Origin: Setoptus koraiensis
Lineage: Eukaryota > Animalia > Arthropoda
Assembly (NCBI GenBank): GCA_048013815.1
Contig: CM106585.1
Span: 5,952,001-6,016,000 of the forward strand
Reading direction: 5' to 3'
Length of the DNA: 64,000 nt
Shown: positions 1-64,000 of the stretch, piece by piece
How positions within the stretch are numbered: the first letter of the stretch is position 1
How the letters are laid out: each line of letters starts with the position of its first letter
Notes under the pieces: model-generated
Seen by the model: only the letters and a program-made list of their open reading frames with translations
What the model was told of the DNA's origin: nothing
Database searches by the model: none
Translations under genes and position numbers: made by a program

Positions 1-970
1 AAAAAGAACGCCGGCCAACATTACATGGGCGCGTGTAGTGTTGTTGTTGGCTGGCGCAGTATATGGTTATTATTATATAAGTTATTTACAACTATGTATA
101 CATGCGCCGTTGTAATATACAATAACAGTGTTATATAATGAAAGAATGTTGTGTATTGTATTGGAATAGTGGCGCGTAATGATTCTCTGTCACTAATCTA
201 ATCTTTCTTCGCGTTCGCGCGCGCGAAATTCCGCCGCTCTTCACTGGCGCTTTCTTTCAGAGGAGCAGGGGACCCTCGCGAGCAGCGCTGTGCGGAGATA
301 ACTGCTGCAGCCGCATACTGCTACAGCCACACTCTCACTCACGCTGTGGCCCGTGCAACGAGGCCCGGCCCTAAGTGGCGGGCCTCTAGCGCCGGGCCCC
401 ATTGTGATGTGCCAGTGATAGAAATAGCTGCAGCAGGGGTAATAGTGGCAAGAGTGTGGGCGATCATCATTAGTTGTTGCGTTATTCAATAATAAACATT
501 ACGTAACAACAAATATACGCCAAAGCTAACATGTTTGGATTATTTTCAAATCTATCTCATTATTACGTTTCTTTCATGGTCGTCATCACCGTCGGCCGTC
601 GGGGCCGCTGCAGCCGTTGGGCTGCCGGAGCCGTCGGAGCCGTTGGGCCCGTTGGAGCGATCCTATAAGTGATGATAGTGTGACTATCATCGCCGACTTG
701 AGGGGCCCCCCGAATGGTGTTGCGGCGCCTCGGATATTCGGCCGGCACTCTCGTGACTGCGCGCAAGTTGCGAGCGCGTTTAAATTGAAAATTAACGCCC
801 GCCACCTACAATCATAATGATAGTGGCACCATGATATCGTTAGGTTAGTGACGACCGGAAAGTATATTTACATCTAAGTGTATTATGTGTATGCCAAGGC
901 TGTGGCTATGGCGAGCTAGCGGCATATTTGCATTTATGCACACACACTGACACTCGTCAGCCGGGCTGGT

Positions 971-1042
971 CCCATACTCCATGGGCCCCATACTCCATGG
1001 GCCCCATACTCCATGGGCCCCATACTCCATGGGCCCCATACT
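971..1042. repeat. 16-bp minisatellite (CCCATACTCCATGGGC) x4.5
   Basis: Four exact copies at 971, 987, 1003 and 1019 plus 8 nt of a fifth; no spacers; lies upstream of the first visible Dscam exon. Confidence 0.95.
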
Positions 1043-1949
1043 ACAGTTATACTGCAATAAGTCACTTCAATGGTCACGTGACGCCCGCTCGATATTATGT
1101 AATATAATTGCGGTGAAGCCATTCCTTGGTCACTCGCATGCACTCGCTGCTTAAGGCACGCAGTTCCGTTATGTGGCCGCTTAGACAACTGGCCACATAA
1201 CGGAACTGCACGACGTTATAACGGCCATTAATAACCTCGCCACAACAACAATTATACAAGTAATTGAGTAATGGAGCGCGATAAATTGACAACAGTTGGC
1301 CATTGTTGTTCGAGGCTTGCAGTGGCCGCTGCCGGGGCCCCATTTACATTTGTGCAAGTTGTTGGCCGGAATTGGTTCAATCGGCACTTGTCGTCGATTT
1401 TGCTTTTGTCATGCCACTGTGACCATTAATCGTTTGCCTCTTCGCAGCAACTCATTCGCACATTTATCTCCACCGGCCACGTGCTTTGTCTTTTGCTCGA
1501 ACAACGAAAGCCGCCAGCGCCACGAACGAGCCACCCGAACAAATACATAATCTAATATAAAATATATACCTGGCAACTATGACCGGCGTATCATCAGTGC
1601 GCCAAATTCGGCGAAAATGATGAAAATGAGATGAAAATTTGGCCGATTTGTGGCGAAATTTGAATTGAACACACTTCTGTAAAGCGCGTTCGTCTGGATG
1701 TCATCGCGAGGGCGAGCCTAGCACCGGAAGTCGGATATCCGCAGTCGATTGTTGGCACTTGCAATATTAATTTAATAGTTTTATTGTTACTAAATGTCAT
1801 ACTATTACTCGCTGTTGAATAGCTGCATAAATGGCAGACAACTAATGTTTCAACAATTTTAATTTCAACAACAATTGAATTGGCGCACAACCAAAACAAC
1901 AATCGAATTGGCGCACAACCAACGCAACAATTTTCCACGCATGTCGCAG

Positions 1950-4900
1950 ATTTAGGCAGGGAGCCCCCGACGGAATTCAGGCCAATCACGTCGTCGGTGT
2001 ACATGCGAGTGTTCGAGAATGGATCGCTCATCATTTACAACGCGCAACGATCCGACGCGGGCTACTATCTGTGCCAGGCCACCAACGGAGTGGGGCCCGG
2101 CCTGAGTCGCGTCATCAAGCTTACAGTGCACGGTGAGTACAGCGACAATTTGCCATGATTTCGCCTGACGCAACTTGATAGATCAAGCGCAATCAATAAT
2201 GTAAAATTATAATTAATTTCATGCAATTCAATCCATCCAAAATCGCGCCCAGTGGCCGCCCATTTCAAGACGAAATACTACACGGAAACGGTGAAGCGCG
2301 GCCAACCGGCCAAAATACGCTGCGAGGCGCTCGGCGACACCCCCATTGAGGTGAACTGGCTCAAGGACAAGATGCCCTTTTATCCGCAAGAGGATACCCG
2401 GTACGCGCTCGTTGAGACGCCCATTCAGCAACCGTCGGGCAATAGCGACGGTCTTATGAGCGAGATAAGTATTGCGGCCAGCGAGAGACGCGACTCGGCC
2501 CTGTTCACGTGTATATCTCAGAATAATCACGGCAACGACGACACCAGCATACAGTTAATTGTTCAGGAGCCGCCCGATGCGCCCACCGATATCAAGATAA
2601 CAGAATACGAGGCCCGCACCGCAACAATATCGTGGACGCCCGCTTACACGGGCCAATCGCCGCTTACAAAATATGTCATATCGTACAGGCAGTCGCCGTC
2701 GAACAACCCGGCGGTAGCCGGGCCGATGGCGCCCCCCGCCCCCCTCAAGCAAGCGGCTGCTGTCACGGCCACAAGCAGTGTAGCCGGCAACCAGGAAATA
2801 GTCAATGTCACTGTTGGCGGCAACGAAACGCGGGCCCTGTTGCGCGGTCTCAATCCCGTTACCGAGTATCAGTTTCGCGTTGTGGCCTACAACAGTTTAG
2901 GCTCAAGTCCGGCCCACGAATTTATAACGTTCCGCACCGACGAGGAGACGCCCGGCGATCCGCCGCTGTCCGTCCGGGCACAGGCCGTGTCCTCAAAACA
3001 AATCAAGGTGATGTGGCGGGCGCCCTCCAGCCAGGCCCACTACGGCTCCATCTTGGGCTATTGGGTGGGCTACAAGGCCACCGATTCAACGGTGGATAGT
3101 TTCGTTTACAAGACGGTAGAGTTCAGCCGGGCCCACACACAACAGTCCACGCAGTTGCTGGCCGGCCCGTCGTCGTCGCCGGCGACCGGCCCGGCCAACG
3201 CGGACCGCCAATTGGAGCAAGAGAGCCTATTGCACGGCCTACGTCGGGCCACAAAATATTCCATCACGGTGCAGGCCTTCAACAACAAGGGCGTGGGGCC
3301 CGCGTCCGAGCCCGTAGTTGTTGAGACGTGGCGCCACGACATACCCGATGCGCCGGTGTTGCGTCTTGTGAGCCGCACTAGCCACTCGATACATTTGGCG
3401 TGGCGAGTGAGCAACGGGGCCAGCCCAATGGGCGCCATCGTGGGGTCGGGTTCCGCTCAAAATAACATTGCCACCAACAAACAACAGGAACAAACACAAA
3501 TTGCGACAACGGGTAACCGCATCGGTCAGTTGCAGCAGCAGCAGCAGCCCGCTGTCAATCAGCAAGCGGACGACGATCAGCTGGACGATCAACAAGAACC
3601 AGTGGACGGTTTCATATTGACCAGACGACAGGTGATACCGTCGTCGGCTTCGTCGTTGAGCTCGGCACAAGCGATCGATTCACAGCAGCCCATCACTGCC
3701 TTGCCGCTCACCATCAACATGCAGTCGCCAAATAGAAATGGAAGTGGCCTGAATGCTGACATGCTGACTCAACAAACATCAGATTACATGTCGGCCAGCG
3801 ACAACAACAACGGGGCCTCAACAGCAACAACCGGACCTGTTGTCGAGATGCGCCTACCCGGCGATCATTTGTCGCAGATTATTGACAATTTGAAATGTGG
3901 CACCAGGTATCTGTTTCAGTTGGTTGCCTACAATGCGATTGGTCAGTCGGAACCGAGCGAGGTGCTGGAGGCCAAAACTGACGGCAGCCCGCCCAGGAAA
4001 CCGGACAGAAATCACTTGCTCGTGTTGAACAGCAGCACGGCCACCATTAATTTGGCCGCTTGGCAGAGCGGCCTGTGCAGCATAAGATCGTTTGATATTA
4101 TGTATAAGCAGAAGAAATCGCGCAAATGGATACCATTGACAGTGTTGCATGTCAACAACAACAACAACAACCAAGCCAACGGCCCCATTAATTTGTCGCC
4201 AAATGTGGCCGCCGCGGCCGATTCCATGCAACCGGACACAACAAGTGCTGCGGGCCAAATCATCAATCAGACATCGGTGCAGCGGATGCAGACGGGGCTC
4301 CCCACGGATCAGAGCAACAACAACAACAACCAAGCTCAATCTTTGGCACAATTGTCGCGCACTGGACAACAAATCGGCCCCACAACCACAACAAATGCCC
4401 CAGTCAACATGGGACCGCTGAGCACACCCAACAGCAATATCATTGTGCTAAATGAATTGTCCGAATATCTTCATTACGATCTCAAGATTATCGCCACCAA
4501 CGAGGCGGGCTCCACCGAGGCCCTGTACAGCTTTCGAACGGGCAATCAGCAAGTGCTGAGCTCAGCGGATATGCCCGGTTTCAATTGGCGCTCAAATTCT
4601 GATTTATCCAATGAACTGGACGAATACGACAATCGTGGTCTTCATCACGATGGCTCATCAACTGGCAACCTGTTCTCTGATAGTGGCATTATTTTTCCCA
4701 CGCTCACTCTCGTCATGATCATTGTTGTAGTGATCGTGTCAGGCAGCTGCTTTGTTTTCATTAAGAGGCGCCAGGCGATGTCGTCGTCGTCGTCGTCGTC
4801 TATGTCGTCCACATCGGCCTCCCGTTCGGGCCAGTCGTCCACCTACTACTGCAACTGTAAGTGCACCTATGACTCTTAATATGACATATAATAACTCCGA

Positions 4901-6638
4901 CAATAACTCATAATAACTAATGCTAATCACTAATAACAATTTAATGTTTGTAATCACTATCGACGATCACGATTCGCTGCGCCAAACAGCCTCGGCCAAC
5001 ATCTATTCAAACGGCAAGGGCCCCATGCCGGCGCTGCCGCTCAACGTGGCCAGCAACACCACAGTCCGTTATCCCCGGCAAACCTCTGTGGCCATGAACG
5101 GAAGTATGACTCTCAATCATCATCATCAGATTCACAACAGCAATCAGCAACAATTTCACAATCAGCAACAATTTCATCGGCTGCACCAGACATTGCAGCG
5201 ACCCTTAGGTAACAATTCATCATCGTCAGCAACAACAGCAGCAGCAGCAGCTCTAATGGCTCAACAACAACAAACAACCTTGGACAACAGCTCCTCTTCG
5301 CATCCAATCTATGGCGGTTTGTCCGAATCGCTGCGATTAGAGGAATTACAGCAAGCTGCGAAGCTGCAGCACACAGGCAAACAAACTGTGACAGGTAAAC
5401 AAGACATGCAAATAGATTCTAACAACACCGCCATGATGAACCACATTCCAGAGCTGGAGATGTCACTAGGTGCCAGTGCGGCCATCACAGACAATCTATG
5501 TTCCGAGCAACAACAGCAACAATATTTGTTGCACCAACAACAAGAGAGCCAACAACAGCATATGATTCAACAGATGCTCACTCACATGCAAGCTCAAAAT
5601 CAAGTCAATGGAGCTATGCAACAAATTGGCAATCAACAACAAGCATTGCAGTACAACGGCCAGCAGTTGAAAAACAATCACCAAACAGACCAACAGGCCT
5701 CTTCCGGCGAACGCAAACGAAACGTGATGCTTATATCGCCGGCGCAAAACAATATCCAAAACGGAAATATGTACGGTGCCACAAGCACCTTAACCACTTC
5801 CAACGATATGTACGATTGTCAGTTGCATTTGAATGATGGCCAGGCAAATGCAACCGGCACCAACAACAATCTTCTAGTTGATCTCATTAATCAACAGCAA
5901 CAACAACAACAACATTTCAATCAGCAGCAATTCAATGGGGGCGATATTGTTACCAACAATGGCATGAATGATGCTAATGACAACGGTCAACAATTGCAGC
6001 AATTACACAATGGCCAAGCAAAAATGTATGCAACTGTTAAGCGCGGATATTCAAGGCCAGTGCCTCTGGGCGACTATGCCATATATCAGTGTCCAGTTAC
6101 AACAGCTAACATGCATCTTTTAAACAATATCAACCACAACAGCAACGTATGCAACACACAGCAACAGGAACAGGTACAAGATGAACGCCATCAATCGTGT
6201 GTCAAAAGTGACAACATTGCGTCACAAGCCTATATCGATAATAACAACAATATGTACGGTTGCTCAAATGCAACTGGCTTAGCCATACAAACTCAAGTTC
6301 ATCCACCGGAAGTTGTCAATTCATCGTCCGAGTACCACGACTATCAGCCGCTCAGACTAGATGATATTCGAAGCAACAACAGTAGCAGTATCGACAATTC
6401 AACCCAATCGGTACAACAAAATCAGCAAACATCAATCTCCATACGACACACCGGCCACAATCATCAACCACAACAACAACTAACTTCCGCTAATATCAGC
6501 AATGCTAATCAGCCAGGAAACGATAATATAGCTCATAATTGGGCATTAGAACAAATATTGAGCCATGCACATATGCCAAACCCAAGTGCTGGCCTGTGTA
6601 ATGATAGTGCCATTGAAGGTGAACATTTAGAACAATAG
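1950..6638 (+). CDS. Dscam: Dscam, mDscam-type (Ig9-FN1-FN2-FN5-FN6-TM, lacking FN3/FN4/Ig10); 5'-partial in this window
   Basis: Exons ~1950-2132 (end of Ig8, ENGSLII...DAGYYLCQATNGVG; its acceptor is uncertain), 2253-4856 (Ig9, four FN3 domains, TM IIFPTLTLVMIIVVVIVSGSCFVFI-KRR) and 4990-6638 (Q/N-rich tail). Introns 2133-2252 and 4857-4989 are GT-AG, both phase 1, and join the frames correctly. Confidence 0.9.
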
Positions 6639-7594
6639 TCCGATCGCTTCAAATGGACACGAGACGGGACGCAATTAACAACGAAGAAAGAATTAACAAT
6701 CAATTGCAACTGTGATATCAAAATATATGATACAAATTGAATCTTGTTCAAACATTTCCACTAATTAAAATCTCTGTTTTTACAATACAGCTTAGGCAGC
6801 TTTCTACAATTGATCTATTCACTGTAAAATTGTGTTGTGGCTTTAAAGGGGCATTTTTCGTCGATCAGGCATGATTGAAATTGCCATAAACTCGCAATCG
6901 ACACTTGATAGGTGTTTGCGCGATGCTACCACCCATGATGTATCCAAATGAACTAAACGGGACAAATGAAACGGGTGAACGGTTGTTCCGGTTCCAGTCG
7001 GCTCGTCGACAGCATGATTTCGAGCTTGACTGTCTCATTCACATCGACAAATGGTATGGGTCCCTCAGTTCGAAACGACCATGGTATAGGAAAGCTGCAA
7101 CAAGTATTCCTCAAAACTATGATCTCTAGAGTTTCCTGAAATGAATCACCGAAGGCTGCCTAACTAGAATTTCGATAACACTTACAAGGAAACTTGCAGC
7201 ACTGATACACTCAGATTGCGATCCAAGCTAGCAAGAACCATGATATCACCCGAGTCGGGAAAAAATGAGGAAAATGGCATACTAGACCATGTTCGAGGCG
7301 TTGAGCTGGGTACCTTTTGCTGGGTTAGATCGAAATCTGAAGGATATCAACAAAGAAGGTTTTTTGTCGGTCGATGTTTGAATTGGGCGCGCCGGAGTTT
7401 CGATGAGCGCCATCTCTTGCCGACCGCCAACTGTTTGTACAAAATAAATGAGCCGCTTCCATTGTGCTGCGGACACGCGTGGATGGAAAATTGTCTGGAT
7501 CCGTTGTAATAAAACAGTCCACAATTATCGATACCATCCGTTTTAAAATTTTATCACCATCAATGATATTCAACACTCAGAGTGGACAAATTAA

Positions 7595-10500
7595 ATGTAT
7601 TTGTACAACTTGACCATATTACAATCCTCAGCAATAACACATGCGGTTCTTGGTGAATACTCTGGTAAGAGGTCAGCAAACAACAAGCGACAATATGAGA
7701 TAGCCGTAGCTAAGGGTAAGGTACTCGAGATACTCCGGCCTGATGAAGAGACCGGCAGGTTACATTCCCTCCTAAGTGTCGAGGTGTTCGGTATTATCCG
7801 AGCCATGTTGGCATTTCGCCTGATAGGAGGAACCAAAGACTATTTGGTCATTGGCTCAGATTCAGGCAGGATTGTTATCTTGGAGTATTTACCTGACAAA
7901 AATTGCTTCAACAAAGTACATCAAGAGACATTCGGCAAAAGTGGCTGCCGACGCATCGTACCAGGCCAATACTTGGCCTGTGATCCCAAAGGACGTGCTG
8001 TTATGATCGGTAAGTTGTTTAATTATTATTATTATTCTATTTAAACTTGTTCATATCTAAATCTATTGCTTGCTTGTTATGATGACAGAAGATAATCCGT
8101 GTTTCAACTGACTATTCGTGTTGATTCAGTATCAAAGACTGATAAATGAGCAAAAAATATAGCAACATATAGGTTGCATCCATGCAGACATTGTTCACAA
8201 TATTGAAATTCTTCTCCAAACTTTCTTTATGCAAACATCTCAGGGGCCATTGAGAAGCAAAAGCTAGTTTATATACTCAATCGTGATACTCAGGCTCGGC
8301 TAACTATTTCATCTCCTTTGGAGGCCCACAAAGCCAACACATTCGTCTACCACATGGTAGGTGTAGATGTCGGATATGAGAATCCCATGTTCGCCTGTCT
8401 CGAGGTCGATTATGAGGAAGCCGACGAGGATCCAACAGGACAGGCAGCTATCGATACTAAGCAGACACTAACATTTTATGAACTTGATCTCTGTCTTAAC
8501 CATGTGGTCAGAAAGTATAGTGAACCCCTCGAAGAGTTTGCGAATTTACTCATTCCAGTGCCTGGCGGCGAAGATGGACCTAGTGGTATACTTGTCTGCT
8601 CAGAAAATTTCATTACCTACAAAAATTTTGGAGAACAACCAGATATACGCTGTCCAATCCCCGTAAGAAAAACTCAAGATGATAACGATGCACCCAAAAA
8701 AAACATACTTATTGTCAGTAGCGCAATGCACAAATTCAGCAAAGGAGGTGGTTTCTTTTTTCTAGTCCAAACTGAACTTGGTGATATTTTCAAGCTAGAT
8801 TTCGATATTGATGATGACATTGTTACAGAAATTAAACTGAAATACTTCGATACCCTGAGCACCGCTGTGGCGTTATGTTTTCTGCCAAGGGGATTCCTAT
8901 TTGCAGCATCGGAATGCGGTAATCATTCATTCTATCAGATCGTCAAGCTGGGAGATGATGAAGCTCAAGAGTTTAGTAGTAACGACTATCAGGCGATTGG
9001 TGAGGACGAGCATATGGAATCAGATGCTGACATAAATAAATTTCAGTTCGAACCTAGAGAACTAGAAAATCTTGTTCCAGCTGACGAAATTGAATCACCT
9101 ACTCCATTATTGGCTTGTAAAGTCAGCAAAGTTGCCAATGAAGATTCGCCCCAAATTTTCATCTCCTGTGGCCGTGGCTCTCAATCGAGTATAAGAGTCT
9201 TGAGGCATGGTCTAAAAGTATCAAAGATGGGTGAACCAACAACCCTCCCAGGAAACCCAACTGGCGTATGGGCAATCAAGAAGAGACATGATACGGACTA
9301 TGACGATTTTATCGTTGTTTCTTTCATCAATGCCACCCTTGTGCTCGGCATTGGAGAGGACAAGGTCGAAGAAGTACAGGACTCAAGTTTTCTTGGAACC
9401 AAGCCTACTTTATGCTGTGGCCAAGTGGGTGATGCAGCTATCGTTCAAGTGTATCCTGAAGGTATTCGGCACATTCATGCGGACAAGAGGGTCAACGAAT
9501 GGAAACCAGGTAAATTACAAATAGTCAAGTGTGCCATGAACCAAAGACAAGTCACCATTGCGCTGAGTAATAGGGAGATTGTTTATTTCGAGATGGACGT
9601 CACTGGTCAACTCAATGAATACAACGATCGAAAACCATTCAACAGTAACATCACTTGCATGGCTTTAGGTCCAGTCCCTCCAGGCGAACAAAGGAGCCGT
9701 TTCCTGGCTGTAGGATTGGCTGACATGACAGTAAGAGTCTTGTCCTTGGATCCCAACGATTGCATGACACAAGTCGCAATGCAGGCCACCTCTTCTTCCC
9801 CGGAATCGCTCTGTATAGCAGAGATGGGTAGCCAAGATAAGAATAGTAGTCTATCCGAACAGTTGTATTTAAATATAGGTTTACAAAATGGAGTGCTCCT
9901 GAGAACATCTCTAGACCGTGTCACTGGTGATTTGGTTGGCACAAGGAGTCGTTATCTAGGCAGCAGGCCTATAAAATTATTTAATGTCAATGTGCAACAG
10001 AATCAAGCTGTTCTAGCTAGTACTAGCAGATCATGGCTATCCTATTATTATCAAAATAGGTTTCACCTAGCTCCGTTAAGTTACAAACAACTAGAGTACG
10101 CTAGTAGTTTCTCATCTCAGGGCGTACCAGAGGGAGTTGTGGCCATCACTGGTACAAAGATTCGCATTTTAACTCTGGAAAAGTTGGGTACGACGTTCAA
10201 TCAACATTCCTCGACTTCTTTGGATGGTAGTCCAAGGAAATTTGTCGTACATCCCGAGAGTGGCAATGTTGTTTTACTCGAGGCTGAACGGTTACATTCA
10301 ACCGACGATGCAGACCAATGGCATTCATCAATTAAACTCATAGATCCTCTCGCCGGTCAAGTCATACAGACAATAAATCTTAGCTCGGATAAAACTCCCA
10401 CCAGTATAGCGCTAGATAACTTCGGAACGACCACCTCAACATTACTGATTGGAGTTGCAAAGAACTTCCACATGAAATCATACAATTCCAACGGTGGAGA

Positions 10501-11383
10501 GATCTACACATATGCCTTACAGCAAAATGGAACGGTGCTTGAGCTCATACATGTCACTCCGGTAGAAGATATACCACAGGCGATGTGCCCACTCCAAAAT
10601 CGTATAGCTATTGGCATGCGGAAGACAGTTAGAATCTACGCCATCGGAAAGAAGCAATTATTAAAGAAATGCGAAAATAAACAAATGTCAACATTTGTCT
10701 CATCTATCAGTGCTCATGAAAATCGATTGTTCGTTGGTGATGCCCACCAGAGTATGACTTTCATGAAATATCACAGGATCGATAATAGATTGACTATATT
10801 TGCCGACTGTACCTGTCCTAAGCCTGTCATATGTACAGGCGTGGTTGATCATAGCACTGTCGCGTGTGGTGATAAATTCGGCAACCTATCTATATTCAGG
10901 CTGCCAGAAAGCGTCAATGAGGATATAGATGACGATCCCACGGGAGTTAAATCATTATGGGATAGGGGCTGGCTTGGAGGCTCTTCCCAAAAAGCCGAAT
11001 GTATAGCATCGTTTTATATCGGTGAGATTGTTACCAGCATTCAAAAAGTTAAACTTGCAACTGGATTCTCTGAATGCCTGTTATACACAACCATATTTGG
11101 TTCGGTTGGAGTTTTAATACCATTTACAACCAGCAAGGAGGAGTACGACTTCTTTCAGACCCTAGAAATGCACATGAGGTCTGAGAATAGTCCCCTGTGT
11201 GGCAGGGATCACCTATCTTTTAGATCTTATTATTACCCTGTCAAGGCAGTAATAGATGGCGATTTGTGCCAACAGTTCATGTCGCTCGAGGCCGCAAAGC
11301 AGCGCCAGATTGCTGAGGAGCTTGATAGACCACTCAGTGATATCTGTCTACTTATTGATCAACTTGTTGAACGTATACTATAA
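7595..11383 (+). CDS. SF3B3: Splicing factor 3B subunit 3 (SF3b130), ~1184 aa
   Basis: Exons 7595-8009 and 8244-11383; phase-1 GT-AG intron 8010-8243 restores GRAVMI-G-AIEKQKLVY. Hallmark N-terminus MYLYNLT and motifs HQETFGKSGCRRIVPGQYLA and GRDHLSFRSYY. Confidence 0.97.
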
Positions 11384-11535
11384 TTTAAATAATCTTTGTT
11401 GGACGCTTATCAACTTAGATGAAGATGATCTCAATCCATTAGGAGTGTAAACAAAATATACCAATAAATTATTTTTAAATACTATCCTATAATATATTTA
11501 TTCTACAATCTATCATCATTTTATTTACTGCTTGA

Positions 11536-11877
11536 CTAGATTGGCCATTGCCACTGATTGGAGGGTGCCTGCTGCACAAGAGGTTCCCAGGGCTTATATT
11601 TGGCCATTGTGTGAACTAATTCCAGCTCGTCTCGAGCGTGCTCGATCAGTTCTTCATTCTGAAAATCCAGCTTTTTCTCGATCTCTCGCGGATCTGTTGT
11701 TGTTTCAACTACATTCATCCTATGCTTGATAATTGACGCAGTGTGTTGCTTATAGACAGATTCATCGGGTAATTTCGACAGAGCACGATCTATTTTCTTG
11801 TATACTTTCAATAGTTCTCTTCGTGGATCGACTGCAACAGCCAGGCCTCGCAATCCGGTTGTTATTTTGGTAGCCAT
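11536..11877 (-). CDS. NDUFA5: NADH dehydrogenase 1 alpha subcomplex subunit 5, 113 aa
   Basis: Intronless ORF with TTGLRGLAVA at the N-terminus and KPWEPLVQQAPSNQWQWPI at the C-terminus, characteristic of NDUFA5. Confidence 0.93.
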   Translation of the reverse strand: MATKITTGLRGLAVAVDPRRELLKVYKKIDRALSKLPDESVYKQHTASIIKHRMNVVETTTDPREIEKKLDFQNEELIEHARDELELVHTMAKYKPWEPLVQQAPSNQWQWPI

Positions 11878-12458
11878 GATAATAATTTACATATGACAAT
11901 TATAACAAATACAAAGAATTATGAAATCGCCTGTCGTTTCAAATATCGAGTGGAGATTTTTTATCACACGATTATAACATGCACAATGATTTCTATTGCT
12001 GGAATCAGCTGAGGTGCGAAGAGGTGAAGTTCAAATGGACTTTTGTCAATACGCATGCTCGCGCTCACTGCAGCGAATTCAGCGATAAATTCGAATGCTT
12101 GTGTGCACCACTATCCATGAATAGTGGTTGATATTCACAGATTTTGCCAGATTGATGATGAATCAAATGACTCTTGTAAATATTCACGCAATATTTATTC
12201 TAACTTCATATAAGGTTACATTCTATTTATGTAACGTTATATATTTAGCCTATGTCTAGCCTATGGTCGCTTTGCTTTGTTTATATGTACATGTTGTTGT
12301 GTAAATAGATAGTGATAACGTGACTCACGAATAGGTGTAGCGGGCCCGAGCGAATGGGGCCAGCGCGTTGCCGCGGTCGTACACTTTAGCACGCGAATGG
12401 AGTTAATGCAAAAAGAACAGCTGTTACTTTTAGTTTTAAGTGTCTTGTACATTGTATT

Positions 12459-12464
<6 letters not shown>

Positions 12465-12493
<29 letters not shown>

Positions 12494-12505
12494 GAGGGGG
12501 GGGGG
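12465..12505. repeat. (GT)n microsatellite followed by a G10 run
   Basis: About 14 GT units at 12465-12492 and G10 at 12496-12505. Confidence 0.9.
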
Positions 12506-13865
12506 CGGCCGGCAAAGGTATAATTATGCAATCACCACTGAGGGAGAAGGACGCGAGAGAATTGTGTTACAAGTTGAACACGCTGACGACATATTCACGC
12601 GAACATTGGCTGGACGAGTTGGAAACTGAAACTCTAAAAGACCGATGATGTTCATCATGATCGAATGGGCATCATGTGCGCTTGGAAACATTATGAGATG
12701 ATGGATATTTTACAAGCTCATTCATAGCATAACACTACTGGCATGACACTGCTAGCATGACAATACCAGTGTAACACTGGGCCTCCAAAAGTGAACAGTG
12801 CCCAAAATTGGCGCGTTCCGTGCGACACGGGGCGCGAATAGCCCCAGCTAAATGCTGACGGCTCAAGATAAAGCAATTGGAGTAACCTTTTGCTCCTGGA
12901 TTCGGTGTGCTGTGTCGCGGCGCTCACCTGGCCGCTTGGCTGTCATTATCATGTTGGGTGAACGATGAATCGCCGGCGACATTATTTTTGTTGTTTGTTT
13001 TTGTTCGACACGAGGCTGTTGATAGCGGTGGTGCCCCTGTGTGGTTGCATAAGAATAAGCGAGCGACCAATTCGTGCACATCTCTCGTTCGCTCTCTTTG
13101 CACGGATATCCGTCGTAACAAGCGACTAGTCACATCTCTGTAAGTGGCGCACGTTGTGCACGACGTACACACACACGCTGCACGTTGCACCGTACAGCGC
13201 GGTGCAACGGTGTTGCATGCAGCCCCTGGGCCCAGCGTTCCCTTTTGCGTTCTCTGTCAGACAGACACCGTGTTATCAGTGGATAATGGAGCTAAACATT
13301 GCATCATGATGGTTACATTGGATAACAGTGGTGCTGGCTGTCTATTTCACTTCGCGCCGTCACACACACACGCACACACACACACACACACACATAGTAC
13401 CCCTAATACACGGCTAACCGTAAGTGTTCTGTTTGCCAGTGTGTGCGTGTGTGTGTGTGTGTGCGAGTCGGGGCCTCCTGTTGTACATTTATGCTGTCGT
13501 GCTGCACACTGCTGTGCATATACGGCCTATACGGCTGTGCTGTACGCTGCTGTGCGTCACAGAGCAACAGCACACAGAGGCTGCACGATGGGGCGACGTG
13601 AGCAGACACAACGGACCTCTCACGTACGGCGTAGGCACACGCCGGGCAAAAGTTGGACGAAATGCTGCACGAACAAGGCCAAGCGCCCGCTCTTGATACT
13701 TCCTAATTATGTGCAAGTTTGCACTTTGGTGAGCAGGCGCCCACCGTTCCCATCGAACTGAATCGCCAGCCCGCGCTCCCCCTTCGCCCCCCTGGGCGGC
13801 TGGCCCCACCAGGCCAGCTTGCAGAGTGCAGTGCGCGATACACTGTACACCGAACATTGTACAGT

Positions 13866-13871
<6 letters not shown>

Positions 13872-13902
<31 letters not shown>
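13872..13902. repeat. (GT)n microsatellite
   Basis: About 15 GT units; further CA/GT tracts near 13365-13393, 13440-13462 and 13960-13983. Confidence 0.9.
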
Positions 13903-13904
<2 letters not shown>

Positions 13905-14307
13905 TCAGTGTGAGTCAGTGTGGGAATCACCCGCTTGTTACGCTGCTGTTGGCCCCACGACACACACACACACGCACGCACACAGGAAAGATTCGATTTG
14001 TGCGTAGATTCGATTTGTGTGTGTGTGTAGGGCCGTTGCGTGGCACAGGGCGCACAGTGAGCGAACAAGGCCCCAGTGTGCTGTTGGGACGACTCTTTGG
14101 AGAGAACAGATTCCGCTCGTTGCATTCAATTCGAATTCGAATGCGAACGCGATTCCGTTCGACGCAACCGACAATTGTTAATTTGAATAAGAATGGTTGT
14201 AAGTGAGACAAACGAACGCACAAGACACCAATAACGGACAACAAATAGAGACATCGAGCTTGTGTAGCGAGATCGCACGCCAGCAGTAATCGATCGACAC
14301 CCAAGCA

Positions 14308-14368
14308 CCGATTCGCTCCTTCGATTCGCTCTCCACCGATTCGCTCTCCACCGATTCGCTCTCAAGCC

Positions 14369-14413
<45 letters not shown>
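14308..14413. repeat. Four copies of a ~15-bp unit (core CGATTCGCTC) abutting an (AC)~22 microsatellite
   Basis: Units start at 14308, 14322, 14336 and 14351; AC tract at 14370-14413. Confidence 0.9.
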
Positions 14414-14415
<2 letters not shown>

Positions 14416-14809
14416 GCCAGTGGCAGTATCATGTGAGATTGTCGCATTCGTTTTGGCGCCCGCTCAACTGAAACAGTCAAAACACGACAGCGTACATGTC
14501 ATTGCGTCATCATCATCATCGCATCTAATCAATTCCAATCAAACCACATATTATTTGTATTTAGTTATCGATATTGTACTAGTTGATATTATTAGGTATA
14601 TTATTCAGTATTATTGGGTATTATTGGGCATCATTGGTCGAGATTTACATTGGTCGGCCGTGTTAAGCATCCAGCGGATAAACTCTCATTAGACGCAAAC
14701 TCGCATTTTTAATTGGCACTTGCACCCACACAGTGCCAAACAACCCGATATTCACACATTTCAACCAACAATCCACCACAAGCACGCAACCAATAGCAAC
14801 TAAACAACA

Positions 14810-15423
14810 ATGGCCGAAGCGGGAACGACACTATACTGGCTAGAGACATGGTGCGGACAAATATCCACCGGAGCGTCGGCCTTTGTCTCGTTATGTGGTC
14901 TCATCACTCTGTTCGCCGCTGGCACATCATGCAAATTTGCTGCCATACTACAAATGTATGTACTCCACTTATTAGTACCCTACTTTCCATACAATTGTAC
15001 TGCATTCCAATTATTTCCATTATTTTCATCAAACCACCAACTAACACTCACTACTGTTCTTCTCGCCCCCCGCCCTCCAATAACAAATGTGTAACACAAA
15101 TATCCAGTGTCGCAGGTCTGATCGTCATAGCCATCGAGGCGCCCAATTTTCTCGGGATGCTAGCATTTGCCGCACCAGTGGGTGCCTTCTTTGAGGGAAA
15201 ACCAAACTGGATGAAAATAGCCGTTTATGGAGCTCTAACAGTCATACCTTTATTTGCTGGCTGCTTTAAAGCTTTCATTATACTCGGTTTCTTAGCGTCA
15301 GGCGCGGTGACAGTCATACACGCATTCCTTTTATTTGGCAGAAGGCAACCATCAGAGAATCTCAGATTTCAAGGTGGCCCAGGGGGACCAAATGATCAAC
15401 CGTACTCACCAACGTCCCCCTAA
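14810..15423 (+). CDS. fwe: Calcium channel flower homolog (CACFD1 family), 153 aa
   Basis: Exons 14810-14955 and 15108-15423; phase-2 intron GTATGT...CCAG. Spliced product SCKFAAILQI-VAGLIVIAIEAP...KPNWMKIAVY matches the Flower pattern SCLVAGILQMVAGFVVMLLEAP...KPLYFRAGLY; the conserved EAP glutamate is present. Confidence 0.85.
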
Positions 15424-17066
15424 TCGGTCAGTCTTCAGTAGTGCGATCTGACCGGAATCTCACCTACCACACAAAACGATTACGTGTATTTATATATTTT
15501 GCATCTCTATTGATCGCATGCATCTCTTTTCCTCTATACATAGTGTCGCACCATCCCAACTGTGTAACTTTTTCATTCATTAATGGCCAATCAACGCATC
15601 ATCTTAATATAACATTGTATAGATATACCAACAACAATAATATTGTCAGCATTGTTATTGTAATAATTGAACTATTCTATACACGATTGCTATAATTTTA
15701 TAATAGGATAAAAAAACAAGCTGTTTTGACCAAATAATAACTATGAATCTTTTAATTTAACTTATAATTTTACAAATTAGCCTTTGCAAACTCTTAGAGT
15801 AACAAAATATACTTATAGAATCATCGAGTAAATTGTAAGCAAATAAAAGAAAAATCCATCAGTCAATTCTAATTGCTGACGCTAGAATTGGTTCCAGATC
15901 AGAGTAAAGAATATAAATTGAGCAAGATCATTATAGAATTTCCTATTCATGACATAATTGCAGCTTGCGCAATTAATTTTTCCAGGGGTGCAGCTTATCA
16001 CTCACAGGCCATGAAAATTCTCTAAGAAGCAGTTGACAAGTATCGATATTTCTTTCAAAACATAACATGTTACATGTAACTATTTCAAGGCGACAAAATG
16101 TGAAGAAGAAAAGTTACCTCTCAAAGTCAACTTAAGCAGTGTTTAATTGTCCTGCAACCAATTAGAGCGATTATTGCGAACCATCCACCGACAATTAATG
16201 TTAAAATCAGAGAAATCATAGTTCTTCTGTAGTTTCGAAATATTCCGTCTCGTTCCTACACGTTGATTGCTACATTTGATTCAATCAAAACGACGAAAGT
16301 GAGAGAGAAACTAGCATTCAACGTCTACGACAGCAACAAGTGTTGAATCTTCTGAAGGTGTCACTGCCATATCCCTTGATCACCATGACAGTATGTGAGT
16401 ATGTAGTGTGTGATTAGTGGATAACTTAAATAACTTATATAATCTGGTTTCTCGGCTGTCATCAGTATCGGTGTAATAACTCAAGGAAGTGAAACTCAGA
16501 GTCACGAGTGAATAGATAGCTGAGGCTATTATTAAATCGGCGATAGTGTTATGTGATAGCTAATAGTGTTATCAACTGATGCTATTTGATTCATGTCGAA
16601 GGAAGTTTTAGACAATATCAGAGTTGAGCGTACGAATAATTTATTGAAGTAACTATTAGAATTTGACAATATTTTTAATAGGATCGTCAACGAATTCGTC
16701 GAACTACAGAGGAAATGATAAATTGTTTAAAAAAAGAATTCAGTTTGTCCGTATTCAAAAAATAGGCGGTAGTTAATTAGTGACCGATCATGATTATGAT
16801 CAGGTCGTATTTTTACAGGCATAGAACTATGTCAATTTCTGTCTCAATCGCTTAGCTCGTAACAATTGACGTTGATCGAGAATGCTACATGTAGAACAAG
16901 CAGTAATTAAGTATCGAAGGAAACACTCAAGTAAAATTTATCACAATTTGCATCTTATTTTTTCCTATAGTAACTGATAGTTTTTAGACTTTTGATGTAG
17001 CCAAAGTATCCAGTGTCAACGTTAGATTTTCCTATTACTGATACATGAATAAATGATGTCAAAAAT

Positions 17067-21302
<4,236 letters not shown>

Positions 21303-22876
21303 ATTTGTGTGTGTTTTCCTGATTGTGGAAGGGCTCGACTATGTGTGTGTATTATTATTTTCTGTCTATAGAGTTTGTCTAAATGGGATGTGCAATTTGG
21401 ACATTTGCAAAATAGTTTGTTCTGTAGTGATTGTTTGTCTCAATTAAAATATTGATTGATTCTAGTGATGTGTATAAATGACACAATTTATTTGTATCAA
21501 TATGCATATTCTGTCAGGCGCTGCGTTGCCGATAATAGTAGCGTACAGACTTTTCCTCGTAGACGTATTCTTTCCTTCAAATTGAGTTGGTATGATTGAT
21601 GTAGCTTGCGTGTACCATATCGTGCAAAGTTGTACATCATTTACAAGTTACGAAGCCACCAGCATTGATTTACCTGGCTCCTAATTTTCTCAGGTTGATG
21701 AATAATATTTGCTGATATGTCTGTATGTACGTATATAAATGCAATGCGAATCAATCGTTAGAGCTCTGATAGATTTAGATTATTTGCCTGCGCTAATCAT
21801 CGACGGGCCTGCAGCTGTGACAGGGTAAATCTCGGAAATTATTATCTTTCAGATAGTTGTATCGACAGCAGCAGCAGTGATCGTAGAGTAAAGCAGTATT
21901 AATACTCAACACGGTCTAGCCATGGCCGATGTTAAATGAGCTTATATTTATAATTGTGATACAATGCACAATCCAGCACACTTTCAGGATGATACTCTCA
22001 AAATGGCTCTGTTGTAAAATGCACAAATGAGTTTCTTTTCGGGGATCGGCTTCTGCCCTACACACTTTTACACCGATTCCGATAACACGCCTCCCAGCTC
22101 ATATGTTCAGTGCTGTGATCGGCACACGCCCCCGCTTGGCAATTACGCGGACGATACGGGGCATTTGCCGGGTGTCGGCACTTTTCGCGTCGAAAAAATC
22201 TCCCCGACAGCCGTTTCAAATAGACAGCATGACAATTTAGTTTGGTCGTAACATCACAACGCACAAATTGACGCACAAACACAACAACATATCCAATCAA
22301 TGGCACACTCGCGCACACACACACTCATTCAGACAACATTGAGTCAGACGAGAACAAACACGGAGCTCCCAGTGAACATAGGGCGATCTCGTATCTCTTT
22401 GATTATTTATCCTACAATCAATAAATTTCGATTTAAAGCACCGATCTAAACGATAATCAACTAAATAACAATAATAATAATAATCACAAAACAGTATTCG
22501 TCGGAATTGGAATATCACCGGCCCTCTGAGTCATTGTAGAGGAGATACATTGACCAGTTAATTTTATTATCGATATTTAGAGGCGCTACCCTGATGCTAT
22601 CACCATCTACATAGAGTGTGTTTCTTATACATCCCACACGATGTTAACATCATTGGCTCCGCACAATTCTACATCAGAAGACTAGCTTGATATAGATTGC
22701 AGAATCTAAAACAATCGGGCTTTGATTGACAAAATAACTGTGCATATTGCTCACCACTTACTTATTTGGTTACCTCTTATTTATGTGTATATGGCTGAAT
22801 GTTTATAAAGAACACATAGGACATATATGTGTACTTTCTAACACTTGAGATATTGTGATCGTTATCTAACCAAGTC

Positions 22877-23453
22877 ATGTCTCTCGATATTAACAGCGTC
22901 AATATGACTACTACCACAACCAATGACGCAGCTGTCTCATCGACGACATCCACCAATGACAATGTAGCGACCGGACACCATCATACCGCCTCTGCTATAA
23001 ACTCAAATCTCGTAAATAGTACATCCTCCATTCGGGCAATAGACCTAGCACAAACTACCAGGATGGCCACACAAGTTATGGAGTCATACCTTAACGGCAA
23101 GGAGTATCAACATCAACAATCTAATGAATGGAGCAAATGTATAGTTGATGAAGTTCTAGAAAAGATCAAAAGCGCTCAGACTGAGGAGAAGGCAAACCGT
23201 TACAAATACATAGGTGAGTTAAATATGAATGAATTATTCAACCCTTAGTATACAGTGGGCGACAGATATAAAACTTATCTTCAAAATTTCTTCCTTTGCA
23301 GTGAATTGCGCTATTCAGAGGCATGGTTCTGGACTCCAATCTTCCACAGCCTGTTTGTGGAATGTTGCCACCGATGTAGCAACCTGTGTCAAATTCGAAA
23401 ACAAAAATTTACATTGTACGCTAAACATATATGCAATAGCATATGATCTTTGA
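22877..23453 (+). CDS. DYNLT1: Dynein light chain Tctex-type, copy A (162 aa)
   Basis: Exons 22877-23213 and 23302-23453 (88-nt phase-1 intron) give KYI-VNCAIQRHGSGLQSSTACLW, the Tctex-1 fold motif; T/S-rich N-terminal extension; AATAAA at 23468-23473. Confidence 0.88.
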
Positions 23454-23756
23454 AGTAGACTATTACCAATAAATTATTGATTATCTTCAGGACTGTCATT
23501 GAGCACGCCGAGGGCTTTCCAATTGTCTAAGTAATTGGCTTTCCACAACCTGACTGTACCGTCATCGCCGGACGAGGCCAGTATCGTTCCTGTAATGTTC
23601 CAAGATACTCTCCAGACTTGACCTAAGTGGTCGTCAAATTGAGCGACCGTCCTTATTTCAAATTTTTGTGATGTTTGAGATCCGTTCAAGGTCTGGTGGT
23701 CATAATGGGGTGCTTGTAGTGGTTTTATGGTTACAATTTGGACATTTTTTGAGGCA
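22908..23756. repeat. 849-bp direct repeat, copy A (identical to 27069-27917)
   Basis: Manual base-by-base comparison at offset 4161 found no differences, including the DYNLT intron; diverged homologous flanks at about 22862-22907 and 23757-23838. Confidence 0.93.
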
Positions 23757-23840
23757 CTGCCAAGCAAATGATATGATCGGCCGAGGCAAAGGTGAGATCG
23801 TAAACATGCAATCTGTAGCCTTCGCGACAGTGATTTTGAA
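23474..23840 (-). pseudogene. SEH1L: 5'-truncated SEH1 fragment
   Basis: 23474-23756 is identical to the SEH1 3' CDS. 23757-23840 is homologous but frameshifted by a 7-nt deletion and a ~2-nt insertion relative to 27918-28005. No SEH1 N-terminal half upstream. Confidence 0.88.
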
Positions 23841-23916
23841 ACAACTCAGGTAGGATTGTTTGGCTCCAAGATTCCAAGAGGGAACTATCGATGGCGAGCA
23901 CAGCAACTTGATTCTG

Positions 23917-26298
23917 TTAGTATTGGCCAGAGTCGGTCTGATTCTTTGGGGGGAGAGTTAGAGCGACCAACTCGGAAAAAATACTCTGATTCTCACTGAG
24001 ACTGGCGCACAATATTCTTTGGGTATCAAGCAATGCTTGTAGTTCTTCTCCGAAATTTTCTGGCCCGTGGGAACACTCTGTCATAATCATATCAGAGCGA
24101 TTGATCGTTGCCCCATTGACCACTAATTGATTCTGGTTCAATTTTGTATCGGTTTTGCCGTTATTATTGTTAATATTATGACCAACAAAATTATTAATCA
24201 GGAGACTATTATGACGGTGTTGCGCATTAGAGTTTGCAACCATGGTAGACAATTGATCAACAATCGACAACCAATGACCATCCTGGTTGTCCATTAAAAA
24301 GTTTATCGATTTGAGTATTGCGTCACTGCTTTCCATGAATGGCCCCAGTTCTTGTGAGAATAATATTGATTTCAGCAATGCATTCTTTGCATCGTGATAC
24401 CAATTGTCTAGCTTTTCACCAACTAGATCAAGTATTGATTTGTGACTGTTGTCTAATAATTCCTTGAGTTTTTTACAATTGTTGTGAATTCGTAACTTCT
24501 CTAAATGATGAAGTTCACTTTCATTGGCAGTCAATGAACGCGTCGATTTTTGCTTGTGCAAAAATAGCCAACTATCTTTGATTTTTGAACAAAAATGCTC
24601 CGACCTTGGGCGGGACCCCAAAAATCTGCTCGCATATAAGGCCATGTCCGATTGCCATTCTTTGGTGATTCTAGACACAATGTTACTTATCCTCTCCACC
24701 TCGGATTCCTCTAGTTTTTTGAATGTCAGTTGTAACTTCTCGAAGGATGCGATTATTTCGGCCATCTCCTTTTCGACAGTTTGTGCACTGTTAACACCCG
24801 TAATGCTCATGCATCTACTCAAATATTTTGTGGTTTTGTTAGTGTAATCTATTTGATCCTTCATTGAATTGATTACATGATGGCAAGATTTGCGTCTCTC
24901 ATTCAAATACTCGACATTTGTATCTATCAGAGTAAGTATGTGCTGAGGTACTTGAATTATCAGATCAAAATAATTTGAGCATTTGGTAATGTTCCTTTGG
25001 GTGCAATATGCTATTGCAGCACACGCCTTACTTAACTGGGCATCTTGTTCACAATTGACAGAGTTAAGTATCTCAGGAAATTTGATCTGATTGGACGGAT
25101 TAAAATGCGAGGCTTCTATGCTGTTCTGGCCCAAGTCTAACAGAATGATAGGATTGTCTGACGTTGTCGTTGGTAGCTCTCCTATGGACATGTTGCTGTT
25201 TGATATGTCTTTCTTGTTGCAAATCAAAAGTTGATGTTGCATTGGAACAAGGGCTGTTTCCTTTGAAAATTGTTTCAAAGAAGATAGATTGTCCGTTGGT
25301 TGGAGATAAAGTGTATAGTCACAGACCCTGTTAACATAGAAAACATGTATAGGCTTATGAGATAAAATATTGGTGACAGTGCTGAAAAATTGCTCGAAAG
25401 TCCACATCTTTTCAGCGTTGCACTCTAGCAAACCGGCCAATAATGGTGTAATCATGTTCTGAAATGCTATACTTAATCTACAGGTTCGCGGCAAATTTTT
25501 ACTCCATTCAATCTCACCATTCTCTGAATGCTGTATACCCGATATCATGCCAGATTCTTTTTCAGTAGTTATTCTATGCATCATTTCCTTGTTCTTTCTA
25601 CCACCATAGGGCCTAAATGGCAACGAGCCAGTGGCAATGTGAAACAATGTTACGCCAATGCTCCAGAGGTCCACTTTAGCATTGAAGGATTTGCTAGCAG
25701 GCTTGCGTAGGACGGCCCTCTCATACAGATCTGGGTGCAAATATTCCTCTGTTCCATAGAGCGACACAAATTGTTGATCCTCTTCTAGCTCACGGGCAGC
25801 GCCAAAATCCGTCAGTTTGTAAATGGATTGGCCGTCTTCGGAATGAAATCTCATGATATTGCCTGGTTTTAGATCGCGATGTATTATACGCATATCATGT
25901 AAATGTTTCATTCCGGCTGCTAGATGTTTCAAAACTGTTAAGAACTCCATTTCCTCCAACCCAAAACTGTTAGCTGGGTCATCAAGTATATTGAATAGGC
26001 TGCCTCCAGTGCAAAGTTCCATTATGAGCACTTTATGATCAGATTCCTCTTCTATTGCAATCAGTTTGACAATATTCTCATGGTTCACTTTTTTCAAAAC
26101 CTCGAATTCACGCCTCTGCACCTCGTAGGGCCTGAGATGACTCAGCCGATTGAATGCCTTCACCGCCACCAGTTCTCCGGTGGCCTTGTTCATCCCCTGA
26201 TAAACATTACCTGTTGCTCCTTTGCCCAAGACAGCCTGGGTATTCCAGATGTAATTTTTTGAACTAGTGAGATGGTTCTGGTGACTTGACATCGACAT
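23917..26298 (-). CDS. TBK1: TBK1/IKK-epsilon family serine/threonine kinase, ~793 aa, intronless CDS
   Basis: LGKGATG, VAVK, HRDLKPGN, YKLTDFGAARELEEDQQFVSLYGTEEYLHPD, followed by ubiquitin-like and helical scaffold regions. First in-frame ATG at 26298 (the ORF track starts at TTG 26322). TBK1 versus IKBKE cannot be distinguished. Confidence 0.92.
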   Translation of the reverse strand: MSMSSHQNHLTSSKNYIWNTQAVLGKGATGNVYQGMNKATGELVAVKAFNRLSHLRPYEVQRREFEVLKKVNHENIVKLIAIEEESDHKVLIMELCTGGSLFNILDDPANSFGLEEMEFLTVLKHLAAGMKHLHDMRIIHRDLKPGNIMRFHSEDGQSIYKLTDFGAARELEEDQQFVSLYGTEEYLHPDLYERAVLRKPASKSFNAKVDLWSIGVTLFHIATGSLPFRPYGGRKNKEMMHRITTEKESGMISGIQHSENGEIEWSKNLPRTCRLSIAFQNMITPLLAGLLECNAEKMWTFEQFFSTVTNILSHKPIHVFYVNRVCDYTLYLQPTDNLSSLKQFSKETALVPMQHQLLICNKKDISNSNMSIGELPTTTSDNPIILLDLGQNSIEASHFNPSNQIKFPEILNSVNCEQDAQLSKACAAIAYCTQRNITKCSNYFDLIIQVPQHILTLIDTNVEYLNERRKSCHHVINSMKDQIDYTNKTTKYLSRCMSITGVNSAQTVEKEMAEIIASFEKLQLTFKKLEESEVERISNIVSRITKEWQSDMALYASRFLGSRPRSEHFCSKIKDSWLFLHKQKSTRSLTANESELHHLEKLRIHNNCKKLKELLDNSHKSILDLVGEKLDNWYHDAKNALLKSILFSQELGPFMESSDAILKSINFLMDNQDGHWLSIVDQLSTMVANSNAQHRHNSLLINNFVGHNINNNNGKTDTKLNQNQLVVNGATINRSDMIMTECSHGPENFGEELQALLDTQRILCASLSENQSIFSELVALTLPPKNQTDSGQY

Positions 26299-27064
26299 TG
26301 CAGTTACAGGAGTTACTTTCAATCAAATTTGATGAAGATAACAATGAGATAGATTACGTGTTGTATTGTTGTTTCTATTGCACAGTTTAAATGCATCGAC
26401 GTTGTAGATAATCACCAGGAGTCGCTGGTGATTATGAGGTCAGTTTCCGATGTGCTGACGGGTGTAATAATGATGCTGTATTCAAATATTGCCCGTTTCC
26501 AGTCCAATGAATCATCCATAAAGAGAGTGTTGAATATAAACTGTGTAGCAGTGTGTAGTCGTAGAGTGGTGCACAATAGGCTGAAAAAAAGTTAAAATAT
26601 TCAAATGAGCAAAGAGGCTAGAGGAACCTGGATCTTCTCAGCTTTATGAGTGATTTGTTTCGACTAAACTTTGTTGGTTCACACAAGGAAATAATAATAA
26701 TAGTGTGGATTGTAATAATAATACTGAAAAAAAGATGATGCAAAGAACATACCGATCACAATCCTGGATAGGCTACAACAACAACTCATATAACGCTACA
26801 TCGCAATCCTTACAAACAGGTGATAGTCACTCTGATAGCACACCTACGAAATGGTTATTTTTTTTTTCTTACTCATTTAACTGTTCCTGAAAACCACTAC
26901 GGATTCTCCCAATCTCCCGCACACAATTTCGCTAACGCTTATCATTTGCCCGCGTATTCGTAGTGGTCTCCTGTCCGTACCCATGGTGCGGACATGGAAT
27001 AAACAGCTGTGAATTCAAGTCTTTATCTGACAGAGTCACGTCTCTCGATATCAACAGCGTCAGT

Positions 27065-27614
27065 ATGGCTACTACCACAACCAATGACGCAGCTGTCTCA
27101 TCGACGACATCCACCAATGACAATGTAGCGACCGGACACCATCATACCGCCTCTGCTATAAACTCAAATCTCGTAAATAGTACATCCTCCATTCGGGCAA
27201 TAGACCTAGCACAAACTACCAGGATGGCCACACAAGTTATGGAGTCATACCTTAACGGCAAGGAGTATCAACATCAACAATCTAATGAATGGAGCAAATG
27301 TATAGTTGATGAAGTTCTAGAAAAGATCAAAAGCGCTCAGACTGAGGAGAAGGCAAACCGTTACAAATACATAGGTGAGTTAAATATGAATGAATTATTC
27401 AACCCTTAGTATACAGTGGGCGACAGATATAAAACTTATCTTCAAAATTTCTTCCTTTGCAGTGAATTGCGCTATTCAGAGGCATGGTTCTGGACTCCAA
27501 TCTTCCACAGCCTGTTTGTGGAATGTTGCCACCGATGTAGCAACCTGTGTCAAATTCGAAAACAAAAATTTACATTGTACGCTAAACATATATGCAATAG
27601 CATATGATCTTTGA
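27065..27614 (+). CDS. DYNLT1: Dynein light chain Tctex-type, copy B (153 aa if started at ATG 27065)
   Basis: Exons 27065-27374 and 27463-27614. The ATG used by copy A is ACG here (27038-27040). Expression unknown. Confidence 0.7.
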
Positions 27615-27917
27615 AGTAGACTATTACCAATAAATTATTGATTATCTTCAGGACTGTCATTGAGCACGCCGAGGGCTTTCCAATTGTCTAAGTAATTGGC
27701 TTTCCACAACCTGACTGTACCGTCATCGCCGGACGAGGCCAGTATCGTTCCTGTAATGTTCCAAGATACTCTCCAGACTTGACCTAAGTGGTCGTCAAAT
27801 TGAGCGACCGTCCTTATTTCAAATTTTTGTGATGTTTGAGATCCGTTCAAGGTCTGGTGGTCATAATGGGGTGCTTGTAGTGGTTTTATGGTTACAATTT
27901 GGACATTTTTTGAGGCA
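27069..27917. repeat. 849-bp direct repeat, copy B (identical to 22908-23756)
   Basis: Same comparison as copy A. Confidence 0.93.
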
Positions 27918-28630
27918 ATACCAAGCAAATGATATGATCGGCCAATATAAGGGGCAAAGGCAAGATCGTAAACAGGATCTGTAGCGCTTGCAACAACATC
28001 AATTTTGGACCATTTTCTAGATCTTTCATTGTAATCGTATATAAGAACTTTGGGTGTTGGATTATTGGCATCGTCGCAACCGACTGCAAGCATGGGAGCA
28101 TGAATCCTTGATTGGTTCCACGTGATAGAAGAGCAAGCCATTTTACAGTTAAATTCATCCTTCATCGTCCATTGGCTTAAATTCATAATGTCTGGGGCCT
28201 CATAAACTCTCATATGACCGTCACTAGCGCATGTAACGAGCATAAGGCCTAGGTGTTTTGGAGCAAACCTGATATCGGTCAATGAGGTCCTGCTATCGAC
28301 TAGTGTTGTTCTCTTAGCCCAATGTGATTGATTTCTTTCATCTACAATTTCTTCCCAAACAACGGCCGTCCTATCAAACGAGCATGTAGCTAAGACTTGG
28401 CCGAATTCCGGATGAGCCCACGTGACTTTCCATACGCTGCCCGAATGTGATTTCCAGCTAGATTTTAATTTCCAAGTGCCACTTTCATCTAGATCCCAAA
28501 CTTTAACACTTTGGTCGCTAGAGCAAGTAGCCAGCCTTATCCCGTAATGATCATAAGCCACATCATGTATTAGATCCTTGTGGTCGGCTTGAATGTTTTT
28601 CGCTATAAATATTGGCGCTACCTTATCCAT
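27635..28630 (-). CDS. SEH1L: Nucleoporin SEH1 (WD40; Nup107-160 complex/GATOR2), 331 aa, intronless
   Basis: [66 protein letters not shown] and [20 protein letters not shown]. Confidence 0.96.
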
Positions 28631-28696
28631 TATTATAATAATTACTATTTAGTAAATACAAATATATATTGGTGATAATCTTCAATCAATTCATCG

Positions 28697-29335
28697 CTCA
28701 CGAGTGCATTTAGCGGCGAGGCTTATTCTGAGAAAAACCTGGTCCCGGTATTCGCCGAGCGCGTTTTTCAAAAGATGTTTTGTTTATTGTGATCGGGGGA
28801 TCTCCCTTGTCCGGCTGGGAGAAAGGCTGAACACTCCTATGTATAAAATAAGCTTCCCCTCCCCTAGCTCCCGCTCGCTCACGTGCCCGATTTTGCACAT
28901 ATAAAAAAGCACCAAATGCACAGAAAGTATAGTAAATAAAAAAACCTTGTTCTCTAATGCGATTTTTCGACTGTCTTTTCTGTGCACCTGGTATTTTTTC
29001 TTGCAAGTGCAAAACTGGGCATGGGGAGCTAGGGGGAGCCAGGAGGAGGAAGCCTCTTCTACCAGGAAGAAGGAGCGAATCGGGGAGCAAGATATTTGCT
29101 GATCACCTTATCACTAATCGTTTATACAGTGTAGAGAGTCTCCACTAGAGGCCGAGCCTTTCTCCCAACTTCCTCTTTTTTTCTCTTGTTTTCAGAAAAA
29201 AGAGGAGAAGAAAACGGGAGAGAAATGGGAGACATCCCCGCCGGGCGGTAGCGCCCCTTTCTCGCACCCACCTCCTCAACAAACGCCGGTAATGAAGACT
29301 GGGGAAAAGCCTGTGTCCAGAGTGAGAGACGTGAG
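28697..29335. other. Long nested inverted-repeat (fold-back) element of unknown nature
   Basis: Collinear inverted segments: 28697-28702/29330-29335, 28719-28729/29303-29312, 28761-28766/29281-29286, 28796-28806/29227-29239, 28816-28828/29155-29167, 28833-28847/29121-29139 and 28852-28927/28976-29053. Confidence 0.75.
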
Positions 29336-29523
29336 ACTATCTCCCGGGAGATTTCATTCAGTACAAAAATTGGCGGCGCGACATGCGGATGAGCTATCCC
29401 ATTTGTCGAAACTGTTGTACGTAAAGACTGTCATTTTTAAAACTGTTTATTTCAATTTAAGTTTATTATGCCTTCACGTTTAGTTAGTTAGTTCATTAAC
29501 GTCTGTCACAGTGATCAAAGAGC

Positions 29524-31326
29524 ATGGATTCTGACCTGCTCATAATCAGACCATTAGGTGCCGGCCAGGAGGTTGGACGAAGCTGTATTGAGGTAGATTT
29601 CAAAGGAAAAAAACTCCTCCTCGACTGTGGTATACATCCTGGCTTGAGTGGTCTAGGAGCTTTACCTTTTGTGGAGGCTATTGATATCGAAAACATAGAT
29701 TTATTACTTGTCACTCATTTCCATCTTGACCATTGCGGAGCACTGCCATGGTTCCTCACCAAAACCACATTCAAAGGAAGATGTTTCATGACACACGCAA
29801 CCAAAGCAATCTACCGTTGGATCTTGGCAGATTACATCAAAGTGTCCAATAACTCCACAGAACAGATGTTATACACCGAGGCAGACCTCGAAGCTTCCAT
29901 GGAAAAGATTGAAGTCGTCAATTTTCACGAGCAAAAAGAGATTGCTGGCGTGAAATTTTGGTGCTATAATGCAGGTCATGTTCTTGGTGCTGCTATGTTT
30001 ATGATAGAGATAGCAGGTGTTAAAATACTATATACAGGCGACTTCTCGCGCCAAGAAGATCGTCACTTGATGTCTGCTGAAATACCTCAAATCAAACCAG
30101 ACGTGCTCATCACCGAAGCTACATATGGAACCCACATTCATGAAAAACGAGAGGAACGCGAGGCACGGTTCACTAATATTGTTTATGACACTGTGACTAG
30201 AGGGGGTAGATGTTTAATACCTGTGTTTGCATTGGGTAGGGCTCAAGAACTTCTACTTATTCTAGATGAATATTGGTCACTGCATCCAGAACTTCACGAA
30301 ATTCCTATATACTACGCGTCTTCTCTAGCCAAGAAATGTATGTCAGTCTATCAAACTTACGTCAATGCCATGAATGACAAGATAAAACGCCAGATAGCAA
30401 TCAACAATCCTTTTGTATTTAAACACATATCAAATCTCAAATCAATTGATCACTTCGACGATGTCGGACCGTGTGTGGTGATGGCATCCCCAGGTATGTT
30501 ACAATCTGGCCTTTCGAGGGAATTATTTGAGACTTGGTGTCCGAACCCTCGTAACACGTGTATTATTGCCGGTTATTGCGTCGAGGGCACATTGGCCAAA
30601 CATATTTTATCCGAGCCAGACGAAGTATTAGCCATGGATGGTTCAAGGTTGCCAAGGAAGTGTCAAGTAGAATACATCTCCTTCTCTGCTCACACTGATT
30701 ATAGACAGACTAGTGAGTTCGTGAGAGCACTGCACCCTCCGCATATAATTCTGGTGCATGGTGAAGCTAATGAAATGTCAAGACTAAAATCTGCCCTTAC
30801 TGCACAATATCAGGATGATGAAAATCCTATAGTTGTACATAATCCTAAGAATACTATGGCAGTCGAGCTACATTTTCGCGGTGAGAAAACGGCCAAAGTA
30901 ATTGGAAATCTTGCTATAGAGGCACCAACACCTAAGAAGAAAATCAGCGGTGTATTAGTCAAGAGGAACTTCAACTATCATCTTATGGCTACTTCTGATT
31001 TGAACAAGTATACTGATATGTCGGTCTCAACGATCAGCCAAAGATTGAGCGTTTCGTTCAATGGGACCTTTGAACAATTGAACGAATGTCTGAAGACTCT
31101 AGACATATTGCAAATGGAGTCAAAGTCCGGTCTGCCCACTATAAGAGTAGCTGAAAGGGTTTTAGTGACACTCAATATAAAGAGTAGAGTTGCATATTTG
31201 GATTGGAATGCTGGGCCTGTAGATGATCAATTCGCAGATGTTGTGATAGCTTTACTAATGAAATATTCACCAAAACTTACAAACATCAAGGCAGAGAAGA
31301 TTGATGACGAAGTCGAGGGTGAATAA
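29524..31326 (+). CDS. CPSF3: Cleavage and polyadenylation specificity factor subunit 3 (CPSF73 endonuclease), 600 aa, intronless
   Basis: [23 protein letters not shown] metallo-beta-lactamase motif, [20 protein letters not shown] and SFSAHTDY; AATAAA at 31322-31327 overlaps the stop. Confidence 0.97.
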
Positions 31327-31422
31327 ACATCTATTTTTATTAATTTGACGAACAAACTAACCAAGCGATCAAACTATTCATCTTTGAAGTTGTTTCGAAG
31401 TGTATATTTTCACTCCAGATCA

Positions 31423-31665
31423 CTATTTGAATTTGAAGTCTAACATCTTACGTCCAAACTCTTGGTCACGTGTATATCTAATGGTTTGTTTTTTATTCAT
31501 GTATCCGGGGGTTCCATCTAAGTAACTCCAGTCGGGCCCATCCGTCAAGACTCCCGACGATGTAGGATTCGAAGGTAATCCTTTTCTGTATCTAAACCTT
31601 GACACAGACAGGAATCGTCCTGTACCCAGTTTCTTGAGGCCTCTTACAGGTATCATTAAGGTCAT
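31423..31665 (-). CDS. MRPL52: Mitochondrial ribosomal protein L52, 80 aa (short C-terminus)
   Basis: RYRKGLPSNPTSSGVLTDGPDWSYLDGTP matches the MRPL52 core (human [25 protein letters not shown]; fly [25 protein letters not shown]). Confidence 0.85.
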   Translation of the reverse strand: MTLMIPVRGLKKLGTGRFLSVSRFRYRKGLPSNPTSSGVLTDGPDWSYLDGTPGYMNKKQTIRYTRDQEFGRKMLDFKFK

Positions 31666-31844
31666 TATCTTTTACAGCTACTGAGCTTTTTCACTTCGCG
31701 ATAGATACTAGGTTGATGAATGAGCGGATCGTACCTCAGTACTTCAAGTTTCTCGTTTGCTCGTGGTCTGACTAAAACGATCGGGTGATCCGACACGATA
31801 CTGCGAAGTAAAACCTTGATGAATTTAGATTTTACTTTGGCCAT
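31665..31844 (-). CDS. MRPL33: Mitochondrial ribosomal protein L33, 59 aa
   Basis: MAKVKSKFIKVLLRSIVS...EKLEVLRYDPLIHQPSIYREVKK follows the bL33m pattern (human MAKSKSKNILVRMVS...[23 protein letters not shown]). ATG at 31844, TAA at 31667-31665. Confidence 0.85.
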   Translation of the reverse strand: MAKVKSKFIKVLLRSIVSDHPIVLVRPRANEKLEVLRYDPLIHQPSIYREVKKLSSCKR

Positions 31845-32282
31845 AACTTTCACAGATGAACTGTAATATTTAGCATTTTTTATATGTGGTCAAAATTTTG
31901 CCTAAGTAACTTCATTTACTGAAGTCGAAAAGAAACGTGAGATTGTGTACAGTGTTGAGCGCGAGATTCGAACTCGCAAATTATCGAAGTTTACTATTTA
32001 TGCAGCCAAAGGATCTCCTCAGTTAAATGAGGCCCCTATTGGTGGGTGCATGGGCCTCAGTAGATGTCTGAGCAGTCGCAAAAGAAAGACCAGAACGATA
32101 AAGCTTCTCCCAAAAATTGATTGATCCAATCTCCGTCAGCAAACGATAGCACTGATGTCCCCTAAAAATCATTGAGAGAAAGTGAGAGAAAGTACCAATA
32201 TATATATATTAATTTTTTGATTCCACTGTTGTTTTGTCAAAAATAAACAATAGAATCGTCAGATTCTCAGATACATTCAGAC

Positions 32283-32582
32283 ATGATCCTAGTAGGCAAA
32301 AGATGCGCCATAGTCTGCTCTTTACTGAGCGTTTGGGCCATAGTCATGCTGGCATTCATGGGTATGCTCCTATATGCTCGTTCCATTACATTTGCGGAGG
32401 ACCTGGATCTTCATGAAGCCGTCGGAGAATACAAGAATTTCCAAGAATTTATTGCCGAGGCCTACAAAAGATACGCTAGTGCCGCTCACAATTGTTGGAT
32501 TGCCGCGTGTTTCTACATTGCGACACTTGCATTCAGCTTGCATCAGTATTATACCAATAGAAGGGCGCAGTATGGATTTTGA
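32283..32582 (+). CDS. RNASEK: Ribonuclease kappa (V-ATPase subunit f), 99 aa, intronless
   Basis: Two TM segments; CSLLSVWAIVML...SITFAEDL...YASAAHNCWIAACFY. Confidence 0.9.
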   Translation: MILVGKRCAIVCSLLSVWAIVMLAFMGMLLYARSITFAEDLDLHEAVGEYKNFQEFIAEAYKRYASAAHNCWIAACFYIATLAFSLHQYYTNRRAQYGF

Positions 32583-33058
32583 GAAAGGAATATTCAGTTC
32601 AATAAATAAACACATACCATTCCAATAGCATATTTGATTTGTTTTTCTTTTAGACAATTAGTGATATCTATATCAGCGATGCTTTTGTGTTTACATTATC
32701 TATGTGCATGAGCTTGGAATACTTTTCATCTTCAACGCAACTACATTAGATCTCTCGTACAACCACAGATTCTCGAATCTCTTCCTCTTATTTTAATTAG
32801 ACTACGATATATCAAACGAAATGGAGGAAAACATCACCCTCTTGAATACTTCCCCAGGTAATCACAACTGAGATGAGTTGCACCAGGGTCGTACTTGAAA
32901 GTCACTCGCGCCGCAATTATAAACTGTCAAACAAGATCTAGGTTGAATAGACAAGAGAAAAATGATGAAACAATCTCAGATAGTGATGAGTGTTTTTAAC
33001 TTGAATTTATTTAGCGTAGGTGGCTTTCATCTTTTCATTATTACTGTATAATTTATTT

Positions 33059-35945
33059 CTATCGCGGTCGTTCTCTTCCTCTTCCGTTTCTGAAACGTGA
33101 CCTCTGAACATTTCGGGGCACGAATCCAGGTGGTCTGGATGGCCCATTCCATCGGTTCATTTCATTTGGCGGCCCGTTGTAACCGAATTCATCGAAATTA
33201 AATTGCATATTTGTGTAACCAGGTCGTGGGCCATTCAACGCTGGATTACAATTAAAATCATACATAGAATTGCCTTGATTAGGCATAAATTCATGAGCTA
33301 AGTTATTGTCATCTGGGACGGGCAAAAGCCTTCCTTGAGATGGTGGGCCATGCTGGTCATATTCACAGAAATTTTGTTGCTGTTGCTGTTGATGGGGATG
33401 CATAATCATATTTTGTAGAATTGGCCTATTATTTGGCATCATCTGATAATTGAATTGATCATCCTGAGAATTCATCACTGCAGGATTTGTTTGGAAGTTC
33501 ATGTGATGATGCAGCAAAGATGCTGATTGATTCTGAGTATGCATTTGATCATCTAGATTACTTTGATATGATTCTTCGTTTTGGCTTTGCCCATCATCTG
33601 GTTCATCAAATTCATTTTGCTGTTGTTGTGACGACCTCTCAGATCGTTGGTCGTCAACATCTTCATTCTCGGTTTCATCGCTGTAGTTTTGCTGGTTAGA
33701 AAATGGCAGTCTATGAACTTGACCTATCGTTGGGGGTGGATTCTGAAAGATGGGCAATGGAGGCATGCTAGGTTGACCAGGTAAGGGTGGCGGTGGTAAA
33801 CCGAAAGGTGGTGGCGCATGGCTGAAGATTGGAGGAGGTGGTATTGACATTGGAGGTAAGGGTATCGAAACTTGATCGAGTGCTGGTGATACAGATTTTT
33901 CTGTGAAAGAAGATGGTTCAGTTATCCTATTGTCTTTATCGCCCTTCTCATTGAAATTATCTCCATTAATGACAGCTCTATGCAAGGGGGGTAATTGTAT
34001 ACAGCCTAATGAAGGTGGAGGCACGGTCAAATTTGGTGGTACAGGAAAGAGTGGTAGCCCTTGTGCAGGTGTTGCCAATGAAGCAATTTGGACAGGAAGT
34101 AAACTGACTAATTGGTCGTTGGCCAATCTAGCCTTCTCCTCTCGATCTCGCTCTCTTTGTGCTTTCATTTTTTTTAGTTCATCAGTCATAGTATCTTCAT
34201 CTATCACACCACCTTCCTCTAGAGTATCTATGTCGAGGTCCGGCCTCAACTTGCTGTAAGGTATAAAACTTGCCCCGAGGTACACCTCCCAGTAATCTTT
34301 GAATTCTTTATCTTTTAAACCTTTTCCAGGCGCCCAAGCCATTTTGATCAAGCTGCCAGACAATTTTAGATTTTTCAAATCATTCAAAGCCTTGTAGGCA
34401 TCTTGCCTTCGGTCCATGCAAACATAGGCACAACCTCTTGGTGGGATGAGCTGAAGTGAAAAATAAAGTTTTAAGATATGAGTCAACAATGGATTCGAAT
34501 AAGGGTGAGAAAGGTTAAGAATTACAATTAAACTCACATCGATGCTTGTTATAGTTCCAAATTCTCCGAATGCATCAGATATATCCGCTTCAGAGACAGT
34601 TTTGGGTACGTGTCCCAGCCACAGAGTAGTACTGCATATCGTTAGGCAGTTTTTCCTCATATCAGGCAAACCTCGTCGTCTTCGATCATCATCGCTTGCG
34701 CGATCTTTGTTATCTGAGTTGAGCTTGCTCGATTCAGCTCTGCTAGGGCTTCTTGATCTACTTCTTTGACTTCTGCCTCTTTTGTGTGATGGACTATCAG
34801 ATTGAATCTTCGATTCATCATCCCTTCCAGAATATCTCGCCCTACAGCGTGCTGGGGAGTTTGACCTTGAGCGGGATCTAGTTGTTTTTTGTCTATCGAT
34901 TGATTCATGTCCTCTACTAGGCCTAGCATCTTTTCCGTCAAACGACTTCTCGTCGGTTGTATCCTCTCTTTGAGTCTTTGGAATATGATAGGATAACGAA
35001 AAGAGAGAATTTGATTATTTTACTTTCGCGATCAACTTGTTTCCGGAAAGAAAACGATTCACCTAGAATCGAACTTACATGATCATTTACAATTAAGTGT
35101 TGAGCTCGAAGTTTTTGCCATCGTTCTAGAATAGCTGGTATGTCTTGAGCAGCAGCAGCGGCCGATTCTTGGCGATTGTCAGATGAAGACAATTCATTTT
35201 TACTTTGTTCCATTTCTATCTTGCTCAAAGTAGTACTAAGTGGCGGTTCGGCCTCTGTTGGCGTCTCATCACCATTGTCTAGATTATCATCGTAGTCAAA
35301 ATCCATCAATCTTCGACCACTCGTACCTAATCCTTGGCTGTTATTATTGCTGTCATTGCCGCGACCATGATGATCATAGTTAAAACGTTGATTTTCATTG
35401 ATTTTATTTGCACCTTTGACCAGGGCGAGTGTGTTTGCTATCTGCTGTATAAGCATAAGATTTGATTCGTCAGGATTCTGATTAAGAGGTGTCTGCGGTG
35501 AATCAGCAGATAATGATTGAGGTTCAATGGGCGCTAGATCGTTTTTATTCGGAAGATCTAATAGAGGTTGAATAGTTTCGGCGCTAAAGACTCCATTGCG
35601 TTGCCATAGATTAAGAACACGCACTATTTTGGGCTTATCATGCGTTGGTACACTGTGAAATATGTATTGAAACGTTTGATTAAAATTTCTAGCAAACCTT
35701 GCCGCATAAACGTCTTTGTCTTTTAGTCTATGTATTGATTGTCTAACGATGGCATCTATCACATAGAGAGACGATAGCTTCGATGAATTGGGACATCTGG
35801 AAATATATTTTTCCACACTTAAAACTATGTGCTTATATAGTTTAATATTTTTAATAGCCAATTTGGTGATCTTCATCATCTTCTGTTTCGATATTGGTGG
35901 CTGAATAGTCTGCAGTTCCTGGTTGAATTTTTGCAGGAGGTCCAT
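33059..35945 (-). CDS. SCAF8: SR-related CTD-associated factor 4/8 (CID + RRM), ~898 aa
   Basis: Exons 35945-35079, 34975-34538 and 34450-33059 (phase-0 GT-AG introns of 103 and 87 nt). CID motifs PPISKQKMMKITKLAIK, LYVIDAIVRQS and KIVRVLNLWQRN; RRM CSTTLWLGHV...IPPRGCAYVCM...MAWAPGKG. SCAF4 versus SCAF8 unresolved. Confidence 0.9.
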
Positions 35946-36794
35946 TTTGATTTCATGCACTTCAATTATTGACCTGACTCTTGGATTCAATAAAAACTAT
36001 TTGATTTACCAGTTGTTGATAAAAATGTAATACTAGCAGTTTCTGTCATGCATCGTGACCAATAAGGACCATAGATTTATTTTAAATTATTGATTATTTA
36101 AAAATGTTCGAAAAAATAATACTAGTTCATTGTTGTTCGATAATGTTTCGAATTTTTAAATATAACTATTTATGTATAAATATACTGTAAAATTTAATTC
36201 TATATACATATCTGTATATATGAGTGGATAACTGGAGGAAGATTTCGGTTCTCAAGAAGAGATAACCTGTACAGTATAAATACTGTATCATGGAGTGGTA
36301 ACAGTGGTAAAGTAGGGCCATTGAGCTTCTATGGTAGATTTTGTATGAGTGGTATGTGTAGGCTTGTCTGTGTGTGTGTTTGCTTTAAGCTGTACGTTTG
36401 TGCGTGCGTGTGTGTGTGTGTGTTTCATCTTGCAAAAAATGACCCTTCTCTTCGAATTTGCTGATTCGGCACAGTGGCGCACAGTGTGCACGACCGGTAT
36501 CAGACAGATTAGCACTTGTTTCAGTCAGAAACTTTTTGGACACAAGATGCAAATCAAATGGCCTACATAACTGTCATCTCGATGATCAACCCGCTATCAA
36601 TTTCAATTTTACACCGGATGTCAATGGTGGAGTTAATTTTTTAATTCATACAACGAAAATAATGTCCAAACAAAACATCCACATCACCAAATAATCTAGT
36701 GGATATACAAGTGGTCATGTATGTGGTAACAATAACTATTGACAACAACAATACTACACATTAATAATGCGCGATTTCATGAAAAACATCGCCG

Positions 36795-39700
36795 CTACAC
36801 ATTCGGTCCGATGGCATCCTTTATGTCTAGGCGAAGCGCGATGTTGACAGAGGCCAATTCCGCAGTCAAATATCTTATAACATAGGGTAGATAGACTGGT
36901 CGAATTTCTACCTTCGACTTGCACAATCTGCAGCTCCAGTGTCTCTTGACCTCTCTCAATTGTTGATTAGTTACTATGACTTTTCCATCGCTGTCTACCA
37001 TCTTCTTGATCGAGTCAGCGTCTTGCATTTCTAACGAAGGACTTATTATCGACCCGCATTTGGTGCAAACATAAGTCATACCACCATCAGAGCAGTTGAC
37101 CAATCTGTCTTGTAACAAGAAAGAGGCTCCATGTGCTAGTAGAGAGTCCCTCTCCATTTCTCCAAACCTCACACCACCACCTCTTTTCCTTCCTTTCACC
37201 GGTTGATGAGTTATCTGATCTATAGGTCCGCTAGATCTAACTTGATATTTGTCGCTAACCATATGCCTCAATCGAATGTAATATACCAATCCGATAAAAA
37301 TTTCAGCCCGCAGTTCGTGTCCGTCCACTCCACTGTACATTCGCTCTGTGCCGTAGTAATTGAATCCGCTATCTTGTAACATTTTTCCATAAAAATCGCT
37401 AGCAATGTCACTTTCAGAAAATCTGAATGGTGTTGCATCCATAGCTTCACCGCGCATAGCTGATGCCTTGCCAGCCATACTCTCAAGCATCATACCGATT
37501 GTCATACGAGAGGGATATCCATGTGGATTGAAAATAATATCAGGCCTCATGCCGGATTCTGTGAAAGGCATATCCTCCTCTGGCCATAGTAAACTACAAA
37601 CACCTTTTTGCCCGTGCCTGTTGGCATATTTGTCACCAACAAACGGACGTCGTGCAACCCATAAAGTGATGGCCACTTTCTGGAGTAAATCTTTGCCATC
37701 ATCAGAGCCTAGCAATTTAACATCTAGCACATGAGCTTGCTCAGATGATTTGTATCTTTCCATCTTAGTCACACGATTAGATATATCGTAATAGCAGCAG
37801 ATAGGATCGTCCATATTCAACTTCGTTCCAATATATGGTAATCCATCTACATCTATCTTGCCCTTGATTAACTTTTTATCTACATCTTCAAGGTAGCCGA
37901 ACAAATACATTTGCTCTTTCGTGAGTCTTACATTACCAACTTCTCTTAAATTTACAACTATTGTTTTCATGATACTACCATGAGTAAATCCTCGCTCAGC
38001 GGCAGCCTTATTGATAATCATAGCATCTTCCATATCGTACCCTGTATAGGAAATAACTGCAACCAAAGCGTTTGTACCAAGCGGAAATTCGTCTAAATGA
38101 TAGTGATCGTATATAGCTGGTCTAATGAGAGGTGACTGAGGGGTCTCAATATTGTACATCTTGTTATCACAACGGTATTTGAGAGTGTGAGAAGAGCTTC
38201 CCATTGTTTGTTTGGTCATCTGACAACAGTACATGTTCCTGGGACTCTGGTTGAAGTCAGGGTACGGAATTAATGCAGCCATTATGCTCAAAAACGATGT
38301 TTCTACGAGCTCTTTGTGAGTTGTCCTCCCTGATATTGCTTCGGCTTCATTTACACATATGTCCATATAAACCTGTTCGAATGTTCCAATCCATTCAATT
38401 GATTTGGCCTTGAGGTTGAAGACTGGTCTCATCATTCGGGATATATTAGTGAAGATATACAAGCCGGGATATTGTGTTGGATGCGGCGTTTTTGGAATCA
38501 GGCATATCTCCATATCTATGGGGAGACCCTTTGTTTGTTTTACTTTATATTTCCTGAGATTATCAATCAATTCGTGAGCTAAGTTGTGATGAACATAGCC
38601 TATGAGTCTACCATCAATAGTGATATCGTAATATTCGCTGAAAGGAATCGACATGTCTTCAGTATCTACTGGAATTATACTTTGAGAACTGAGAAATTTA
38701 TCTACTGGCTCAGTATCATTAGTCTTACTCGTTATTACACATGACTCAGTCACATGATTCAGGAGTCCACATGGGGTACCGTCGGGTGTATGGACTGGAC
38801 ATAGAAAGCCCCATGCTTCTGGATAAAGTTTCCGGCATGCAGTAGTTCTCATTTTAGCAAAGAAAGCACCCCTGTGAACGCTTCTAAAATGCGACACAAA
38901 TCTGAGATAATTAATTTTTTCTGCCATTACAGTCATTCCAACTTTCTGCATCAAGCCTAGACCCGAAGTAGATTGTAGATTTCCAGTGGCTAATAAGTAA
39001 TCAAGCGGCCTAACAATAGTTCCATATCTGAGTCTCAACATTCTTAAAATAAATTCTTTGTCCAATTTGAATTCTTTGCCGGATTTTTCTAGTTTTTTCA
39101 AATGTATATCAAAGCACATTTTCAGACCCGTCAAGAATTGTTCTATCCTCTCGATGAGCAGTGTGAAAAAGATTTGCCCACTTGAATGGATTTCGTGGAA
39201 CATTGGATTGTCGGGGCTTTCGATAGCACATTCATTTTTGGCTAATGCGAAGAGCTTCCGCATCATAATAACCAGACAATTGAATTTATCCTCTTCTTTT
39301 ATCAAATGTACAGCGACTGATGTTTTCATTAGATGCTCACCAACTTCGTAATCCGTATACCACTCTGGTAGTTGACACTGAACCCGGAATTTTTCGCCAA
39401 TGTACTCTAGGGCAGCTTTTTTCGTGGTGATCGACTGTTCTTTGATTAAACGTATCATACTAATGATGCAACTAACATAAAATGAGTTATGCTCATTACC
39501 TCTAACAAGACGCTTGTATATCTTCATATCGGTGTAGTCAACAAGTGCTCGCATAACGAGCACCAGCGGTAAAAATATCTGCCTGGCATTGGAGAAAATT
39601 TTCAGTTTGGCTGTACCATTAGTAAGGTAGTGTAGAACCATATTTTGTCCTATTTGACTGTCCCCCACGCATCTCATTGAGACACCATATTCAGAAAAGA

Positions 39701-40325
39701 ATGGGCCTGAATCTTTCCAGCTGTTACGAGTGATAGCCAATGGGTAGTTTCTTCTTTGGGCTATGAGCATTCGAATGAGACGCTCATTACCATTGACAAT
39801 GAAGTAACCGCCTATCTCTTCTACGTCCTCAAAACGCTGAATAAGTTGTTTAGGTGTCTTACCTCTTAGGTTGCACAATTGAGACTTGACCATAATTGGT
39901 ATCTCACCGACAATTTCATCGAAATTTTGCTGAATTTTTCCATCCACTTTCCACAAAAACTCCAGATAGAGACGGCCTCTGTAGGTTTTTCCACGCATTC
40001 TACATTCGCATGGGTACAATTCGCTAGTTTTAGCAACGCATTCTTGGTCAATGGCAGGATAACAAATTCTGTGACCAATGATCTCAATTTTTATGCGCTT
40101 GTTGTTTGGCATTTGATACTCGAAGGGTCTCAAATATTCTATGCCCTTCTTGAGGCCTTCGTCAATAAAATAATCAAACGAATCGATGTGATTCTTGGCA
40201 AACTTTTGTATCATGGCATACTGTTCGTCAGGTATACGTCCAATATCGTCCTTGGTATTGATCAACTTTTGACTGGGATTTCTGGGTATGCTGGCGAGCT
40301 CTTGTTCAAGCTTTTTGACGTCCAT
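36795..40325 (-). CDS. POLR1B: RNA polymerase I second-largest subunit RPA2, ~1176 aa, intronless CDS
   Basis: SHFRSVHRGAFF, GFLCPVHTPDGTPCGLLNH, QSPRNMYCCQMTKQTMG, GDKYANRHGQKG and GGVRFGEMERDSLLAHG. Likely ATG at 40325; the upstream part of the ORF track resembles intron/acceptor sequence. Confidence 0.96.
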   Translation of the reverse strand: MDVKKLEQELASIPRNPSQKLINTKDDIGRIPDEQYAMIQKFAKNHIDSFDYFIDEGLKKGIEYLRPFEYQMPNNKRIKIEIIGHRICYPAIDQECVAKTSELYPCECRMRGKTYRGRLYLEFLWKVDGKIQQNFDEIVGEIPIMVKSQLCNLRGKTPKQLIQRFEDVEEIGGYFIVNGNERLIRMLIAQRRNYPLAITRNSWKDSGPFFSEYGVSMRCVGDSQIGQNMVLHYLTNGTAKLKIFSNARQIFLPLVLVMRALVDYTDMKIYKRLVRGNEHNSFYVSCIISMIRLIKEQSITTKKAALEYIGEKFRVQCQLPEWYTDYEVGEHLMKTSVAVHLIKEEDKFNCLVIMMRKLFALAKNECAIESPDNPMFHEIHSSGQIFFTLLIERIEQFLTGLKMCFDIHLKKLEKSGKEFKLDKEFILRMLRLRYGTIVRPLDYLLATGNLQSTSGLGLMQKVGMTVMAEKINYLRFVSHFRSVHRGAFFAKMRTTACRKLYPEAWGFLCPVHTPDGTPCGLLNHVTESCVITSKTNDTEPVDKFLSSQSIIPVDTEDMSIPFSEYYDITIDGRLIGYVHHNLAHELIDNLRKYKVKQTKGLPIDMEICLIPKTPHPTQYPGLYIFTNISRMMRPVFNLKAKSIEWIGTFEQVYMDICVNEAEAISGRTTHKELVETSFLSIMAALIPYPDFNQSPRNMYCCQMTKQTMGSSSHTLKYRCDNKMYNIETPQSPLIRPAIYDHYHLDEFPLGTNALVAVISYTGYDMEDAMIINKAAAERGFTHGSIMKTIVVNLREVGNVRLTKEQMYLFGYLEDVDKKLIKGKIDVDGLPYIGTKLNMDDPICCYYDISNRVTKMERYKSSEQAHVLDVKLLGSDDGKDLLQKVAITLWVARRPFVGDKYANRHGQKGVCSLLWPEEDMPFTESGMRPDIIFNPHGYPSRMTIGMMLESMAGKASAMRGEAMDATPFRFSESDIASDFYGKMLQDSGFNYYGTERMYSGVDGHELRAEIFIGLVYYIRLRHMVSDKYQVRSSGPIDQITHQPVKGRKRGGGVRFGEMERDSLLAHGASFLLQDRLVNCSDGGMTYVCTKCGSIISPSLEMQDADSIKKMVDSDGKVIVTNQQLREVKRHWSCRLCKSKVEIRPVYLPYVIRYLTAELASVNIALRLDIKDAIGPNV

Positions 40326-42146
40326 TTTTCCTGCTAAACTTATCAACAGGATTATGAGATAATAATAAATTATTACGATGTTACAATATCGACAAACATT
40401 CAACCATCACAATGGGCAGTAGAAAGGGGGGATGTGCTGGTACAAAGTTGGAGGTTTTAACGGAATGGCAGCAAAACGTGTCTGGAATAATGAAAAACAC
40501 GTGGGTCGTTCAGAGCCAGCTCACGGGCAGTTTAACTTGGAACGCGATTGTCAAACTGCCATTTTAAACTGCGTCCAAAGTCCACAGACAGCTGATTAGC
40601 AAAAACTAACTGCAGGTAACTGCAGACTGCAGTTGTGTAACTGTACTGCCGGTCCGTCTTGTTAGATGAATGGGGGCGTGACAGGGAGGCGCGTCTCTTT
40701 TGTTGCCACCTTGTTCGAAGGTACTCATATCCCAACACTAGACCTGGATAATAATTGAATTGTCGATTAGCCGAAATATGTGATTATCTCTGAACAATCC
40801 ATAGATTTTTGCTGCATTTAGCAAATCAAAAATGCGACAAAACGAAGTTTTATCTCAACTTCTCCGGCCGGGTGCGGGATAACAGAAGAGGGCGTAACGG
40901 AAGCGGTATGACACAACTGGTTCGTTTGGATTATGAAAAGATGGAAAAAAGAAAAAATCAGGGCGCAAAAGTCTGGCCAAGACATGTGTATGCTTGCTCT
41001 GGCTAGCTTGCAAAAACAAGTCAGTGTAACTGGTTTTGTGTCAACGGATTGCAACCACTAGAGCTCAAAACTAGGAAGAGAGAACGGAGAATAACTATTG
41101 CCATGAGTTTGATCATCATCATGGATTCAGCCACCAACTGTTCTTACCCGGCAGCGACAACAAAACAACAAGCGACTTTACAATTGCCTCAAACTATGCA
41201 CTTGTCCATTTCTGTTGGCCATCATCGCCGTAGGCGTCATCATCTGTAACAACCGCCAGTAGTGAATATTGTTGTTGTTCCAACTGTTTTCTTGTATTTA
41301 TCTGTATATATCTGTGTAGATGGAGATCACTGTGCCAGCGCTGCCTTCGCCGTTGTTAATGCTTCAGCAGCTAGTAAAAGTATATCTTGAATTGAGTTCA
41401 ACATGTTGTTATTAGCTGTTGCGGTGGTGGCGTCGGAGGTTAAGACATCCCTGTAGCTTGTATCTACTGAGAAAATATGTCTTAATCTATAGACTCTCAA
41501 ATACTATATATTAGTAGATATTACCCTGATACGAGCCAATTGAGTTTATATTGATAGACTTTTTCCTCTCCCTCTCTCTCAGACACCATCCTACAATATG
41601 TTGTGATTTGCTCCAATGGTCTGATAGAAGAATAATTTGAATAGACATAGTGATTAGTTTCTACTAAGCATCTATGAAGAGATATCATGTATCGACAATG
41701 ATCTTTATTGTATTCCATATTTGTATTTAGTTTAGCGAAGCTAACCTACGACAGCCATCAACCTCAGATGAAAATTCTCAACACAAGTCAACCAACATCA
41801 TCACCGGAATACATCATTTGTCATTGATTAGAGCGATTTACTTCGTTCTGGATAGAATATTTTCACAGGATCCATTTATTATTATTATAATTTTCATTGA
41901 CGGAGATGGAACCCACAGCAACATTGCTCAGAAAAACGATCTACATGACAAATTAATCACTTTAAACTACTACTAATAACATTCAATCATCTAATCCATG
42001 CAATTCTTGCAACGTGTCCAGATCATATTCAGTCAATATATTTTATTTATGAAATTTTTAAATATAGAGAAATATTTTACAACTTCTTAGCAAAGCCAAC
42101 AAGTTGAACCTCTAGGGACTAGCAAGAATTAGTTAACACTATCCAA

Positions 42147-43970
42147 ATGACATCATCATATCAATTTAATGCATCCTATGAATTATGGGCAGCTGCTCTA
42201 GCATCTTCAGCTTCAATTGGTCTAACTAGTCTTGTTCCTTGGATGTTTAATCTAAATTTCATTGATGACAATGGCATTGACTCCAAGGATAAAAGTCATG
42301 CTGGCAACAATTCTAAAGGTAGGTGCACACATCTATTAAGCAAACAATTAAATCCAATAAACTGTGGTTGCGTAGCAACCATTATATCGACAGCGCAAAC
42401 AGCAAACACTTGAAAATAAACAATAGACACTCCAATATCAATGCTCGAAGGCGTGATTATAACTATGAAGTGTATAGTTAGAGAGCTCTTATCAGAATTG
42501 TTTTACTGCCACCAATAACACTTAATCGATATCTATCATCTGTAACACTCGTGTCATCATAGAAGAGACAATCAGTGAACTTATAAGAATCACATTATCA
42601 CCCTTGTCTCATGACTGCAATCAAGTTGATGGTAAAGCTAAAATGTCTTTAGAACCCATCTTACCCAAGCAGGGCGTGAGTATAGCTCACGAGGGAGTAT
42701 CACTGATGCTTAGTAAACCTAAATTATTACCTTTGAGATCGTATTCTTTAGTACAATCCAACCAAGTTAGGAAACGTCAGAATCAAGAAACAGATCAAAA
42801 GCATACTTGGACACATGATCCAGTTAATAAATGACGCTCCCTGCTTCCTTTTTTTAACTATTTCAACTTCAATTTGCGATTATGTCATTAATATATAGGT
42901 CCACAAAACAGACGTTTAAAGTTGATGCTTAGCTTCGCTGTTGGATCCATACTTGGCGACATATTTTTACACTTAATACCGGAATCTATTAATTCTCAGC
43001 TTGTTGAGAGCCAAAGCAACCATGATGCGTATAAGAAAGTTGGTCTCTCAATCATTAGTGGAGTGCTTATGTTTATAATAGTCGAAAAACTAATTGAGAA
43101 TTTGCTCACGGACGTTCTGTCCAACAACACCATTTCTCTTGATACTAGGAGTGATGCTTCGGTCGTAGACATTATCAAGAAGTCACCATCATCTGATCTC
43201 ACTGTGAAGCACAGAAAACAAACCAAAGACAAGAAAAATTCAGCCGATGACAACAATAATAACAATAGTTGCCTATATAACAATTATTACGTAAATTCAG
43301 AGAGAGAGACGAACAACAACATCTCATCATTTTTCGAAGCAAATGGTTCTCCAAAATATGAAAAAACAACTAACACACAAGAGAAGGCACCCTTGACCCG
43401 ACAAAACTCTAATCCTGCAGTTGAGAACAAAGTTAGAATGATAGAAACCGCAGGATACTTGAATCTGATAGCAAATGGATTCGATAACTTTACTCATGGA
43501 TTGGCGGTCGGCGCCAGTTTCCTTGTTGGTTTCAAAGTCGGATTATTAACAACATTTGTCATCATTATCCACGAGATACCTCATGAAATATGTGATTATG
43601 CCATTCTAGTCAAGTCCGGATTCAACAGATGGGATGCAGTCAGAGGTAAGCGCTAATTCGACTGAATCTTAAAACTTCTGTGAGCGACAATAAACTGATC
43701 AATAGCGTTTTCTTTTTTTCAGCTCAATCATCAACTGCAATATTTGGTGTATTAGGCACTATAACTGCCCTGTCTGTTAAATCTATGAAAGCCCTTAGCA
43801 TACAGACAGGATGGATACTTCCATTCTCATCAGGTGGATTCCTTTATATAGCCCTAGTTAACATACTCCCAGAACTCCTGGACGATAGAACAAGCTCAAG
43901 AGATTCGTTCAATCAGATACTTTGCATCTTGGTAGGAATTTCCTTCATGGCAATGGTAACATTTTTGTGA
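42147..43970 (+). CDS. SLC39A13: LIV-1 family zinc transporter ZIP13-like, 388 aa
   Basis: Exons 42147-42318, 42899-43645 and 43723-43970 (phase-1 GT-AG introns of 580 and 77 nt). LSFAVGSILGDIFLHLIPE, NGFDNFTHGLAVGASF, HEIPHE, GGFLYIALVNILPELL; no His-rich ZIP7-type N-terminus. Confidence 0.88.
42643..42834 (+). CDS. BBIP1: BBSome-interacting protein 1 (BBIP10), 63 aa, nested in ZIP13 intron 1
   Basis: EPILPKQG...LMLSKPKLLPLRSYSL matches BBIP1 EVLPKQG...MVLCKPKLLPLKSLTL; AATAAA at 42826-42831. Confidence 0.82.
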   Translation: MSLEPILPKQGVSIAHEGVSLMLSKPKLLPLRSYSLVQSNQVRKRQNQETDQKHTWTHDPVNK

Positions 43971-44327
43971 ATAAGTCTCCCAGATTAATGGCAGTTTATA
44001 TAAGCATTCTCGTTTTAAACTTTATAGATTCACTGGGCAATACATTCCATCTTTTTTCTTTGTTTTGTTTCAAGCTTTCTTGGTTCAAGAAAAGTTATTC
44101 ATGTACTATATTGATTTTTAATAAATATCTCTTTGGTATATATACTCAATATTCGTGTAGAGTCTCTTTGAAACAATTTACAGTGTAAATATAATGTACG
44201 CATAACTCATAATTTGCCAACATCAAATATAGGTTAGTATGTTCCCTGTGGAATTGATGATTCTCTACATTTTTGTTCAAACAAGGACGGAGAGATCACC
44301 TCAAAAAGAGAATTATTACTGTTGTGT

Positions 44328-45712
44328 TCACATCTTCGGAATCTTACGGACAAGCTTCAGCTCGTGCGCTAACCAAAGACTAGAGCTAAGAAGAGCAAGA
44401 GCGCCGGATTGATGAGTGGCTGCTAGGTGCTTTGGTACATAAAGGAGTAAGGTTGTAACACCCAGAGACAACTGAAACGCTGCTAACATCATGACTAGAT
44501 TCGAAGCAAACCTAAGCCTGGGATTCAGAGAAAGTCTTCTCGAGTATAACCAAGTTCCGGTAGCTAAAAGAAAGGTAAGCTGTCCAAGCCATCTATGATC
44601 GAACTGCACTGTAGTAGAGTTCTGAATGAAATTTTTCCAAAATGGCATATTGGCCGAAATAATATCGGTAGGTATCCATCTATCAGCCATCATTGGCCAT
44701 GAATTGTAGGTCAAGCCGGCCTCTAGGCCTGCCACCAAAGCTCCGGAAACAGCTGTTGTGAAAACTGCTCCTGTCAGACCATAAGCCAGCCTCTTGTATC
44801 TGAATAAGTTCGAGGCTTTAGTTAGGGTATTTGGAGGTATTAGATGATGTAGAGCCGTTAAAAACGTGATTGAATAAAACAGAAAAGCAGTCCCGAGATG
44901 GCTGGCCAACCTGAGGTGGCTGACTTGTGGTTTGTTGTAGTGTTCAGGTTTATCTTCAAGTCCACTCTTAACCATGTACCAACCGAGGCCACCCTGTAAT
45001 ATTGCAACAGTGATAGTGTTGTCGGATCGCTATTAGTTTTCAGTTGTGTAAAAGATTGAATGTAATTTTAAGAATGGGCCTCCATAGAGCTCATCTAATT
45101 TACCTGAAACAGAATCAATCCGCCGAGTAAAGCTATGACACCTTTTGTTCTTCCTTTGAAATATCCTTTGTAAGCAAAGTATGAGGCTGGCAGAAAAAAG
45201 CTAAGGCCTATGATTCTACCAAATGTTCTGTGAACATACTCCATGTACCAGATCCATTTAAAATCACTTAGGGTAATCTCACTATTTGTAAGTTTAAACT
45301 CTGGGTATTGTTGGTATTTTAAAAATTCCTCTTGCCATTGAAGGTTATTTTTGGGAGGCAGCTCATTGAACGGATGCCAATCGACCATGGATAGGCCAGC
45401 TTTTGTGAGTCTAGTTATACCACCTAACATAACGGTACCTGCGGTGATTGCACAAACCGAGGCCAACCAAAAACCAACCTGCTGGCTGCCAGTTCTGAGG
45501 GCCTGAGGATTACATTGAATAGGAACAGTTGTACTGCAGTATGATGATCTCGAAAAAAATCCCTGTCTTAAGCTATCCAGTGGTCGCACTTTTACGTTCA
45601 GGGAGTTGATCTTTGACATCAGCTTTTCCTCATGGCATGTTACAAATTGTCTGAATATTGTCGCACCATGACCATACTTTAAATTTTTTGTCAAAGCGTG
45701 TAAAAAATACAT
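44328..45712 (-). CDS. COX15: Heme A synthase COX15, ~424 aa
   Basis: Exons 45712-45104 and 44993-44328 (110-nt phase-0 intron). LGGITRLTKAGLSMVDW, WYMEYVHRTFGRIIG, GWYMVKSGL, VAGLEAGLTYNSWPMM and HQSGA. Confidence 0.95.
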
Positions 45713-45918
45713 CTTGAGAGGGAGGATCACTTGACAGAGAAATATAGGTTCTGGCGGTTTTGTGTTTTAAATGAGTCGCTTGATGTAATGAATTTCACTC
45801 TAATTATATCAATCAATTGTTTTGCTTCTATATTTGGATGGTAAACCAGATAAATCAAGACACAATATCTGCAGCGCGCAACATTTGAAAGGCCAAACAA
45901 ACAAGTGCAGTCAGTCCA

Positions 45919-46618
45919 TTACTTGATTAAGCCTCGCTCGAAGAATTCCCTTAGAAATTGATCTTTCAATCGTAAAATTTTATCATTTTGTTCTAAGACT
46001 TCCTTGTTTAGTTGTAGCAGATTAGAACGAATCTCTCTCATTTGACATACATGGCAAGCTGATTGAGATCCGGCGGTCAATTCAGCATCGCCGATTCGTG
46101 GGATGCTGCTAGTACTATCGGAGATTTTTCTTTTTGTGGATAATGTTGTGCCATTTTGTTTCACAGGTATCTTTGATCGGCTGCCACCATTGGATATTAG
46201 CAGGCCATTCTTGTTGATATTATTGTTGTTAATATTAGGATTAGAGTTTGAATTGGCGTCTTTGTAACAGCAAATTCGTCTATTATCTGGATTCTGTCTA
46301 AGCTCCTCTTTCAATTGTTTTGTCAGGAGCTTATAATGATCTCGCCACGATTCGCTTTGCCTGTGGTATAATAGAATGTATAAAATATTGAGAATTGTGG
46401 TCAATGTTGGTACAACTGGCACCTGAGACATGGATAATACTTTCCTGCTTGCCTGATACTTACACGTACGGTACATTACGATCATTTGAATGACTATCTG
46501 GTGTATCGGCCGATAGTCCGATGATTTGTCTAGTATTACTATTTTGCTGTGCCCTCCTATGCTGAATATGATTATGATGATTAAACTGGTGGCTTAATTC
46601 TTCTGAATTTTGGGCCAT
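45919..46618 (-). CDS. Uncharacterised protein, ~198 aa, with C-terminal CxxC and coiled coil
   Basis: Exons 46618-46464 and 46360-45919 joined in frame by a phase-2 GTAAGT...CACAG intron (103 nt); no family recognised; start may lie further upstream. Confidence 0.6.
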
Positions 46619-47186
46619 TTGATGATTATACTGCAATTGTATCGTAACAGCAAGTATCCTCTTGCTTTCTATACAATTTTAAGGTTTAGCTACGGGCCAA
46701 CTTGCAATGGTTTTTGTCATGGATGCACACTTAATACTGGTCTCTTTCAAAGAATTAAAAAACATATCTTTTAGAACAAGGAGGACGGTAATATTTATGA
46801 TGAGTATATAAAAAAAGGCGATAACAATAGTGTATCTATAGAGAGAATTGTTGAAGAATAAAGACAAGACCACCTTTGTCTGTTTTATCTGTGTCAACGT
46901 CAACAATGCAGCCAGTCAGCCTGACAAGCACCACCACCAGTACAGCAGGTTTTTATATTCAAGGTGCATGCAACATGGTGCAACATTTATGTTAACAGTG
47001 CACTTGTATATAGAACAGTTATTTTGCGACGCTAAAAAGACAATTATGTTCAATGGTTATTTCCATGGTGTAATAACGATATTAACTATGGGTCATCGAA
47101 ATAAGAGAATTTTATTTCATGTTTGACATCAGGGACTGTTTTGCAACACACACCTTGTTTGTAACAAAACAAATTGGAATTGTTAG

Positions 47187-47825
47187 TTAGTATTGAAACA
47201 AGGAATGGACTGGAGTTCCAGCGAGCTTCTCTTTACCCTTGAGAGAGCTCAACTCTATGACAACAATTGAGGCAACCACACTAGAGCCGCTCATTTCAAC
47301 CAATTTCTTTGATGCCTCTAAAGAGCCACCAGAGGCTATTAAATCATCAACCAGCACACATTTAGTGCCCCTTGGCAAAGCATACTTTTGCACTTCAAGA
47401 GTATCATGGCCGTACTCAAGATCGTATTGCATCGAATACAACTGTCCTGGAAGTTTTCCTTTTTTTCTGATAGGCACAAAAGGTATTTTTAGTTTTTGAG
47501 CCATGGATGGTCCAAGGAGAAAGCCTCTCGACTCTATGCCGAGTATTCTATCAAATTTAACGTCTTTCACCTTATCGCACATGATCTCAATAAGATCACT
47601 GAACGCTTCAGGTTCCGCTAGTACAGGCATGATATCTCTGTTTAGATAGCAGACACGGTATAGGTAAAGTCAACAGTCGGAATAGTCAATTATTAGTGGA
47701 GCGTGTGCATGATGATTAAAGTGAGAAGCTCAGACCCACCTGAAAAGAATGCCCGGCTTCGGAAAGTCGGGATAAATTCCAAAGCGTTCTTCAATTCGCT
47801 TGAGCTTTTGCTTGATTTCCACCAT
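47187..47825 (-). CDS. APRT: Adenine phosphoribosyltransferase, 178 aa
   Basis: Exons 47825-47740 and 47637-47187 (102-nt phase-2 intron) give PDFPKPGILF-RDIMP; also GIESRGF, RKKGKLPG, YDLEYG and the PRPP motif LVDDLIASGGS. Confidence 0.96.
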
Positions 47826-48759
47826 GTTCGGGCTAACAAAAATTCGTAAAATTCGGTTAATTTTCACTCAGTATATTTTCAACAACAATGTAGACTAAAT
47901 GATTAAATTGTTCATGTATCACTGTGGCATGATGAAGTTATAAAACAAGATTTATTATCCAATCCGCATGCTATAGATGGAGACGAACCAGCGAATAATG
48001 TGTGCTAGTGGAATGCCTGCATACCATCTGGTGACATGTTACATGTGGTAATTACGATGGTAGTTGATTAGAAAAAATACACCCGAATAGTGAGTGAGCT
48101 TATCAGCGATTTTGATCAGCGTATAATGTGTAGTGCGATTTGTAGTTGAGATCGTCTGAAGGACGATCACTATACCGCTGCCATACTTACGTTACAATAC
48201 GAGCCGACTGATGTGATTGACTATAAATATTGATTCCGAGCTATGAGAATATCCGTTGCCGAGGTTTTTCCATTGTGTCACACGTAAGAGATTCAACAAA
48301 AATTAGAAATTCAACAAATACAGGTCGCATGTACTGTCACATTGGGACGAGCTTGAACATGCCCGAATTTACTCCCCCAAAGAAGCACATGTACTCACAC
48401 TGGACAACAACAACTGTACGCGCATTGTGTTATGTAAACGCCGCATGAGCACCGGATTTCATGGGGGACGACGCCGGCACGCGCACACTCATTCGCGCTC
48501 TAAAATCAGATGGTTTCGAGACGGACCTGTTGACCAAAAGAGATCCGCCGTTGTTTGCCCATACGAGATGACCATAATCCGTTGAGTCAGCGCACGCTTT
48601 TCACTGCCCATGATGGATTGATAGCCCGTGATATCCGTTTATACTCGATAGTCACATACTTAATACGAACCATAAGTACCACAGGACCGATTATTACTGC
48701 CCGCGACATACATTGTAATCATTGATAGCGACCAATTTATTAAATTAATATTTTTAAAA

Positions 48760-49140
48760 ATGCCCGGACAACGACCGCTTCTTGCTATGAGCTTCCTTGC
48801 CTCGGTTGGAATAACGCTGGACGTTTTAGCCTGCACCTATCCCAAGGGAGCCAACAACTTTTGGCCGCTCATAGTTTTTATTTTCTATTTTCTTGTTCCC
48901 TTGCCTCTCATGATATCAAATAGGATCAACAAGGACGCCATGTCGGCGCCGCCCGACGCCAAGGCAAGAGACTTGGCACTATTCTTGACCGCTGGAATAA
49001 TGGTCTCCAATATGGCCCTGCCCATAATTATGTCCAGAACACTTATCATTACATGGGCGGCTTGTGCTCTGGTGTCCGTGGGCAACATTCTCTGTTTTAT
49101 GACAATTGGCTTGTTTTGCCTGTATTTTGGTGATAAATGA
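48760..49140 (+). CDS. LEPROT: Leptin receptor overlapping transcript / Vps55 (endospanin) family, 126 aa, intronless
   Basis: Four TM segments; LACTY...NFWPLIV...LVPLP...LFLTAGIMVSNMALPIIMSR...ITWAACAL. Confidence 0.85.
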   Translation: MPGQRPLLAMSFLASVGITLDVLACTYPKGANNFWPLIVFIFYFLVPLPLMISNRINKDAMSAPPDAKARDLALFLTAGIMVSNMALPIIMSRTLIITWAACALVSVGNILCFMTIGLFCLYFGDK

Positions 49141-49677
49141 AACAAGACATTGCACGCGCACTCTAGACAATCACCAGTTCTACAAATTTGATATTTTAAT
49201 GGAACCCCACACTAATTTAATCTCGTGACTAGGAATCGTGTTAGGATTCTGCATGAAAAAAACTAACTACTCTAACATGTTCACCACAATCGACAAGCTA
49301 ATGTATATTGTACTTATTCAACGATCTTCGCCCATTCTCAGGGTAAACCTAGTGATTGCAACAAGCGCAATTCTGGCCTTAGCTTTATTGTCTTATAATT
49401 AATAAACGTAATTCTCACGTGCCATGCCTGCTACACACCAAAAACGCAAAAACTTTTCTTTTTCACCACTGTATCCATCTTGATATTCTGACGCGCACAG
49501 AATCAGCTGATTTTTGTTTTCTCGTCACTACTTTCACCGGTCCTTACTGGTTTTTGCAACAATCACAATTCAATCTCATCACAATTTTCAATTGTATACT
49601 CTTTTAGTTCAATCCCTCTACAGTTTGCCATAGTTAGATAGCGGTGAATCTTCAACAACAGTCTGCTATTTTGCACT

Positions 49678-51611
49678 ATGAGAGAAGTTTCATTCTTAGA
49701 AAAGTTGGTCTTCGATTTTAATGGAAACATAGCCAAGAATGCCTTAGTTATCGGAGACGCTGACAACGATCAGGTTAGTATGAGATATTGCATGTAATGT
49801 GTGCCTAATGTGTAATGTATTTAACATTTGTATTTATTTAGATTAGTTACTAAAATTTTCTCATCATTGAATATATTTGACAGTGTAACGAGTTGCTATG
49901 TGCGAATCTGCAAGGAGACCTCGCTATTTTCAAGGAGAACAGTTCGACTTGCTGGGCTAGTGCCTCCAATCTTGGTATGGTGACGGCTTGTGTCATTGGT
50001 GATATTACTAACGTAGGCAAAAATCATGTCATAGCCATCAATACAGAAGGCTGGTTGTATATATTCGACACTGAAATAGTCAAACCTGGCTCAAGATCAG
50101 AGTCAATATCTGCCACAACCACAGTGTTGAACGACACAAACGAACAGCATTCCGTTACTGCTACAGACGCTGATCAGCCGATCAGTAAGGTCGAGAGCCA
50201 CAAGATTTCGACCAATTCAGATCAATCATCTGGTTCTAGCAAGGACAGAATGGACTCTAGTAATGGGAAGGACACGTCAAGTAAAACGGTTCCAACTCGT
50301 AAATTAGTTCCCTTTTATGAACAAAGAATGCCAGCGAATCCTCGAGTGATGCTTCTAGCTGATCTTGATGGTGATAAATTGATTGAGCTCATTATTGGAC
50401 TAACAGATAGAGTTTTGAGAACTTACAGGTGGATAAAGATTGGCGAAAACAAGGGCAAATTAGTAGGAGTATACAAATGGGAATTTGCTGATCAGATAGG
50501 AGCAGTATCGCTGAATCCAAGCTCCCATGACGGATGTCAGGATATTATAGTAGCGCAACCAGGGGGCACTTATGCAAAGTTGGAATGTATCGAAAAGAAA
50601 TCTAATGATAGTCATGGAGCTCATCATTCTGACAACAATAATGGCACAACTACTCAGAGCAACCAGAATGCCAGTGATAACGTAATAACAAAGGGCGTCA
50701 ATATGATATATAATGATGATGACAATGTTCCATCGGAGTATGTAAGCAAATTGACTCCCGAATATCATCAATTAGCCTTGACTCAAATGCGAAACCCCCA
50801 CATAAGTACAGAGATTCTAGGCGGTATAAGGGGCAGTTCCATTGCTGGTAACAGCATGAAGATGTCGAAGGCCCACGAAAATAGCAGGAAAATCTCACCG
50901 AATATTCAATCCAATCACGACTCTATCCGCAACTTGACAACCTTGGAATTAAGTGAGGGAAATACTGATTGGTCGTCTTCATTAATTGTCATATCTACCT
51001 TGGACGGTACTTTAATGCTAGTGAACAAAGATGAGGTGCTCTGGTCCATCCAAGTAGATCACCAATTGTTTGCATTAGATAAGCTTGAGATACCCTCTAA
51101 TTCTAGTAGTGGTACCTCCTCCTTGGATGCAATTGGCATGTCTAAATTAAAAATAATCGATGGCGGTGTATCGCCTAAAACTAACGACCACATAAAGCAG
51201 TACCTCATAGCTTGTGCGTGGGATGGCAAAACTTACATTGTAGACGAAGATAGAAATTATTTAAGGTTTAAATTTAGCGAAGCTGTATCATCGTTCGCAG
51301 CCGGAAATTACTTCTTCAACGGTAGGCACCATGCATCGCTGGTATATGCCACATTTAATAATCAGATCATTCTTTACCACGATGTCGAGCTGGACAACAT
51401 AAAACCTCGTTATCTGTTGGATGAAATAATGAACAATCCAGAGCATAGAGAACTTCTCGCTGATATAGCCAAACTGACCAAGTCTAAAGCACATGAGCTA
51501 TGCGAAAGTAATAAGGAACCTACGGCGGATCAGACACCAATTGATAGCAATCTCATAAGACAAAAGTTGTACGAGATACTTTATGAGTTTCCGTCATTGG
51601 TTAGCATATAA
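49678..51611 (+). CDS. ITFG2: KICSTOR subunit ITFG2 (integrin alpha FG-GAP repeat protein 2), ~607 aa
   Basis: Exons 49678-49773 and 49884-51611 (110-nt phase-0 intron). MREVSFLEK...IGDADNDQ-CNELL, LADLDGDKLIELIIGLTDRVLRTYRW, TLDGTLMLV, WSIQVDHQLFALDKL and ACAWDGKTYIVD. Confidence 0.9.
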
Positions 51612-52426
51612 CGATCGAATCATCCAACATTTGTAGTCTAGTCACCGATGTATGATATAAGGCAAGTGATGCCTAAGAATAGTATTTTGCATCTGAATTC
51701 CTCTATGAACTCAGTCAACCGATTTGCCAAAGCCCCAAGTTATGAATCAGGTTCACTCCATAACTCATGATTCCCCTGCTCGTTTAGCTCACAAACTGCC
51801 AACCTTGCTGCTGACATATTTTGTATCAAAAGAAGTTAATACTGATCAGATCAGTATAGGTGTTTTAATAAACTTTGATGAACTATCGAATGTTTCCTTC
51901 TCTTGGTATTTCGTTTCGAGCTACCGCATTGTTTGTCTGAGGAGAATCGAAATTTTTAGATTTGGAGCGAGATATAAGGCTGCTGTAGCGCTGCTAAAAT
52001 TTTGTGATCGCTTCGGAAGAGTTTCTGTCGTCAATTGAATCTATTGTTGATCTAAATATATTCTTTGAACATCAAACATGATTTTTTGGTATGGTCACTA
52101 TATGTACACTTTTTTATTTTATAAATTTAAGGCAGCGATATAAATACATTTATACTTTTTTGGTTATGCAAGTATTCAATTCAAAGAGCATAATGAGGTC
52201 ATTTAATATATACTATCGATTGTGCTCTAGTGGACATTATCTTCATTATATACAACAGATATGCATCAAAGGCATTTTAGAACATTATTGTAAAAATTGA
52301 ATTTTAGTTGAAAAACTGGTCGTTAGACTCGACTAAGGCTACCCCTTGGCTGATTCTCAATTGAGTCTGAGTTGATAGTTACATAACACCAAAGACAAAC
52401 TAATCATCATTGTAAGTGTCAACCTT

Positions 52427-55400
52427 TTAAAACAATATTAGGAACGATTGTTGAATGTAGATGATACAAAATGGCATAAGTATGCAGTAGAGATTTATGA
52501 GTAAAAGTTGTATGTTATTTGCTCGAGCTGATGCTGAGGAAGTTTGAGAATCCGAGCGAACGTTCAAGCCGTTGATTGCTCTGGCATCTTGTCTAACATG
52601 ATGTTCTTTAATGGCACCCGACGAGTAGTATGTTTTATCGTTCGGCCCCTCCAGATTATCCTTGAGATTCTCTATATTACGTTGACGAGAATAGAAAGAA
52701 AATGATTGTTAGTACATTCAAGATTGCACATTGAATTTTTTCTGTGAGAATGGTCAGACAAAAAGAAAAGAATCAAGAAAAAAGAATCAAGATACCGACT
52801 TCGTAGATGGAGCCTTATGTTGGCTGGTTCGGCCGATGACGGTTTGCAAGAGTAGTTGCCTGCATCACTCAATTGCGCATTGTAAAGTTTCATCTTACTA
52901 TAGTTGTTATTGGCATCCCAACTGATGGTAAGATTTCTGTTATTGTCCTTGATATAATTCAATAGATTACCATTGTGATACCAGTAAACATAAATGGGCG
53001 AATTTGTTGTGGCTGGGCTGGAGCTCGACAATGAGGAGGCAGAGAGAGTACTAGTCGGGGCAACTTCGCATTGTAATTCAATGGTGGAGCCCACCACTCC
53101 ATAGTACAATTCTCCTTGTTTAATTCTCGCTTTGGTGGCTACATCAGTCGTGATGTGATCAATGATAATGATAATCAGTTATAGTTGCACTCAATTTTCT
53201 CACAATTCTTCAACATTGTTGAAAATTATTGAATATTGTGTCTTTGTAATGATTTGTCTTGATTGCGATTACTTACCTTTGACGTGCAACGATATGATAA
53301 CGCTCATTTTGGGGTCCGTGGATATCTGACATTCGTAGCTGGTACTATCGTCCATTGTGACATCTTTTATCTCAAGTAGCCAATCGGCGCCACCATCGTT
53401 TATGGACGAGAATCTCGGATCACCTATATAGGTATATTTGCCCGCTGTTAAGATCTCATTTTCGCGCGGTCTCAACCAAGAAACCTAACCGAGTAACCGA
53501 GAGTAATGATGAAGGAGAGAACGAATGGAATTGTGAATATTATTGCCAGCTCAGACACTATTTAATGTTGGCTCTCCATTATGAAAGGGGCCAGACATAT
53601 ATTTAACTTGGTAGTATTGAGATCATAGATGTCATTGTTTTCAACCGGATGATTGTGGGATTATGCTAAGTGTGAGTGTTAAAAGACGAACCGTAATCAT
53701 ATGACACCTCACGGCAAGTTCAACGACTTTCTTATGCTAAAACACGCAGGGGGACATAATATAATAGAGAGAGATGCCGTTTTTTAGAGCCCGCATGCCA
53801 ACAAACATGAGAGTTTATCTTAATTGAGCTTGCATACTGCACTGAAGAATTGATTTCGCTCCCTCTCCTAGCGCTAGCGCTAACATTACATTTCTTGCTC
53901 ACTACTAACTGCTCATCGTCGTCGTCGTCGTCTTTATTACATAATGTTCATATGTGTTTGCGTGAAATGACGTATGCAGCTTACGCGAAGATTACGCAAT
54001 GTTTTTTAAGGAATGGTCGATGATTATTTTAAATATTCTAGAGCGAGCGAGGGCTTACTGGGGAGCGCTTTATATCTGACTGGCAGTTTCAGACACTGCG
54101 GACTTGTGGTGGCACTATTGATTGCGCCACTGCCGTGATAAGTGCAACGTTTGTCTATATGTGTGTAAAACGAAGAAATAGAGCAAAGCAAACCCGTCGA
54201 TACTGTCGATGACAGGTCAAAAGCAAACATTTACATATAGTCGCATATAGCTCATGCCGCGCAAGACAGTTGAAGTGAAACATTGTTGTTGCAAGAGCGA
54301 GAGAGAGAGCGAGGGGCCAAACTAAATAGGAGAGTGTAGTTTTCGCATTTGATATGATTGCATTCGGAAATACTGTTGCGAGTAGTCAATTTATTCAGCG
54401 CTAGTCACTAGTCGGACCATTGACTAGAAAGCAATAACTTGTGCCGTAGCAAGATTGATGCTTGTGTCTGGCGGTTGTTTGAATTCTATGAGACACTGTT
54501 GCAAAGTGTTTTTATTATTGATATGTTGTCAGGCCACAAACACAGCCAACACCATTGCAGCACGGGCGATGGTGTAGCAAAATTATGGCTTCTTTGAATT
54601 GATTTCTGTTCGCGTCGATTTCAACAATTCTTGTGTGTTCTTGTGTGGCAAAAGTGACCCAAAAAGAAGTCTTGTCGTAGCTAATCCATCATATATGAGC
54701 TCATGATCACACACACAGCTAGTTAGCCGGACGACTGTCTACTTTGCTTTTTATCTGCGGATAACTAATTTATCGTCACTCAATCGTCAGCCTCTTGTCG
54801 CGCATCTCTCTCGCACACTGATCTCCAATGGTCGCGTCAAACAATTTCAAGACTCTAGCGATGCATTCCCGTGAGCATCGCTACAGTCTTGAAGGAGCCG
54901 TTAACATGATGATGAGGAGGCTCGAGAATAATCACCCTTTAGCTAATTATAGCTAATGGATTCCTCGCACCAACCACGACAAACAGATGACAAGCAAGCG
55001 AAGAAGCAAGTAGCAGAAACAAGACAAGCCAGCATACAAGAGAAAGGACATTCGTTTTTTACTCTTGCTGCTGCTGCTGCTCTCTCGTTTAATCATCAAT
55101 AGCATCGTACTGTGGCCCCTCTTTTAATTTGCACTTATTGGCTCGCATTTGCAGCAGCAACAGCAGCCATTCGGATCGCTATCCGATTGGGCGGTATAGC
55201 GCAAATGACAGTTGCTGTTTGTCTGTGTGATCAATGAGAAAAAAATCAACTGTCAGTTATCAATTTGGTGACATCAGTAGCTCGAAGCTGAGCATCAAGA
55301 GGCCGAGAGTAGCCACTTTAATTGCTGCTACCGCATCTGTTTTCGTCAGTCATGCTAGCCAATTGTGCCCACTCTCTCTCTGTCTGTCACCGTTGGCAAG

Positions 55401-58400
55401 ACCAGAACAAAACACTGGGCCCCAGATTGATACATCTTTGTTATTTGCTGTCGTTTGTCGTTTCACTGTATCTGTCTGTCTGTCAACAACATCGTGTCAA
55501 AGTGTATAATACCGTGCGCCCGTGCCATTTGAGGCCGCCATTACATCGAATGGCGAATGGCCAATCCGGTTCAAGGGACACTGCAAAAACGCAACAAACA
55601 CACGGGCTCACATCTGGGGGCCGGTGGCCGCTGGCTCGCTACTTTAGGCCAGGGCGAGCTCGCCCTGGCCTTAAGTATCTGGCTTGCCGGCCGGCCAATA
55701 CCGGCGCACGAGCCAGATACTTTAGCTAATGACGGTGCTGTTGTACATTTGCTAAATTGTATTATATTGTCAAGACAATGCCAGTGGCGAGTGACACAAT
55801 CAAGTCGGCGAGAATGCAGCGCCAATTTGCACTGGCGCTACTTAAAGAATCGTCGATAACACACTATTTGTCTCTTGAAAAGAAATCTAGACAGACGGGC
55901 GGACGGACGGGCTCTTTATTGGGCGGGTTCTTTGTCGGAGCGGCTATCGGACGAGCTATTTATAAATAAGTAGCCCTAAATAATCAGATAGAGCGTCGTC
56001 GGCTCCGTCCAAAGCAAACCTATGCCAGCAGCAGTAGACACTGTGGCTGTGCGAGTGGCAAGCGAGTTAATGGCATTTTTCATGGCCTTCATTACGTAAT
56101 GAGTGAGAACAAAATGCACATTATAGCATGATTCTCGCTGATTCTTGTGTCGGCGGCGCTGCATCGCGCTGCCGCCGTCGCCGACATTAACGCCCGCCTG
56201 GCTGCCTTATCGACCTATCTGGCCATTGCTCTCGCTCGGCCGCCATGGGCTTGCCAGCCGAGCACAAAGTGATGATGCAAATTGAGAGAAATTAAATGTC
56301 GTTGACTGTGATACAATTAACACCGAGCATGCACCACACCGCGCTGCCGTGATTGCCCGTTGGTTGGTCGGCTGGCTGGCTGGCCGACGATGGGAATGGT
56401 CATGGTGAATGAGTGGCGTCCAGTTTTGCGCCACCAGCAGTTGCGTAATCAACGACGAGACACATGACGGCGCCGCTGCAATTGGGGCCTGGAGGATGCT
56501 CATTATCATTAGTGGCTGCGGACGGTTCAACAGCGGACACAGTTAAATACAAAGCATTGCAACGCTTCACATTCCAATGAATACCAGCAGTAGTTAGCGT
56601 GGGTTTTGTGAATCTCCGTTGAACATTTAACGGCGTCGTCGTCGTCGTCGTTACTGTTTGATTTGATTTGATTAGATTGTGTTGGTGCACTAAAATCAAG
56701 AGCGCCCTTAATCACAATTGTGCCGCCATCATCAGTGCCAACCAACAAGCTTGTTTGGCCCGGTCGTTAGCTGAATAGTTTAGTTTAAAATATTAACACC
56801 AGAGCAACACCAAGGGCGTCGCTTGGGTGCCGCGTCTAGCCGCACCGGCAAACCGGCTAACTAGGCCGATCGAGCGAGGGGGCCGATAGGTGCTGCTGCT
56901 CAGTTTTAACGCCAACGCTATGGGCATCGCTCCGGGCTGCTGCCAAGCATGTTGTAGCAAATTGTGTTGCCATTACGCTCGGCATTGGGTGCTCCGATAG
57001 CGAAATAGCGGCGAGGAGCTGAACTGAGTTTCAAACTCGAGCGGCCCCCATTTCTGGTCGGCAGCCGACAGTCGCGACTCGCGACACAACTCGTTCGAGC
57101 TGGCCCCTGACACGGTTCGAGTTTGAGAGTTCGAGGCCTAATTCGAGTGGGAGCTGCAGAGCGGGCGAGCAAGCGAACGCGAGAGAGCGGGCGCCAGCGC
57201 GAAAGTGGGCGCCGGCGAGAGGCCCAGTTGAACGTCAAGTATAGATAAGGTTCAAGAGATCATTTATCATTATTTTTTCCCGTCGCTTCACTCGTGCTCA
57301 CTATATATACATCTCAACTGAACATAAAAATGGTCAATCGCCGCGCCATTCATTGTGTGTCCATTGTGCGCCCTTTGTTCTTGCGCCGGGTCGCCTCACG
57401 GGCCTAAATGGGGCCAGTTGGGGCCAGTTGGGTCAAGTTTGGCCGCTTGGCCATTAGCGACACAAAACTGTCCACATTAATGTGCAAATAGAATAAATGG
57501 TGGAGCAGTTTTTTTCAATTTCTGTCCTCACCCAATCTTGCGCCGATTATCGCCGCCTCCAATACGGCACGGCACCAACAACGACGGACACAAAGTATAA
57601 ACGGACCAAAAGTATAACGGCCACGCAATGGACAGTGTACGATATAAAATGTAAAATGTAAAACGTAAAATGTAAAATGTAGAATGTGAAATGCAACAAA
57701 ACGAAAAAGACATTTGCAAGACATTTGGCGCTCGTTGTCGCCCACTGTGGCCGGCGTCGAAGCTTGTGTCACCGTTTCGGCGACAAGTGTCGAGTTCTGG
57801 TTTGTCGGCTCATAACTGAATTTGCTCTGATTGCTCGGTCGATGCCTTCTCTCGACCGGCCGGTGGAACCGGATTGGCGCCGGCCGGGGCTCGAGACAGT
57901 TCGAGCAGTTGCTCGGGTACAAGATTTATTCGACACATTTGGTCGCGCTTGATTGAGTGGCGTTTTTGGGTGGCGCCGGGCGACAAATGACCAGAGGCAG
58001 ATTAGCCGTTGCGTCGGTATTCGGCTCATATAAATATATAATTTCTTTTTTTTATTTTATAGATGTAATGTGAAGAAAAAAAAAACGCGACCGCGCCGAT
58101 AATTGGCGCCCCATTATCATAATCAATCTAATAACACTGTGGGCTTGCATGCGCAGTTCGGCCGCTAACTCGATTGCGACTACCGGTGCACGGATGCACG
58201 ATCGCACTGGTGCGCTGGTGCGCTGAAGAATCGGTGCACTGCAGAAATGGTGCACTGGAGAATTGGTGCACTGGAGAATTGGTGCACTGGAGAATTGGTG
58301 CACTGGAGAATTGGTGCGCGGGTGCACGGATGCTGCGGCCGCGTGGTGCTGAATATGTAAATAGACGTTGCGACCGGTAATAAATAAATACTGCAACAAT

Positions 58401-61245
58401 ATGCACAATATAAACAATCAATTAGACAATTGTCGCCGGAATAAACAAACGCAGGGCCGGCCTCATAAAAGCACTTCAATTTTACACCCAATCTCAGTAG
58501 CCTTGGCGGCGGCATCAACAACTAATTGCAACAACGATAAATTAATCATAGCAACCAAAGCGAGAGTTAGCATGGAGAATGTTGTGAGCAATCCTGACAA
58601 AATTTTTATCGCATATGTATCATATTATTTGATGTCGCTTGGCCATATGCTCATAATGTTCGTGCCTTCTCTTGAAAATCTTGCATAGGAAATGGGATTG
58701 TTCACGGTTTGCATGGGATTCTATCTCTGAGATGAAGTCGTCCGCAAACTGCTGCATTGATAGGGCCAAGCGGGCAACGCGAAGAGGACCGATGTTTATT
58801 TGTTTTTGACACCGAGGCAATTTAACACAGATACAGACACACACATAGGACACATGGGAGGCAGCCAGACAGAGTTGCACAGCGCCAACAGATAAGCGCC
58901 GGCTGCCGGCCAGAGGCGCCAATCTGAATAACGCCATCGAGAATAACATCGCCATCGAATGGCCGAGATGACCAAATGATTTAAGTGGTCATTTTTGTGT
59001 GTGTGACATCATTAATTTATATGGTGTTGATGGTAAAAGTAGTTTTACGACCGTCTACTGTTTGTCAAGATACTTACGATATGATAAGCACGCCAGCAGC
59101 AACAGCAGCAGAAGATAATAAAAGCCAGCGAGATGGAGAGCCAGCGAGAGAATAAAATCACGCCACATCTCTGGCATGAGCAACAACATCAGCATGATCT
59201 ACTACTGTATTCATCGGGCCTCCAATTGAAGCAATTCAAATTTTATGTTTAGGGAGACGGACGGAAAAATGGTGCCACTTTTGGCACCGCCACACAACCG
59301 CACAATTGTCGACACTGTTAAATATCTTTAGATAGAGCCCATCATAAATTAGCCATAAGTCTGAGATTGCGCGCGCGCCCGCTCGTTCGCGTTGGGTCCA
59401 CGCGCTCGATAACGATAGCGGGACGGGACAGGACGGGAAACACTGCAACGAAGGTCGCCCTGGTGTCAGTGGTCAGCGGTAAGGGACACCAGAGAAACAG
59501 CGCACTAAAGAAACAAAAAATTAAGTAGCCGGCACTTCCTCCGGCCAGATTAAACCGAGAGATGGGCCAGATTATCATCTAGATGTGAGTGGGGTCTATG
59601 AAGCGCAACGAGAGTTGCACAAGCGGTTGACTCGGGTGCTCGCCACTGTTCGCGGCTCAGCAATCACTAAACTGTAAATTTGAAAACCTCCAATCGGCCA
59701 GAGTGAGCACTAAGTGCTCTAGTGTTTAGTCAAGTACAGTGGCAGTAGCGCCTAGTGTGACTAGCTCTATTAGACGGAAAATTGGTCACATAACTAGCAT
59801 TTGTACACTTAAATAGACTTCAAGAACCGTCTTGTCGTACACACACAAGCTCCCTACGCATAGCTAGCTGTCTGACGGCTGCGAACATATCCCATTCATG
59901 AGATATGTTCGCCGTATTAATATGGCAGCCGTATTAAAAGCAGCAGCGGCAGCAGTTGCCGAAGCAATAGTGGTAGCGGTAGTCAAAATGAAAGAAACAT
60001 ATTACATAATCCATCAAACATCATGTGCTCTTGATCAATGATGCAGATTTGCCGCATCCTCCACTCCTAGACTAATATTATTGCCCGTATAATTAGGCCG
60101 TCGTCATCTCCGTCATGTTGACTTCCTCTGTCGCTGGCTGACTGGCTGGCTTGCTGCAGCAAACTGCCGCAGTGACTGCTGCAGTCTTGTAGGCATGCCA
60201 ATAGTGAAGACACAGTGATTGTTATTGTATTCGAATGGAGAGGATGAACAGTTTTCTAGAGCTATTCATTGGAATATCTCAAAACTATTTGTGTGCGCTA
60301 CTCACTACTGATAGAGAGAATCTGTCATTTTCAATAATAACACACTAATAATAATGAGCGTAATATTGCGCTCCCATTCAAGCGTCAAATGTATTTAATA
60401 TTATTCACGACATGAGAGTAGTATGCATGACGCCAAGCTATAACAACAACAACAAAAGTAGTTCAATAGTCAGGCAAATAAATTAGATGGTGTTTGTTGT
60501 GATTGGTTTGATGGTGATCGCAAGTTGCAATCACGTCAGTGTACATTGCCCACAGTGAGAGTGATGAAAGTGAAATATGTCAGACACCCTGATCATAATT
60601 AATACGACACATATGCCACTGTGTCACACCAACCAAGTACAATTTGTTGTTTGTTCACCACTACACCAGCATCTATTAGCCAGCCAGCAACAACATATCT
60701 ATCTATCGACGTATTGTCATCGGGCCCATTCAAGTCATATTCATATAGTTATTCAGCTCAAGATAGCATTGGCAGCTGCTGTGAGGGATAACATTAGCGC
60801 ATAAGAGTAATTTATTAAATTTGTCTTGGATACTCACAGTTTTATCTCCTAGTTCATAGACCTTACACGTTAGATAGGCAGTCTTTCCTAGTTCCACTGA
60901 GACGTTCCTGACAATATCGTTGCCAAAATGGGGCCTATGCTTGCTCCAATCGACACTGGGCCTAGATGGTGGCTCGTTCTTGCTGCCACTAACACGTAAT
61001 TCATTGATTGGCAATAGCGCGGGAAGTGCCAATAGAGACGAGGATGAACCGACTGCCGACAATTGATGCAATCCGCTTGTACCATATAATTGGCCAGCTG
61101 ACAATGCTGACACTGCTGACGATGTGTGCTGCGATAGGTAGGTGGCACTCGAGGCGACTAAAGTTGGAAATAACATTGCTACTAACAAGCTTATTGTGAG
61201 ACCTAAATATATAATATGTAATATGTGGCATAAATATAATATCAT
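52427..61245 (-). CDS. Dpr (defective proboscis extension response)-family 2-Ig cell-surface protein, ~399 aa
   Basis: Exons 61245-60838 (signal, start of Ig1 ...TAYLTCKVYELGDKT), 53484-53277 (VSWLR...ILTAGKYTYIGDPRF...YECQISTDP), 53138-52800 (Ig2), 52671-52427 (hydrophobic GPI-like tail). Phases 0, 1 and 1 are consistent; the last donor (GTCGGT) is weak. Paralogue identity unknown. Confidence 0.85.
54845..54894. other. Near-perfect hairpin (19-bp stem span, one C-C mismatch, 10-nt loop)
   Basis: TTCAAGACTCTAGCGATGC (54846-54864) pairs with GCATCGCTACAGTCTTGAA (54875-54893). Confidence 0.7.
55646..55671. repeat. Perfect 26-bp palindrome AGGCCAGGGCGAGCTCGCCCTGGCCT
   Basis: Equal to its own reverse complement; extends to 55640-55677 with one T-T mismatch. 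Confidence 0.92.
58217..58312. repeat. 16-bp minisatellite (GGTGCACTGGAGAATT): 4 exact + 2 degenerate copies
   Basis: Exact copies at 58249, 58265, 58281 and 58297; variants at 58217 and 58233. Confidence 0.93.
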
Positions 61246-63627
61246 TGGTTGGTCGGCGGCCCGACATGATCGGTGTCGATCGGATTCGGATTCGGTTTGC
61301 AAGTTGGCAAGTTGGCGAGAAATCAACGTTTGGTATCATCGTGGCCAATATAGTCGTCGAAATGAATATGAAATACAGGACAAAATACAAGTGAGTGGGC
61401 GAAAGGACGATGACAGGTAATTAGTTGTATGATTGATTTGATTGGCGCACCTCGAACAGGTAAGGGCGAGTATGTGAGTGTATATGTGGATATGTGACCG
61501 GGACAGCGGGCAAGTTTATTGAGTGGCGTGTATGAAAAATTTATTGGCGTTGGATGGTTATTTTTTAATGGCGACCAACGCCTGATTTAAGCACTTGGTG
61601 ATATTGCTGTTCATGTCGCTGTTTGCGATGCAGCCAAATAGCGACACAAAGATGATGATTGATTTTGAAGTGAAGTGAAACGAAACGAATTCAATGAGGC
61701 TGCCGCTGCAATAGAGAACGATGATCATTAGCTGTTGGCCATCACGCTCGTCCAACAACAGTGGTCGAAACCTTTGTTGCTCTCATTATCGTTGGCTTGC
61801 GCTGGCAGTATCATACTACTAGCATGACGATAGTGGCAGCATGATGATATTAATCAAAATTGAATATTATTACGCAATATCGGCGCCACAGAGGCAGAGA
61901 GAGATAAGTAGAAACAAGAGCGCGTTTTGTCATTCCCTACATGGCATTAAATTAATGAGATTACGGGTGGTCTCTCTATCTCTCTCACTCTGTCGCTGTC
62001 TGTCCATCTGTGTGTACCTGTCTCATTTACGGTGACGCTATTATCGGCCTTGTTGACCAGCCTTGTTCGTTATACCTGCTTGGTGGCGATGGCAAGAGAG
62101 CATTTATTTATAGACCGCGCTACAAATCATTTCCTTTGGGATGACCTCGGGGCGCAATCGATACGACCAGACCAGACATATGCATATTAAGTCGTGTTCG
62201 GCCAACGCCGGAGCACACGCCAATGGCAGCAATTTATACTTGTACATATATATGGCATTTGCTTTACATCATCATCATTCTCATGATGCAACGCAGCAGT
62301 GGCACTGTACAACAGTCTGGGTGTCACCTTATAATGATCTATCCATCTCATTAGAGGCAACAACATTGAACATTTGGTGCAGCTTGGCGACACACAATCA
62401 ATATCTGGCACAGCGCCCATAGGTGAGAGATTTGTCGCCGATGACACAATTGCCGGGATGTCGCCAAAAAGCTCACACAAGCCGGCCCGCTACGGGCTGC
62501 GTGTGGCACGAGTAGGGGAGGGGGGGCCACGGGCGCTGTTGGTCGCCTAATGAATTGGCCGCTATCAGTTCAATTTGTTTATTTTGTCTGTTTGTATTTC
62601 CATTTGTTGTTGTTGTTGTTGTTAGCTCGTGTCGCTCGTTCATGATAGGTCGCAAATGATATACCTTTCCTACGCGCCATGCTATATCATCTAGAGCTAT
62701 ATCTAGAAAACAAAACAAACAGGCCCAAATTGGCCCTCCGCTGGCCCTTGGCGCGCCGGTTTGTGTGCGCCCCGGTCGGTGGCCCCATTCAGTCGGTCGG
62801 TCGCTCGTTAGCCTAAAGCTAAACACTCGAGCGCCCGACTTGAGCGATACTTGAGCCGCATCCGCGCCAGATACTTATAAGAAGCGATACCGATACCGAT
62901 AATATTGCCACATTGCTTGCGATGCAAGAATATATACAATATACAGTACATAGTGCAGTTGCCAGCGACGGTTTAGTGGCGCTCAATATAATATAATGGC
63001 GGCCGCAATCGATCCAATTTAATTTGATGCTGACTGTCGTTGAACCAGGCCAGCCAGCCAGCAAAGCCACACAAAGCTACATTACATAATATATATATTA
63101 CATAATGTGTATAATCCGGCCAATCAAGCGCGATACCGACGCGTTTGCAAATTAATTTTGTCATCATTACAATACATTGCGTGTGTGTGCCGGGCACACA
63201 TCATACGTATCATACATGTATCATCATCATGTATCTATGTATCATGTATTTGTATCATATATTTGTGTCCAAATGTATGTATATTGTACATACGTAGTAT
63301 ATCTCGTGTGTGTATCTCACAATGATGTATAATTGCGAGCACTCGGTGTATGCAAATGTGTATCACTTAATAATGGCGACTGAATGAACAATGAACGAAT
63401 ATGCCAGTGCCCCGAGACAGCGCTGGCACGCGACAAAAAACAAAGAAAACAGAGCAAGAAACAATCTTTTTTAATTGAATCCGTCCCAACAATCGGATCT
63501 CTGCACAATCGGATCTCTCTGTACTCTGTCTACTGGAGTATACAATCGGATATGTGCGGCGCGCAAATCTCGAGCACTCTGGCCGCATCCGTTGTTGTCG
63601 TTTGTTGTGCCGGCTGTTAACCAACGC

Positions 63628-63669
63628 CGACGACGACGACGCCGACGACGACGACGACGACGACGACGA
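63628..63669. repeat. (CGA)n trinucleotide microsatellite
   Basis: About 14 units with one CGC interruption, upstream of the Dpr CDS. Confidence 0.9.
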
Positions 63670-64000
63670 TTAAATCTAATCCAACTTGCAAGCGAGCGTT
63701 GGAAAGATGTAATCAACTTTCTTCATTTCATTCATTACGACGATGATGCAATCAACATGAATGCTGGTAGCAATATTAGGCATATTATGTAATATGTTGG
63801 GCCGACACTGGGGCAACGGCAGCGGCACGAATATGGACAAAACAGATAAAAGATTGTTGTCTTTTGTTTGTGTGTCGCTGTTGTCGTTGTTGTTGTCGTT
63901 GTCGCTGTTGTCGTTGTCGTTGTTGCCGTGATTGCGCAACATACAACAACAACATGCAAACATGTTGTGCGAACATGACAGCGAGATATCACTGTATAAT

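What the first reader, a model, noticed from the sequence alone, without database searches (positions are those of the whole stretch)
22862..28005. TBK1/IKKe kinase bracketed by 849-bp identical direct repeats with decayed edges: a potentially excisable 4,161-bp cassette under apparent gene conversion
Seen: 22908-23756 equals 27069-27917 with no differences, including an intron and, in copy A, a truncated SEH1 fragment. The homologous edges are clearly diverged: 4 transitions in 35 bp on the left (22873-22907), and substitutions plus frameshifting indels over ~80 bp on the right. At the left-edge rate about 90 differences would be expected in the core. Copy A carries the full DYNLT start and copy B the full SEH1. 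Inference: an older ~970-bp duplication whose centre was recently homogenised. A crossover between the repeats would delete TBK1 as a 4,161-bp circle and leave an intact DYNLT-SEH1 tail-to-tail pair, or would tandemly duplicate TBK1. An innate-immune-type kinase may therefore be copy-number variable without harming its neighbours.
Basis: partly seen in the sequence, partly recalled or inferred. Interest (0 to 1): 0.8.

Follow-up and report, generated by a model that had tools for sequence, protein, structure and literature searches.

The report
TBK1 copy inserted between converting repeats
In a tiny plant-feeding mite, an extra copy of the TBK1 kinase gene was inserted into a tail-to-tail gene pair, and the roughly 1 kb of target DNA duplicated on each side has since been kept identical in its centre by gene conversion; this is real and neatly documented, but the processes are ordinary.

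Summary
22908-23756 equals 27069-27917 exactly (849 bp, offset 4161), and both edges are diverged.

It is not an assembly artefact. In two independent public datasets all four repeat/flank junctions exist, and the core forms one unbroken contig at about twice the flank depth.

A sister lineage (L005; SEH1 protein 99% identical, dS 0.42) has left flank-DYNLT-SEH1-right flank with no TBK1. TBK1 plus about 0.7 kb upstream (about 23846-27019) is therefore an insertion, flanked by a duplication of about 0.97-0.99 kb of its target. Other eriophyoid mites keep TBK1 elsewhere (RRM-TBK1-SNARE).

Edge divergence against 0/849 in the core supports homogenisation by gene conversion. The right end of the identical tract differs between datasets (849, 875, 906 bp), always with copy A made B-like.

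Copy A keeps the ancestral DYNLT start codon (ACG in copy B), and an RNA-like contig links the left flank to spliced DYNLT. A second TBK1 version (3-7% different, mostly synonymous) sits at single-copy depth, so a paralogue exists elsewhere.

No TBK1 loss or gain allele was found; excision remains only possible. The scan noted a similar duplication-insertion and a conversion-homogenised palindrome elsewhere in this genome.

The parts
21303..22858 (.). Left flank ('A-left'): the ancestral upstream region of DYNLT, lying between the DPP-like gene and DYNLT
   Evidence: Collinear with sister-lineage contig L005 (73% identity over 1.6 kb). An RNA-like contig of X7 runs from here into DYNLT.
22859..23845 (.). 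Repeat copy A. Exact core 22908-23756; diverged edges 22859-22907 and 23757 to about 23845
22877..23453 (+). DYNLT/Tctex-1 gene, copy A, with the ancestral ATG. Exons 22877-23213 and 23302-23453; intron 23214-23301
   Evidence: Pfam Tctex-1 matches profile positions 3-50 in exon 1 and 54-95 in exon 2. The intron is confirmed by a GT..AG joint that skips 4249 = 4161 + 88 bases. The ATG at 22877 is conserved in L005.
23474..23785 (-). Dead 3' fragment of SEH1 (last ~100 codons) inside copy A, downstream of TBK1 on the same strand
   Evidence: tblastn matches SEH1 residues 229-331 at 98% identity. It is cut off by indels further up.
23846..27019 (-). Inserted segment of about 3.17 kb, absent from the sister lineage: TBK1 plus 71 bp downstream and about 700 bp upstream
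   Evidence: L005 passes from copy-A-type left flank to copy-B-type right flank without it. It has no other copy in the window and no poly(A), terminal inverted repeats or transposase.
23917..26322 (-). TBK1/IKK-epsilon-type kinase, a single 801-codon ORF (the first ATG lies a few codons in)
   Evidence: Pfam Pkinase, TBK1_ULD and TBK1_CCD1 all score above their cut-offs. Human TBK1 structures match at E = 7e-137, with the VAVK, HRDLKPGN, DFG and SLYGTEEY motifs kept.
27020..28010 (.). Repeat copy B. Exact core 27069-27917
   Evidence: The core contig sits at about twice the flank depth in X1 and X2.
27065..27614 (+). DYNLT copy B. The frame is intact from the shared ATG, the ancestral upstream ATG is now ACG, and the ancestral promoter is missing
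   Evidence: No RNA-like contig covers its upstream region in X7.
27635..28630 (-). Full-length nucleoporin SEH1
   Evidence: 99% identical to P0121 and 87% to Fragariocoptes setiger SEH1.

Best explanation
Shown: this is a real duplication-insertion in an eriophyoid (phytoptid-like) mite genome. Ancestrally, DYNLT (+) and SEH1 (-) lay tail to tail, directly downstream of the DPP-like gene's intergenic region.

Shown and inferred: a DNA copy of TBK1 with about 0.7 kb of upstream sequence (about 3.17 kb in all) was inserted. About 0.97-0.99 kb of the target, running from just upstream of the DYNLT start codon to codon ~225 of SEH1, ended up on both sides. The mechanism is inferred. It was either a one-step event (staggered-break fill-in or replicative template switching) or a tandem duplication followed by insertion at its junction. 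Because of the duplication both host genes survived. The left copy keeps promoter plus DYNLT, with a dead SEH1 tail. The right copy keeps full SEH1, with a promoter-less DYNLT.

Inferred: since then, non-allelic gene conversion between the two direct copies has repeatedly erased differences in the centre (849-906 bp identical). The last ~50-90 bp at each end are seldom reached and have diverged. Conversions that would damage a live gene, such as the indels of the copy A edge entering SEH1 or the ACG of copy B entering DYNLT-A, would be removed by selection. This fits the observed direction on the right side, where copy B converts copy A.

Possible only: the same repeats are a substrate for unequal crossing-over, which would delete or duplicate TBK1. 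No such allele was seen.
For: - Exact 849-bp identity with diverged edges.
- In X1 and X2, from different studies, separate contigs exist for left flank into core, TBK1 side into core, core into TBK1 side and core into right flank.
- In both, the core is one unbroken contig. In X2 its depth is 252 against 116.6, 111.8 and 116.7 for the flanks. In X1 it is 165.5 against 72, 69.6 and 77.6, with the fourth junction contig (left flank) at 109.4.
- The core contig ends at 27943 in X1 and 27974 in X2, against 27917 in the window. In X2 the contig on the copy A side starts with the B-type letters ATATAAGG. Copy A is therefore B-like over different lengths in different datasets.
- Sister-lineage contig L005 has left flank-DYNLT (intron present)-SEH1-right flank and no TBK1.
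- TBK1 lies in a DEAD-RRM-TBK1-SNARE block in two other eriophyoid-like contigs. SEH1 has no TBK1 within 10 kb in Fragariocoptes, and none on the L007 contig, which ends just past SEH1.
- Dating: SEH1 dS between window and L005 is 0.42 and left-flank noncoding identity is 73%. The A-B edges differ by 8/49 on the left and about 0.1-0.2 per site on the right, so the duplication is old relative to 0/849.
- Polarised edge changes lie on both copies on the left and almost only on copy A on the right.
Against: - No long read spans both copies, so the phase of the four junctions is inferred from contigs and depth.
- All read evidence comes from de Bruijn contigs, which drop rare variants.
- The edges are short (49 and ~60-90 bp), so dating is rough. 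Part of the right-edge divergence could be junction 'mess' made at the time of insertion.
- In X5 one contig runs through copy B unbranched and the left flank is almost uncovered. This may be uneven coverage or a different structure.
- The donor of the insert was not seen, so the one-step and two-step origins cannot be separated.
Confidence: 0.75

Rival explanations
1. A very young duplication-insertion with no gene conversion. On this reading the centre is identical because the event is recent, and the edge differences were introduced by error-prone synthesis or end-joining at the junctions when it formed.
For: The differences cluster within ~50-90 bp of the junctions and include small indels. 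The last ~25 bp on the right are barely alignable.
Against: The left edge carries derived changes on both copies. The right limit of identity differs stepwise among the window, X1 and X2, which needs later exchange between the copies. The two TBK1 versions differ by 3-7%, mostly at synonymous sites. If the insert was copied from that paralogue, the event is not young.
Confidence: 0.1
2. The sister lineage (L005) once had the TBK1 insertion and lost it by crossing-over between the repeats. That would be the excision the first reader proposed, already realised.
For: L005 is exactly the predicted recombinant, with the copy-A left flank and the copy-B right flank. The right-edge divergence of copy A (up to about 0.2 per site) approaches the per-lineage neutral divergence (about 0.2).
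Against: A-B edge divergence (0.13-0.2) is below the window-L005 neutral distance (0.33-0.42). More distant relatives have neither the DYNLT-SEH1-TBK1 linkage nor TBK1 at this place. Ancestral absence is therefore the simpler reading.
Confidence: 0.1
3. An assembly or polishing artefact. Either only one copy exists, or the two real copies differ and were made identical by short-read polishing of a noisy long-read assembly.
For: The candidate source assembly type, noisy long reads from a pool of wild mites with polishing (PMC11920263, candidate only), is prone to this. The window differs from the X1 contigs at 23757 and 23759 and in TBK1.
Against: The four junction contigs and an unbranched core contig at twice the flank depth appear in two different studies. 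A fixed difference between copies would split the core contig.
Confidence: 0.03
4. A dedicated mobile cassette: a transposon or recombinase-driven element that carries TBK1.
For: Direct repeats bracket a gene-sized insert.
Against: The repeats are host genes duplicated from the target. The insert has no transposase, terminal inverted repeats, LTRs or poly(A), and no other copy in the window.
Confidence: 0.02

Closest known systems
Low-copy repeats (segmental duplications) that flank genes, undergo interlocus gene conversion and mediate non-allelic homologous recombination; for example the CMT1A-REP pair around PMP22 (own knowledge; general reviews PMC3966225, PMC3924818, PMC4467073)
   Same: Two direct copies bracket a gene. 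Their sequence is homogenised by copying between paralogous sites and tract ends vary. They are a potential substrate for reciprocal deletion or duplication.
   Different: The scale is about a thousandth (0.85-1 kb repeats, 4.2 kb unit). The repeats are the duplicated target of the insertion itself and each contains one live and one dead gene part. No deletion or duplication allele has been observed.
Duplication-insertion rearrangements made by replicative template switching (FoSTeS/MMBIR) or fill-in of staggered breaks (own knowledge)
   Same: Foreign DNA is inserted between two copies of a stretch of the target.
   Different: The mechanism is inferred only. The donor junctions and any microhomology could not be examined because the donor locus was not available.
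Paired LTRs of a retrotransposon, which convert each other and recombine to leave a solo LTR
   Same: Direct repeats flank an insert. Recombination between them restores a single copy.
   Different: The repeats are host sequence rather than part of the element, and there are no retroelement features.
TBK1/IKK-epsilon (Drosophila ik2) kinases
   Same: Kinase, ubiquitin-like and coiled-coil scaffold domains are present, with the catalytic motifs and the activation-loop serine kept.
   Different: This is an extra copy at a derived location. Its expression and role in this mite are unknown.

Membership tests
TBK1/IKK-epsilon kinase family | Protein kinase domain with intact catalytic motifs (VAVK lysine, HRD, DFG, activation-loop Ser in SLYGTEEY) | tested here: met
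   Pfam Pkinase E = 7e-53. The alignment to human TBK1 (4jl9) shows all of these motifs.
TBK1/IKK-epsilon kinase family | Ubiquitin-like domain and coiled-coil scaffold domain after the kinase domain | tested here: met
   TBK1_ULD scores 32.9 bits against a cut-off of 31. TBK1_CCD1 scores 56.1 bits against a cut-off of 25.9. The match to TBK1 structures covers residues 20-621.
Tctex-1 / DYNLT dynein light chain | Complete Tctex-1 domain | tested here: met
   Exon 1 matches profile positions 3-50 and exon 2 matches 54-95 of 95. The splice is confirmed by a contig joint.
Nucleoporin SEH1 | Full-length WD40 propeller orthologous to named SEH1 proteins | tested here: met
   87% identical to Fragariocoptes setiger SEH1 and 63-65% to vertebrate SEH1 over 96-99% of its length.
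Low-copy repeat pair under interlocus gene conversion | Two real copies in direct orientation in the genome | tested here: met
   Four junction contigs and a core at twice the flank depth in two studies.
Low-copy repeat pair under interlocus gene conversion | Identity in the core far above that expected from the age of the duplication, with patchy or variable tract ends | tested here: met
   0/849 against 8/49 and about 0.1-0.2 per site at the edges. Tract ends fall at 849, 875 and 906 bp in three datasets.
NAHR-mediated copy-number variable locus | Deletion and/or duplication alleles with breakpoints inside the repeats | tested here: inconclusive
   No DNA contig joins the left flank to the right flank. 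The X7 joint also removes the intron, so it is RNA-like. The unbranched contig in X5 and its missing left flank are unexplained. Contigs cannot show rare alleles.
Transposable element or mobile cassette | Element-encoded enzyme, terminal repeats of the element itself, and multiple insertions | tested here: not met
   The insert has no such ORFs or termini, and the window holds no second copy.
Retrogene | Intron loss relative to the parent gene, a poly(A) tail, and short target-site duplications | tested here: not met
   TBK1 is a single ORF in the relatives too. There is no poly(A) downstream, and about 700 bp of upstream DNA came along.

The most novel reading that the evidence does not exclude
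The repeat pair could work as a population-level on/off or dosage switch for a second, functional TBK1 paralogue. On this reading conversion keeps the repeats recombination-competent, TBK1-less and TBK1-duplicated chromosomes segregate in nature (the odd X5 pattern might be a first hint), and the two TBK1 paralogues exchange sequence, which would give the mosaic versions seen between datasets.
Probability: 0.07. Interest if true: 0.6.

Novelty: new member of a known kind. Interest (0 to 1): 0.3.

Why it matters
This is a compact case in which a gene insertion, the rescue of both disrupted host genes by target duplication, and later concerted evolution of the duplicated target can all be read from sequence. 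An ancestral-state sister lineage and differences between datasets in tract length support the reading. It also shows that a strongly streamlined mite genome still gains genes by DNA-level duplication, here a second TBK1. None of the processes is new, and the proposed excision or copy-number variation is not demonstrated.

Tried and rejected
- **Second copies in the window.** I looked for a second TBK1, or for extra copies of the insert, within the window. None was found.
- **Neighbours from other mites.** The neighbours of TBK1 in relatives (RRM, SNARE, DEAD and others) are not in the window.
- **WD40 gene next to TBK1 in L009.** I checked whether it was SEH1, which would have pointed to an old linkage. 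It is not.
- **X7 joint as a deletion allele.** I rejected this because the joint also removes the 88-bp intron at GT..AG, and the contig ends near the SEH1 start, as expected for RNA.
- **Second TBK1 version from a contaminating sister species.** I rejected this because no second DYNLT or SEH1 contig is laid on the core in X1 or X2, although the core is about 92% identical to L005 and the threshold was 90%.
- **Second TBK1 version as an allele.** I rejected this because each version has about the full single-copy depth and their sum equals the two-copy core.
- **Exact proteins of this species in the protein collection.** They are not there; the best SEH1 hit is 99% and the best TBK1 hit 80%. 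Contigs of the species itself could therefore not be fetched.
- **Notes search for the other TBK1 locus.** This returned only a title.
Full report
**1. The observation**

At an offset of 4161 bases the window matches itself without a single difference from 22908 to 23756 (= 27069-27917, 849 bp).

- Left of the core, homology continues for 49 bp with 8 differences (22859-22907).
- Right of the core there are two substitutions (23757, 23759), a 7-bp indel, a 2-bp indel and increasingly dense substitutions. The alignment fades at about 23820-23845.
- BLAST reports 22859-23819 against 27020-27985 at 97.6% identity.

**2. Gene content**

The organism is an acariform mite with a compact, intron-poor genome.
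- TBK1 hits are best to unnamed eriophyoid-like contigs, then to Halotydeus, Dinothrombium and Tetranychus.
- SEH1 is 87% identical to that of the phytoptid Fragariocoptes setiger.
- The scan's index says the genome has two pieces and about 775 windows. A published 47-Mb, two-chromosome phytoptid assembly made from a pool of wild mites (PMC11920263) is a candidate source. I did not verify this.

The genes around the repeat are as follows.

| Coordinates | Strand | Feature |
|---|---|---|
| 17838-21302 | - | DPP-like gene |
| 22877-23213 + 23302-23453 | + | DYNLT/Tctex-1 copy A |
| 23474-23785 | - | last ~100 codons of SEH1 |
| 23917-26322 | - | TBK1/IKK-epsilon-type kinase, one ORF |
| 27065-27614 | + | DYNLT copy B |
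| 27635-28630 | - | full SEH1 |
| 29524-31326 | + | CPSF3 |

TBK1 has kinase, ubiquitin-like and coiled-coil domains and intact catalytic motifs. Both DYNLT copies have an intact frame from the shared ATG. The upstream ATG at 22877 is ACG in copy B.

**3. Is it real?**

I laid Logan contigs of four public runs on 22400-28399.

In X1 and X2, which come from different studies, the picture is the same.
- One contig comes in from the left flank and stops 30 bases into the core (at 22937).
- Another comes in from the TBK1 side and stops 30 bases into copy B (at 27098).
- One unbroken contig with no differences covers the core.
- Separate contigs leave towards the TBK1 side and towards the right flank.

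Depths are as follows.

| Run | Left flank | TBK1-upstream side (B-left) | TBK1-downstream side (A-right) | Right flank | Core |
|---|---|---|---|---|---|
| X2 | 116.6 | 111.8 | not listed | 116.7 | 252 |
| X1 | 109.4 | 72 | 77.6 | 69.6 | 165.5 |

Two copies that differed anywhere inside the core would split that contig. The duplication and the identity of the cores are therefore real in two independent datasets. A misassembly or polishing collapse is very unlikely.

**4. What the structure is**

The nearest relative in the protein collection is a Logan contig, L005. Its SEH1 protein is 99% identical, SEH1 dS is 0.42, and the noncoding left flank is 73% identical.

In a three-way alignment, L005 follows copy A and its flank on the left, as far as the start of the DPP-like gene. 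It follows copy B and its flank on the right. It contains the DYNLT intron and has no TBK1.

The arrangement left flank-DYNLT-SEH1-right flank is therefore the ancestral one. The window's lineage gained about 3.17 kb (about 23846-27019: TBK1, 71 bp downstream and about 700 bp upstream) together with a duplication of about 0.97-0.99 kb of the target.

Other relatives agree that TBK1 is a newcomer here.
- Two eriophyoid-like species have DEAD-RRM-TBK1-(Bcl-2)-SNARE.
- A third has yet another context.
- SEH1 of Fragariocoptes has neither DYNLT nor TBK1 within 10 kb. SEH1 of L007 lies at the end of its contig, with neither gene upstream.

The insert has no poly(A), terminal repeats, transposase or second copy in the window. 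TBK1 is a single ORF in the relatives too, so this was a DNA-level event rather than retroposition or transposition.

The duplication explains why an insertion into codon ~225 of SEH1 did no harm.
- The left copy keeps the ancestral promoter and start of DYNLT.
- The right copy keeps SEH1 whole.
- Each copy carries one live and one redundant or dead half.

**5. Homogenisation**

Neutral divergence between the window and L005 is about 0.33-0.42. The two copies differ by 8/49 at the left edge. Over the confidently aligned part of the right edge they differ by about 0.1-0.2 per site.

When polarised with L005, left-edge changes lie on both copies: about 2 on copy A and about 4 on copy B, including ATG to ACG. 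Right-edge changes lie almost all on copy A, whose SEH1 tail is dead while that of copy B is coding.

The duplication is therefore a substantial fraction as old as the split from L005. Dozens of differences would be expected in the 849-bp core, above all in the dead SEH1 tail and the intron. None is found.

The right limit of identity is not fixed.
- In X1 the core contig runs to 27943 (875 bp), and the contig on the copy A side carries the B-type letters at 23757 and 23759.
- In X2 it runs to 27974 (906 bp), and the contig on the copy A side begins with the B-type 7-bp insertion, seen as the loose end ATATAAGG.

Three nested tract ends, always copy B overwriting copy A, are what recurrent gene conversion predicts. 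One long conversion followed by allelic recombination would also produce them. A one-off mutagenic junction would not.

**6. Expression hints**

Run X7 gives one contig with no differences that joins 22495-23211 to 27461-28399.
- The skip of 4249 equals 4161 + 88, so the contig lacks the DYNLT intron at GT..AG.
- It ends close to the SEH1 start codon.

It therefore behaves like an RNA-derived contig of the overlapping DYNLT and SEH1 messages. It is not a TBK1-less chromosome.

It enters DYNLT from the left flank, and nothing covers the region upstream of copy B. This suggests that copy A is the transcribed DYNLT. The inference comes from a contig, not from raw reads.

**7. A second TBK1**

Across about 23990-26380, X1 and X2 each hold two sequence versions. 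One is close or identical to the window and one is 3-7% different.
- Each version has about single-copy depth, for example 113.5 and 115.9 in X2.
- Their sum equals the depth of the two-copy core.
- No second version is laid on the flanks or the core, so this is neither an allele nor a contaminating sister species.

Of the 38 codons touched by the 40 best-supported differences, 31 changes are synonymous and 7 are not. Both versions have therefore been under purifying selection.

A second, intact TBK1 paralogue thus exists elsewhere in these genomes and is the likely donor or sibling of the inserted copy. The first stage also noted a decayed TBK1 on the other chromosome (s1-330850). I could not inspect it.

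The relations between versions are mosaic. X1 has no contig identical to the window at 24040-24562 (14 and 37 differences). X5 and X7 carry the near version there but the far version at about 24700-25800. This could reflect exchange between paralogues, population haplotypes, or a mosaic consensus in an assembly made from pooled mites. It stays unexplained.

**8. What is not shown**

No DNA contig joins the left flank to the right flank, and flank depths in X2 are equal. There is therefore no sign of TBK1 loss or gain there.

X5 is odd. One contig runs from 26352 through copy B to beyond 28399 without branching, and the left flank is almost uncovered. With a small, unevenly covered dataset this proves nothing, but it is worth a look.

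Crossing-over between 849-906 bp of perfect direct identity is certainly possible. It would regenerate the ancestral arrangement plus a 4161-bp circle, or a tandem TBK1. That remains a prediction.

**9. Comparison and verdict**

The closest known kind is a pair of low-copy repeats that flank a gene, convert each other and can mediate non-allelic recombination. Here the pair is in miniature and was created by a duplication-insertion.

The scan's notes mention another duplication-insertion (563-bp repeats around 4.5 kb; s1-347662) and a conversion-homogenised palindrome (s1-314233) in the same genome. Both processes may be common there, though I did not test those notes.

The finding is real and well explained, but it is a new member of a known kind. 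I score interest at 0.3.

Noticed in passing
window 23990-26380 (TBK1): Public datasets hold two TBK1 versions that differ by 3-7%, each at single-copy depth. The versions combine as mosaics across datasets, and X1 has no contig identical to the window at 24040-24562. This points to a paralogue elsewhere and possibly to exchange between paralogues, or to a mosaic consensus in the assembly.
   Followed up: partly
window 22400-23900 in run X5: In X5 the left flank and copy A are almost uncovered (depth 0-4 against about 20), while one contig crosses copy B unbranched. This is either uneven coverage or a structural variant.
   Followed up: no
window 23453-23474 and 27614-27635: The stop codons of DYNLT and SEH1 lie only about 20 bp apart, tail to tail, so their 3' UTRs must overlap as antisense. 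One RNA-like contig covers both genes. DYNLT exon 2 is unusually conserved against L005, even at silent sites.
   Followed up: partly
window 22400-22494: The reads tool skipped this stretch as a repeat. A low-depth X5 contig shares 22495-22728 and then diverges, so part of the left flank may be a dispersed repeat.
   Followed up: no
window 17838-21302: A DPP-IV-like gene forms a single 1154-codon ORF with a long low-complexity N-terminal extension (Asn and Ser runs). Only the DPPIV_N domain was detected in this ORF.
   Followed up: no
L001/L008 (relatives): The block DEAD helicase-unknown-RRM-TBK1-(Bcl-2)-SNARE is conserved between two eriophyoid-like contigs from different samples. It is useful as the expected ancestral TBK1 locus.
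   Followed up: partly
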